A stretch of 64,000 bases of DNA, taken from the human T2T-CHM13v2.0 reference genome, Homo sapiens. The DNA is taken from NCBI RefSeq assembly GCF_009914755.1, contig NC_060927.1; one strand, written 5' to 3'. Positions 1-64,000 of this stretch are shown in pieces (position 1 is the stretch's first letter; every line of letters starts with the position of its first letter). Position numbers and translations under genes: made by a program. The notes beneath the pieces were generated by a model. The model saw only the letters and a program-made list of their open reading frames with translations, did not search any database and had not been told where the DNA came from.

Positions 1-224
<224 letters not shown>

Positions 225-580
225 TAAAGTTTGTATTTACAAACATAGAAAAGGGTCTGCAAAGAAATACACTAAATTGACATGTGTTGCATCCAAGGAG
301 GGAGTTGAGAGAGTGCAGTGGGGTAGAACCCTTTGTTTTAACTTACGTAGGTCTGAATTCTTTGAAATTTTTGATGAGTATTACTTTTCAAACTTAGAAT
401 AAGGAAAATGCAGAAATCCACATTAGCATTAAATAAATAAAAACCACTTATAAGACTAACTCCTGAAAATAAGCCTAGTTGATATGTACCCTTCCAGGTT
501 TCATTATGCAAATACGATTATATATATAGCTTACATTTGTTTCTAAATAGCATATCATGCACAGCTTTCCAAGTCAATAA

Positions 581-912
<332 letters not shown>

Positions 913-1171
913 GACTCCTTCCAATTTTATTGTATGGATGCACTATATTTATTTAAAGAATCCCCTACTGGTAGACATTTAGATTATTTTTTTTTTTTGG
1001 TTTTTGGTTTTGTTTTCAAACAAAAAACGATGCTGTGGTGAACATTCTTATTTCTAGATTTTTGCATGCAATCATAATTATCTCCTTATAACTAATTTCT
1101 AGAAGATTTTGGGTGAAAGGGTATATACATTATAAGATTCTTAATATATATTGTCAAATTGCTCTCTAGAA

Positions 1172-1455
1172 AGGTTGACTATCCCTTATGTACAAAACTC
1201 TGAAAACTAAAAATGCTTTCCTAAGTTTAGCACCTAAACTCATGTGATAGCAAACCCTGACCTGAATAAACACGAGTCTATTTACAGTCTTTGTTTATCT
1301 CACTTAATTTGAATATTTGTACATTTCACTGCAGACATATAAATGTATTTGATCATGAGGTATTGCCCTCGTTCCTGCAGGGAGTGTTATATAATATACA
1401 ACTTACACATCATATTGCTTTTCTAAAATCTGAAAAATTCTAAATTCCAAGAGGC
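1172..1455. mobile_element. Tigger-family DNA transposon remnant (MER46C-like)
   Basis: Start aggttgactatcccttat and end tctaaaatctgaaaaattctaaattccaa resemble recalled MER46/Tigger termini. Confidence 0.55.
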
Positions 1456-2030
1456 AAAACCTGTCAACAGGTGCATGACACTGATGCCTAGACCCATGGC
1501 CTGTAAGCTGCCCCAGGTTTCTGGAGGTTGATGGCTATGTCTGCCTCATAGAGGCAGCCTTTGAAGCAGAGGCCAGCCTCTGGCTGCTATGCGCAGATCT
1601 CCCTCTTCAGCCCAGCCCCTGAGCATGTCACTGAATCTCCCACAGGCTGGGCCAAGGCATTAAGAACACAATTGTGGGGGCTGCAATCAGAGATGCTTCT
1701 CGGTGAGTGTGGTTGTGTGGTTTGGCCTATGGGAGAGATATCTGAATCCTGATAAAGCCTGTCTCTGAGACCCTAGAAGAACACCTGCAGCCACTTGTAG
1801 ACAACAGCAGCCAAAAAAAGAGCCTTGATGCAGAGTGTTCAAGAGCGCATCTGAGATCAACCATGTCCTCAAACAAACAGTGCTTCAGTTGAGGTATCTG
1901 AATGCCCAAGACCAATTAAGCAGGGAAGTGGGTCAAAGAGATTCATAGCTAATATTTCTACATACAGTACATCTCAGTGGCTCCTAATGTGAGTTACTGA
2001 TTGGTTTTAAGTATCAATAAATTATTTAAA

Positions 2031-2332
2031 TTATTATTATATTATTATTTTGAGACAGAGTCTTGCTTTGTCGCTCAGGCTGGAGTGCAGTGGCGCCATC
2101 TCGGCTCACTGAAACCTCCGCCTCCCAGGTTCAAGCTACTCTCCTGCCTCAGCCTCCCAGGTAGCTGGGACTATAGGCGTGTGCCACCACGCCCGGCTAA
2201 TTTTTGTATTTTTAGTAGAGACGGGGTTTTGCCACGTTAGCCAGACTTGTCTGAACTCCTGACCTCAGGTGATCTGGCCGCCTCAGCCTCCTAAAGCGCT
2301 GGGATTACAGGCGTGAGCCACGGCGCCCGGCC
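2031..2332 (-). mobile_element. Full-length Alu (AluSx-like) with (TTA)n tail
   Basis: Antisense Alu with cctgacctcaggtgat; ends ggcgcccggcc; followed by MIR-like sequence (about 2335-2470). Confidence 0.95.
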
Positions 2333-3148
2333 TGAATTTTCTGTACTTAACTTTTCTCATCTGTAGAGCAGGGATTATTATGAAGGTCAAAAGTGATCAC
2401 ATATGTAAAATAAATCACATAAAATAGTGCTTGATATGTGGTAAGTACTTAATAAATGTATGCTATTATTGTTGTTTTTGTTTTATTATTATTTGGGGTG
2501 GTTACTTATATTAGATGAAAAATAGGTCTTTAATCACAAGCCTGGACAGTTTATTACAGAAAATAGTAGAGAAAAGAACAGTGAAGAATTGTCATTGTCA
2601 AGGCTCAAGCTCTATTTGCTAGACCAAAGGGAATCTGCAATTTTTTCTGGTTAATAAATGTAAGAAGATATAATGTAAGAATGTAAGAAGATATAAAAGA
2701 AGAGGTGAAGTCTCAAGACAACAAAAAAAAGGGAACACACAACAACTAGGGGGACTGCAGGGAAACTCTCTAGAATATGGGTGGCTGGGCAGGTGAGCCC
2801 TCGACCTGCAGAGGCAGCCCTGCCTGCAGCTCTCGGGGTGTGCAGGGAAAAGGGGAACTGGCAGTATAAAACAAGCTATTAGAGGGAAAGCTGCTGAGAA
2901 AAGGGGGTCCAGGACAGGCAAGGCAGGTTCATCCTTTTGTTTGTCACTGCCATTGGTGAGATGAGCAGATTAAAAAAATAAAAAGTTTGATAAAAGAATT
3001 CCTCTCTAGAATTGTAAACGTTAAAGGCATTTTTTAAAAACTCCAAAAACTGAAAAGGATTAAAAGAAGGCAGGGATTTAAGACATCTCTATCTTGCACT
3101 AGAATAGTGTCCAGCACATGAAGTCTGTTTCCAAGAGAATATGTAGGT

Positions 3149-3193
3149 GGTGTGTGTGTGTGTGTGTAGGGTCGGGGTGGGGGGGGGTGTGGG
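3149..3193 (+). repeat. (GT)n microsatellite abutting a G-run cluster
   Basis: gtgtgtgtgtgtgtgtgt followed by gggtcggggtggggggggtgtggg. Confidence 0.85.
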
Positions 3194-5140
3194 TGCAGGC
3201 AGCGGGGAGTTAGAATAGATTCAGTGCTCAGGGCATTGATGAAGTGTCACAAGTCACCATAATTTTTGCCTCTCCATGGCCAACCCTGAGCTCCACCCAG
3301 AATTTGCCTATGTTGGGAAGGCCAGGCAGAAAGGCAGAGGTGTCCCCCACTTCAGAGAGAAGCAGTCAGACTGGAATAGCAAGGTGAGGAAGGGAAGAGG
3401 GGGCAGTAATGGGTATGGACCAGGAGGGATGCGAGGGCTGTCCAATCAACAAGCACCCACTTGATCAGTTTCAGCTATTCACTCTCCACTCCCGGCAGCT
3501 GGTCTGGGCACTGTGCAGACATCCTTGCCATCCATCCACATTCCACAAAGCAGGCAGAGAAGACCTGTCGGAGGCCCACTTACCATTTTTAAGAGCTGCA
3601 GGACTTGACTTCTTGCTTGAGAAATGCCAGTTATGCCTACTCTGGGTAAAATAGGTTAAAAAACATAATACTACAAGGAGGGGGCACAAATTCTAAAGAG
3701 TACCAAAAGTGACTTCAATTCACCAATTTTAGGGAATAAACGGCCTTCTTGGAGTTCATAGCGTATCATCAGAGTTGTAAAGAACTATTTCAGGATAAAA
3801 AACCCCTTCAGGAACTTTCTTAGGGATAAGTCCAAGCTGGAATTCAAAAATAAAATAGTAAAAGGAGAGGAGACACAAAACATGACTACTTATTTTCTGT
3901 GAGTACACATGTACGTATGTGTACATGCATACGTAAATATCAAAGAGGTAGGAGGAGCAGAGCGAATATTTGCTGAACATTAATCCAGTCTGATTTACAT
4001 AACACAGAGAGAAAAAGGACTGGGACCAACTATACCAGAAATATCAATAATGGAATTGTTTGCATGGTGCAACTGTAAGTAATCATTTTCTTTTTTGAAC
4101 GATTCTCTATTTTTGAAATTTTCTAGGCTTATGGTTTTGGTTTTGGTTTTTAGAGAATATGTTAGGTCTCAATGCCCTGCCTCTTAGGAGGCTTCTTGAT
4201 CCTCCCTGTGCCCACTTTGTCCCTAGCCACCTCACATGAGGGTACATATGAGGAGACACAACAGTTAATCCCTAAAAAAGTCCTGCTTCACCTTTCTCCC
4301 ACTCTGCTCACAAGACAAAACCAAATTTTTCCATGGTAACCTGCAGCCTCCTCTGGTAGACACAGCAGCTTAACAGAAACAACTTCCAAACAGCAGCTTC
4401 TAAGTAGCAGCTTCACAGCCTTCTCCTCTTCATATATAAGACTTGAGGAAAAAAGTCTGAGAAGAGCACACCAAATTGTTAGCTATGGTCATCTGGGTGG
4501 TGACAGCAAGCATCGTTGTTCTCATTTTTCTTTATATTCTTGTTATAATCTGATTTTTAAAAATAATAATATTTACCAGTTATATAGCTACACAAAAATA
4601 GACTAGTTTTTTTTTGTTTTGTTTTTTGTTTTTTTTTTTTTTTTGGGAGAAAAAAGTTAAACTTCATTGCCTCTCTATGCCCTCAGGTTAGCATTCAATT
4701 TCTGAATGGCTGACAAGTCTTCCCAAGATCTTGTGTCTATTTAGGGACATTTTAAATATTTGGTTGAAATATATGCACCTGCTGTTTTTTTTAGTTAAAA
4801 TGGTCAGTTATTGGCAACTTTATATGGCTGAGCCTACCAAGGCCTTCATCCTCACCTATGTGCTGCTCCTTCGACCTGGAAAACATTTTCTCACCACCCC
4901 AGCTTCTCTCTACCTCCCACCCATTCCTTCCTTCTTCATTTCTTCCCTTTCTTTAAGTCATCCAGTCTCTCTGCCATGTCTTCCAAGCAGCCTTAACTGA
5001 TCCCTCAACACTGGATTAGAGACCCCTCCTATGGGCTTTCCAAACATTCTACCCATTCACTGATTCATTCACTCAACAAATAATTATTAAACACCAAGCA
5101 CATGCCAGCATAAATCTAGGCAATAGAGACACAGTAATGA

Positions 5141-5377
<237 letters not shown>

Positions 5378-5464
5378 TGAACTCTTATAGGTCAAGCTCC
5401 ATGTCTCACACACCATTAAACAGTCACAGCTCAATGTACCCAGCACACAGTATTCACATGCTCA

Positions 5465-5825
<361 letters not shown>

Positions 5826-6989
5826 TTATCTAACTTATTTTTATTCTGTTACAGTTTTTTTTTTTTTTTAAGTTTATTGCTCACAATTTATCTTCTAACA
5901 GAAGGGAACAGCTGATAAAAGAAGCCCTCCTTTGTTCTACATTTCCTGCCCAGGTCGCTCAAGTTCTGTTTGCGTTGACTGTCTCTGGAGTGCTTGCTGG
6001 GTGAGGTCAAGGAAGGGAAGGAGAAAACCCGCTCGCTTGTAGTTGGAGTCACAGGAAACCAACTGCAAGGCTCCCGCTGTGTAAGGGGATTGGGGGGATG
6101 GGCAGAGCAGGAGGATGAGTGATCAGCCTGGACAAACCTCAATCTGAGAAGAAATGTGTATTTAAAGCCTATACTCAGCCTCAGGACCTGCCCAGAAAAA
6201 GCAGCCTACATATATATATATAGAGAGAGAGAGTCAGGTCACACAATTCTACCACTGGACAGAGGAGAACACCAAGAAACCGAGCAGAGTCAGCACTTGC
6301 CAAGATAAAAGAGCCAAGTAACAGGCATAACTGAGCCTCAAACCCTAGCTTGCTACCCCAGAGTCCTTGCTTTTTCCTGGAGAGGCAGAGATGGGAGAGT
6401 CTACAACCCATGACTGTTGGCTTCCACTCAACTTTGGGTGATTAATCCACCCACATTATTTACTGAGCACCTATTATATTCTAGCACCTGTCTAGGTAGG
6501 CGGTAGTGGGGGAGGCAAATTCCCACACTTGAAAAATCCCCAGAATGAGAGTGATATGATTTGTGGCATCCATAAAGTTGTGCAACTCACCTGAGTGAAT
6601 CAGAGTCTAAAGCACTGGAAGCCTTTGTGGGAGGAAGTGGCCTCTTCAGCCTGCCCTCCCAGAGGCACAGGCTCTGCTCCTGAAGTCCTGCCTCTTGAGA
6701 TGGAAGCTTTTACTTGTCCTAAGCAGGCAGGAGTCCTGAGAACCAGGTCTTTACAAGAAGGAAAGGAAGTACTCCTTGATTGAACACCTATGATGAGCTA
6801 GGCCCTGTACTAAAACCTATACACTATGTGCTTTGATCCTCAAAACAATTTTCTACAGATTAAGAGACTGAGGCTTCAAAGAGAGGATTGTGAGAACTGA
6901 TTTCTAGGGCATCTGCTGCAAAGCACCCCCAGCCCTGTACTGCTTACTTATATTCAGGGATCCCAAACCACACTTTCCACAGCAACTGG

Positions 6990-7080
6990 TCAATGGCCAC
7001 TTATAGTTTGTCCATATTGGACAGCACAGATTTTACAGAACATTTCCATCATCACAGACAGTTCTATTAAACAACACTGA
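6990..7080. mobile_element. MER3-like hAT-Charlie fragment
   Basis: atattggacagcacag ... agaacatttccatcatcacagacagttctatt matches recalled MER3 motifs. Similar copies at about 38590-38745 and 59968-60115. Confidence 0.6.
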
Positions 7081-7892
7081 ACTAAACCATGAGAGTTGGC
7101 AGCTCGTAAAAGCACTTTCCACCACCCTGTATTTTTAATCCACCTTCCACTCTCACTTTCTCCAAAAGTGGCCATGCAGTAGGGGATGTTGTAGGTGCTC
7201 AATAAATATTTCCTGAATGGATAAGGAAGATGTGGCCTGAAGATAAGAAGGAAGTGGAAGGAGGCAGAGTTGGAAGTGGGCCTGATTTATTCAAGAAATG
7301 TTTGGTAGCTGATTGAGAGCTTGAGCAGACCGAGAAGTCCTTTCTCTGATGTCACCCAACCCCACCCATGAAAACACAGAAATGAATGGTGACATAATTT
7401 ATGGGAGCAATAAAAGTCATACCTACCCATTACCTCTTCAAATGACTCATGTCTGTATGTGCTCACAGTGAATGTTTTAAACAGACCAGAACAGTGGTTA
7501 GTGCCCATGAGGACAAGTGTCTCTTTAAAATAAAAATTTTTAGTCCTACTCAAGTCAGAACTTGAGAACTCGGATCCTGGAGTTCCTGTAACCCAGTTCC
7601 TTTATGGTTCAAGTGGAAAAACTGAGGCCCCATCCTAGTGACTGGCTCATGGTCACACAGCCAGTTGGAAGCAGTATTGTTCTCCAGCCCACTTGCCACC
7701 TAGAATACAGGCTAAAATGAGAGCAGATGATCTTTGTCAGAGCAGGTGGACCAAGGAACGGGAAGATTGGGTGCCCAGCGAGCCAAGGGTGAGATCAAGA
7801 TAATAAGGAAACCAGGAACAAAATAAAACAATAGGTTGGGAACAACCCCAGAGCAATAGAGTCAACCAGGGGTACATTAAGAAGGGGGAAGA

Positions 7893-8257
7893 TACTGTGG
7901 TCTGAATGTTTGTGTCCTTCCAATATTTATATGTTGAAACCTAATTACCAAGGTAATGGTATTAGGAAGTGGGGCATTTGGGAGGTGATTAGTTCACAAG
8001 GACAGAGCCTTCAGGAATGAGATCAGTGCCTTTATGAAAGAGGCCTCAGAAAGCTAGCTAGCCCCTTCCACCATGTGAGAACACAATAAAAAGGCACCAT
8101 CTATGAACCAGGAAGCAGGCCCTCATCAGACACCAAATTTGCCAGCACCTTGATCTTGGGCTTCCCAGTCTCCAGAACTGTGAAGAATAGATTTTTGTTG
8201 TTTGTAAGTCACCTGGTTCATGGTATTTTGTTACAGCAGCCCAAATACACTAAGACA
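7893..8257 (+). mobile_element. Solo ERVL-MaLR LTR (MLT1A-like)
   Basis: tactgtggtctgaatgtttgtgtcc ... ggtattttgttacagcagccc ... ctaagaca, with perfect 5-bp TSD GAAGA (7888-7892, 8258-8262). Confidence 0.9.
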
Positions 8258-8269
8258 GAAGACAATTAG

Positions 8270-8600
8270 AAAAAAAGTCTAGTCTGACAGCAAGTGGTGG
8301 CAAGGATGATGGAAATGAGCATTGTTGTATACTACTGGTGGGACTGTGCATTGGTAGGACCCTCAGAGGGCAATTTCGCTGGTAGAATTTAATATGTGCA
8401 TCCCTATGACCAGTAATCCCACTACTTCTTAGGAGAAATGCTTGCACATGTGTACTCAGAGACATGTACAGGGCTATTCATTGCAGCTTTGTCTGTGATC
8501 ATGAGCAACTAAAAACAACTCAAGTGTCCAGTTGTGGGAATGGATACATAAAATACACTATACCCACAAAATGGAATACTATGATGCAATGCAACAGAGT
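8270..8600 (+). mobile_element. Old L1 (L1M) 3' fragment
   Basis: cagtaatcccactactt ... ttcattgcagctttg ... aaacaactcaagtgtcca ... aatggaatactatg, typical of L1 ORF2 end/3'UTR. Confidence 0.7.
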
Positions 8601-10578
8601 GTAGAGGATCCATCCAGGGCCACCACAGTACATATCTTTCTATGAATTAAAATAAGATGATCCCCTCTGGGTGAACGAATTCCAGAAAGGCATCCCTTCC
8701 TCTGGGCTAATCTAGTGGAGATGGGCAGAGTTCCAGCCTTCCTCATACCCTCCTGGCTGTGCGACCAGACCAGTGGCTCTGAGTCCAGTCCTACCAACCT
8801 GAATGACCAAGTCAAATGGAAAAACAAGTTGTGGAACAGTGTTTAAAACAGGATGTCTTTGATATATTTAAGCACATATTCTTCATGTTTTCTCTAACGA
8901 TAGCAATTCGTAACATGCATGTTAATGAGTAGGAAAAGAACTGGAGGAATACACACCTTCCCTGCAGTAGGTGTTACCTCTGGGGCTGCCAGGGGGTAAG
9001 AACTGTTGGTCAAAGAGGTCTTTAACTTTATCAGTTGTGTTTTGATTTAACTTCTCACAAGAAGAATGTACTTTCCTGTAATTTGTATGATTAGAGTTAA
9101 ATTTTAAACTAAAAACTAAAGAATGGAAAGGTGGGCTTTGGGCACAGAAGGAGAAATTTATGCCATCCTAGGTGACACCCACCATCACCGCTACCACTGC
9201 CAGCACCAGATTTAAAGGCACACTGCTACATGGGCCAAAATCCCACACAAGTCCATTCTGACCTCAATTCTGGGATGAGGTAGGGTAGAAAGTGACAGGG
9301 ACCTCAGATTAGATGAAAAAACCTTTTAGAAATCAGAGAGAAGAAGGCTTGCTGAAACCATATCTCTTCTAGGCACACCTGCAGGCAACCTTGATGACTT
9401 CGGCCCTAAGAATCCCAGCTTTGTCCCCAAGGCTGGAAAACAACAGAGAAAATAGGAAGAAGGTGATGGAGCCTCCTCATGCCCATTTACTCCTAGAGAG
9501 CATTTGTAAGGAGCACCTCTATGCCCAATAGAGAGTGCTAACAAAGTCAACACACCAGCTGAAGCAACATCAAAGGAAGCATCCAATGACTTTTGGGGGC
9601 TTTATCACAGTGAATAGAAGGTGAGGGAAGTGACTAGTCTTGAAATTGTCTTTTAATGGTTTGATTTCACGGTCTTCTTGTTACTTAAGTACCATTCATC
9701 TTCCTCCAAATCTCCACCAGGAGTTTCATATGTCTTGGCAGCTCAATTTCCTCTCAACCTACTGGATGAGAAAAAAAGGTCCACTGGTCACTTATCTAGG
9801 GAAAGCACATTGTGAGCCATTAGGGTCTCAGCATCCCTCTCTTTGTAAGATTTACAGCCCCCACTAGAATGGATTTATATCTCAAAACACTTGCTACTCT
9901 TGTCACCTTCATTCAGAAGCAACCCTTGTATTGATTGTTCATGCTTTGGATACTGTTTAATTATCTCTCAGAAAAATTGGCCACTCAGTCAAGGAGATTT
10001 CACTGAATGACAATGACGTATGACTTGAATGTGTAACTCCAAAGGAACAATAGTCCTATATCTATTCCCCCATTTCCTGCACATATCTTCCTTCCTTTTG
10101 TTTAGACCACCCACTGTCATGCCCACCCACCATGGCCATAATGTGCTGCCAGGGGGCATTTATCTGTTGTACACTCTCTCCCAGGGTTCCCAGTAGCACG
10201 TCCCAAGGCCTGCTCCACATGGAGAGAGGTTGGCTCCCATGGCAGGGGTGCTATTTCTCTTCCAATGACTCAAAGAGAATTAAAACTGGAATAAAACGGC
10301 AGCATAGAGAATGATTAAAAAAAAAAACTAAAAGACTAAATCGGCATCTAGAAACTATACCTGTGGAAGGAAGAAACTCTGGCTCCAGGCTGATCCTCCA
10401 TGTGCCCATCAGCATAATCTTGCTATTATTAAACACCATGTATAGACATACCTCACAATGGACTGCAGTCTGGTCGATAGTTTTAGCTCTTGCTTCAATC
10501 TCTCCATCTCCCTTCATTTGCCTGGTACAGTTGAGCCCTGTGTCTTTGTTCATGTTGCTGCTGTTTTATGGACCATGA

Positions 10579-11030
10579 CTGTCTTAGATGCTTCTCCCAG
10601 AAGTAGACATGAGTGAAGGATTCCAGATGCAATTGTTTGGGAGGTGATCTCAGGAAACACTGCTAGGGAAGTGGGGAGGTAAGATGGGGAAAGGAAGGGA
10701 AAAGGAGGAAGTCAGTAAAGAATGTGTTATCAAGCACGCAATCACTATGGGAGAACGAGGCCCAATCTCCTTGGAGACCTCAGAACTCACCTCTAAGTTG
10801 TTCCACTTGAGGGGCAAAGAAATTAGGGCATTTATCCTCCAACTCCTACCCACCACTGGCTGAGGGCTCCTCCCAGAGCTTTACCTCTTCAGCCCTTGCT
10901 GCATGCCCAGCTCACTTTAGAAAGCAAACCTCAGGCTGAGAGTCATACGTGCATGCAGTAGGCAGCTGTGAAATGTCCTGGATGGTGAGTCCAACAGATA
11001 TGGGTAGTAACTCCACAGTAACTGCTGCAA
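10579..11030 (-). mobile_element. ERVL LTR (LTR16-like)
   Basis: tgtcttagatgcttctcccagaag ... tttgggaggtgatctcaggaaacac ... gtgttatcaagc ... atttatcctccaactcc; visibly homologous to the copies at 30385 and 35399. Confidence 0.65.
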
Positions 11031-11299
11031 CTCTTCATTTCCTTTTTGCTTTGACAAACTCTTGTTTATCTTTTAAGATCCTTGTGAAATTCAACCTCCT
11101 CTGAGATGTCACCTCCTTCCACACTCCCTCCCCACGAGGAAGAATTAATAGCTTCCTCCTCCAAGCTCTATTAACACTATGCTCGCACTTCAGTTAAACC
11201 AGCAGCTATGTTTTGTTCTACTTTGTTTGACTGTTCTTCCCAAACAAATGCACAATTTGAGTACGGAGATTAAGTCTAAGCCATCTAGGTATTTTACCA

Positions 11300-11760
11300 C
11301 ATTCACCCAGTCATTTAATTTGTATTAACGGAGCATCTACTGTTTGACAAACACTGTTCCAGGTACTGAGGATACAGAAGTAAAAAATATATATACACAC
11401 TAAGTCCCTGCTTTCTTGATTTTAACAGTTGTGTGTATATGTCTTTGTGTGTGTAGGTAACAAGTAAAAACAAATTAGTGTAAGTTGTGAGTGGTAAAAA
11501 ATACAATGAAGAAAAATAGAGCCCGGTATGGAATAGTAAATAAGTGTGAGTGGTTTAATCTTTTACATGGGATGCCAGGGGAAGGCCTCTCTGATGAAAC
11601 TGCATTAGAATGTAGATGTTGGATAAAATGAAAGGGTGATCCATAAGAATATTTAAGGGAAGAGAAATCTGGGCAAAAAGAATCATATGTGCAAAGGGCC
11701 TGTGTTGAAAGCCTGAAAACAGCAGGAAGCACACAGCCCATGCCCAGCTCATGGCTGATT
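11300..11760 (-). mobile_element. L2 LINE 3' fragment
   Basis: cattcacccagtcatt ... gagcatctact ... cactgttccaggtactgaggatacag ... cagggaaggcctctctga. Confidence 0.7.
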
Positions 11761-14700
11761 TAATCATGCATCGACTGTAAGATTCACCCACAAATCCCTT
11801 ATTTGGCTAAGCTGTCTCTCATCCTATGCACTTCTCTATCACTGCACTTATATATGATACTATAATTAAATGTGCAAGGTCATCAGGTGTAGGGACTGTG
11901 TCTTCTGATCCTTTTTGTGTCCCTGGTGCCAAACTCAGCACTCGTTCTGTTGTAGGTGCTCAAAAAATGTTCCTTAAACTTAAGCCCTCATTATTCCCCA
12001 TATAAAACTTGGCAAAATAGAGATCAAGTCACAGAAAGGGCCCATTTGAAGTGCACACACATGGTACAGAACACCTCTGCTTGCAAATTGAGATGAACAC
12101 AGATGCTGGGAAATAGCTTCAGAATTCTTGAAGGCAGTGGCCATTCTTGGCTGAAACTAGGACTCTTTTGACAGTTACAGCCCTAAAACGTGTAGCCCTT
12201 TCTTTCAGGGGCATTGAATTGTCTCTGGTGGTTGAACACATTTTACAGTCTGACCAGAGTGGATTTTGTGTGCTAAAAACGTAATGTATTACAACTTTCA
12301 TGGATGAACACAGCCTGCAGTCCTCCAGAAACCCCCAATGGTCAGTCTCTTCCTAGAGCAGAGGGAGCAGCTGCTCAGAGCTGACTCAGAGGTAGGCCTG
12401 AGTGATTGTGTTTTAAGGTGGTAACAGACAACAGCCTGTTCCAGAAAAAATGTCATGAGCCTTCACATTATTAAGGATGTTTAGGGTTGCAAGGACAATA
12501 GTGTTTTGTCTATCCAGCATGCTCTGCCCTTCCTTTAGGAAATTATCTTTCCTACTCCAAACATATGATTGGAGGGAGGGAAGAGCTGGAAATCACAGTT
12601 CCCTTGGTTACAGGATCAGTGGTCCCATGAGGTAGGTAGTCTTACTATCCCCATTTTATGAGGGAATAACCTGAGGTTCAGCAAGATGAAGTTGCTGCCC
12701 AAATTCACTAAGCTAGAAAGTAATAGGGCCAGTGGTCAAACCCGGTTCTTTGTGATTCCAGGGTTCTTGCACTTCATTGGAAATGACAGGGAACAGGGCA
12801 GCAATAGGGCAGAGGGGATAGGGACAGGAATTGGAAGCCGACATCAAGGCAACATGGTACTGGTAAGCTCAGGCCCCAGAGCTCAGGCCAGAGCCAAGGT
12901 AAAGGATCAGAGCATTTCCATAGTGGAACTAGATTTAATAACCAGCTAAAGAACAGGATTCTGGAATCCAAGTGGACTTTCAACTGTTAAAATTTCTCAT
13001 AAAGACACTACCCTGGGGTCGGAGGTTAAGGTGTTATCTATAAAGTCAAAGGTGGGAACATTTGGAGAGAGATGGGAATGCATTCTCCTTTCCCAGGAAA
13101 CCAGGAGTCAGAGCAAGACCATGCCCCAAGTCTGCAGAGACTTGCTTTGCATCTGGGAGGCCACTGGGGGCAATCCAGGGGGCCCCATTTAAAGAGAATC
13201 TTCACATGCCAATTCTAATAGGCTCACCCTGGAAGTACTACCAATTTAAAGTCACCCTTGACCTGTGATTTTAATATCTTCAGAGAGCAAACAAACCAGG
13301 GGGTATTGCCAAGCCTATCAGTGATGACCCTGGTATCAATACAGGATCTCAAGGGGCAGAAGGCAGAAAGGGGTCTCTCAGACCTCTCAGACGCAGGGCC
13401 CTGTATTGGTCAGGGCTCATCCAGTTTTAAGTGACAGACTCAATTCAAGCTAGCTTAGGCAAAAGAGGCAAAGCTTACCATACAAGAACCACATCACAGG
13501 CAGGCAAGGTCACCTGGAACCAGGGACTCAACAGCAGTTCATTATCCCTTCTCTTCTCATGTCTTTGCTTTCTGCTAGGAGGCCTCATTTCCTTTCTTGA
13601 AGCTGAAATCATGTTCCCCAGAAGCTCTGGACACGTATTCTCTCAACTTCATCATCCAAGAAAGAAAGCTCCAATTAGATATATCTGAGAAAAGGCCCTG
13701 ATTTGCCCATTTCAAGACCAGTCACTGTTGCCAGGGAGGGAGGCACCATGATTGGCCCCATCAGGTCAAGGATGTGGGGCATCAGGAATGGTAGCTTTTA
13801 CTGGAACTTCATAGAGCTGTAGGTGTCAGGTGGAGGGTGGGCAGTTCCCCAAAGAGAATGGGAGGATAGCAAGGACATGACCCCACAGGAACTGCTGAGG
13901 CCTGGTCAGCTACACCAATAGTATCTACTTCAGCTCCAGGACATTTTACCTTCATCAGTCCAACTCCCCTTCCTCCCTGGTGAGAACAAAGGGAGGGAAG
14001 GGAGTCCTAAACCTATTCGTTTCAAGAAATAAAGCAGTTAGAGAGTCTGGGCTCTTTCCTAGGTGAATAGGGAAAGGGAGATTGTCTTTGCTATGGAGAA
14101 AAGGAACAGAAACAAGACTAATACTTAGTGTTTTTTGGGCTCTCATTCTGAAACTCTACATGGTGCAGCTCTAATCCACACAGTAATGTCAATAGTAGTG
14201 TCCCATGTTGCAGATGAGGAAAAAGAGGTTGAGTTCACAAAAGTGATTGCCATGGATCACACAGGCAATAAATGGGGAAAGCTGGTGAATTGAGCCTGTG
14301 TTTTCACATTGGTGGCACTTCACAGGTGAGGATATTTCTTCCAACCTATAGAGTCTCTCCCCAATAACATTTGCACACTGGCCTGAAGTAAGGTATGTGC
14401 CCTGAGGGTGAACGTCTTATTCGGCATTTTTCAGACTTCTCGTCCTGCCCACCTGTAGATATCTGTGTAGACTACCATAGCCTATCTGACACCCAAACCC
14501 ATCAGGAAAAATGACGTGAGCCATTGACTAATGAACTCTTCCTTCATGCCTTTTGGTATAGAGGTGGCAAAACACTTTACAAATAATTGTAACAGGATGT
14601 TTACCAGGCATTACATGAAGATGAGGTAGTGCTAATAATCTCCACATTCTAAAAAGATGACAGGGCTTATTAAGAGGCAGCAGAAATGACCACTCTATAA

Positions 14701-15779
14701 TCGATCACCAGCCCCACCCCTGGACAATACTTAAAGGAAAGCACTGGGAGAAAAAATGAAATGGAAATCAGTGGAGAGAGCTACGTGGCTTTATGAGGAG
14801 TACAGGGTCCCCCGAGAAAATAAATCTCTTCCCTTCCCACAAAGGGTGGAGAGACAGGGGTGCTTTCTTCTCTTCACTCCAATGGGGAACAGGGTCAGGA
14901 AAGTAACATGTGAAGATTGGGGATGTCAACAGGAAGACTTCATCGCCCTCCTAGGCTCTCTAATGCTGGCAACAGGTGGAGAGAAACATATTTAGAGAAT
15001 GCTTGGGAGAATGTGTAAATGTCTCCTGAAGATGAGGAGCACATGTGAACAGCCTCCTCTTGCCTGGGGTAGGAGGCTTAGAAGAGGGTCAGATGAAGAG
15101 TGCCTAGTGAAAAGAAGAGGGGGCACCTCCACCCCCGCGGAAGGAGTGTGAAGGTTAGGAGAGGGAGCAGGAACCACCGTTCCCCAAACGAACAGAGGAG
15201 ACACTCCTTCAGAAAGGGCAGCAGGGACCTGAACTTCTGGTCTGGTTGATAAGAGACAGGGCCACCCCTGAAGAGTCTTCAGCAATGGAAATAGAATGAA
15301 ACTGAGCACTACCCCCAAGGAAACCACATCCACTGTCTACACAGAGACAGCCACATCAGAAAAGACCTCAAGCTTCAGATAGCACCAGGTTAAACCAGAG
15401 AGAAATCAAGGCCACAGTACCACATGAGAGTCATGTAAGTTGACCCCTGCTTCTCATCTCTCTCTACTTCCCCAGTGTAGACAAACTAAAGACAGACGAG
15501 GGAGGAAGAAGAAGGGAAAGGGAAGCACATGCTCTCCCTCCATCCAGGTCCTTTGAGCCACAAGTCTAGACGGCAATGGCAAAGAATAAGCCATGGTGTT
15601 ACTTAGAGGATTGGTGTTTTTAACGGGACCTGGCTGTGTTTAATCATCAGAAGTGGCCAGAAAGTTATAGAATCTGTCAAGATCATGTAAAGGTTGAGAA
15701 AGGCAGACACCACAGTGCACAGCAATGAGTGGGAAAAAGTGTCTCATGTTGGTATCTCTATTGCACTGAGTATTTTCAG

Positions 15780-16770
15780 TGAGTCACTTACCATTTGGAT
15801 TCTCTCAATTGTCCTATTTTCCCTAATCCTCTTGAGCCATTCAGAGTTCATTTTTATGTGTCCTTTTAGGGACGAGAAACAAGACCAGAGCCCTCCTTCT
15901 CTTTGCTTTGCCTGTATCTTCTTGACTCATTGTCTTGCAGAGCAGACAGGCTTTCTCTGGGTGGCTGAAAACAAGGCCACCACCCTCTCCAACTTCAAAT
16001 TCTTCCTGATCCATCCCCCAGGTGCAGGGCCCTCCTCCAACTCCAGCTGAAAAAAAAAAAATCTCTCAGGGAAGGATTTGATTGGCCTTGCTTGAGTCAC
16101 ATGTTTCCCCCACCAAGGGATCAGTCTTGTGATTGGCACATAGCCCCTTGTCATGTGTTTGGAGTTAGGACAAAAGAGGTGCCATGCCCCCAGAATTAGG
16201 GTGGGCATTGCTAGAACAGATAAAATACTACAGATGGCCCACATGATACTAACATGCATTTTAAGCAGTTTTCATTCTGCTGACATCTTGGAATTCTTGT
16301 TTATCTACATGGTTTTAAAAGATAGTTTAAATCATGTGGGTCTTTTAAAAGCTTCTTTTAACAGAATCAAGTGATGATGAAAGAGAATAAAAGTGAGTGA
16401 TTACAGTTTCAATATTTTAGGTTTCTCTTCCCTAAAAGTTATAAAGGCCCGTTTATAAACAAGAACCTCTCTTTGGCCATCCCTTTTTTTTTCCCCTTGG
16501 ACAATAAAAAGATTAAAAAGTCACGTGGCTTAGTGTCTGCTGTTTGGACAGCACAGATTATAGAGCATTTCTCTCATTCCAGAAATTTCTGTTGGATGGC
16601 ACTGATGTGGACGCTTAACAGAGGCCAAAAGCACAAGCAGAATGAGCCAAGAACACATCGGTGATCAGAGCAATGCATGTACAGAACAAGGGAGGAGCAA
16701 ATGCCAGAGGGTAAGGTGAGTCAGCAGAGACCACAGTTCCTACAGGAACGGCTGGGGGACAAATGTGGTT
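15780..16770. promoter_or_regulatory. Candidate enhancer: AP-1/ARE, RUNX and E-box cluster
   Basis: TGASTCA at 15780, 15923, 16093 and 16717 (TGAGTCAGCA); GTCACGTGG 16520; ACCACA 16730; TGTGGTT 16764. Confidence 0.35.
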
Positions 16771-16844
16771 CCAGGGTTGGGGGTGACACCTTAGTTATCA
16801 CTGGGCTGGCTCCTTCTCTTCAAGCAGGAACCAAAGCCCTTACT

Positions 16845-17010
16845 GCTAGTTACTGGAAGAGCCCAAGCCAGTGTCAGAACCAGCACTTGTGGGCTGGGCA
16901 CAGTAGCTCATCCCTATAATTCCAGCACTTTGGGTGGCCAAGGCGGGAGGATTGCTTGAGGACAGGCGTTCAAGACCAGCTTGGGCAACACAGGGAGACA
17001 TTGTCTCCCT
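16845..17010 (+). repeat. Inverted copy of 17779-17944 (47 bp flank plus Alu left monomer 16892-17010)
   Basis: gctagttactggaagagcccaagccagtgtcagaaccagcacttgtg-ggctgggcac ... gggagacattgtctc is the reverse complement of 17779-17944, including private Alu mutations. Confidence 0.92.
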
Positions 17011-17258
17011 GTGTCTCCTGCTTACTGGAAGGAAGGTCAGTGGAAGGAGGTAAGCAGGTATAGCTGGCTGGAGTATGGCACATAGCATAAGGGCAAGAAT
17101 AGATTCGTTCTGCACAAGAATAGATTCCTTGCCCAGGGAGAGACCTGACATTTTGGGGTCCAAACTTGTCAGGAAAGAAACAGAAATAAAGAAAACAAAG
17201 TCACTTAAGCTACCCTTTCTGGAGAGTCTTAACCTCTTTTTCTCTCTTCTAAGCTTTC

Positions 17259-17944
17259 TGATCAAAATGAAGCCAAGAAAATAAAGGTCTGGAAGGAGTT
17301 GGGCGGAACATCCAACCCAGAATATTCCTTTTTATAGATGTACCAGAATTCAAACATTCCCCCATGTGAGGCACTTTTAGGTTGTCCTAGTTATCTTTGC
17401 TTACCTAGTCCCTGATAGTGTCTGGCACAGAGTTGGTATTCAGAAAATGTTGTTGAATAAATTAATTAATCCCCTTTCAGTTACGTAAGGAAACAGTAGT
17501 TGCCCAGGAAAACAGTCATCTATTAAATGTGGGCATGAAGGGAATAATGGATATTAAGGTATATCATTTAAGACAGTGGCTGCTACAGCACATCACAAGT
17601 GCTGGTTTGGTTTTACTTTTGGAGACGGTCTCTCTCTGTCAGCCAGGCTGGAAAGCAGTGACATGATCATAGTTCACTGTACCTTGTACTCATGGGCTCA
17701 AGCGATACTCATTCAACCTCCTGAGTAGCTAAAACTAGAGGGGCACGCCACCATGCTCGGCTAATTTTTTTTTTTTTTAGAGAGACAATGTCTCCCTATG
17801 TTGCCCAGGCTGGTCTTGAACTCCTGGCCTCGAGGATTCTCCCCATCTTAGCCTCCCAAAGCACTGGAATTACAGGGATGAGCTGTTGTGCCCAGCCCAC
17901 AAGTACTGGTTCTGACACTGGCTTGGGCTCTTCCAGTAACTAGC
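17259..17944 (-). repeat. Left arm of long inverted repeat (interrupted by an Alu)
   Basis: Matches the reverse complement of 19080-19464 once the Alu at 17608-17897 and one TSD copy are removed. Confidence 0.95.
17608..17897 (-). mobile_element. Full-length old Alu (AluJ-like)
   Basis: Diverged antisense Alu (catgatcatagttcactg, gggctcaagcgat, ctatgttgcccaggctgg). TSD cacaagtgctggtt (17594-17607) / cacaagtactggtt (17898-17911). Confidence 0.92.
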
Positions 17945-19079
17945 TGTATTCCCTGTGCCTCAGTTTCCTTATCTGTGAAATGGGGGTATTGCATTTGATG
18001 TGCTCCATGGGCCTGTCCAGCTCTCAAATTCTCTGCATAGTGACACCTGACCATTCCTTCTTTGACCTAGAACACAGGCTTTCCCTGCACTGCCGCCAAA
18101 AGTGTATTAAAGAGATTTCTGCTGTCTTTTTGGTGGGGATAAAGGAGTCTATTAAGGGGGGCAGGTATTAACCCTTCCCCCATCAAATGTGAGTTTGGGA
18201 GTGTCCCCAGTCCATCTGGTGCCATCTTACCTGCGCTTTAAGTTGTAAAACTATTCATGATTATGTACATGTCTGTCTGAGACCACAGGACTGGGGAGAA
18301 GTCCTCCCTAATCTCAGCAGAAAGCTGGAAGCCAGCTTGTGTGATTGATTTCTGGAAGCAGAAAGAAGAATGTGCAGCTCCGAGAAGGGGTTAATGCAGG
18401 AGGTCATAAAATTGCAGGCAAGAAATTTAAATTAAAAAAAAAAAAAGGCCAAGGAAACAGGCACCTTCAAGCAAGTAAGCAAAAAAAAAAAAAAAAAAAA
18501 AAAAAAACAGGAAATAACATGTAAAACTACCTACAGACTCCGTACTTTATGCATTTCTAACTACTTATGTGCCTCTGGTTTGGGAAAAACAAAGCTAGTG
18601 AGTTCAATATCATTATCTTTACTTTACAGAGAGAAAACTGGCCAGGAGAGGTTCTCTAATTAATTTGCATTACTGAGAGCCTATTAAGTACCAGGCGTAA
18701 GTTATACAGCAGTGTATGTGATGGACATGAAACTTACAGCTCACTGAGAGCTGTCAGATATTGAAAAAATGATTAGCCAAATAACTACTTAATCATAACG
18801 ATGTGATATATAAAAGGAAAAGTCTAGGGTACTCAGTGGGATGCAGACAAGTAACAGGTGCAACTATCTAACTTGTTGGAGGGGTCAGAGAAGGGCTCTG
18901 AGGAGGTAAGCAGGAATCTGAAGGATGGGTGGGAGGTCGCCAGGTCAGGAACGTGGAGGCAGAGTATGAACACTGTGCGTGAAGCAATCTGCTAAAAATC
19001 CCCGTGCCAACTGGAAGTCAAGTTGTTGCCATTATCTATTTCTTCCTTTTCTCCTGTGCTTCAAGACCCAGAAAGCACG

Positions 19080-19464
19080 GCTAGTTACTGGCAGAGCTCA
19101 AACCAGTATCAGAACCAGCACTCGTGATGTGGTGCTGCAGCAGCCACTGCCTTAAATGATATATCTTAATATCCATTATCCCCTTCGTGCCCATGTTCAA
19201 TAGATAAATGTTTTCCTGGGCAACTACTGTTTCCTTAAGTAACTGAAAGGGGATTCATTAATTTATTCAACAACATTTTCTGAATACCAACTCTGTGCCA
19301 GACACTGTCAGGGACTAGGTAAGCAAAGATAACTAGGACAACCTAAAAGTGCCTCACATGGGGGAATGTTTGAATTCTGGTACATCTATAAAAAGGAATA
19401 TTCTGGGTTGGATGTTCCGCCCAACTCCTTCCAGACCTTTATTTTCTTGGCTTCATCCTGATCA
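19080..19464 (+). repeat. Right arm of long inverted repeat, with empty Alu target site
   Basis: Reverse complement of 17259-17607 plus 17912-17944. Single target-site copy aaccagcactcgtg at 19113-19126. Confidence 0.95.
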
Positions 19465-20459
19465 AAAAATTTATAAAGAGAGAGAGAGGGAAAAAAAAAG
19501 AAAAAGAAAAAAGAAAAAACCGGTATTGGTCCCAGCCAAATGGAGCTCCACAGTCAATGGCCTCAGGAAGATCCCCCACCTGCACCCCCGACTGTGCTGG
19601 GGCCCCTATTACTGCCCTTGTAGAATCCGGGTTTTCTTCCTAGCCCTTAGCTAATTTGCAATTATACATTTATTTTTGTGATTGTTAGATGAATGCCTGT
19701 CTTCTGCATTAAGCACAAGGTACAGGAGAGAAGGGACCAGTCCTGCTTTTGGTCTCCACTGTATCCTCAGCACCTAATCCAGGACTATGATAGAGAATCT
19801 GCCCAATAACCATTTGTTGAGTGAGTATATGAATAAAGCTGACAAGCGAGAGAAATCTCATAACTAAAGAAAAAGAGAGAAATAGTTAATAACAAGAACA
19901 ACTTGACCTCCAGTTAGTACAGGGATTTTTAGTATATTGCCTGGCACATAGTGTTTGCACTCTTAAATGACAGTTATTATTTAAGATAACTTTAAATAAC
20001 CTGAAACTAGAAAAATAGCTGAAGCTTTCCTTCTAAACCTGTGATGATTATCCCTGTTGTGGGGTGAGAGAAGTGACGCAACTTGCCTATAGCCGCAGCA
20101 CTGGAACTCTCAGCCTGATGCACGCCCTAATAACCCTTATACCTTGACAAGAGTCACACAAAGAAGAACCTGCCTTCTTCCTCCTTTTCTCCACAGCATC
20201 CTACCTATCGTGAGCTCTTATCACCAAACTTTGAAAATCTCTGTAATACCTTCTCAGTTTTTTGTCTGTACCACCTAGACAATTATTTGCTTAATACCTT
20301 TCTTTAAATCAACCCAGTGGGTTACTTTGAAAAGTTCAATAGAAAGTATACTATCGCTTTATCTTAAATATTGGAGAACTGCAATAAACACGATGAAAAC
20401 AAAAACGCCTTGACTAAATTCACATATTAATGTCTGAGAAAGGATCTTGGCCTGAGGGC

Positions 20460-20870
20460 TACTCTCTGAAGCAGCTAAAGGAGACATACTAAAGGAACTT
20501 CTTTACGCAGAAGGAAAGGCTCCCAGATGGAAGGAAGGAAGTGCAGGAGGAAAAGCAACGCATCTAAAAGGGTAAATACAAAAATTGTTCCCTGTTGAAA
20601 GCAAAGAATAACAATAGTGTGTGTGTGTATGTGTGTGTGTGTGTATAAAACAGACGACCTCAGGACCAAACAGGCAGGAACAGAATAAATACATTTAAAT
20701 TGTAAGGGTCTTGCATAGTTCAGGTTGTAATAAAAGTAGTAATTGGAAGTAGACTGCAATAAGTTAAGGATGTATTTTATAATTTCTAGGGCACCCAACC
20801 ACTAGAATGATAGAACAATGCACAACAGAAACGCTAACGCAGGAGATAAAGTAGGCAGGGGAAAAAGAAA
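20460..20870 (+). mobile_element. Old L1 fragment with internal (TG)n
   Basis: atactaaaggaacttcttt ... agtagactgcaataagttaaggatgtattttataatttctagggcacccaaccact resembles L1M sequence; (TG)n at about 20617-20644. Confidence 0.55.
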
Positions 20871-21229
20871 TTAGCAAAGATGTGTTAACAAGGTAAAAAA
20901 AAGAAATGCCAGTACAAACCAAAGACTTCAGTAGGTCTGAATGAAGCTTGGAAAGAAAATAAACTTCGTGCTTTTGATTCAATATTTTCTAATGCTGCAC
21001 CTGTGACCCACCTGAAATTCACCTCCTCTTACCCTCAAGAAGTGGATATAGGCTTTGAAGCCTGGTTCACCCAATGGGTATGACGAGGAGGCCATTCATT
21101 ATTAGGACTGGTGCTTGGAATCAAATGTTCATATCCTCCTCACTTTTCTCATGGGACAAATGTCAGAGCAGAATTGGACTCTGCATAGGGAACCAGATGC
21201 CACTTCTAACCAGAGGCCTTCCTTCAAAC

Positions 21230-21442
21230 CAGTGGTCATCACTGGGGCTGATTTTGTCCACCAAGGGGCATTTGACAATGTCTGGAGACATTTTTGGTTG
21301 TCATAACTTAGGGGAGGGGGTCCGCTACTGGCATCTAGATGCCAGGGATACTGCTGAACATCCTACAATATGCAGGACAGCCCCAAACAACAAAGAAGTA
21401 TGTGGCCCCAAATGCCAGTAGTGCCAAGGATGAGAAACTCTG
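21230..21442 (+). mobile_element. MER20 (hAT-Charlie) DNA transposon
   Basis: cagtggt ... ggggctgattttgtccaccaaggggcatttgacaatgtctggagacatttttggttgtca ... gtgccaaggatgagaaactctg; near full length. Confidence 0.85.
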
Positions 21443-24178
21443 CTTTAGGGCATAACTAATTACAACACCAAACCAAAGTCTCGATTGGAAGCTAAGAGGA
21501 AGAGAGTTGGCAACATGAATGCAGCTGTCCTGAATTCCCTACTGGTAGAAAAATGTTCAGCCCCACTTCCCTGCGCTGGAATCAGATGCTTCATTAACAC
21601 TGAGACTCTTCTCAGAGAGTTTGGTGACATTCTAGAACACAGAAAAAGCCCTAGTTTCACAAAGCTAAGATCCTGGAAATTAAGTAAAGGCCTCTTCTGA
21701 CATCAAACTCCAGAGATACAGCATTCTGGGAGGAGAGTAATACAATGGAGAGATGTTGTTTTAACATGACATGTCTACAAGGCCTATGTTGAGTAAATGA
21801 GCAGCCTCCTTAAATATAGAAGAGGCTGTGGTCAATCTTGTGCCTCAAGCCATTTCTCAGGGAGGCCTGAGTTGCTTCGCCCGTCTTTGTTTTAGTTGGT
21901 TGTACAAAACACAGCCTGGTGTATTTCTGTCTTTTCTTAGCGTCTGTGTATCTCACCAGGCACAGCTGTCACCCTTGCCTCCTCCTTTGCCAGAGTGGAG
22001 GCTCCTGGAGCCAATGTGCTTTCTCCACAGTAGCGCCAAGCCTCAGGGAATGTTGCCCTCTTGTCTCCTGCTGACAGCTGGGGCTCTGCAGAGACTCAGA
22101 GGCAAGAAAGCAACGCTCCCTGGAGGCCCCCTGCTCCCTAGAAGGCATCCCCAGGGATTCAGGACAGGCAAAGATTTCTCTCAGGGGCAAAGACTTTACT
22201 GCACCCCAGGCTTTCCTCCCACATGATGGTGGATGTGCAGGGGAGGGGAAGAAGGAGGGAGTGGGGCAGCCATATGCAAGGCCTGGGAAGCAGGAAGGGA
22301 GGGCTAACACTCCTCTGAGAACACTAATCTCCCCAGCATCTGGCACTGCACAGAATCTCCCTGTGGATTCTTGAAGTTCTCCAAAAGCATCAGCTCTTGG
22401 AGGTGCAGCCTAGACCCCTAAGGATCTCCAGGGTGGGTAGTGCACATCCATGCTGGGATCTGATTTGTCACTCAGATGAGTTAATGTCAAAGCCGTTGCT
22501 GTGTTCATGGTAAGTTTTCTTTCTCTGGGTGGCCCATCTACAGCTGGTGCTAACCACCATGGTGCAGACCTCATCTACATCCAACTGTTTACCAAACTCA
22601 GCCAATTCTATTCAAATCTCACTTATATCCCTTCTCCTCATTTCTCTCTCTTCATCTCTGTTGCCCTGTCTTGGTCTAGGTGGGTCATCTCTTACACAAA
22701 TGACTAATGAGTCTCTCTCACCTTCTCCATTCTGTCTCTATGGCCCTCTACAGATACCTGTAGAGGAGCATACACCCTCCTCCTTTGTGATTTTTCAGAA
22801 ATATAATTCTGATCATCCTCCTGCTTAAAACCTTTGGAATACTTACCCTGGCTTTCAGAAACTTCAAATTCCTTAGGGCTGGGCAGAAGTTCCTATTGGT
22901 ATCCAGCCCTTCCTTTTCTCTTGAGCTCATCTCTGGCCAGTCAAACCCCCAGGGAGAGTGGTAATTATATGAGTCAATCATAGGGAGAAAGCAAAACCTT
23001 CTGACCCTATGGCTTTGCTCATTTTAAAGGTTATCCAGGCTGAGGCAGCCGTTCACACCAGGGAGGCCAGTCAGAGTTGAAAGCATGGCTCCTGACTCTG
23101 AGGGACAATAGCATCTGCTGCTGGCCCAAAACCCTAGTTTATACCCTCTGCACTCCTCAAGAGTCCATCTTTCAGGATTCTAGCCCCCTATCAGGCTTAT
23201 TACTCTCTCCTCCAGCCACATCTGAGTAATGGGGTAATGTTTGACATTCCCTGAGCTCCTACTGCACATTCCAGACACTGCGCTAAGCCCTTCACCTGTC
23301 CTGTCTTGTTTAACCTTCACAGCAACCACACAAGGCGGTATAATTATTGTGCCTATTTTGCAGATCACCAAACTGAGACCCAGAGGTCAAGTAACTTGAA
23401 GATCACACAGCCAGAAAATGGTGGAGCTGGGATTTCTAATCACAGGCATGTCCTAATGTATTGGTCATACATTTCCCAGGTTAAGATGGGGGTACTGAAG
23501 CTGCTTCGAAGTTCAGAATGGGGAGGGCACTTTATAGCATGTTACTTATTCTTCTGTGTATATTTTTAGCATGTGTTAGCAGCTACAAATTTGCCATCTC
23601 TTTTGAAAAGATGCTTTTGCCTTCTTTGAGGACTTACTCATCCTGTTTAATAGAAAGGATTCAGAAGTGTCTTAGTGGTAAGTTGCAACTTGCCCTACTA
23701 TTCCTGCAAGAATCCTGGAAAGCTTGGCCAGATTTGGGGAAAAAGAAGGAAACTCTACTTGGTCACCCTAATCTCAGAGGATGCAGGCAGGGACTCTCAG
23801 TTCAGAAAGTGACCTCCCAAAGACCCAGAAAGGACTGAGTTGCATTGTGAGTTTAAAACCATTGCTAGGGCTCCTGGAGACTGGAGGGTGGGGTTCTGGC
23901 ATCTCAGAGACAGCAGCTGAGTTATGTGTGCTCTGTTTCCCCTCCAATGTGAAGAAAGCTTCAACACCTCCTACAGAAGAGGGGCCGTGAGACCACAGCC
24001 CAAAGGAGGCTGGACAGGGAGGGTCTCAGCCAGGGTTGCATAAGAGAAGTGGCATTGCACTTAAAGACCTGCACTTGGGAACACAGAGGAGCTTTCCCAG
24101 AGGCAGCTGAATGCTTAAAAAGTGAATCTCTCAAGCTGCCCTGCTTGTCTCTGCAGCTGTTCTTCATCTATTTTGTTT

Positions 24179-25320
24179 GGGTTTAAAGGTCAGTGAAAAT
24201 GCACGGCACAGGGTTATTTAGCACCTTCCACAGAGGATGCGGATGCCTTTTTCAGTGGCCACACAGAATTCAATATGTGTTACTCTCCCTCCTTTAGCAA
24301 TATGGGGGAGCTGTGTCTGAGGACTGGCGCTGTCAGGAGGTGAACCTGGCTGGTGGGGGACTGAACTGCATTCCTGGCATTCAGGAGAATACTTCTCCCT
24401 CAAGATTTATGGGCTTCATTTTATGTTTAAATGGTTTCTGTCAAAATTCCAAGAGGCTTTAGTGAGTAATGGGAAGCAAGGAAAGGGAAAGCATACTCCA
24501 GGTAGTAGAAATAGCACCGACAAAGGCTGTTGAGAAGTGAACACGCATTTGTGCAGCGAATGTTTACTAAGCATCTACCACACGTCTTTGACTGATTGCC
24601 AGATAAAAGGGTTTGGAGCCACAGAACTCTGACAGACTCTCTTAAGGCTATTGCAATCCCTGGCCTCTCTGGGAGAGTGAAGTCCTGTTGTCGTTTCTTC
24701 CAACTGGGGTTAGAGAGCAGCATCTTAGGGGAGCCCAGTTCATACCAACCCCTTCCCAACCAGCAGAGGAGCTTCAGAAAATGAAGCTCAGAAGCTGATC
24801 CAAGATGGAGATACAGAGACAAGGAACAGCTGTTTGCTCTTTTTTAATTCTAAATCTGGCATGCCCTCGAGTCCCTGGTAGAGTCACACCCCATCTAGAC
24901 ATGATTTGGGCCCTGCTGGTGTCTGCAAAAACTCACCCCTCTGAGACCAAGACATACTCCCCACAGGCCAGCCACCTAGAGCCTCTTGCCAAACACCAGG
25001 AAGCCCATCTTGTCCACAGCAGCCTCTCAGTCCATTTTCACCATCTACACTCCAGCCTCTCCTTTGAAATAAATGTATTCAATGCAAAGGTACAAAATGG
25101 ATGAAACTGTTGTTTTTAAATGCTGATTTCATGCCCCTCCCAAAGGCACTCTTTTGTTCTATTTAATTTTTACTTCAGATTGCTGATAAACTCTAGGGTG
25201 GATTCATCAAAGGAAACTGATAATTACCAATTCTGTACATTTTATTTTGTTCATTATTTTGTTAGCATCTGATTCTGAAAAAATATTCTTTATAAATGGG
25301 CTGGAAGCTGGCATAAAAAT
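24179..25320. promoter_or_regulatory. Candidate endoderm/intestinal enhancer motif cluster
   Basis: HNF4-like GGTTTAAAGGTCA 24180; CDX-like TTTATGG 24406 and CATAAAA 25312; FOX TGTTTAC 24561 and TGTTTGC 24831; GATA at 24601, 25184, 25218; TCF/LEF ATCAAAGG 25206. Confidence 0.4.
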
Positions 25321-26367
25321 TATTAGCAATAACAAGATGTTTTTGCATAGAAATGGGTTTCTTACCGGCCAGCTGCAGTTAAGTGTGTGGGACTTGCTTT
25401 GTGGCAGCCAACAATATCCAGCAAGCTCCTTTCCACCTGCCTCCAGGTAAAAAAAAAAAAAAAATTGGCTTAGAACCCAAGAGTGGGGTTGTATTTTCCT
25501 CTGCAGAAAGGTACCCATCTTTTTCCAGCTGGGATCCCTGGTGGGTGGAAAATAGATTACCAGGGAAGTGGAGTCAGAGAGTGAGCCTAGAACAGCACTA
25601 AAAAAGGGCATCAGGGGGTCGGTGTCCTAAGGATTGGTTGGGGTGGAACACTGGGAGATCCCATAATTGCTAAGAATAGCAGAAAGTGTGTGCATTGGTT
25701 GATTCATTCCATATTCATGAACATGCACAGTCCTCAGTAGAATTTAATGTATATAAGCAGTGGGTATTGGTTATTTCTGGATGCTGCCCAACATCTTCCC
25801 ATCTTTGGGGGAGTTCCATGGTTTGTGATGCATCCCCAGGGTAGAAGCTGGAATCGCTCCTGCCCATCCACTCTTGCTGCTAAGATATAGGCAGGGGACT
25901 TAGGATCTACTGATCTGATACACTCACTTGAGGCTTTGCCTGGGAAACTAGTACCATGAAGTTGGTGCCATAGGGAATTCATTCTGCCAAACATTGCAGC
26001 AGATTATTCTAAGAAGCATCCAAACCCTAGACTCAGGGGAATTAACACAATATTTGTGCCCAGGGGTATATTCCTGGAGGCAGATCTGTGATGAAATCTG
26101 GCCACTGTTCTTGGTCACTAGGCTTTCATGTGTGTACCTCCGGCCTTCTCAGAGATTCTGTGAATTATCTAATGTTCTTAAACAAATTCCTTTTCCACTT
26201 AAACTGCCTAGAATGAATTCCTGAGGTTTGCAACTGGGAACCCAGACTGTGAACATAGCTTTATGTAAGCTGCAAGTGACAGAAGCCCAAAGGAAATTTG
26301 GTGAGTTTTGTAAGAAAAAAATCCAGTAGGAGTATTCGTGGTTTCAGGTATGGTCAAATCCAGGGGC

Positions 26368-26532
26368 CAGGATTGGTTACATAATTTGCAGGGCCCAATA
26401 CAAAATGTAAGTGTTGAGTCGCTTTTCAAAAATCATTAAGAATTTCAAGATAACAATATAAAAGCAGAGGGCCCTTCTAAGCTCAGACCCCTGTGTGACT
26501 GCACAGGTTGCATACCCATAAGTCTAGCCCTG
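26368..26532 (-). mobile_element. MER45A-like hAT-Tip100 MITE nested in an old MLT1 LTR (about 26253-26890)
   Basis: caggattggttacataatttgcagggccc ... gggcccttctaagc ... ctgtgtgactgcacaggttgcatacccataagtctagccctg. Confidence 0.7.
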
Positions 26533-28051
26533 CTGGGGCTCAAGCAATGTCACCAAGACTTCCATGTCTTTCTCTCTCTACCTCCTGGCTCTGCTTTTTT
26601 CTGTGTTGACTTCATTCCCAATCAAGTTTTCTTTATATGGTGTCCCCAAGCAGCTCCAAGCTTTAAGTGCAACAGAAAGAGAGGGGGCCCCTTTCCTATA
26701 ATTTCCAAAAAATAATCCCAGAAGTTGGTCCTATTGGTCAAGCCTGGACCACATACCTCTTACAGAAGGTAGAGTCATCCCCACTGGAGCCATGTGACTT
26801 TAGAGTAAAGGAGGGGTAACGCAGAGAACTGTACTAGCAAAAAGGAGAACAGATGGTGGGCAGACAAAAGCAACAGAGGTGACCACTGTACAAGGTACAC
26901 CTGCTCTTAAGAAGCTTATAAATTAATAGGAAATATGATCTCATAAGAAAATGTAACAGAGAGAGTTAATGTTTATCAACATGTGCTCCATTCATTTCCA
27001 GTCTCCCTTCAATTAGGTTAGGACCTGTGCAAGTTCTGGATTGCAAATCAACATAGTTAAGAATTATTGCCTCTCCTCCATCTTTCTCCTTCTTGGAGGC
27101 TACATATTCCAGAAGCATAAAGACAGGGGAAAGTGCTCAATAGGCATTGCATTATATGTAAACAAGAAATAAATCCTTTTTGTAATAAGCCATTGATATT
27201 TCTGACTTTGCTTATTACTGCAGCAAAGCATAATTTATTTTAATATAGTACATTTGAGAAGACAGAAAGTAAGGCTTTCTTGACTCTTTGTGCCCTCTAA
27301 CTCTATGTGCTTGGAGCTTAAAGGAGAACTATAGGTTGTTACGTTCAGAAAATGTCTTATGGTAGAGGAGACTGAACCAAGGTCTTGAAATATAGGTAGC
27401 ATTTGAGTAAACAGGGAATAGGGTCATCCTAAGTAGAGATTTGTATGAATAAGTGGTACCCCATGAGCCCATGACCCTTATGATGTTACCCTAAGTTTGA
27501 TTCTTTCATTGATTTAACATGTAAACTGCAGGTTTATCCATGTCTCCACTGGGATGTTCAGGGGCAGGAAAATGTATGCAGATAACATCTCTATGCTATT
27601 AACCCTCTAGTACATTTCTCCAAAGAGCATAGCCCTCAGCTGGACTGGGAAAAAGTAAGATATAGCCAAAAGTGCACTTCCATCTCAGGTCTATGAGGTA
27701 GCATTCCCCAAAGGCCAGTCCCAGAAGTTGACTGTCATAAAGGGTTTGGAAATCAATTCAGCTCTTCCTTCTGCATATTGGCGTATAAAGGGCTTTGACT
27801 ATCCCACAGTTAAGTAACCTAGTTAAGTTGGTCCATGTGTTTTCCATTTGACCATCATACCTCTTTTTCCCATAACGTCGTCAAGGGATGGTCATGGACA
27901 CTGCTGCACTGTTGCTATACCATTTTATACACCTGACCTATCTGTTATACAAAGTGTGTGTTGTAAATTTTATAATGAGCATTATAAAATGGCTATAAGT
28001 GATAAGTTACTGGAGTTCAGACCTATTAGTCACTACAAAGCCAGAAAGACA

Positions 28052-28180
28052 GTTATAGTCAATACTCAGCTAATCTCCTGTTCATAGTGAGCTCAGTCTC
28101 AAAGAAGAGAGATATAGTTTTGTTATAGTCAAAAGTCAGCTAATTTCCTGGTCATAGTGAACTCAATCTCAAAGAAAGAG
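28052..28180 (+). repeat. Local tandem duplication, 70-bp period
   Basis: gttatagtcaatactcagctaatctcctgttcatagtgagctcagtctcaaagaa (28052) vs gttatagtcaaaagtcagctaatttcctggtcatagtgaactcaatctcaaagaa (28122). Confidence 0.9.
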
Positions 28181-29589
28181 AAGGAAAGAGGAGAGGAGGA
28201 GATCTGTGTGTCCATTTGGAATGCTCTTTGCTGCAAGTAGCAGGAACAACAAGAAAAAGACTAACTTATCTTAAATAAATAAAAAACATTTCTTCTCCCA
28301 TAATAAATCTCAGAGGCAGTGCTTCTGACTTTCCCTTGATCTCCCCCTTGTTGCCATAATACAGCTGCCCAGGTTCCAGACCTCACGTTTGTGTTCAAGG
28401 CAGGAGAAAGGGGCAAAGGCATGATACCGGTTTTCTCTGTTCCTTTAATCACGAAAGTAAAAGCTTTTTCGGCTGTCCCCAGCAAATAATTTCTTCCGTC
28501 TCACTGGTCCCTGTCACAGCTGAAGGGCAGCTGGAAAAGTGAGTTTGGCCCATCTCAGAGTAGGCGAGGGAGGGAGGAAGGAATCCATCTGAGGTTAGTC
28601 AGCAGTGTCTGCCTCATTCTGCTTCCAAATGTAACCAGAAAGACTCAAAATCTGCACCTAGATATTTTCTTGTTTCCGTATGTTAAGATGTAGCTGATAC
28701 TGCCTTTGTTTTGTCTTCTTACTGAAGTAAAACAAACATGGAGAAAAGTACATATAATGTATAGCTTGCTGAATTTTCACAAAGTAAACACACCCATGAA
28801 ATAGCACCCAGTTTAAGAAACAGGACATTCCAAGCTCCAAACTTCCCCAGAAGGCCCCTTACATCCTCCTCTAGGAGGTAGCCACCTTTATTACTTCCAC
28901 AGCATAGATCAGTTTCATCTTTTGTTCTCTCTGCAGTTTTGAGTAATAGAGGCTTGGCAACCTTTATTGTGTTTTAGGTATGTTTTGTATCGGTATGGCA
29001 ATTTTAGATGGTAGATGTTAAAAGGACATATATGAAATGTGAGAAATATTGTGGGCTAGATCCTAAAACACCAAATGATCTGCCTGGTCAGTACCATTGT
29101 AAGTGAGAAATAATTCATCTGCACATTCACGTTTGTACTAACCATGTGCCCCCAGGTGCTGGTGAAAACCCTTAACTATTGTTAAACAAGTAAGTCCCTG
29201 ATGCCACTCATCCTGGAGAGCATTACACAGTTGCCCATGCAAGAAGCAGCTCAACTGCAAATCAACTTCTCTCTGTACCTCTATGAGGGGCTCGCAGTAG
29301 GAACCGTCATTTATTTTCCCCATCCTGAAATCTTTCTCCATCAGTAGTGTCTCAGGCCTGTCATTGTTTCTCAGTTTTTCCTGCTCTAGAAAGTAATTGT
29401 CCCTCTGTATAAAGTGTCCTCGGAGTCCCCAAAGTGAATTTTATTCAAGCCATGTATACTATATTTTATTTCAGAGAGAACATATGTTCTAAATTTGGTA
29501 AATCAATGAAACTTCAACCAGTTGAAAACTGATGATCATATAAATAACTGACAATTGTGTAAATTTTTTTAAGTAGAAAACGATAGTAA

Positions 29590-29800
29590 CTAGGTATTTA
29601 TTGAGTGCTTTTCATGTGTTAGACTCTGGATTAAGTGTATTACATTTATTATTTCATTTAATTCTCACAACTACTCAATGAGGTAGAGGCTTCCACATCT
29701 TACAGATGAGGAAAGAGAGGTTCAGAGAGGTTTGTGAATTGCCCAGGTTCTCACAGCCAATGAGTGTTGAAGGGCAAACCAGAACCTAAGCTGTCTGTCT
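29590..29800 (-). mobile_element. MIR SINE
   Basis: tatttattgagtgctt ... tcatttaattctcacaac ... ttacagatgaggaaa ... ttgcccagg. Other MIR pieces at about 6775-6880, 12625-12770, 23270-23440 and 38745-38960. Confidence 0.8.
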
Positions 29801-30384
29801 TAGGAAGGCACACTGACATGCTCAGCTGGTAGGAAACCTTACACTGGCCCTCACCATGCAAAGGCCATGAAGTAGAGGACAATATCTTCTGAAGCCAAAA
29901 TGGTTAGGGTCTCCTAGGGCAGTGGCAGACTCGGGTGAAAAGAGTAAGAGGCCAGGAGGATGCTCAGGGGCCTCACCTGGGGCCCAGGTTAGAGTCCAAG
30001 TAAGAGTAAATCTTCCCTGAAACCCACACTTTCACACCCGTGCATAGAGCGGCATGAATGGGGGAGGGGCAGGGGTAGAGTCACTGTCCTTGGGCTGGTA
30101 GGACTCAGCCAGAGTCTCCTACCCTTACTCTGGTCAAAGCTGCCCTGGAGCCACAAGCCCAGCCTGAGGAGCTGTGTTTCATCAAGGCCTTTGAGGAAAT
30201 ACAGGAAAAATGACAAATCCTAGCTGATCCCTCACCTGCCCAAGCATTCCAGTGCTCCAGAGAGAAAGGCCTGTCCAGATCCCCACAGCCAGTTGAGATG
30301 CACAGACCAGTTCTACATATAGCATGTCCAGGCAGGAATCCTGATCACACTGAACACACTGATCGGCCAGATATGTTGAGTGTG

Positions 30385-30780
30385 GTCTTAGGTCGAGTTA
30401 TCTAAAAGCAGACTCTGAGATAAAGATTGGTGTTCAGATGATTTATAAAGGAAGTGCTGCCAGAAAGGTCTGTAAGGAAACAGGGGAGGCAAGACAGGAA
30501 AGGAGAAGAAGCCAAGCAAGGCTGTGGTCAGAGTCCCTTGCGGGGTGGCTTCGGCCTGATCCCACAGGGAGCTCTGGAGTGTGAGTTATGCCTCAGAGTT
30601 GTCTGGACCTGAGACAAAGGAGATGGCATTTCATCTCTCTCTATGTGCACCCCTCGGTCATTGACTAAGGACCACTCTCCATGTGGGTGGGCACATAATT
30701 TCCAGGCACTGCTAGCTCTTTGTGCATGTGGACAAAGTGGGTTCCAGTAGACCAAGGGTAATCTTCTAAAACAGAACTGA
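30385..30780 (-). mobile_element. ERVL LTR (LTR16-like)
   Basis: gtcttaggtcgagttatctaaaagcagactctgagataaagatt ... cctgatcccacagggagctctggagtg ... gcctcagagttgtc. Confidence 0.65.
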
Positions 30781-31045
30781 GGACCAGGCATGATGGTGCA
30801 CATCTCTAGCTCCTGTAGTCTAGTCCCAAGCTGAGGCGGGAGCATCACTTGAGTCCAGGAGTTTGAGGTTACGTAATGTATTCATTTCAAAATAGGGAAT
30901 CTAATTTTTAGATGTGCAACAGATAGGGTAACACTAATTTTTAAAAGTTAGGTAGATAGAACCTCAGAAATACCTATTATTGAGTAGCCACTGTATTCCA
31001 GCCTGGACAACAGAGTGAGATCTCATCTCTAATAATTAATTAATT
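30781..31045 (+). mobile_element. Alu right monomer (FRAM/AluJ-like) interrupted by a non-Alu insert
   Basis: ccaggcatgatggtgcaca ... cacttgagtccaggagtttgaggtt [insert] gccactgtattccagcctggacaacagagtgagatctcatctct. Confidence 0.85.
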
Positions 31046-31402
31046 AAAAGAGAGTGAAATAAAAGAATGCACATACTGGCTTATGGAGGTGAACACCAAA
31101 GTGGGGAAGGGGGGTCACAGAATGGTACAGGTGATCTAAGATGTAGGCAGGACACACCCTGCATTCAGCTCCCACCTGCAGCATCCCTCAGAAAATGCTA
31201 AAGTATGACGTTCCACTGGGAATGTTCACACGTGATCCCTCTAGCCAGTAAATCAGGAAGCACCTGAAGATGGGGAGGTAGTGATGATAAGATAATATGT
31301 ATTTCTGAAGTTCTACTTACCTAACTTTAAAAATTAGTGTTAGCCTATCTGTTGCACATCTAAAAATTAGATTCCCTGTTTTGACATGAATGCATTACAT
31401 AA
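30869..31402. repeat. Inverted repeat: 30869-30980 vs 31292-31402, 311-bp spacer
   Basis: Hand alignment gives about 9 substitutions and 1 indel in 112 bp. Confidence 0.93.
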
Positions 31403-31599
31403 TAGCGTTTATAAGAACCGTATGAACTTCTGAGTCTATCACAGGAATAAACTTTGTACAAACTCTGCTCATATCTTTTGACACCTGCACTTAGTCACAG
31501 GTGGCCATGTACTGCTCTTGAGAGATGCATATCCTGAGATGCATTAAGGATTGGATCCTAGAAAAATAGGATTAATTGTTAACAATAAAATATACGAAT

Positions 31600-31800
31600 A
31601 AATTTTATAACAGCTTTATTGAGGTATAATTCACATACCATATAATTTCCCCATTTAAAGTGTACAATTCAGTAATTTTTAATATATTCACAAAGTTTTG
31701 CAATGATTCCCACAATCAATTTTACAATATTTCCATCACTCCCAAAAGAAACCTCATACCCACTGACAGTCATTCCTCATCTTCCTCTATATCCCCAGCC
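31600..31800 (-). mobile_element. L1MB-like 3' end
   Basis: acagctttattgaggtataattcacatacc ... ccatttaaagtgtacaattcagt ... ttccatcactcccaaaagaaacctcataccc. Confidence 0.8.
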
Positions 31801-33165
31801 CAAAGTAAAAAGTAGATAGGGCTGGGAGACAATCCCTCTTGCTCCTCATTTCAGGAACCATCCAGAAAGCCTTATGGAAAAGAATAGCTCTGGGAAGTCC
31901 CCCATTCTCCACATTTGCTTGACAGAGTCACAGCTTTGGAGTGCCTTTGTGATTGCCAGGCTCAGTGACTGGCAAATCAAGAGAAAGAAAGAAAGGGAAA
32001 GCCTGTGTCAATTCAATACAGCTGAGCTAATGAATCTGGTCCCTTGTCCCAGACTAAGAGAAATGTGAGCATTTGCATGTCCTGCTATGTAGAGAGCAGG
32101 AGCCACCTCTGGCACATGAGGCAGGGGTGTGGCCTGGTTTCTTCCTGAACACCAAGGGGATGAGGGCTTGATCCCCAAATTCAGACTCGGGGGAAACAGG
32201 GCACTCCTTACACAGGAAGCTGGCAGTGCTGGCAGTACTGGTTGAACCAAGTTATAAATTTCCATAAAAGCCTCCTTACCTTTTGGGAGAAGAAAAAGGA
32301 AAGGAACACCCAAGCCTATTAGAAAATCCTTTGGAAATATAAATTGACAATACTACTAAGGGGTTTATTCCTGACCAAACATTTTTTTATCTTTCCAACT
32401 GAGGGAAGAAGTCCAGAAAAAGTTACCCATGAGACTCAAGGTTATTCAGTCAATTAAATGTAATATCCTCTGTATAATTTTGCTGTATAAATATCTTGGC
32501 TAGAGTGAAGCATCACTGGGTTGGATGCATTAAGTAAATACTTAATTGAAGACCTTTTCCACTGAAATATAAGAATAAGGCAGTGAAAAGAATACATATT
32601 CTGAACATCACATCGGCCCCATTAGGAAGGCTCTGTGATCACATTATTATGTGCTTTGTCTTCAAACAGAGACTTCCCTGTCTTTTTCACCCATAAGCAG
32701 AAAAAGTCCTCTCCATGCTCATTATCAGGCTTGCGGAGCCCATTCTCTCTGATGTGCCTCCCTCCCTCACTTTGGAGCTCCACTTCCTTGAGATCTGTCA
32801 TTGTCACCTTTATTATAATGGTCCTTACAATCCCACAGCTAGTGACACCCAGGGGAGGAGTATTCTGATGAGGAGGGTGGGGGTCCCTGGGAGATGTCTG
32901 CGATGGAAGTTTCCACAGAGGCTACACTGAAAACTTGCAGAGAGAACGGAGAACTGATAGGGAGACGGGCATTAGGCCACCCAGTTTTACTCCTCTGGTC
33001 TCATGCAAGAAAAAGTAAGGCTTTGGAAAGTATTTGGAAAAGTTGATCTCACAGTTTATTCCATTTGCAACAGGCAGGAATATTTTCTTCCCAGGTAATG
33101 CAAGCAGAGGCTGGTACACACAAAGGCAGTTGAGTAAACAGGTAGAGGTAGCAAGCTTTCTTTCT

Positions 33166-33460
33166 TTTCTCTTTTTTCTTTTTTTTTTTTTTTTGAGACG
33201 GGGTTTTGCTCTTGTTGTCCAGCCTGGAGTGCAATGGCACGATCTAGGCTCACTGTAATCTCTGCCTCCTGGGTTCAAGCAATTCTCCTGCCTCAGCCCC
33301 CTGAGTAGCTGGGATTACAGGCATGCACCACCACACCAGACTAATTTTGTATTTTTAGTAGAGACAGGGTTTCGCCATGTTGGTCAGGGCTGTTCTCAAA
33401 TTCCTGATCTCAGGTGATCAACCCATCTCAGCCTTCCAAAGCGCTGGGATTACAGTTGTA
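33166..33460 (-). mobile_element. Alu (AluS-like), slightly 5'-truncated
   Basis: Antisense Alu; TSD agcaagctttctttct (33150-33165) / agcatgctttctttct (33461-33476). Confidence 0.92.
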
Positions 33461-34133
33461 AGCATGCTTTCTTTCTATCACATATGGGCAGAAGGAGCTT
33501 AAAACACCCATAAGAGGAAGGAATTATGGCTGGTTTCTTTGTCTCATGCTCAGTAGGGCCTCTGAGTCAATGATAAGACAGTATCAAGCAGGACAATAGA
33601 ATATGATGGGCTTCTTTCCTTCTTTCTAAGAAGAAACTATGTGTCTGTGAATGCTACTCAACTAGAAAAAAGTCAAAGATCAGTGAGTATGGTTCACCCA
33701 CATTTGGGGGTAGAATTGGCCCGAGATATCATTAAAAGGTATCAGAAGCACAAAAACAATATTTTTAAAAACCACAGCTAAGGGATGGCCAAACAGGCAG
33801 CAATAAATCAGAAGAGGTTTAATCCTTTCAGTTTGTCTGCTTTGGCCAAAACAACTGAATTTAATCAAGTTCATGCACACATGTGATTTGTGCAACAGTT
33901 TATGATACTCTAGAGATGAATAAAAGTCATGGTTGTCTATCTATCTATCATCTATTTATGTTTTCTATCATCTATCTAAATATCTATTGATATTTTTTCT
34001 CACTAAGAGTAAACAACTATCAATTTAAACTGTTCATAGCAGTGTGATAAGTTGCAAAAGTCAGATTTTAAAAATCATTAGGGCCCTCTCAATCTTCTTC
34101 ATTGGTTTTTGAGCTTGCAATTAAAAATATGCT

Positions 34134-34427
34134 GGCTGGACATGGTGGCTCATGCCTGAAATTCCAGCACTTTGGAAGGCCAAGGCAAAATAATTGCTTA
34201 AGCCTAGGAGTTCGAGACCAGCCTGGGCAATGTGGCGAGATCCTGCCTCTACAAAAAATAAAATAAAATAAATAGCCAGGCGTGGTGGCATGCTCCTGTG
34301 GTCCCAGCTGCTTGGGAGATTGAGGCAGGAGGATTGCTTGAGCCCAGGAGGTCAAGCTATGTTTGTGCCACTGCACTCCAGCCTGGACAACAGAGCAACA
34401 CTCTTTCTCAGAAAAAAAAAAAAAAAA
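34134..34427 (+). mobile_element. Full-length Alu (AluJ-like)
   Basis: ggctggacatggtggctcatgcctg ... ggattgcttgagcccaggaggtcaag ... A-tail. Confidence 0.92.
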
Positions 34428-35061
34428 GCTGCAACTGCAATTTTAGGAGAGATTGGATCCATTACCATATGAAAATGGCACACAAATTGCCCTGCCCTTT
34501 TCTGCAGAATGAAAGAAAAAATGAAGAGCTAAGGGAAAGGAAGAAAATGTACACTTTCAGGAAAGATAAGATATAGGCTCATAAAATAAAAACATACAGA
34601 AGAGGCTATTCCAGATAGAGAGATGCTATAGCAGGAAACTCTTCTGCTAATAAGGGTAGCAAAGGCCAGGTCAAGAGGAAAGCCAAGAGATTCATAATCA
34701 TTTGCAAAAGGAAATAGGTTAGGGCAGTGAAATACAACATCTTGCTCAAAGTAATCCAAGGGCAGTCTTCACAGTAGTGGGTGATTCTGGGAGAGATTAT
34801 AGAGAAAAAAAAATCACAATGAAGATAAAAGTTGGTGAACATCTTCTAAGATAAGTTCCAAATAGATTAAAGATATAAATGTAAAAATAAAAATTAAAAG
34901 TGTTATTAGAAAATATGGAATTATTCTTCTGTAACTTGGAATAAGAAAAGCATTTCTAACTATAACTCAAAATACAGAAGATACAAAAGAAAAGATTGAT
35001 TAATTTGCCTAGGTAAAAATAAAATATCCTGAATGACAAAAAGAAAAAAGGGAAAAAAAAA

Positions 35062-35127
35062 GGATGAGGAAGAGGAAGAGAAGAAAGAAGAGGAGGAGGA
35101 GGAGGAGGAGGAGGAGGAGGAGGAGGA
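35062..35127 (+). repeat. (GGA)n purine-rich trinucleotide repeat
   Basis: About 12 uninterrupted GGA units at 35090-35127 within a purine tract. Confidence 0.95.
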
Positions 35128-35398
35128 AACCAAAAAAAAAAACCCCATAAAAACACCATAAACAAAGACAAACAACAAACTGAAAAAATATTTGTATCAC
35201 AAAGACTGAATCTTCCTACTATAGAGATTTTGTAGAAATTGAAGAGATCAACAGGCAAAATATATACCCATCAGTTTGCAGAAATAGAAAGAAAAATATT
35301 CAGATGCATGAAAATATGCCCAACCTCATCCAAAAGAGAAATACACAAATTACACTGAGATGTCATTTATAAAATTCCAAAAGTTTGATGACAAACTA

Positions 35399-35850
35399 AT
35401 TAGACTGGGTTCTTCCAAGTATTTTGTCTAAATAGTTAATTTGGGAGATGATTTTGGACCTAACACCAGCAGGGAAGTGAGGAGGAGAGAGAGAGAAGTC
35501 CAGAAGGATGTGTTATCAGGATGTGTTCCATTTAACACTATGGAGACCTGGAGCTCAGATGGGGAAATGTGGGAGACGTTGTAGAACACACTTTAGTGTT
35601 ATCCCCTCTAGGAATGACAAAGCAGGGGTATTTATCCACCTACTCCCCTATCTATCATTGCTTGATGGCTGCTTGTGGAAAATTAACTCTCAGGCACTTC
35701 TGCCCTATCCCCACACTCACGTACAGGTCAAACCTCCCTCCTAAAGCCAAAAAAAAAAAAAAAAAAAAAAAAAGCCCTGGGGCAGAGGGTTGCAGCTGTA
35801 GTATAGAGATGACTTGTCTACAGGGTGTGGGTGGGGCATAGCCATATCTT
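35399..35850 (-). mobile_element. ERVL LTR (LTR16C-like)
   Basis: ttagactgggttc ... atttgggagatgat ... tgtgttatcagg ... tgtagaacacac ... gttatccc ... ggggtatttatccacctactccc. Confidence 0.65.
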
Positions 35851-36808
35851 CCACACACCCTCCATTGATGAAACTGCCAGAGAATAAGCATTCTCATACG
35901 TTGCTGGTGAGAATGGAAATTGTTACAAAACTTATGATCATTGGGAGTGCCTATTAGATACTGGCAATTTGACAATGTCATACTGATTCTTCTCTCCTGG
36001 TGCATATATTTTTTGAGTCAGCAGTACCACTTCCGGGAATTGATCCTACAGTTAAGATTTGCACATGTAGCAAATGACACATGTGCAAAATTGTTATGCA
36101 GCACTGTTTGTAATGACAAATGCTTAGAAACAATCTAATGTCCATTAATGGGGAGAGGTTAGTTAAATAAACTAAGGTACCAAGGAATGCTATGCAGTTA
36201 TAAAAACAAATGAGGCGGAACTCTGAGTACTGGTGTGGCCAGATTTCCAAGATAATGTAAGTGACAAAAATAAAGTGCAAGAAAATTATACTATCTTTTG
36301 TATTTTAAAAAGAGAGGGAAAGTAATACAAATTCATATTTTCATAGAGAAGTGGACAGGATACAGAATAAATTAATGATAGCATTAATGTAAGAGTGGTG
36401 GTGGTGGTGGGAAATGGTAGACAGGGTGAAATTATATATAGAAATATATATTTCTGAATAAATACCTGGAGGATTTTCCAAAGCAAGGACCAGGTTGCCA
36501 CTTCATGGAGCTGGTGACTTATGGCCTTTCCACAAACCCATATCTGAGTGTAAAAACAGAAGGCTGAGCACATAGAGTGGTTTAGAAATTATTTTAATAA
36601 TAAAATGGACATTCTGTAAGAATGTGATACTCGGTTCTATTGGAGACCATGGAAATTTTTATTTCTAGTGGCTGGAGATGGATATTATAGCTAAACAAAA
36701 TAATTTTACTACAAAACATATATGTTACAAAAAGAAAGAAAGAGGAAGGCTATATAACCCAATCAAGCTGAGCTAATGAATCTGGCCTGGTATACCAGTC
36801 CAAGAGAG

Positions 36809-36856
36809 ATACACACACAGACACACACACAGACACACACACACACACACACACAC
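36809..36856 (+). repeat. Interrupted (CA)n microsatellite
   Basis: acacacacagacacacacacagacacacacacacacacacacacac. Confidence 0.95.
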
Positions 36857-39800
36857 GTGAATGCATTATTTAATTTGAAAATTAAATTTAGAAATACTGA
36901 TGGATATCTGTTGGCATGGAATTATGGGGCACTTTTTCATTCTATCTCATACATTTTTATTTATTTGAATGCTTTACATGATGCATGTATTATTTTGAAA
37001 TCTGGAAAAATAGTAGAGATATAATGACTAAATACAAACTAGGGAGACAGACAATAGTAGAAAATAATCAAAATAGAAGATTTATCAAACCAGGTGTTGA
37101 GTTGCAAGGAATAGAATTGACTCTGACTGATTAAAGCAGAAAAGAAATGTATTGGAAGGATATTGGATAGTTTACAGAATCACCAGAAAGGATAGAAGCA
37201 GTGGGCTTGAAATGCAAGCAGCAACCCAACGGGGCTAGGTAGCAATAACTACAGAACCAACTGATGAGTCGCCATCGTACCCACTGGCCCTGGTTCCCTC
37301 TGAGTCCCTTAGAGGAACAGGATGTCAGACCGGAAGTGTCAACGGAGGCACCAAAATATGACAGTTTTAGATGTCGGAATGAAATGCAAGGTAGATTACC
37401 AGGTAGAAAGGTCAAAGCAAATGACCCAGAACTGGGAACAGTGAGCAAATTAAAGGGATGAGAGACTAAGATTGGGGAACAATCCTTGAAGAGAACCTTA
37501 GAAGGGCTTAGTGTAGTCCCACCATGCTCAAGGGAGAGGGAGTCAGAAGGGTTTGTAGGGGAGCTGCCGATGAACCCATAAAAATGCCCACCTTTAGACA
37601 CTGGCTGGACCCAAAGAGCAAAAGCCAGTTTATGACCGTAACCAGTTTGTTTAGAAATGTTGCATTCCTCTTACCTTTCCACATGGCCCCATTCCCAAAG
37701 GGAACCAAAACTGCAGCTAGCCAGTGGGGAGGATGTGATGGTGAGAGGAAGAAGACAGCTCAGCCTCTTCACAGCCCTAGCTGGGAGAGGGAGAATTTTT
37801 ACCTTTGACTAAAAGATAAAAGTGTGGATTAATATACTGGGACTGTGTTTTGCAACCCAGTAACCATAGAACTTACTTGTGACAAAATATGAGAAAGTCA
37901 CTCAGAAACACTCTCATGAAGGAGGCTTAAAAGAGTGGACAAAAATAAAGTTGCTTTCAAGATCACCCATCACAATTCCAGTAAAGTGACAGCCACACAG
38001 AAACAGAACATTACTGATGCAGTCACTGAAATAATTAAAGTTGCCTCAGCTTCTTGGTGTCATCTGTTCCCAAACAGAACCACCTGATTGGCAGAGGGGG
38101 GACTTCATGCTCCAGCTGCCATGGCTCATGTGGCCACAATACTCTACCTGGGGAATTCCCCAAGCTTAGGAAAAGGGTTCACAGGCAAAAACTGACCCAT
38201 GTGCACTATAATGCAAGGCTTTGCATTCACTTCTGATGGGTACTGTACTCTGCTAAATGCAGGGCGCAGGGGTATACAGGAGACAGAAGAGAGGACTTCA
38301 AGAAGGGTAACACAGACTCTGCTCTCAATGAAGCAGCATTTCCCTACACTCCAACATAAAAGTATTTCTCTTTTATCTAGAACCTTAGAGCTCAAACAAC
38401 TCTTTCATGTCTATTTCATTTGCTCTTGAACACAATGCAGTGAGATAACTCTCCAGTGTCCCATGGGGTGACAAGCACATAGTTGGTATTCAGTAAATAT
38501 TTGTTGAATGAATGAACAAGTAAAGGAATGAATGGGTGAGGAAGAATTAAATCCAGTGAAGTACATGCTTCACAGTTGGTCAGCAGAGTTCAGTACTGTC
38601 CAGTGGAACTCACAATGATAAGATATTCTTTGTTTGTGCTGTGCAACATAGTAGCTGCATATGGCTACTGAGTGCTTAAAATATGGAGTTTAATTTAAAT
38701 TTTAATAGCTACATGTGGCTAATGGCTATTGAACTGAACAGCACAGGTCCAGAGTTCAAATCCCAGCTCTGTGTTTATTTAGCTTATAACTTGAGCAAAC
38801 TTCATAATTTATCTAAGTCTCATTTCCAAAATGTAAAATGGAGAAAACAATGTTTCCCTACCTCATTAGTTGTGATGGTTAAAAGAGGCCTTATATATGA
38901 GGAGTGAAGTTCACTGGGTCATGAAGTGCAAAGCTCTTACTTGGTGGTAGGTCACTAAATGGAAGCCACCAATGGGATTATTGTGACTTACTAGCACTGC
39001 TGTTACTACTACTACAGCCGTGATGCCAAGACGCAGAGAGAAGCTAAAGAGCCTGTTCAGGTCACACGGTTAATGCATATCAGAATGGGATTTGCATCTT
39101 CTGTATTCATTATAGCAGTGGCTTTCTAACTATCCAGTTAAACAAGGCTCCAAGACCCCATTACAAGCCCTAAGCGGTGTTCATGCACTGAAAAATGAGT
39201 CTTCCACATTTATTTGCAAATAGTATTCAAATTCAGATGCCACTGAAATTAATAAAACATATTTGTTTAAAATCAATACTGAATTTGTAGCTTTTTGTCA
39301 TTATATAGATTCTCAACAAACAGCTATTAAAAGTACAAACATTATTGAGGTCCTCAGAATCCTTTGACATTGAAAAGGCATACTTTTCTCTTTGTTAATT
39401 ACTCCTTATTAAAATAGTGTGTGTGTATGTGTATATCAAGAGAAAATGGTGATGCAAGAAACTCCACAAACCTGTATATATTTTAGGAATATTTGCTAGA
39501 AAAGTGAATGGCAGTTTTTACCAAAGGGAGTTTATTGAAAGTCAGTTAATAGGAAAGATCAAGGTGTAATTCCCTAAAGGATTCTTCAATAATCAGTAAC
39601 TATAATAAATCAAGCTCTGGGTTTAGTTTTTAAAAAATGAATTGCACAAATTTGGAATAGGTAAAAATAATGCTTTAAAGCTAATTATGGGAAAGATTTG
39701 AGAGTTTTAGAATAGTGGTCCTGAATGGAGTGACTATAACCCAGAAGGCACATGAGGATCCACTGGAATGAGGAAATAATGACTACAACCACTATACTTA

Positions 39801-42199
39801 TTTTTTATTTTAAAAAAAGAAGTCAAGCTTCACTGATATTTAATGTATATAATTGGCATCTGTACATGTATATAATTTTAGTAAATATGTGTCTGGGGTG
39901 CACATACAAAATTATTTTACTAAGAATATTGTACAATTAAAAATCTTTAGAAATGTTTGTGTCAGAAGATAAGCAGCTCATAACCATCATAAGCAGTATG
40001 ATGTGATCATTTAAAACAAGACAAAATTTGAATTACCTTTGTTCTATTAGTTAGCTTTCCCCTTATGTAACAAACCACCCCAAAACAAATTGGCTTACAA
40101 CAACTACCCTTTTTTAAATTGTTCAGAATCGGCACAATGTCACTTGTACTGACAATCTACGAATAAGGGTTCTGAAAGGTAAGTCATATGAAGAAGGGTT
40201 GAAAGAACTGGGATAGGTTTGCTATGAAAAAAGAACATTAATAAGAAAAAGGAATATGTGTGTTAGACATTTACTATCTTTATTTCTTACAGCTTAGTTT
40301 CTAATACAATTTATAGTGGCCAGAAAAATATTCTGAATGGACAATCCCTTGAAGCAACAGAAATTAAAGTACTTTTTTCTTTTCCCAAATCGATTTTATA
40401 ATTAAAGAACTATATGATTTCAGCAAGTTCCATTTGGTAGAATGACACAGTCAGCTAACATGAAAATTACTAGAAATTCCCAGTGGAGATGTATATATTT
40501 CATACTTATCCACTTTCCTCATTTTTATCAAGGAATAGGCTATTTCTTTCTCTTCTTTTTAAAAGAAAATCAATATGACCTTTGCTTCTTTTTCTTTTCC
40601 CCCAACTCAAATTCTACAATTGTAAATTCAAAACATGAACAGATTTGAAAACAGATTGTGAAGAAAAAGCTTTAGTACAAACAAAAGAAAGATGGAGTAA
40701 AATGCATGTCCATCGCTGCATGAGAAATGGTGTGACAAACGTGCGGTACCTCTCCACAGAGAATGGTAATGACTGAGAGCCTTGCTTGTCCACCTAAAAA
40801 GAGGATGTGAAATAAAATATATTTTAAAGAAAATCCACGCAAATGCAGTGTCCCTTCTGAGTATAGCTGGAACAGTGCTCTGTTTGAATAATTTTATACC
40901 TTCGCTTAGAACTAAAATTTCTGCAAAGTTATACCAAAATGCTGTTAAAATATATACATTGTATAAGCAACAATTGTATTATAAGATTTAGCATTAAATT
41001 TTAAGATCATCCAATATAATAAAATTTAATAACCAATAAACTTTACAATTTGGCCATGAGAAAATTTATTTCTTTTGCTTTTTAACAAACAAAAAATTAA
41101 GACTGCAATACAAACAAAAATGTCATTTCTTTGGGCAGCATTGTTAGGAGAGAAATCAGAAATGACTACGTCCTTACCCTAAGAATTTTTTAGACAAGTA
41201 GTTAAAAAAAAATTCAATCCGTATGTTCTTCCACTTTTCTAGGCCCAAAGTTATTTTTTACTGAGTGGTACAAAATAGAAAACGGACATTTTATTCTGGC
41301 ACTGTGACCTTCTCTAGGCCCTGCCCATGTTACTCTGATACAACATATTTCTGGCACACACTTGTAATATAACCAGCAACCACTCTCCTTAAACACTGAA
41401 CTTGACAGCAGGTGAAAGGGAAAAAATTTTCTTTTGCATCAATAAAGAGTGCTACACTATAAACACACTTCCTTCTTTGATAAGATAGATGATTTTTTAA
41501 AATTACTAATTCAGTTAGGTAATTGCTCAACACTTATTTTTTTCCAGCTATAAACATGGAAACATGTAATTTTTGTTCTGAAACCAATGAAGCTCATATT
41601 ATAAACTACTTATAATTTTTAAAACGAAATCTATAGCTGATCCATATGTTTTCCAACTAAGACACAGTATAAAACCTCTATGTTTTAAAATGCCATAACC
41701 TCCATACATACCCACACATACATATACACATCGATGCAACTCTGCACTTACCCATTGATGACTTAACCTTTTAGCATGGATTGGTGAGGGGCAGGGGGAA
41801 AAGAACTGGGGAGAATTTTTTTTCAATAGGCATATTTACTAAACAGGACATTTTACTCAGTATTTTGTTTTAGTGTGTGGGGGGAATCATAATTGTATTT
41901 AGACTTTATATGGCATGGGTTACTCAGTTCACAGCAGAAGCACCTGCAGCAAATTAATTTGTTGTAGCACATTAATTATCTCATAGCTTCTATTTAGGCT
42001 GCAGCTGTTGCTATTATGTTAATAATATTTTTTATTACCACTGTATACAACAGGTTATGGCAATAATAGAAATATCTCTTTCTCTCTCTCTCTTTTTGGC
42101 TTCCCCCTCTTCCCCGTTGTTTCCATTTTTCTGTCAGAAGGGGAGAATGAAAGAAATTTAGGCAAATTAAGCCCCAAAGCGCACTATAATTTTCTATTT

Positions 42200-42340
42200 C
42201 TGAACTGATTTGTAAGAGAATGGGTAACTGAAATTAGCAAAGAATCACCCCACACAAAGATGGCGCGTGCAGAATTTGTGAAAGCGAAAAAGAAGACGAA
42301 GGAGAAGCAAAGAGGGACGGAATACTGCAGTGCTAGGGTG
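42200..42340 (+). other. CTNNB1: Candidate alternative upstream first exon of CTNNB1 (exon A; 5' boundary uncertain)
   Basis: Locally CpG-retaining and purine-rich; YY1-type AAGATGGCG 42257-42265; donor GTG|GTGAGT at 42340/42341. About 4.6 kb upstream of the main TSS, consistent with my recollection that some annotated CTNNB1 transcripts start further upstream. Confidence 0.6.
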
Positions 42341-43026
42341 GTGAGTGTTTGGATGGGGGCGGGGAAAATGCTGCAGTTTTCATGAAATAATAAGGTGGGG
42401 AAAAAAAGGCATACAAAGAGTAGGTTTTTCATTGTTTGTAAAATATAAACACAGATGAATTCTGTCTTTGGTTTGTTCATGCTTTTCAGTCTGCACAGCA
42501 GGGATGTTCTTAAGAAGTTGCCCTCTGCGAAATTTCACTAAATGGGAACCGTGGACCCTGCATGATGGGATTATAATCACACCAGCCACTCCTTTTACAT
42601 AATTTTTTGTTTAAGATCCAGTAAGACTCCCTGTTTTTAATACATATAAAGCAACAGACATGTATATGTCGATAAACTGAGGGTTTGCGTCCCTATTGCC
42701 TGGTGCAAGCTACAGCAAAAAACCGGTGATATCACATCTACAAATCTCAATGGATTCAAAAACAATATGAAAATTTTTAGCTGACAAGAACATGTCTGCT
42801 GCCTGCAGTCCCTGCAATAGCTCACCATGTTGCCTACTAACCAAAAGATCAAAAATTATCGATTTCATGGCGCTGCGAGGTCTGGAAAGAAAAGCTACTT
42901 TAAAATTTGCATTGTTTAAGAAATGACTTAAAAGAAAAGAATCATTTTTTTTTCTGAATACTTTGGAAGGTGAAAATGGCTTGTTTTAATCTTATCCATG
43001 ATTTACTATAATTCTATTATTTTTAG

Positions 43027-43105
43027 CAGCTGGAGTCCAGAAATGATTTTTTCGATGAATTTAGGATTTTGCCGCAGTATACATCTGCAGTCCCAGAATC
43101 CTCCG
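43027..43105 (+). other. Candidate internal exon (exon B) of upstream CTNNB1 transcripts
   Basis: Acceptor attctattatttttag|cag (NAGNAG) and strong donor CCG|GTAAGT at 43105/43106. Confidence 0.45.
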
Positions 43106-46100
43106 GTAAGTTAATCCTTCTTGCGATGGGAAACGCCTTTAACCTTCTTGTGAATGAAATATCTGCAACCATTTTGAAATTTTTAATGGGGTGTGTGTGT
43201 GTGTGCACGTGCGTGTGTTGCGGGTGTGTGTCTCCGAAACATGATTTCTTAGAAATGCAGCGGTACTTGTCTGAGTTCTTAGAAACATTGAGAAACATAT
43301 ATACCTTTATGTTCTTTGAATATCATGGACGATGACTCCATTGCTTCTCCTTCATACTTTGTATGGTAGCCATTAAAATGTACTTCCTTAGTCTGGCAAA
43401 CCAATGAAGGCCTCGAGTACACATAACTCCAAGCATGTAGGGTGTTCCTGACATAACTGAAGTGACCAGGCCATAGCAACCACCATGGCCATTGCCTCCC
43501 GCCACCTTCACCGCCCCTCCCTCGCTCTGCAGTATACATCAGCTGCAAGCTTTCCACAGTGGCTTTCCGCCGAACTTGCCCAGTGGGTTCCTAGATTACT
43601 TCTGTGTGCGAGAATAGCCAACCATGTAGTCTGACAAGAGGTATTTACAACTACTTAGCCTGTTCAGCTGGAAAGAAATCAAAAGATAACACTGAACCCT
43701 GAGATGATGTATTACAAATCAAAAGTCCCAATCCATAAATAGCCCACCTGATGAACTGCTAAATGAAAAGCTGATCCTGATTGTTGTCCAGTGTTTTTAC
43801 ATTGTCCTAAGAAATATTTTTAACAAGCCTTCTTGGAGAGTTGGGATTGTTTGTTTTTAAATGCATGGAATATTATTCTTACCTTTCTGCTGGGAAGGGA
43901 GCCTTCCGAGGGGATTCGGATGTAGAGTCCAAGTGAGACCACACCCTACTTTCACAGCTTTTTTTCTACCGTTTCTGCTTCTTTTTAAATAGGGTGGATT
44001 AACAGTTACAATTTTACATTAATTTAAGAGACTTAATCAAATGGAGCCAGTCATCCGTTTCCCTCTCTCTAAGGGAAGCTCATTGTCTTAGATGCTCAAT
44101 AAATGTTTAATTAATGGATTTGATAGAGTTAAGTATCCTAAAAGTGAACGAACCTTCTTTACAATACTGGCATATTTCTGTGATTCATATTTCTGTCTGA
44201 AGTGTGAAATAATCTTGGCTTTTTTTTTTTTTTTTCCTCTCTTAAAGGTAATCAAAAGCCTCTGTTTTAGCGAAGGGATGCCTTACATTCAGGTTCAGTC
44301 TACCACTGCTTTATATGCCAGTGGCCTGATAGCGTGAAAAGAAATATCTTCTCTTTTAAACTAGCTGGAGACACTTTTGTTTCTAAGAACACAGCCTAAA
44401 AATTAGAACCACTTGTCTGTCGCCATTTTATAAAATTAATTTATGTCAAACCCGGGGTGACTGGCTCTAGAAGGAAAAGACATAAAACAGATAACCAACT
44501 GTTTTTATGAAATGTATTGTCCAAGGTCAATTCAAAAAAATTATTTAACAAAATTACTTATTTTACCAAACTCATGTATCTTGATAATGTATTTTTCTTT
44601 GATTTAATGATAGTGTTTGTCTTCATTTCACAGAAGTTATTCATCTCTTATTTTTGGTGAGACAACTAGAACAATTTCTGCTTTATGAAACATGCAAATA
44701 AAAATTAGGAGCAATGTTAAATTTAACTAACTTGGTTTAATGCTAGTCAACCAGTAATTCTTCAGTACACTTAATATGATGGGAAAAACAGCATGCTGCA
44801 TTGTTGCAAATTTTACATTTTCTTTAATAAAATGTATTTGTTTACGGTGTCAGTAGGGATTAAAAATCATAATTCTAAATTTAAAGTATTTAAATTATAG
44901 AAAAATGATTCCATTATTTTGGTAATGGAACAGAGAAATACAAATATAGAAACGTTTTTATCCTTTAGATCTTCTAATGGTGCAGATATTTCTTAACCAA
45001 TTTCAAGAGTGCCTTATTCAAAAACAAAAAACCTGCACATAGAAAAAGCAAACATGTTTTTTTAAAAAAAGCCCTGTAAAAGTGGTTAATCTGTCGTCTG
45101 ATTTTCAATGTATGACTTTAATCAATTGCATATTCCTTAATTCTGCAAATGACAATTAAAATTAGGAATCAGTACCTGAAAACGCCATTTATACTTTTGA
45201 GTTTATATTAGAAACACGGTTTTGATGAAATACCTTTTTCGGTTCAATCTTTTTGAATTGTGACCACAACCAATAGCTACACTTAGATTCTACAGAATTA
45301 GTAGGAAAGATACAAATGAGAAGGTCTTTCTAGACAATGGATCTCACTGAACATCATCTTAGTGTGTAGACTTTTTCCACTGCAGTGGCCCACATGTGCT
45401 ATGGTGACAGACGGCAGTTGGCATTACCACTTATATAGTAAAATATCTTTAAGACAAAAATAAAAGTTATTTAAAGAATACGCTGGCCCTGAAACATGAG
45501 CTGTGCCTTAAACTACATATCCTACCTCCATGAGTGAATGAATAAGTGGGTTTTCCGCCTGCATCTATGTGTTAAGACCTATTGTTTGCTTGTATTAATT
45601 GTAGTCCTGGGATAAAAGCACAGAGGTAACTTTCACTGCTGCTTTTTGTACTCTCTCCAATGTTTTGGAGGAAAAATAAGCACAAACAATAGCCTAGAGA
45701 AACTGAATCGATCATACTTGTTGCAGCTTCGACAAACGTCAATTTTGCTGCATTAGAATGGGAAACATTTTTCAGTCTATTGAAATGAATTACAAACGTT
45801 TTTAAATAGAAAATTAGTTAAAAAATTGGAGGCTGCTTAATCGATAGCTTTCTCTATAAACATACTTGGATTTCACAAATAAGTAATACCGTAAAAATCT
45901 TCTTCTCCAAAGAAAAATCCCCACAAATAAATCTATTGATACCTAGTGACAAGTGGAACCAGATAAAAATGGAATCTATAAGAATTAACCTAATTGACAG
46001 CGCTCTGGAGCTAATCCATTTCCATTAGTTATTTGTTCACAGTAGGTACTCCTAAGGACTTGTTGAATTGCGGGCTTGGCGCCCGTTCTACGGAGAGTTC

Positions 46101-46874
46101 ACAGCCTTCGTGAGTGGGGACAGAAGGCGGCTCGGCCCGGTGATTCAGGTCGAAATTCAAGCTGAACAGCCTGCTGAGAGGTGGGATCCACCATCCGGAC
46201 AGTGGGGGGCTTTGGGGGTGCTGTGAGACTGGGCTGCGACCCAGGTCCAGCAGGGAGTGTGCGGCACAGACCACAAGGTCGGCGAGGCCCCCTAACCCGC
46301 GCCCGGCCGGGAACCCGCAGACCAGCGACGGGGCAGCTGCGGGGCCAGGAGCGCCCCAAGACGGGCGGGCGCTGAACCCGAGCCCCTGCCGCCGCCCTGG
46401 CCCCGAACTTCCGCCCTCCCAGGACCTGTCCCGGCCGCCCCGAGCGGTACTCGAAGGCCGGGGCCGAGATGCCACCTTCCGCAGGCCGCGGGAAAGGCGC
46501 GCCGAGTCCTGCAGCTGCTCTCCCGGTTCGGGAAACGCGCGGGGCGGGGGCGTCGGGCTTGGGACAGGGGAGGATACCAGGGCCACCTTCCCCAACCCAG
46601 GCCGCGGGGGCCCGGCCTCCCCGATGCAGACCACAGCGCCCTCACGGGCTGCCCTCAGGCCGCGCAGCGGGCAGCCGCCAGCCGTCACCCCGGGGAGCGT
46701 CCGTGGGGTGCCCAGGCACCCCACCCCGGCCCGGGGCGCTCAGACGGCAGCAGACTGCTGGGCGGCGCGGGGACTACTTTCCACCGCCCCCTCGCGCCCC
46801 GCCCCTTGTCCTCGCGCGGCGGAACGCTCCGCGCTGCGCCGGTGGCGGCAGGATACAGCGGCTTCTGCGCGACT

Positions 46875-46903
46875 TATAAGAGCTCCTTGTGCGGCGCCAT
46901 TTT
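46875..46903 (+). promoter_or_regulatory. CTNNB1: Core promoter: TATA-like box and YY1 motif at the TSS
   Basis: TATAAGAG at 46875-46882, 29 bp upstream of the recalled mRNA start AAGCCTCTCGG (46904); CGCCATTTT at 46895-46903. Confidence 0.75.
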
Positions 46904-47069
46904 AAGCCTCTCGGTCTGTGGCAGCAGCGTTGGCCCGGCCCCGGGAGCGGAGAGCGAGGGGAGGCGGAGACGGAGGAAGGTCTGAGGAGCAGCTTCAGTC
47001 CCCGCCGAGCCGCCACCGCAGGTCGAGGACGGTCGGACTCCCGCGGCGGGAGGAGCCTGTTCCCCTGAG
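46904..47069 (+). other. CTNNB1: CTNNB1 non-coding exon 1 (5' UTR)
   Basis: aagcctctcggtctgtggcagcagcgttggcccggccccgggagcggagagcgagg ... gggaggagcctgttcccctgag matches the recalled beta-catenin mRNA 5' UTR; donor GAG|GTGCTT. Longer 5' ends start near 46850. Confidence 0.93.
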
Positions 47070-50000
47070 GTGCTTGGGCGCTCCTTTCCTTATCCTTCCG
47101 GGGCTGCTCCCGCTTCCTCTCGGAGCCAAACTTCGTAGCAGGCGCGCGGTCCGGGCGGCGGGCTGGGCGCAGCCGGGAGGCCTGGGGTTGGGAGCGGGGA
47201 GCTCAGGTGGGGGACGGTGAGGGTGGGCCGCGCCCGGGGCGCGGAGGGCGGCGGCCGGGCCCGGGTTCCGGTCGCGCTGCCTCTCTGGGGCCCTGGGGGC
47301 ATCGCTTGCGGGGAGGGGGCGCCGCGGGGGCGCGTACAGGAGCCCGGATGGCAGGCGGGGTGGGGGTGGGGGTGGGGGTCTGTGGTTTCCGTCCGGGGCT
47401 CTGGCCTTGGCCGAGTTTGGGGGAGGGACCCGGTGCCTCGGGATGCGCCGGGCCCTGGGTGGGGGGCGGGGTGGGGACGGGGGGCTCCGCCTTCTCAGCT
47501 CTTGCGGCGAGTTGGGGTTCGGGCGCTGAGGCAGAGACGCCACCCTAAGTCCCATCAGTCCTGGGGATCGGACCAGTGGACTTTCTCTTAAGATTTCCTC
47601 TTTCATTCTTAAGAATAGAAGTGTTATTATTTTTTTTAATGCCCTGGCTATGTGAGTTTGAATCGAAGCAACTTTAAACCTTAGAGCAACTAAACTCTAA
47701 GTGCAGCGGGTGCGATGCGTCAGTAGGGTGAGCACATAAAAAATCCATGTCTTGCACCTGTATTTTAGCGTACTATGCAGGTGAGTGAAAGCAGTGGATA
47801 ATGTACTGGGAGTCTTATGGATTTATGGTAGTGGGTATGAGACCCTGGTGAAATAAGGGGGTGGAGGAAGGCGAAGGTGATGGCTTACTGTTTCTTACCA
47901 AGTGAACTGCAGGATTCAGCCTCTGACTCAGACCGCTTCGAGAATTTTGTTCGTAGAAATAATTTAAATTTATTCAAATAGTTTGATGGCAGCTAAAATT
48001 GAATTATAGAGCACGTTTTCTTTTCAGCGGAGTGAATTTTTCCTTCGCTCCAAAGCTGGCCAAATGGAATTCAAGCATTGCAACTTCTTTCAGTGTTTTG
48101 TCTGGAGAGAGGACTTTGAACCGAGACTTTTCGAAGTTAAGTTCCTATAGCCTGCTTCTGAATCTGCCAAGCTTGAAAGCTTTGGCAGTTGGGTGTATGT
48201 AGTTGTTGCCTTCGTTCTCTTCCCTTTTGGAGGGAGCGTTGTCTCCTACTTTGTATCTTCCAGACATCTGTGGTTTTCCCCCCACCCCTCGAGTTTGTGA
48301 GTGGTGAATGAAGAAAGACTAGGCTGCTGGTATGCAGAGGTCGGCAAAAGGAAATCGAGGAGTGGTTTTAGTGAAATGAGAGCTTTGTATCATGAATAAT
48401 GGTGGCTTAGGCTAGACATCAACTTGAAGAGACGGCAGCATTTCCTTTCATAAAGTCTAGGCTAATGTTTTTCAGATCGCTAAGTTGTAGTTTGTCTGGA
48501 ATTTAGGAAGCCATTTCAGTATTTGTCACTTGGTGAACGAACATTCAATACCTTCAGATGTCTTCGTGTTGACTTGTATTCATCCTAAGAAATAGTAAAT
48601 ATAGTCTCAAGTGTTATTTATGTTATACTGCTGGTTTATTCTCTGCTTAAATTATTGACATAAATTTCTACTTTGGAGGCTTTTCGTTTGAACTAAGGCT
48701 GTGCGGAATTTATTTTACTTTTATATTTAAATCTTTGAAAAATCTCTGATTAAAAAAAAAGTACCCTTAAAGGTTTGAGGATGTCCTTTCACACCAGACA
48801 AAATTTGGTTAATTTGCGCCCAATATTCATTACTTTGACCTAACCTTTGTTCTGAAGGCCGTGTACAAGGACAAGGCCCTGAGATTATTGCAACAGTAAC
48901 TTGAAAAACTTTCAGAAGTCTATTCTGTAGGATTAAAGGAATGCTGAGACTATTCAAGTTTGAAGTCCTGGGGGTGGGGAAAAATAAAAAACCTGTGCTA
49001 GAAAGCTTAGTATAGCATGTAACTTTAGAGTCCTGTGGAGTCCTGAGTCTCCCACAGACCAGAACAGTCATTTAAAAGTTTTCAGGAAAAACCAACTTAA
49101 AAAAAAATAAGGTGGCTAATTAAAAAAAAATGAAGCATTTAACAGTGTTCAGGTTTCAGAGTATGGAAGAGGGGTTTTTTAAACTGTTATCTGATTATTT
49201 CTTTTACCAACATGATATAGAAAAGTGTATTTCCAGTATTAAAATTTATCAGACTGAGCTTACTGTTCCTGTTAATGACTGGAATAAAAATTGGCATAAA
49301 TGAGGGTCTGTATGCTTGTTTTAATAACACCACCACCAAGATAGAAAACGAGGAGGCAAGTTTCTCCAAGGGTATTTTGAAATGTGTTAGCAAAACTATT
49401 GCAGATACTCGTTTTTGTTATAGGGTGAGGTGGGGAGAGGCGCATGCTAAGTATTGTTGAAACTAGGGATGTAGAGAATTAAAAGTTTGAATATAATTAT
49501 TTTGTAGTTATAAGTAGCAGTGAAATTAAATCTCCTGCAATAGACTATAGAAGTATATTTAGCCAAATGAAACTTCAGTGTTATTGAAATGAAATAATAC
49601 ATCTGTCCTGTTACAAGATTATTTTTATTTCTCTTGTGGTTTCCTAGCTTCTGATAATCAATAATTGTAGATGAGTAGGTGGTAAGTTTTAAGTTTGTAC
49701 TTTGAGCTTAGTCGGAAGCATGCTTGACTGCCAACCCGGGGCACAAAGGATGAAGGCTTTTAGAACTGGACAAACTTCTAACAAAAGGTATTTGCAACTC
49801 TTTTGTAGTGTGTCATGTTGATTTGTGACATTGTTTTTGAAAATATGTGTTAACTTAGTTTTCTTGTAGCCCTCTTTTTATTGGAACTGTGGTATCTATT
49901 GTTGAAACTGCTTGACTGAGAACATTTTTATACCATAAAAGTAAATAGTAAACATAGCCCAGGAGCGGCTTCTGGTTTGTCCATCGTATGTAGCCATTGC

Positions 50001-52709
50001 CTCCTTGTACTCTCATTGAGAAGATACTGATTTGCAGATTCAGTTGTCCTTCTCTAACAGACTATTTATGTAATATTGCAGTTGTGATTGTGATAGGTAA
50101 GTGGACCAGTCGGTTAAAATAAATACTCAGGTTTCACAAAAGGAAAATAATATGATTTGTGTTGATCTAAATGAGTATAGGAGTTAACTCCTATAGTTTT
50201 TCATCACTTAAACTCAGGGGAAAGTTCTTTATTTCCTCTGTTTACTTAAGAATGCTGCTTTTGTGTTTCATGCAAGACTGAGCTTGACTCAGTTTGAAAC
50301 CTAGGCTCATCTGTTGAGGCCTGAACCCTGCTGTCCTTGAAGTATGCATATAATTTGCTTCCTTCCTAAGGAAAAATAAGCTCTTGAAAGATAAAGTCAA
50401 TCACATTAGGAACCCATTTTTAGGGTTTAGCCACTTTTTTTTTTTTTTTTTTAACTCATGGGCATCTCTTCTGTTAAGAGACATTCCCCACTCTCCAAGT
50501 TTCCCTCAAGCCTGAAGCAGCAGAGTGAGTAGTGTTGGAGCATGTTTTCATTGCATGCTTGGGTCATGTTGAGTGCCCTCCAGTGGATATAGTATAATGC
50601 TTGTGATTTTTTTTTTTTTAATTCCAAACAAGTTTATGTGGGATATATTTAGGAATAGTTCTGATGAGGGAGAATCAACTAAGAAACCTTTGATTTCTAA
50701 AATAATTAATATCATTACTGCTAATTAAAATACAGGCTTGAGAAAATGTCTTCTCAGCCAATATTTGCAGTAGAAAAGTCGGGAGGTTTTTTAAGGTCAC
50801 TTTGAGTAGGCAGTTCTGCTTAAATATATCATAATGATAAACCAGAATCTCAGTATAGTACTTTAGGAGGTAAAAGATCATAATATTCAGTTATATTGAT
50901 GAATTACAGCAACTGAAATTCTCAGAAAAAAATTAATGAAAATGTGAATTGTCAATTTGTCTAAAATCATTCACAGAGTAAAACATAAGTGCTCAACTTG
51001 ATTATATTAGGAAATAGATAGAAATAAAGGTAATTGAGCCAGTGTATGTGACCTAAAATATAATGCCCTTAGTGACCATAGGGTTGGTCTCATTTGTACA
51101 TAGTGGTGGGCCATGATGAACTGTGTTTTGCCCTTTGAATTTTTCCTTAAAAAGCTTTCTCTAGGCTCCTATGTTCATGGTTTTTCTGTTAGTAATATTA
51201 TTTTCTGAAAATCCATGTTTCAAATCAGAATCTAATTAGCAACAGGAATGAAGCTTATTCTAAATTAGTTTTTGGAAGTTAAACGGTCAGCATATGGAAA
51301 TTTTTCAGGGTTTAGATTTTTAAAAATTTGTTTTTCAGAATATGTTGCTGGAATGAAAACGTTAGCGTAGGGACGGAAAATGACACTTACCAGTGATTGC
51401 TTTACTTTGCCTGTGGAATTCAGTGTAATTTTGTGGAAACATTGGTATATGATTTTTTACTACTTAAGAAATGTATTGCTATAGTTAGGGTTTTTTTTTT
51501 TTTAAAGGCAAGAATGCCTCAAGTGCTTTATGTGAATGATTATTTCAGGATGGATTAAATATTCCTCCATCAAGGACCATACTTGTAAATCAGTGATTTC
51601 CAAGTTGGTGCTTAGTATTTACAGCATTTACTGTCTATAAGCTTCTGTTCTGATTTTTCAAGAGTTTTCTGAGAAATGAGAGTAGGCTTAAAAGTTCTTT
51701 GAAAAATTATGTACATACAACTTACTGAAAAAAATTGCTACCGGGGACTTAATTTGTCTCTTGAAATGGGCTACTTGCCTTCATTAATGTAGCATACTAC
51801 AATTTGATGTTCAAGATATGTTACTAAGAATAAGATCGCTTTCAGAAGCCTTATATAGGATTGGTCTTACTACATTGTAGTGGGAATGGCTACTCAAATG
51901 TCTCCAGGGCCAGTTAGGTATTGGGTAAATGGGACCATGCAGACTATTAAAAATTGAAGTGCACATGAAGCAGCCAGTCATAAGCAGCTCCAGCCACTGT
52001 GTGGGAATATAGTTTATGTTGCCAGATCATCTGATTTCTTTCCCCTAAGTGGGAAATCCAGATCAATGTACATCTCTTGATTTGCAAGTGTTGGTGAACA
52101 AAATTCATATTTTAAGATGCTGTATTCAGCACAAATTAAATACACTTATTTGCTGAATACTGCCAGTTTGTCCCTCTGCAGTAGTACCATTTGAAGTACA
52201 GTGTTTTCATAATGATTCTGTGAAATGACTGGTTCTGTGAATGTACATAATTTAGCAGATAACATTGTTAAATTATTAGGTTTGTATTTATTTAGGCACT
52301 TGGGAAATGCCTTGTGTCAATTGATTATAGATTAGGAGCTTAAAAGCAAGATTTATATTATCAACTTATTTGTGAAGACTGGGAAACCCACATTTTTAAA
52401 GTTAGGAATTAAGATGGCCAGGTTCAAGGAAAAGGGGGAGAAGTAACTTTCTTATTACTCAACCATCTTAAATAGAGTTCTTTAAGTGTATTTTTAAGAG
52501 GTCTCAAAACTTAATCTGAAGGGACGTCAAATGCTGGACAAATTCTGTGTATACAACTCAAGTCAGCCCCCAATTTTACTGGTCTTTAAATCATGTCCTT
52601 TTTACCAGAAGTTTGCATTTCTAAGCTAAACTATTACTGTTAGACTAGATCCAAAACTTAAAAACAGTTTAGGTAATTAAAAATTAATTGAATATAAACG
52701 TTTTACTTA

Positions 52710-53099
<390 letters not shown>

Positions 53100-56000
53100 T
53101 CAAACTCCGTGTTTAAGTGACTGGAGTGAAAATGTAAATCATAGGCCGGTGTTGGTTTAAAAAGCATCATCTGAAAATAATGCTGTAGTCTGCAATTATT
53201 TTTATTACGATACGATGGTGTAAAATACAAGCAGATCAGTGAACCATTCATGAAACATTAATCCTAAAGGCGTCTCACCCCAAGTCTATCCCACAATCTC
53301 CATGAGACTTCGTGGAACCACTGTAAAGTTTCTTGTGTAATATCCCAGAAGTTTCCTACCTCTGGTATCTTTTGAACTTGTTGAAAAGGCTTTTCCACCC
53401 CCTCTTTATGATGGTTTGAAGAGTGTGAACATCTGAATGATGCTGGGGTGAAACTGCTTCATAACACTTCCATTTTCTCCCCTATTTATTTCCATATTTT
53501 TATTTTTTCACTAATATCCCCACGGTTTTACTTCTGTTTTAGTAATTCACATGTTGCTGGACTAATTCTTTTTAACTGACTTGTAACAGATATGTTAAAC
53601 CGTTTAAAACTTGGGGGGTATTTTTAACCTACTTTAAGTTAGTTCAAGTTAATCAGTCTACATGGCATATAAACCTTATGATTAATAAATCTTAAATGCT
53701 GGTAGCTGAGTTGGAAGCCAAAGACGTACAAAAAAGCTGAAGTGTTAGGTTTAGTGTGATAAGCTTCTCTTACTAACAGGGTTTTGTAATAGCAGAAATA
53801 GATATATGCATATATATGTGCATATATATAGCATACCTTATTGGATGTCCATATAAAAATGTGTAAGAAGTTAAATTTACTGCAAAATTTCTTGGGAGTG
53901 CAATTTGAAGATGATCTTAAGTGGTGATAGTAGTTTGCTACACTGGGGGATAGTTGTTGCAAACTGCTCCTAATTTTCCTTTACTGTGAAGTAAACTGAA
54001 CAGCTGTAATAGGGATTAGGAACTGTACTCCCTCTCTCTCTTTTTTAAGTATAATTAAGTGGTTTTGGGGTAAGGGTGTAGGGAGTGAGTGTCTTTGAAG
54101 TTTTGCATATACTAGATGAATGCCACATGTATAAGGGAGGAACAAGGGATTCTTGGAAATATTTTTCAATCCAAGTAACTTTGGAGGCTTCCAAGTGGAG
54201 TTCATTCCCCTGTGTAGGAAAGTGCTGGGGTAGACCCTTAAATTCCTTTCTGAGCCATTGAAAGAATGTCCTCAAACTTCGCTTATACTTTATAGTTCAT
54301 TTAGATACAAAAGTTACAAACTGAATGCTATTTAGGAAACGTAATACACTGACATACCGCTCTTTAAATAGATTATAAATTTAGTATATCAATTTTCTGG
54401 CATTTTGCTGAATTTTATTGTTTAGTTTTCAAGCCCAACTATCTTGTTACTTTGTATATCGTAGTTGTCCCCCGTTGATCACTGTTTCCTGCTTAATTGT
54501 GCTGTCGTTTTTCCTGGGTCCTGATTCAGAGTGTCAGCATTCTGTTCCCCATAGAATAAGAAGAGGCTAGAAAGTTTACAGATGAGATATCTAGGAATGC
54601 CAGAAGATCAGGGGTCACCGTTGAGGCAGAGTAATTAATTATGGTTAAAATGGTGTTGCTGATAAGTGGGTGCTGGGAAATAATTAAAATTTGATTTTTT
54701 AGAAGAATACTTCTCATGCTTGAAGAGCGCCCTCATTATATGCTAAAGGGCCTCAGGTTTTTCCTTATTGCCATTATGCTGCAGATTCTATTACATTTGT
54801 CTGAAAAGATCTAAGACAGAAGGGCTGTTTAATACCTTCCCTTTTCTCCTGAACTTCCCCTCTCCTCTCCCCCATCAGGAGCTAAGTAGGAACCCCTTCA
54901 CCTTGTTACCATCAGATTTCATCAATGGTCTGTCTTTACAATGAAGGAAGTAGTACTGCATTCTGGGCAGAGGCCAGTCCTGAGGCATGCCTTTTCAAGG
55001 ACATTGTTACTTTAGTTACACTGGCTCTTCTGTTTTAACTCTTATCCCCCAGACTCTAATCCTGTTGCTTTTTTTGGTCCCCATCTCCCACCTTTCATCA
55101 TCTGAAATCCATTCATTGTAACTTCTGGAACTCAGTCGTTAGAAAATCCTTTATATTCTCAATCTTGTGAATGTTCCTTTCTTTCTTATTCCAGCTGTAA
55201 CCTAGCCTTCTCCCCAAGAATGCTACTTCCCTTGCAGCTCTCTCAAGTGGTGAATTTTTCCCTTCTTGCACACCTTATAACACTGAACTAGGAGGTGTGT
55301 GGACTAAATGTCTGCTTTTGTTCCTTATTGTCACTTCTTGACCTTTATTTTCCAAAACTTCAAGCTTTGACTTTCATGTGATCAAATTATACCACCCACT
55401 GCCTGTCTTTATTTCAAGCACCTGCAAACCTTCCTGGGTCATTCACATCCTTCTTTGTTCACTTCATTAGCTCTTGGCTCATTGTCACTGTCTCTTATTT
55501 CTGTCATAATTCTTGGTGACATCAGTATCTATGTAGAGCAATACTAGTGAAGATGTGGTCTGGTAACTGTTACCTGTATGAATTAAGATAAGGAGTTATG
55601 CCAGAATATAAGTCACCTGTGTCACTAAGTTTACTGTTTAGCTTACTTTTTTTGTAGCAAGATTTTGATGAAGGACGCAATATGTTGATTTACAGTCTGG
55701 TACAAATTTTGATGTAGAAGATGCTTCCAATATCCTGGTCTCTTAGTTCCTTGATTTCTTCTCCAGTGATCTTATTTTCTACCCTAACTCAACTACATAT
55801 TCCCATTGTCATATCCTAGAATATTTTGTCTTTTATCTGTAACTCTGCTCTCTTCCCCCAATCTCATTTCAAGCATCCCACTTTCTAATTCCTCTAGTAA
55901 ATACGTCAGTTCCAACAGCCCATCAATCCCATTGGGACCTACAGTTTATCTATCCAAGCTTTTCCCTGTTCCTCACCCTCACTTCTATACAGCTGAAGTT

Positions 56001-57568
56001 TCATACTGAATTATAATCACTTTCTCGTATACACGTTTAACAATCTTGTCCCTCCCTGGCTTCATGCCCAGTGATCTCTTGTATCTATGACCATGTCCTT
56101 TATCTTCTCCTCTGTCACTGGATGAACTGTAGCCTTCCAAGATAAGGCCACTCAGTTCATTTGTACAGCAGATTCCATCCCCTCTTGCTCTCAAGAATAT
56201 TACTGTGGTATCTCTCTTTTCTTGTCTCTACTGGCTCTTTCCATGAGCAAACATGGTATTATCCCATTACAAAAAAAATTTTTTCTCCGTCTCTCCTTCC
56301 ACTCACCACCTCAGTCTCTGCTTCTCTTTCCCGCAAAATAACCTTGAAAAATTGCTTTATGTACTCCCGTTTTCTTTTGAACCCCTGCCAGTGACCACCA
56401 CGTTATAAATTTGTAGTTGTCATCTCACTTAATCTGTTAGTAGTATTTGGCACCATTGCTACAGTTGCTTGAAATGCCTTTTCATTGGTTTCCAGGCCAC
56501 CATGTCTGTTAGCAGCTTTTCCTCTTACTTCACTAGCATTTCCTTCTTTGTTTTTTCTGTTATCTTTCTGACCTCTGTTGGAGTGGCTGAAGGTTTAGTC
56601 CTTGAATCTTTTTTTGTTGTGCATATTTACTCCAGTATCATAGCTTTATACAGATGGTATTTACATCTGTTTGCTAACGATTTCCAAATTGGTATCCTTA
56701 AACTGGTATCCAGCTATTTTTTGGTCAGCATTTTGGATGTCTAAGAAGCTTCTCAAACTAAACTGACCTCCCGGTTTTCCCCAAAGCTGCATCTTAGTCT
56801 TTTCCGAAATGCAATTCTGTCTTTCCAGTTACCTAGCTTAAAAGCTTGCAGTTCTTGACTCATCTTTCTCTCATACCACGTATCTGAATTCTCTCTGCAA
56901 AAAATTGTCTGTTCTCCCTTCAGAATAAAGTCACGTGTCATTTTATGATGGGGATACATTCAGAAATGCGTCATTAGGAGATAATCATGGTTGTGTGAAC
57001 ATCAGAGTATACATAGACAAACCTAGATGGTATAGCCTACTACACATCTAGGCTATATGGTGTGGCCAATTACTATGATGAATACTGTAGGTAATTGTAA
57101 CATAAAGGTAGGTATTTTTATCTAAACGTATTGAAACATAGAAAAAGTACAGTAAAAAATATGGTATCAAAAATAAAAAATGGTACAACTGTATAAGGCA
57201 GTTGTGATGAATGGAGCTTGCAGGATATGTTGCTCTGGGTGAGTCAGCGAGTGACGATTGAGGGAACGTGAAAGATGTGGGACATCACTGTACACTACTG
57301 TAGACTTTATAAACACTGTACACTTGGGCTACACTACATTTTTGTAAGGTTTTAAAAGACTTTTTTCTATAATAAACCTTAAATTACTGTCACTTTTTTA
57401 CTTTATGAATTCTTAATTTTTTAAACGTTTTCACTCTTGTAATAACACGTAGCTTAAAACATACATTGTACAGCTGTACAAAAATTTTCTTTATATCTTT
57501 ATAAGCTTTTTTATATTTTTAAAATTACTTTTTACCTTTTAGCTTTTTTGTTGAAAAACTAAGACATG

Positions 57569-57866
<298 letters not shown>

Positions 57867-58178
57867 AAAAACTAAGACATGAACACATTAGCCTAGGCCT
57901 ACAGAGGGTCAGGATCATCAGTATCACTGTATTTCCATCTCCACATCTTGTCCTTCTGGAATGTCTTCAGAGGCAGTAAACATAAATGGAGCTGCCACCT
58001 CCTGTGATAACAGTGCCTTCTGGAATACCTCTTGAAGGACCTACCTGTGGCTGTTTTATAGTTAACTTTTTTTTTTTAAGAAGTAACAGAAGGAGTACAC
58101 TCTAATGATAAAAAGTATAGTAAGTACATAAACCTGTAACAATCATTATCATTATCAAGTGTCATGTACTGGACATAA

Positions 58179-58508
<330 letters not shown>

Positions 58509-58780
58509 TGAAGCACAGTAAACCTACTGTGGTTTCGTTTACACCAGCATCACCACAAACACCATGAGTAGAACATTGTGCTGCGACGTTAACGATGGCT
58601 ACAACATCACTAGGTGATAGGAATTTTTCAGCTCCATTATAATCTTATGAGACCACTGTTGTATGTGCAGTTCATCATCCACTGAAATGTCCTTATGTGA
58701 TGCATGTCTTCATATCCAAAAATATTAATCATTTCTCACTGAAGCCATGCCATGCCATGCCATCTTTTGCCTGTATTATT

Positions 58781-59213
58781 ATTTTTCAGCTTTTATTTTA
58801 GATTCAGGGTGTACATGTGCAGGTTTGTTAGAAAGAGTATATCGTATGATGCTGAAGTTTGGGATACAGTTGAACCAGTCACCCAGGTAGTGAGCATAGT
58901 ACTCAATAGATAACGTTCTAACATTACTCCTCCTTCCCTCCCTGTTCTTGTCTCTGTCTATTGTATCTTTATGTCCATGTGTACCAAATGTTTAGCTCAT
59001 TCTTGTGAGAACATGTGGCATTTGATTTTGTTTCTGTGTTAATTTGCTTACAATAAATAGTCTCCAGCTGCATCCACATTGCTACAAAGGACATGATTTT
59101 GTTCTTTTTTATAGGCTGCATCATATTCCATGGTGTATAGGTACCACATTTTCTTGATCCAGTCTACCGTTCATGGGCATTTGGGTTGATTGTATCTTTG
59201 CTATTATGGATGG
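58781..59213 (-). mobile_element. 5'-truncated L1 (old L1PA/L1PB) 3' end
   Basis: ttttagattcagggtgtacatgtgcaggtttgtta ... cacccaggtagtgagcatagtac ... tattccatggtgtata; 17-bp TSD cttttgcctRtattatt (58764-58780, 59214-59230). Confidence 0.88.
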
Positions 59214-60184
59214 CTTTTGCCTATATTATTGGAAAGGCCTTCTAACTGGTGTCCCTGCTTACACCGTTTTCCCCCTTAAATGTGTTTTCAACATGGTAGC
59301 CAGAGTAACCCTTTTTATAACAATAAATCGTGTAACTTTTTTGTTCAGAAACTTACAGGGCTTACCATTTCATTCAGTAAAAGCTCAAGCTCCTGTATAG
59401 TCAGACCATATCCTTCATCACCTGTTACTTTTCTCCTCTGACTCTTCAGCCTTTTTGTTTTTCCTCAAACTGATGAAGCCTTCATGGCTGATGTCAGATG
59501 TTTTGCCCATTGAGATCTTCCTTGTTGACTCAGTTGCACTTGGTCATATGATTTTCATTTATTTGGGGTATCTAATCATAATCTGAAAGTTGGCTACTTA
59601 TTTTTACCCCTTTGAGGGTCCTTGCCCTGTTTTTGTATCCCTGATAGCGGGACAGCCAGATATCTGGAACTTACAGGTGTTCAATAAAGTTTTGTTGAAT
59701 GAATATTCTGGAATCACCCAACCTTTTTTTTCCCCTCCACTTATTTTTCTTCTCCCTTTCACGGCCTGAAAGATGTCCTATGTATATGGTTCCACTTATC
59801 ACTCTCATCCCAGTTTGTGATATACTATTCCATTATATTACTATTATTAATACAATTCCATTGAACTTGCTCTTGCTGACTTCACCACTGGACCTACATG
59901 TTGGCCAAATGGATACTTTATAATTTTAGTCTTGACCCCTGCCTTTGGCACATTTCTTACCTCTAGCACAGCACTGTCCAGTAATCCACACTTTCTGAGA
60001 CAGTGGAAATGTTCAGTATCTGTGCTGTTCAGTTGGTAGCAACCAGCTACCCATGCCTATTAAACATTTGAAATGTGGCTGTGTGACTAGTGGCAATTAT
60101 GTTGGAGAGTACAGTTTTAGAAACTCCTGTTTTTCTTACATGGCACTACATTTAGTATCACAATCTAATTGTGCAAGCCAGATA

Positions 60185-60975
60185 GGTAGGAGTCATCTTT
60201 ATTCCTGTTATTTAATTTTTCTCATCTACTATATCCAGTTCATCACATCAACAGCGCCTGTTGTTTCTACCTCCTAAATATTTCTTTAGTCTAACTACTA
60301 CTTGTCCCTAGTGCCACCACCATCTATCAGCTGGAATATTGCTATAGCTGCCTTACAGGTTTCCCTTCTTTCCTGTTCTCTTCTAGTTTTTTGAATTTTA
60401 GTCAGCACGAGATTTTAAAAACTCAAATAAGATTGTGTTATTCACCTGCTTAAAACCTTTCATGACTTTCAGTGTCACGTAGAACAGAAAACACTTTTCT
60501 TACCAAAGGCTAGAGAGCTCTACGTGATCTGGCTATTTTTAACGTTTCATTGCACTCACCCTTTTCCTCTATAATCAAACTACTCTGATCTCAAGGGTTA
60601 GTTCTTGAAAGATGATCATGTTCTTTAATGACTTTAGGTTTTTGTGTGTTATTTTCTATTTCTGGGATGTTTATTCTCTGTTCCTTACATGCTGGCCCTT
60701 TTGCATCCTTCTTCAGGTCTCAGCTTACATGTTACCTTCAAGAAGCCTTTGACCACTCTAAGTGGGCCCTTCCTTCCACTTCTGCTGTGTAATCCCACTC
60801 CCTTCTCCCACTTGTTAATTAGTTACATACTTTTTTGTAATTGTTTATTTGGTTGCTGTCTCCCTCTCAAGAATGCAGGGACCATGTCTGCATTCTGCAG
60901 TAATCACTACTGCACACCCAGAATCTATTACAGATCCTGGCATGTAGCTGATGCATAAATATTTGTTGAATGAAA
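60185..60975 (+). mobile_element. L2 LINE 3' fragment
   Basis: ggagtcatctttattcc ... ttctacctcctaaatat ... cctgcttaaaacctt ... cctggcatgtagctgatgcataaatatttgttgaatgaa. Confidence 0.7.
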
Positions 60976-62105
60976 GTCTGTACATTGTATTTATGCTATT
61001 GGTATTGCTATGACCTGAAACTAAAAGGAGTTGTGGAAAAGATTTCTTATGGAACAGAAATATCCCTTTTGATTAATATCACAATCTCGTAAATTGAGAA
61101 AACAAAAAAATATATACTACTGGAGCATTCATGTATAGTTGGAGATTATGACTCATTTATTGGTGTGTTTTTGGACTCAGAACAAAGATGAGGGAATATT
61201 CCTTAAAGCTCTGTATTGAAATAACGAAAAGCAGTCACATTTTAATAATAGAAGCTTCCTAGCGTACTCTTTCTGTAATCTTCTTTTCCTAAATGTAAGA
61301 GAGCCTCATAATTATGAGGCTTATTACTAGAGTAAGGCTGTCAAAGGCAGCAAAATGTCTTTCTGTTTGGAAGAATAACATAAACTTGACATGTATGGTG
61401 GGGGACAGAAGGTTTCAAAAGTTTAAGAATCTGTGTTGTCTTAACAAATAGATGCTTCTCAAGGAGCTTACGCTAGTGGTTACTCTGTCCAGTCAGGGTT
61501 TTTTCTTCTTTAACTTGGGTTCATTTCCTGATGGCACACATGAAGTTTGGATCATATGGTTTGACTTTAGCTATGGTCCTTAGCTATGGGGAGCAGCATC
61601 AGCGACCTGTGACATGTAAATTAAAAATACAATGCCAGGGCCCTTCCCCAGCCCCTCTGATAGAGAACCTCTTGGCCATCTGTATTTTTAGATGTTCCAG
61701 GTTAGTCTGATTAACACCCTTGGTTAAGAACCATTGGGAGGATCTGATTGCCAGTTTAAGGGGACCTTCAAGCCTGTAGGTCTTTATAGTTAAAAAAAAA
61801 AAAAAGATTTTAAAAATCATGCATATGTTGTGGCTGAATTCTGGTTTAGCACATACTGCTTTTAATGGCCTGAAATGTTTTTCCCAAATAAATTGTCTTG
61901 TTATAGCTTTCATGTGTGATTTGGTCCAGCTTCTTGTTTTGAAGATACTTACGGGGGGGAACACTTTGTGATTTCTCTTAGTAACATATTAACCCACTTA
62001 AAAACCCTTTCTATTACAGGTCTTCACATTTAGGCTTAATGTGCTTAATTCAAATGTAAAAATACACCTGCCTTTGTTCTCAGTGAAAGTATGTAATAAA
62101 TAAAT

Positions 62106-62417
62106 GAGGGGTTGGCAAACTACTGCCCACCATCTGTTTTTTTATGGCCTATGAACTAAGAATCGTTTTGGATAGCTAAAAAAAAAAATCAAAAGGATAA
62201 TTATTTTGTGACGTGAAAATTATATGAAATTCAAATTTCAGTTTCTGTGAATGAAGTTTTAATGGAACACAGCCATCCATGCTTATGTAAGTGTGCATAT
62301 TCTCTGGCTGTTTTCACTGCAATAGCAGAGTTGAGTAGTTGTGACAAAGAGTTTATGGCCCACAAAACCTAAAATATTTACTTTCTGATGCTTTACAGAA
62401 AAAGTTTCCTGAACCTT
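62106..62417 (+). mobile_element. MER58B-like hAT-Charlie element
   Basis: ggggttggcaaact ... atgaaattcaaatttcagt ... agcagagttgagtagttgtgaca ... ggcccacaaaacctaaaatatttact ... ctttacagaaaaagttt. Confidence 0.8.
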
Positions 62418-62493
62418 ATTCTAGCTATATGTTGTTCATAAATGAATCTTTCGTGGTTCTGAAGGCATTTAAGAATCTCTTAGGTTATAAATT

Positions 62494-62801
62494 GGCTGGG
62501 CGCAGTGGCTCACGCCTGTAATCCCAGCACTTTGGGAGGCCGAGGCTGGTGGATCACGAGGGCAGGAGTTCAAGATCAGCCTAGCCAAGATGGTGAAACC
62601 CTGTCTCCATTAAAAAAAAAAAAAAAAAAAAAAAATAGCTGGGGTTGGTGGTGGGCAGTAATCCCAGCTACTCGGGAGGCTGAGGCAGAGAATTGCTTAA
62701 ACCCAGGAGGCGGAGGATGCAGTGAGCCAAGATCGCGCCACTGCACTCCAGCCTGGGCAACAGAGTGAAACACCATCTCAAAAAAAAAAAAAAAAAAAAA
62801 A
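62494..62801 (+). mobile_element. Full-length Alu (AluS-like) with expanded middle A-tract
   Basis: Both arms; 24-A linker 62612-62635; TSD ctcttaggttataaat (62477-62492, 62804-62819). Confidence 0.93.
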
Positions 62802-64000
62802 CACTCTTAGGTTATAAATAATTGTTGTTAGCTCTCCAAGCCTCCATATTACATTTTGTGTGTTCTCCTGTTCACATTTTGAGCATTTTATTTTTTATTA
62901 GCACATTCAGTTCATCAGGTATTTAAGAGCTTAATATATGCCAAAGCATATATTAAGCGAGAAGCTGTTTCTAAATGTACTGTCTCAGCCCTCACAGAGT
63001 TCACTTCATTAGGCTCTTTAAAATTTCTTTCTTTAAAAGGTCAGCGTGCTGGTATAGTGGGGAAGGGAAACTCTTACAACACGTCGAGTAGAGGAAGGTT
63101 ATCATTATGGGATATAATTTGGAAGTCATTGAGTACCTGCCATTAATTCTGCCTGTAGTCTGAATGTAGAGATTAACATGTAGAAACTTTTTTGAAATAA
63201 AATCTTCAATTTCTTTGGCATATCTAGTACTGTCTAGCTAGGCATATAGTCAAAGTATGGTGTATATTTCAAGTATTAAAAGTTTTTTTGGGCTGTAGTC
63301 ACTGTTGAAAGGATATAGTTCTTTACTATTACATGTGATACCTTTATATAAAATTGGCTAACCCCTGTCTTTCATTTATCTGCAACACTGACTGTTACCA
63401 GTTGTCTCTAACTTTGGTATGGGGGGTGGAAATATGATTAGATTGAAAGGGTACATGACTGAGCCACAAGCAGACCTGGATTTGAATTTTAACTGAACGG
63501 TTTATTAGCTATTCTTACATTAATACTGCTAATCAGTTTTCTTGTGATATGAGGAATGATGTCTTCTTTATGAGGTTGCTAGGAAGATTCAATGAGATAA
63601 CATACTAGGCTCAGAACTGAAGTTGCTAGGAATTTAATTATGCTACCTTGTTAAAGTATGTCAAAGGCAGAATTCAGTGTTTAGCTGATACCACAAGGCA
63701 GTATCCTAAAATTATGCTGTAAAAGATATAAAGATGCTGTAAGTGACTCAGAAACCTAGTGACTTTGTAATGCAGTTGATTCTTAGAATACTGTCACTTT
63801 AACAGAATAGGAGCTAGGAATGAAGAAATAGTTATTAAATTACTAAAATAGAAAATTTATTGACACATGTAAAGTGACATTTGCTTAAATATTGAAAAAT
63901 TTGTAGTACTATTTCCTTGCTTTAGAAAACATTGGTTACCACTTTTTTTATTTATAGCAGTTTGTTTTTGCCTTGAGGCAAGATGGTTGACTGAGTAGTT

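What the first reader, a model, noticed from the sequence alone, without database searches (positions are those of the whole stretch)
17259..19464. Old inverted repeat with a near-identical core: Alu-filled site in one arm, empty site in the other
Seen: 17259-17944 is the reverse complement of 19080-19464, with a ~1.1-kb spacer. By hand alignment 17267-17415 is identical (149 bp) and 17267-17464 has one mismatch. Divergence then rises towards the spacer (about 4, then 7, mismatches per 60 bp). The left arm holds a full AluJ-like element between two TSD copies; the right arm has the single empty site (19113-19126). Established: AluJ insertions are tens of millions of years old, and the L2/MIR remnants in the arms would not be ~99% identical as independent insertions. 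Inference: the duplication predates the Alu, so the core must have been re-homogenised by gene conversion or recurrent inversion of the enclosed segment. This would be a possibly inversion-polymorphic or fold-back-capable element about 28 kb upstream of CTNNB1.
Basis: partly seen in the sequence, partly recalled or inferred. Interest (0 to 1): 0.8.

Follow-up and report, generated by a model that had tools for sequence, protein, structure and literature searches.

The report
Old inverted duplication with gene-conversion core
Two short inverted copies of the same stretch upstream of CTNNB1 have drifted far apart at their edges but stay almost identical in a 248-base middle part, which is best explained by copy-correction between the two; this is a known and fairly ordinary process.

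Summary
17233-17607 plus 17912-~17960 is the reverse complement of 19064-19489 (blastn E 6e-162). The left arm holds a 290-bp two-monomer Alu (17608-17897, minus strand) between 14-bp target-site duplications. The right arm has one unfilled site at 19113-19126.

Divergence is mosaic: 3 differences in the 248-bp core (149 bp identical) against 32 in 177 flanking homologous columns. None of 20,000 permutations reached this.

New here: a third, partial inverted copy at 16840-17010 carries the same flank/Alu junction and is 12% diverged. So the Alu insertion is much older than the last homogenisation of the core. Full-length copies of the arm occur only twice in T2T-CHM13.

Best reading (0.78): an old inverted duplication whose centre has stayed in concerted evolution by non-allelic gene conversion, while the edges and the Alu-adjacent part escaped.

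The inversion and fold-back ideas are untested. The longest uninterrupted identity (149 bp) is below published thresholds for efficient recombination, and the spacer is 1.1-1.5 kb. No primate orthologues or population data were available, so selection on the core is not formally excluded. This is a new example of a known process, of modest interest.

The parts
16840..16891 (+). Copy C, flank piece 'm': third copy of the 51-nt segment that borders the Alu in the left arm
   Evidence: 2 of 51 differences from rc(17898-17948); 88% to 19077-19126. This 51-nt piece matched only C in the genome-wide search with the left-arm query, and the right-arm query likewise found only C.
16892..17010 (+). Copy C, Alu left monomer only: partial inverted duplicate of the left-arm Alu, joined to 'm' at the same junction
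   Evidence: 84.0% over 119 nt to the left-arm Alu, against 69-76% for the 10 other matches to Alus in the window. 13 shared non-consensus states at non-CpG sites against 0-8 for the other Alus. Rfam SRP hit 16893-17009.
17233..17266 (.). Left arm, outer edge: homologous but strongly diverged (pairs with 19457-19489)
   Evidence: 9 differences in 34 columns; pyrimidine-rich, so the exact end of homology is uncertain.
17267..17514 (.). Left arm, near-identical core = inferred gene-conversion domain (pairs with 19209-19456)
   Evidence: 3 differences in 248 columns, 149 bp identical (17267-17415). 0 of 20,000 permutations reach either figure. Fisher p 2e-10 against the flanks.
17515..17607 (.). 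Left arm, inner part next to the Alu, including TSD copy 1 (17594-17607); pairs with 19113-19208
   Evidence: 12 difference events in 94 columns, including a 3-bp indel.
17608..17897 (-). Full-length dimeric Alu, old, present in the left arm only
   Evidence: Rfam Metazoa_SRP hits for both monomers, below gathering score. Most diverged of the 12 Alu pieces compared in the window (non-CpG 61/256 = 23.8% from the local majority consensus). Flanked by the 14-bp TSD.
17898..17960 (.). TSD copy 2 (17898-17911) and the distal piece 'm' of the left arm (pairs with 19064-19112)
   Evidence: 11 differences in 49 columns for 17912-17960. Beyond ~17949 the last 12 columns are near-random, and further extension does not align (z 0.8).
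17961..19063 (.). Spacer between the arms
   Evidence: 18050-18960 (911 of its 1,103 bases) was searched and found only itself in the genome. The spacer contains a pure A27 run at 18481-18507.
19064..19489 (.). Right arm: 'm' (19064-19112), unfilled Alu target site (19113-19126), inner part (to 19208), core (19209-19456), outer edge (19457-19489)

Best explanation
This is a passive product of genome history, not a device. An old local inverted duplication of about 0.43 kb of unique sequence carrying ancient SINE/LINE remnants produced two arms 1.1 kb apart. An Alu then inserted into the left arm. Later, the piece 'flank + left Alu monomer' was duplicated again, inverted, 0.77 kb further left (copy C). 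Throughout, or at least until a few million years ago, the central ~250 bp of the two arms kept exchanging sequence by non-allelic (interlocus) gene conversion, with or without crossover. The parts that conversion tracts could no longer cover diverged freely: the extreme outer edge, and the part next to and beyond the 290-bp Alu heterology. What remains is a shrinking island of concerted evolution. Shown: the anatomy, the significant mosaic of divergence, the relative order of events, and that full-length copies of the arm occur only twice in the genome. Inferred: that the mechanism is conversion rather than constraint, that the Alu acted as a barrier, and that conversion was repeated rather than a single late event.
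For: (1) Mosaic divergence: core 3/248, outer edge 9/34, inner part 12/94, beyond the Alu 11/49. 0 of 20,000 permutations give an identical run of 149 or more, or a stretch of 248 or more with 3 or fewer differences (maxima 128 and 186). Fisher p 1.9e-10. (2) The core's length, 248 bp, matches what a paper read here states for mammalian conversion tracts: a few hundred bp, rarely above 1 kb (passage of PMC3961182). (3) Order of events: the right arm has a single unfilled target site. Copy C carries the identical m/Alu junction, shares 13 derived non-CpG states with the left-arm Alu, and differs from it at 16/103 non-CpG sites. So the Alu is older than an event that is itself about ten times more diverged than the core. 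(4) The left-arm Alu is the most diverged of the 12 Alu pieces compared in the window. (5) No third donor: a whole-genome search with 17233-17607 finds only the two arms plus two 50-57-nt matches at 84-86% (4 matches in all). (6) Flank differences are mostly transitions (26 of 30 substitutions), as expected for neutral decay. (7) With flanks at ~18% divergence a single late conversion would have had almost no uninterrupted homology to start from. Passages read give a 20-fold drop in recombination when identity falls from 232 to 134 bp, and MEPS above 200 bp in mouse and 337-456 bp in human. This favours continuous homogenisation of a shrinking core.
Against: No orthologous sequences could be examined, so the defining phylogenetic signature (cores grouping by species, flanks by arm) is not shown. 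Strong purifying selection on both cores would give the same picture in a single genome. The counts in the flanks are small (34, 94 and 49 columns), and the step from inner part to beyond-Alu is not significant (p 0.15), so the 'gradient' is really core against everything else. The outer 34 bp are low-complexity, so their homology, and hence the outer boundary, is uncertain. The last exchange is dated only to 1.2-35 Myr, so ongoing conversion is not demonstrated. Only one haplotype (CHM13) was seen.
Confidence: 0.78

Rival explanations
1. Conversion came as a by-product of one or more NAHR crossovers between the arms. That is, the 1.5-1.9 kb segment between the cores (Alu, spacer and inner arm parts) has flipped at least once and may still be polymorphic.
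For: The arms are inverted, intrachromosomal and 1.1-1.5 kb apart. [quoted passage not shown] The core is 248 bp at 98.8% identity.
Against: Nothing in one haplotype distinguishes a crossover from a non-crossover conversion. The longest uninterrupted identity is 149 bp, below the MEPS figures read. In the same preprint 23 of 32 (72%) recurrent autosomal/X inversions had flanking repeats of at least 10 kbp. No entry near this place appeared in the supplementary files I could search, but these were partial and the hg38 coordinates were my own estimate.
Confidence: 0.1
2. The core is a functional element (for example a SINE-derived enhancer or an RNA stem) kept nearly invariant in both copies by purifying selection since the duplication, with no exchange between copies.
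For: Selection also produces a sharply bounded block of identity. Ancient SINE fragments are sometimes exapted (recalled knowledge). The locus lies 27 kb upstream of CTNNB1 (hub table).
Against: It would need near-ultraconservation (149 of 149, 245 of 248) in two paralogues over the time in which adjacent sequence changed by 13-26%. No RefSeq functional element is listed at 17-19.5 kb (hub table). No Rfam family matches the core at E <= 1 (7 matches in 16500-20000, none in 17233-17607 or 19113-19489). The 3 core differences include 2 transversions and show no obvious pattern.
Confidence: 0.06
3. A single late replicative patch: template switching or break-induced copying (MMBIR/SDSA) overwrote ~250 bp of one arm with the other arm's sequence once, without any long history of concerted evolution. 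Or the near-identity is private to this haplotype or assembly.
For: A one-off copy event gives the same end state. The region shows other signs of template-switch-like history: three interleaved inverted pairs (C/L, L/R, and 18961-19052 / 19868-19963).
Against: In outcome this is a mechanistic variant of gene conversion. The intermediate divergence of the inner part (12/94) between core and edges fits repeated, shrinking tracts slightly better, though not significantly. Arms of 0.4 kb are far shorter than the long reads behind a T2T assembly (general knowledge), so a collapse or false duplication is unlikely.
Confidence: 0.06

Closest known systems
Arm-to-arm gene conversion in large human palindromes and inverted segmental duplications (Y-chromosome palindromes P1-P8, X-linked inverted repeats; recalled, no paper on them was read here)
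   Same: Two inverted paralogous arms around a unique spacer; arms kept far more alike than their age allows by intrachromosomal non-allelic conversion.
   Different: Those arms span kilobases to megabases at >99.9% identity along their whole length and carry genes. Here the arm is 0.43 kb, only 248 bp is still homogenised, the rest has escaped, and no gene is involved.
Inverted-repeat-mediated (NAHR) polymorphic inversions of the InvFEST/Strand-seq catalogues (PMC3961182, passages; bioRxiv 10.1101/2021.12.20.472354, passages)
   Same: Inverted repeats of at least 200 bp flanking a short unique segment; conversion and crossover are two outcomes of the same recombination.
   Different: No second orientation has been observed here. 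Repeats of recurrent inversions are mostly 10 kbp or longer. Uninterrupted identity here is 149 bp.
Intergenic 'inverted duplicates' of mammalian genomes (Chen et al. 2017, PMC5398296; abstract and Methods read)
   Same: A local inverted duplication in intergenic DNA that overlaps interspersed repeats and could give a hairpin RNA if transcribed.
   Different: That survey capped the spacer at 1,000 nt, so this pair (spacer 1,103-1,540) lay outside it. Expression of this locus is unknown.
Closely spaced inverted Alu pairs and palindromes that break chromosomes (Ait Saada et al. 2023, PMC10164571; abstract read)
   Same: Inverted repeats that anneal into a fold-back when single-stranded. In the computed minimum-energy fold of 17233-19489, 355-358 of ~811-814 pairs are arm-to-arm.
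   Different: According to that abstract, instability falls with distance and divergence, except in very long single-stranded regions. Here the spacer is over 1 kb.

Membership tests
Paralogous pair under interlocus (non-allelic) gene conversion / concerted evolution | Two true paralogues, not independent copies of a dispersed repeat family | tested here: met
   Whole-genome search with 17233-17607: 4 matches, namely the two arms (100% and 93%) plus two 50-57-nt matches at 84-86%. The alignment is collinear across two separate old repeat remnants and the unique DNA between them.
Paralogous pair under interlocus (non-allelic) gene conversion / concerted evolution | Significantly heterogeneous divergence: a tract far more similar than the rest of the alignment | tested here: met
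   3/248 against 32/177. 0 of 20,000 permutations reach the observed run of 149 or the 248-column stretch with 3 differences. Fisher p 1.9e-10.
Paralogous pair under interlocus (non-allelic) gene conversion / concerted evolution | Tract length in the known range (tens to several hundred bp) | tested here: met
   248 bp, against 'a few hundred base pairs, rarely longer than 1 kb' (passage of PMC3961182).
Paralogous pair under interlocus (non-allelic) gene conversion / concerted evolution | Converted region groups by species, unconverted flanks group by paralogue, in a multi-species tree | not testable with these tools
   Only the window's own assembly is held; no other primate genome could be searched.
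NAHR-mediated inversion polymorphism | Inverted repeats of at least ~200 bp at both breakpoints | tested here: met
   345-nt ungapped arms at 94%; the criterion is taken.
NAHR-mediated inversion polymorphism | Uninterrupted identity at or above the minimal efficient processing segment | tested here: not met
   The longest identical run is 149 bp. Published figures read here: above 200 bp in mouse, 337-456 bp in human, and a 20-fold drop from 232 to 134 bp.
NAHR-mediated inversion polymorphism | Both orientations observed among haplotypes or species | not testable with these tools
   One haplotype only. Nothing was found at the estimated coordinates in the readable supplements of three papers. 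The supplement of a fourth could not be read.
Alu (7SL-derived SINE) retrotransposition insertion | Dimeric 7SL-related body, A-rich 3' end, target-site duplication, and an unfilled paralogous/orthologous site | tested here: met
   Rfam Metazoa_SRP hits to both monomers, below gathering score. 14-bp TSD at 17594-17607 and 17898-17911, short decayed A-rich tail next to 17608, empty site at 19113-19126. The subfamily name (AluJ) was not tested, because no repeat library is held; only its rank as the most diverged Alu in the window was tested.
DNA transposon / MITE with long terminal inverted repeats | Many dispersed copies with the same termini | tested here: not met
   Full-length copies of the arm occur only at this locus. 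The searched 911 bases of the spacer found only themselves.
Cruciform-forming palindrome / fragile inverted repeat | Short or absent spacer | tested here: not met
   1,103 nt lie between the arm ends and 1,540 nt between the well-matched parts.
Known structured RNA or miRNA hairpin locus | Match to a curated RNA family in the arms | tested here: not met
   cmscan of 16500-20000 at E <= 1 gave 7 matches. Five lie within Alu sequence (SRP and Alu-derived mir families), one at 18123-18210 and one at 16562-16657. None is in the arm cores.

The most novel reading that the evidence does not exclude
The pair is a minimal-size 'toggling' inverted repeat: about 250-350 bp of homology has sustained concerted evolution for tens of millions of years. 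It has repeatedly flipped the ~1.5-1.9 kb segment between the cores, so that humans or apes differ in which side of the spacer carries the Alu. If so, it would set a lower bound for the repeat length that supports recurrent inversion, in a region upstream of CTNNB1 that could hold regulatory DNA.
Probability: 0.1. Interest if true: 0.5.

Novelty: new member of a known kind. Interest (0 to 1): 0.3.

Why it matters
It is a clean, datable small example of how concerted evolution ends. An insertion in one copy (the Alu) and the edges of homology mark where conversion stopped, and a later partial re-duplication gives an internal time stamp. Such small inverted pairs with spacers over 1 kb fell outside at least one genome-wide survey (spacer cap 1,000 nt). 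They are also hard to genotype for orientation. Nothing found here links the structure to CTNNB1 regulation or disease, so its practical importance is low unless an inversion polymorphism or a transcript is found.

Tried and rejected

(2) A locus-specific description in print. The search 'CTNNB1' + 'inverted repeat' + 'upstream' gave 49 papers; the 10 listed are about circRNA or cancer, not this locus (listing only).

(3) Inversion catalogues. I searched the readable supplements of PMC13629690, PMC13721702 and PMC12350169 (one file cut when stored, one PDF unreadable) for coordinate prefixes in T2T and estimated hg38. Only unrelated numbers matched. The HPRC2 supplements could not be read. The hg38 coordinates were derived from a recalled CTNNB1 start, so they are approximate.

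(4) The arms continuing through the whole old repeat beyond ~17949/19077: 17950-18120 against rc(18890-19075) scores no better than shuffles (z 0.8).

(5) The inverted match 18961-19052 / 19868-19963 as the 'missing' continuation of the left arm: rejected, because its homology stops at 19052/19868 and does not reach 'm'.

(6) An extension of copy C towards the right arm's upstream flank: the gapped ~30-nt match is too weak to count.

(7) A long-TIR transposon: rejected on copy number.

(8) An RNA family in the core: none found.

(9) A possible second conversion between copy C and the left arm ('m' 2/51 against Alu part 19/119, p 0.04): marginal, left open.

Full report
**Observation**

The inverted repeat exists and is far beyond chance.
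- The repeat finder reports arms 17247-17591 and 19132-19476: 345 nt, ungapped, 94% complementary.
- A sensitive blastn self-comparison of 15500-21000 gives 17233-17607 against 19489-19113 at 93.1% over 378 columns, E 6e-162. It also gives a second piece, 17898-17947 against 19126-19077, at 86%.
- Between the two pieces the left arm carries 290 bp (17608-17897) that the right arm lacks.
- This insert matches Rfam Metazoa_SRP on the minus strand as two monomers, 17780-17896 and 17623-17761, both below the gathering score, as expected for an Alu.
- It is bounded by the 14-nt direct repeat CACAAGT(G/A)CTGGTT at 17594-17607 and 17898-17911. The right arm has this sequence once, at 19113-19126.
- With the Alu and one repeat copy removed, the arms align from 17233-17960 to 19489-19064 (427 columns).
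- 17267-17415 is identical (149 bp). The first three differences are at 17416, 17467 and 17485.

**A third copy**

- It consists of the 51-nt flank piece I call 'm' (2 of 51 differences from the left arm), joined at exactly the same point to the left monomer of the Alu.
- That monomer is 84% identical to the left-arm Alu. The left-arm Alu is only 69-76% identical to the 10 other matches to Alus in the window.
- The two share 13 non-consensus states at non-CpG sites, against 0-8 for the other Alus.
- Copy C is therefore a duplicate made after the Alu had inserted, and it has since diverged at 16 of 103 non-CpG sites.
- In 'm' the three copies group as (C, left arm) against the right arm: 5 sites against 1 and 0, read from the alignments.
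- The homology of all three copies ends within about 12 nt of the same point (16840 / 17949 / 19077).
- Beyond it the left arm runs into a sequence that matches 30-odd dispersed loci at 79-100% identity (32 of the 34 matches). I recognise this from memory as the conserved core of the MIR SINE; no repeat library was available to confirm the name.
- The right arm's continuation does not align with the left arm's (z 0.8).

**Uniqueness**

The window's own assembly (T2T-CHM13, 3.1 Gb) could be searched.
- The left arm finds itself, the right arm (93%), and two 50-57-nt matches at 84-86% elsewhere: 4 matches in all.
- 'm' matched only copy C, whether queried from the left arm or from the right arm. 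Neither search listed the left-right 'm' match, which is 86% over 50 nt and fell below the search's sensitivity.
- 18050-18960 of the spacer and 17006-17240 found only themselves.
- So the arms are a locus-specific low-copy duplication, not two members of a young repeat family, and no third donor exists in this genome at the search's sensitivity.

**Mosaic divergence**

Counting each indel as one event, the 425 columns hold 35 differences:

| Segment | Differences | Columns |
|---|---|---|
| Outer edge 17233-17266 | 9 | 34 |
| Core 17267-17514 | 3 | 248 |
| Inner part 17515-17607 | 12 | 94 |
| Beyond the Alu 17912-17960 | 11 | 49 |

- None of 20,000 random placements of 35 differences gave an identical run of 149 or more (maximum 128). 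None gave a stretch of 248 or more with at most 3 differences (maximum 186).
- Core against flanks gives Fisher p 1.9e-10.
- The step from the inner part to beyond the Alu is not significant (p 0.15). The robust statement is 'core against the rest', not a smooth gradient.
- Flank substitutions are 26 of 30 transitions.

**Dating**

I used recalled substitution rates of 0.5-1.0e-9 per site per year for recent times and up to 2.2e-9 for deep time.
- The core's 3 differences give about 6-12 Myr, with a Poisson range of 1.2-35 Myr.
- The pooled flanks (K 0.21) give about 47-103 Myr, and copy C against the left-arm Alu (K 0.17 at non-CpG sites) about 40-87 Myr.
- The absolute figures are rough. The order is not: duplication of the arms, then Alu insertion (the right arm is unfilled), then copy C, then, much later, the last homogenisation of the core.
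- The left-arm Alu is the most diverged of the 12 Alu pieces compared (23.8% at non-CpG sites from a majority consensus of the window's other Alus). This agrees with 'old Alu', though the subfamily was not determined.

**Mechanism**

The best explanation is non-allelic gene conversion between the inverted arms.
- The 248-bp size is typical of mammalian tracts (passage read).
- Recombination needs a stretch of uninterrupted identity. Passages read here give a 20-fold drop when it falls from 232 to 134 bp, and thresholds of over 200 bp in mouse and 337-456 bp in human.
- A single late conversion between arms already ~18% diverged would therefore have been very inefficient.
- I infer that the core was kept alike by repeated conversion since the duplication, and that the homogenised domain shrank.
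- Tracts cannot extend past the end of homology, which explains the outer edge. They also cannot cross the 290-bp Alu heterology without deleting or copying it, which explains the inner part and 'm'. Those parts drifted out of reach.
- This last step is inference.

**Rivals**

- A crossover version (actual inversion of the enclosed 1.5-1.9 kb) cannot be told from a non-crossover version in one haplotype.
- Purifying selection on both cores would mimic the pattern. It would require near-ultraconservation in two paralogues, and there is no RefSeq functional element (hub table) and no Rfam match in the cores.
- A one-off replicative patch gives the same outcome as conversion.
- An assembly error is unlikely for 0.4-kb arms in a long-read assembly (general knowledge).
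- Precise loss of the Alu from the right arm by recombination between the 14-nt repeats cannot be excluded. It would not change the conclusion, which rests on the mosaic divergence.

**Inversion and fold-back claims**

- As single strands the arms do pair. In the minimum-energy fold of 17233-19489, 355 of 811 pairs (RNA parameters) and 358 of 814 (DNA parameters) are arm-to-arm.
- The abstract of PMC10164571 states that distance and divergence normally reduce inverted-repeat instability, except in very long single-stranded regions. The spacer here is 1.1-1.5 kb.
- For NAHR, a preprint reports that 132 of 183 sequence-resolved balanced inversions have inverted repeats of at least 200 bp. However, 23 of 32 recurrent ones have repeats of at least 10 kbp.
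- With 149 bp of uninterrupted identity, the present-day rate should be low.
- I found no listing of an inversion here, but the look-ups were partial.

**Comparison with what is known**

- This is the same process as arm-to-arm conversion in large palindromes and inverted segmental duplications, on a much smaller and decaying scale.
- The genome-wide survey of mammalian inverted duplicates that I read capped spacers at 1,000 nt, so this pair lay outside it.
- I found no paper describing this locus (listing only).

**Verdict**

The inversion and fold-back extensions remain open and are a priori weak. This is a new example of a known kind of event, of modest interest.

Noticed in passing
window 16840-17010: Third, partial inverted copy of the left arm's 'flank + Alu left monomer'. 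With the left arm it forms a second inverted pair (170 nt, 88%, 768 nt apart), interleaved with the main pair. The flank part is more similar (2/51) than the Alu part (19/119; p 0.04), a marginal hint of a second conversion.
   Followed up: yes
window 18961-19052 and 19868-19963: Another inverted pair (96 columns, 77%, two gaps) that brackets the right arm. It does not extend into 'm' and found no other genome match at the search's sensitivity. It may be two old repeat copies of one family or a further local inverted duplication.
   Followed up: partly
window 18481-18507 (also 18434-18446): A pure run of 27 A, and a 13-A run 35 nt upstream, inside an otherwise single-copy spacer. This could be a length-variable mononucleotide repeat or the tail of an old retroposed fragment.
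   Followed up: no
window 16988-17014: A 27-nt near-perfect palindrome (1 mismatch) exactly where copy C's Alu homology ends. It may mark a template-switch or hairpin-mediated junction of the partial inverted duplication.
   Followed up: no
window 17225-17250 and 19477-19525: Both outer ends of the arms run into pyrimidine-rich (left) and purine-rich (right) low-complexity tracts, including a 13-nt unit repeated 1.9 times at 19494-19518. The outer homology boundary therefore lies in sequence that could have offered microhomology when the duplication formed.
   Followed up: no
window 17949 / 19077 / 16840: All three copies lose homology at the same point inside what looks like an old SINE. Left and right arms each continue as SINE-like sequence that does not align with the other. 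This could mean the duplication arose by copying from one pre-existing SINE copy into another, using their homology. Speculative.
   Followed up: partly
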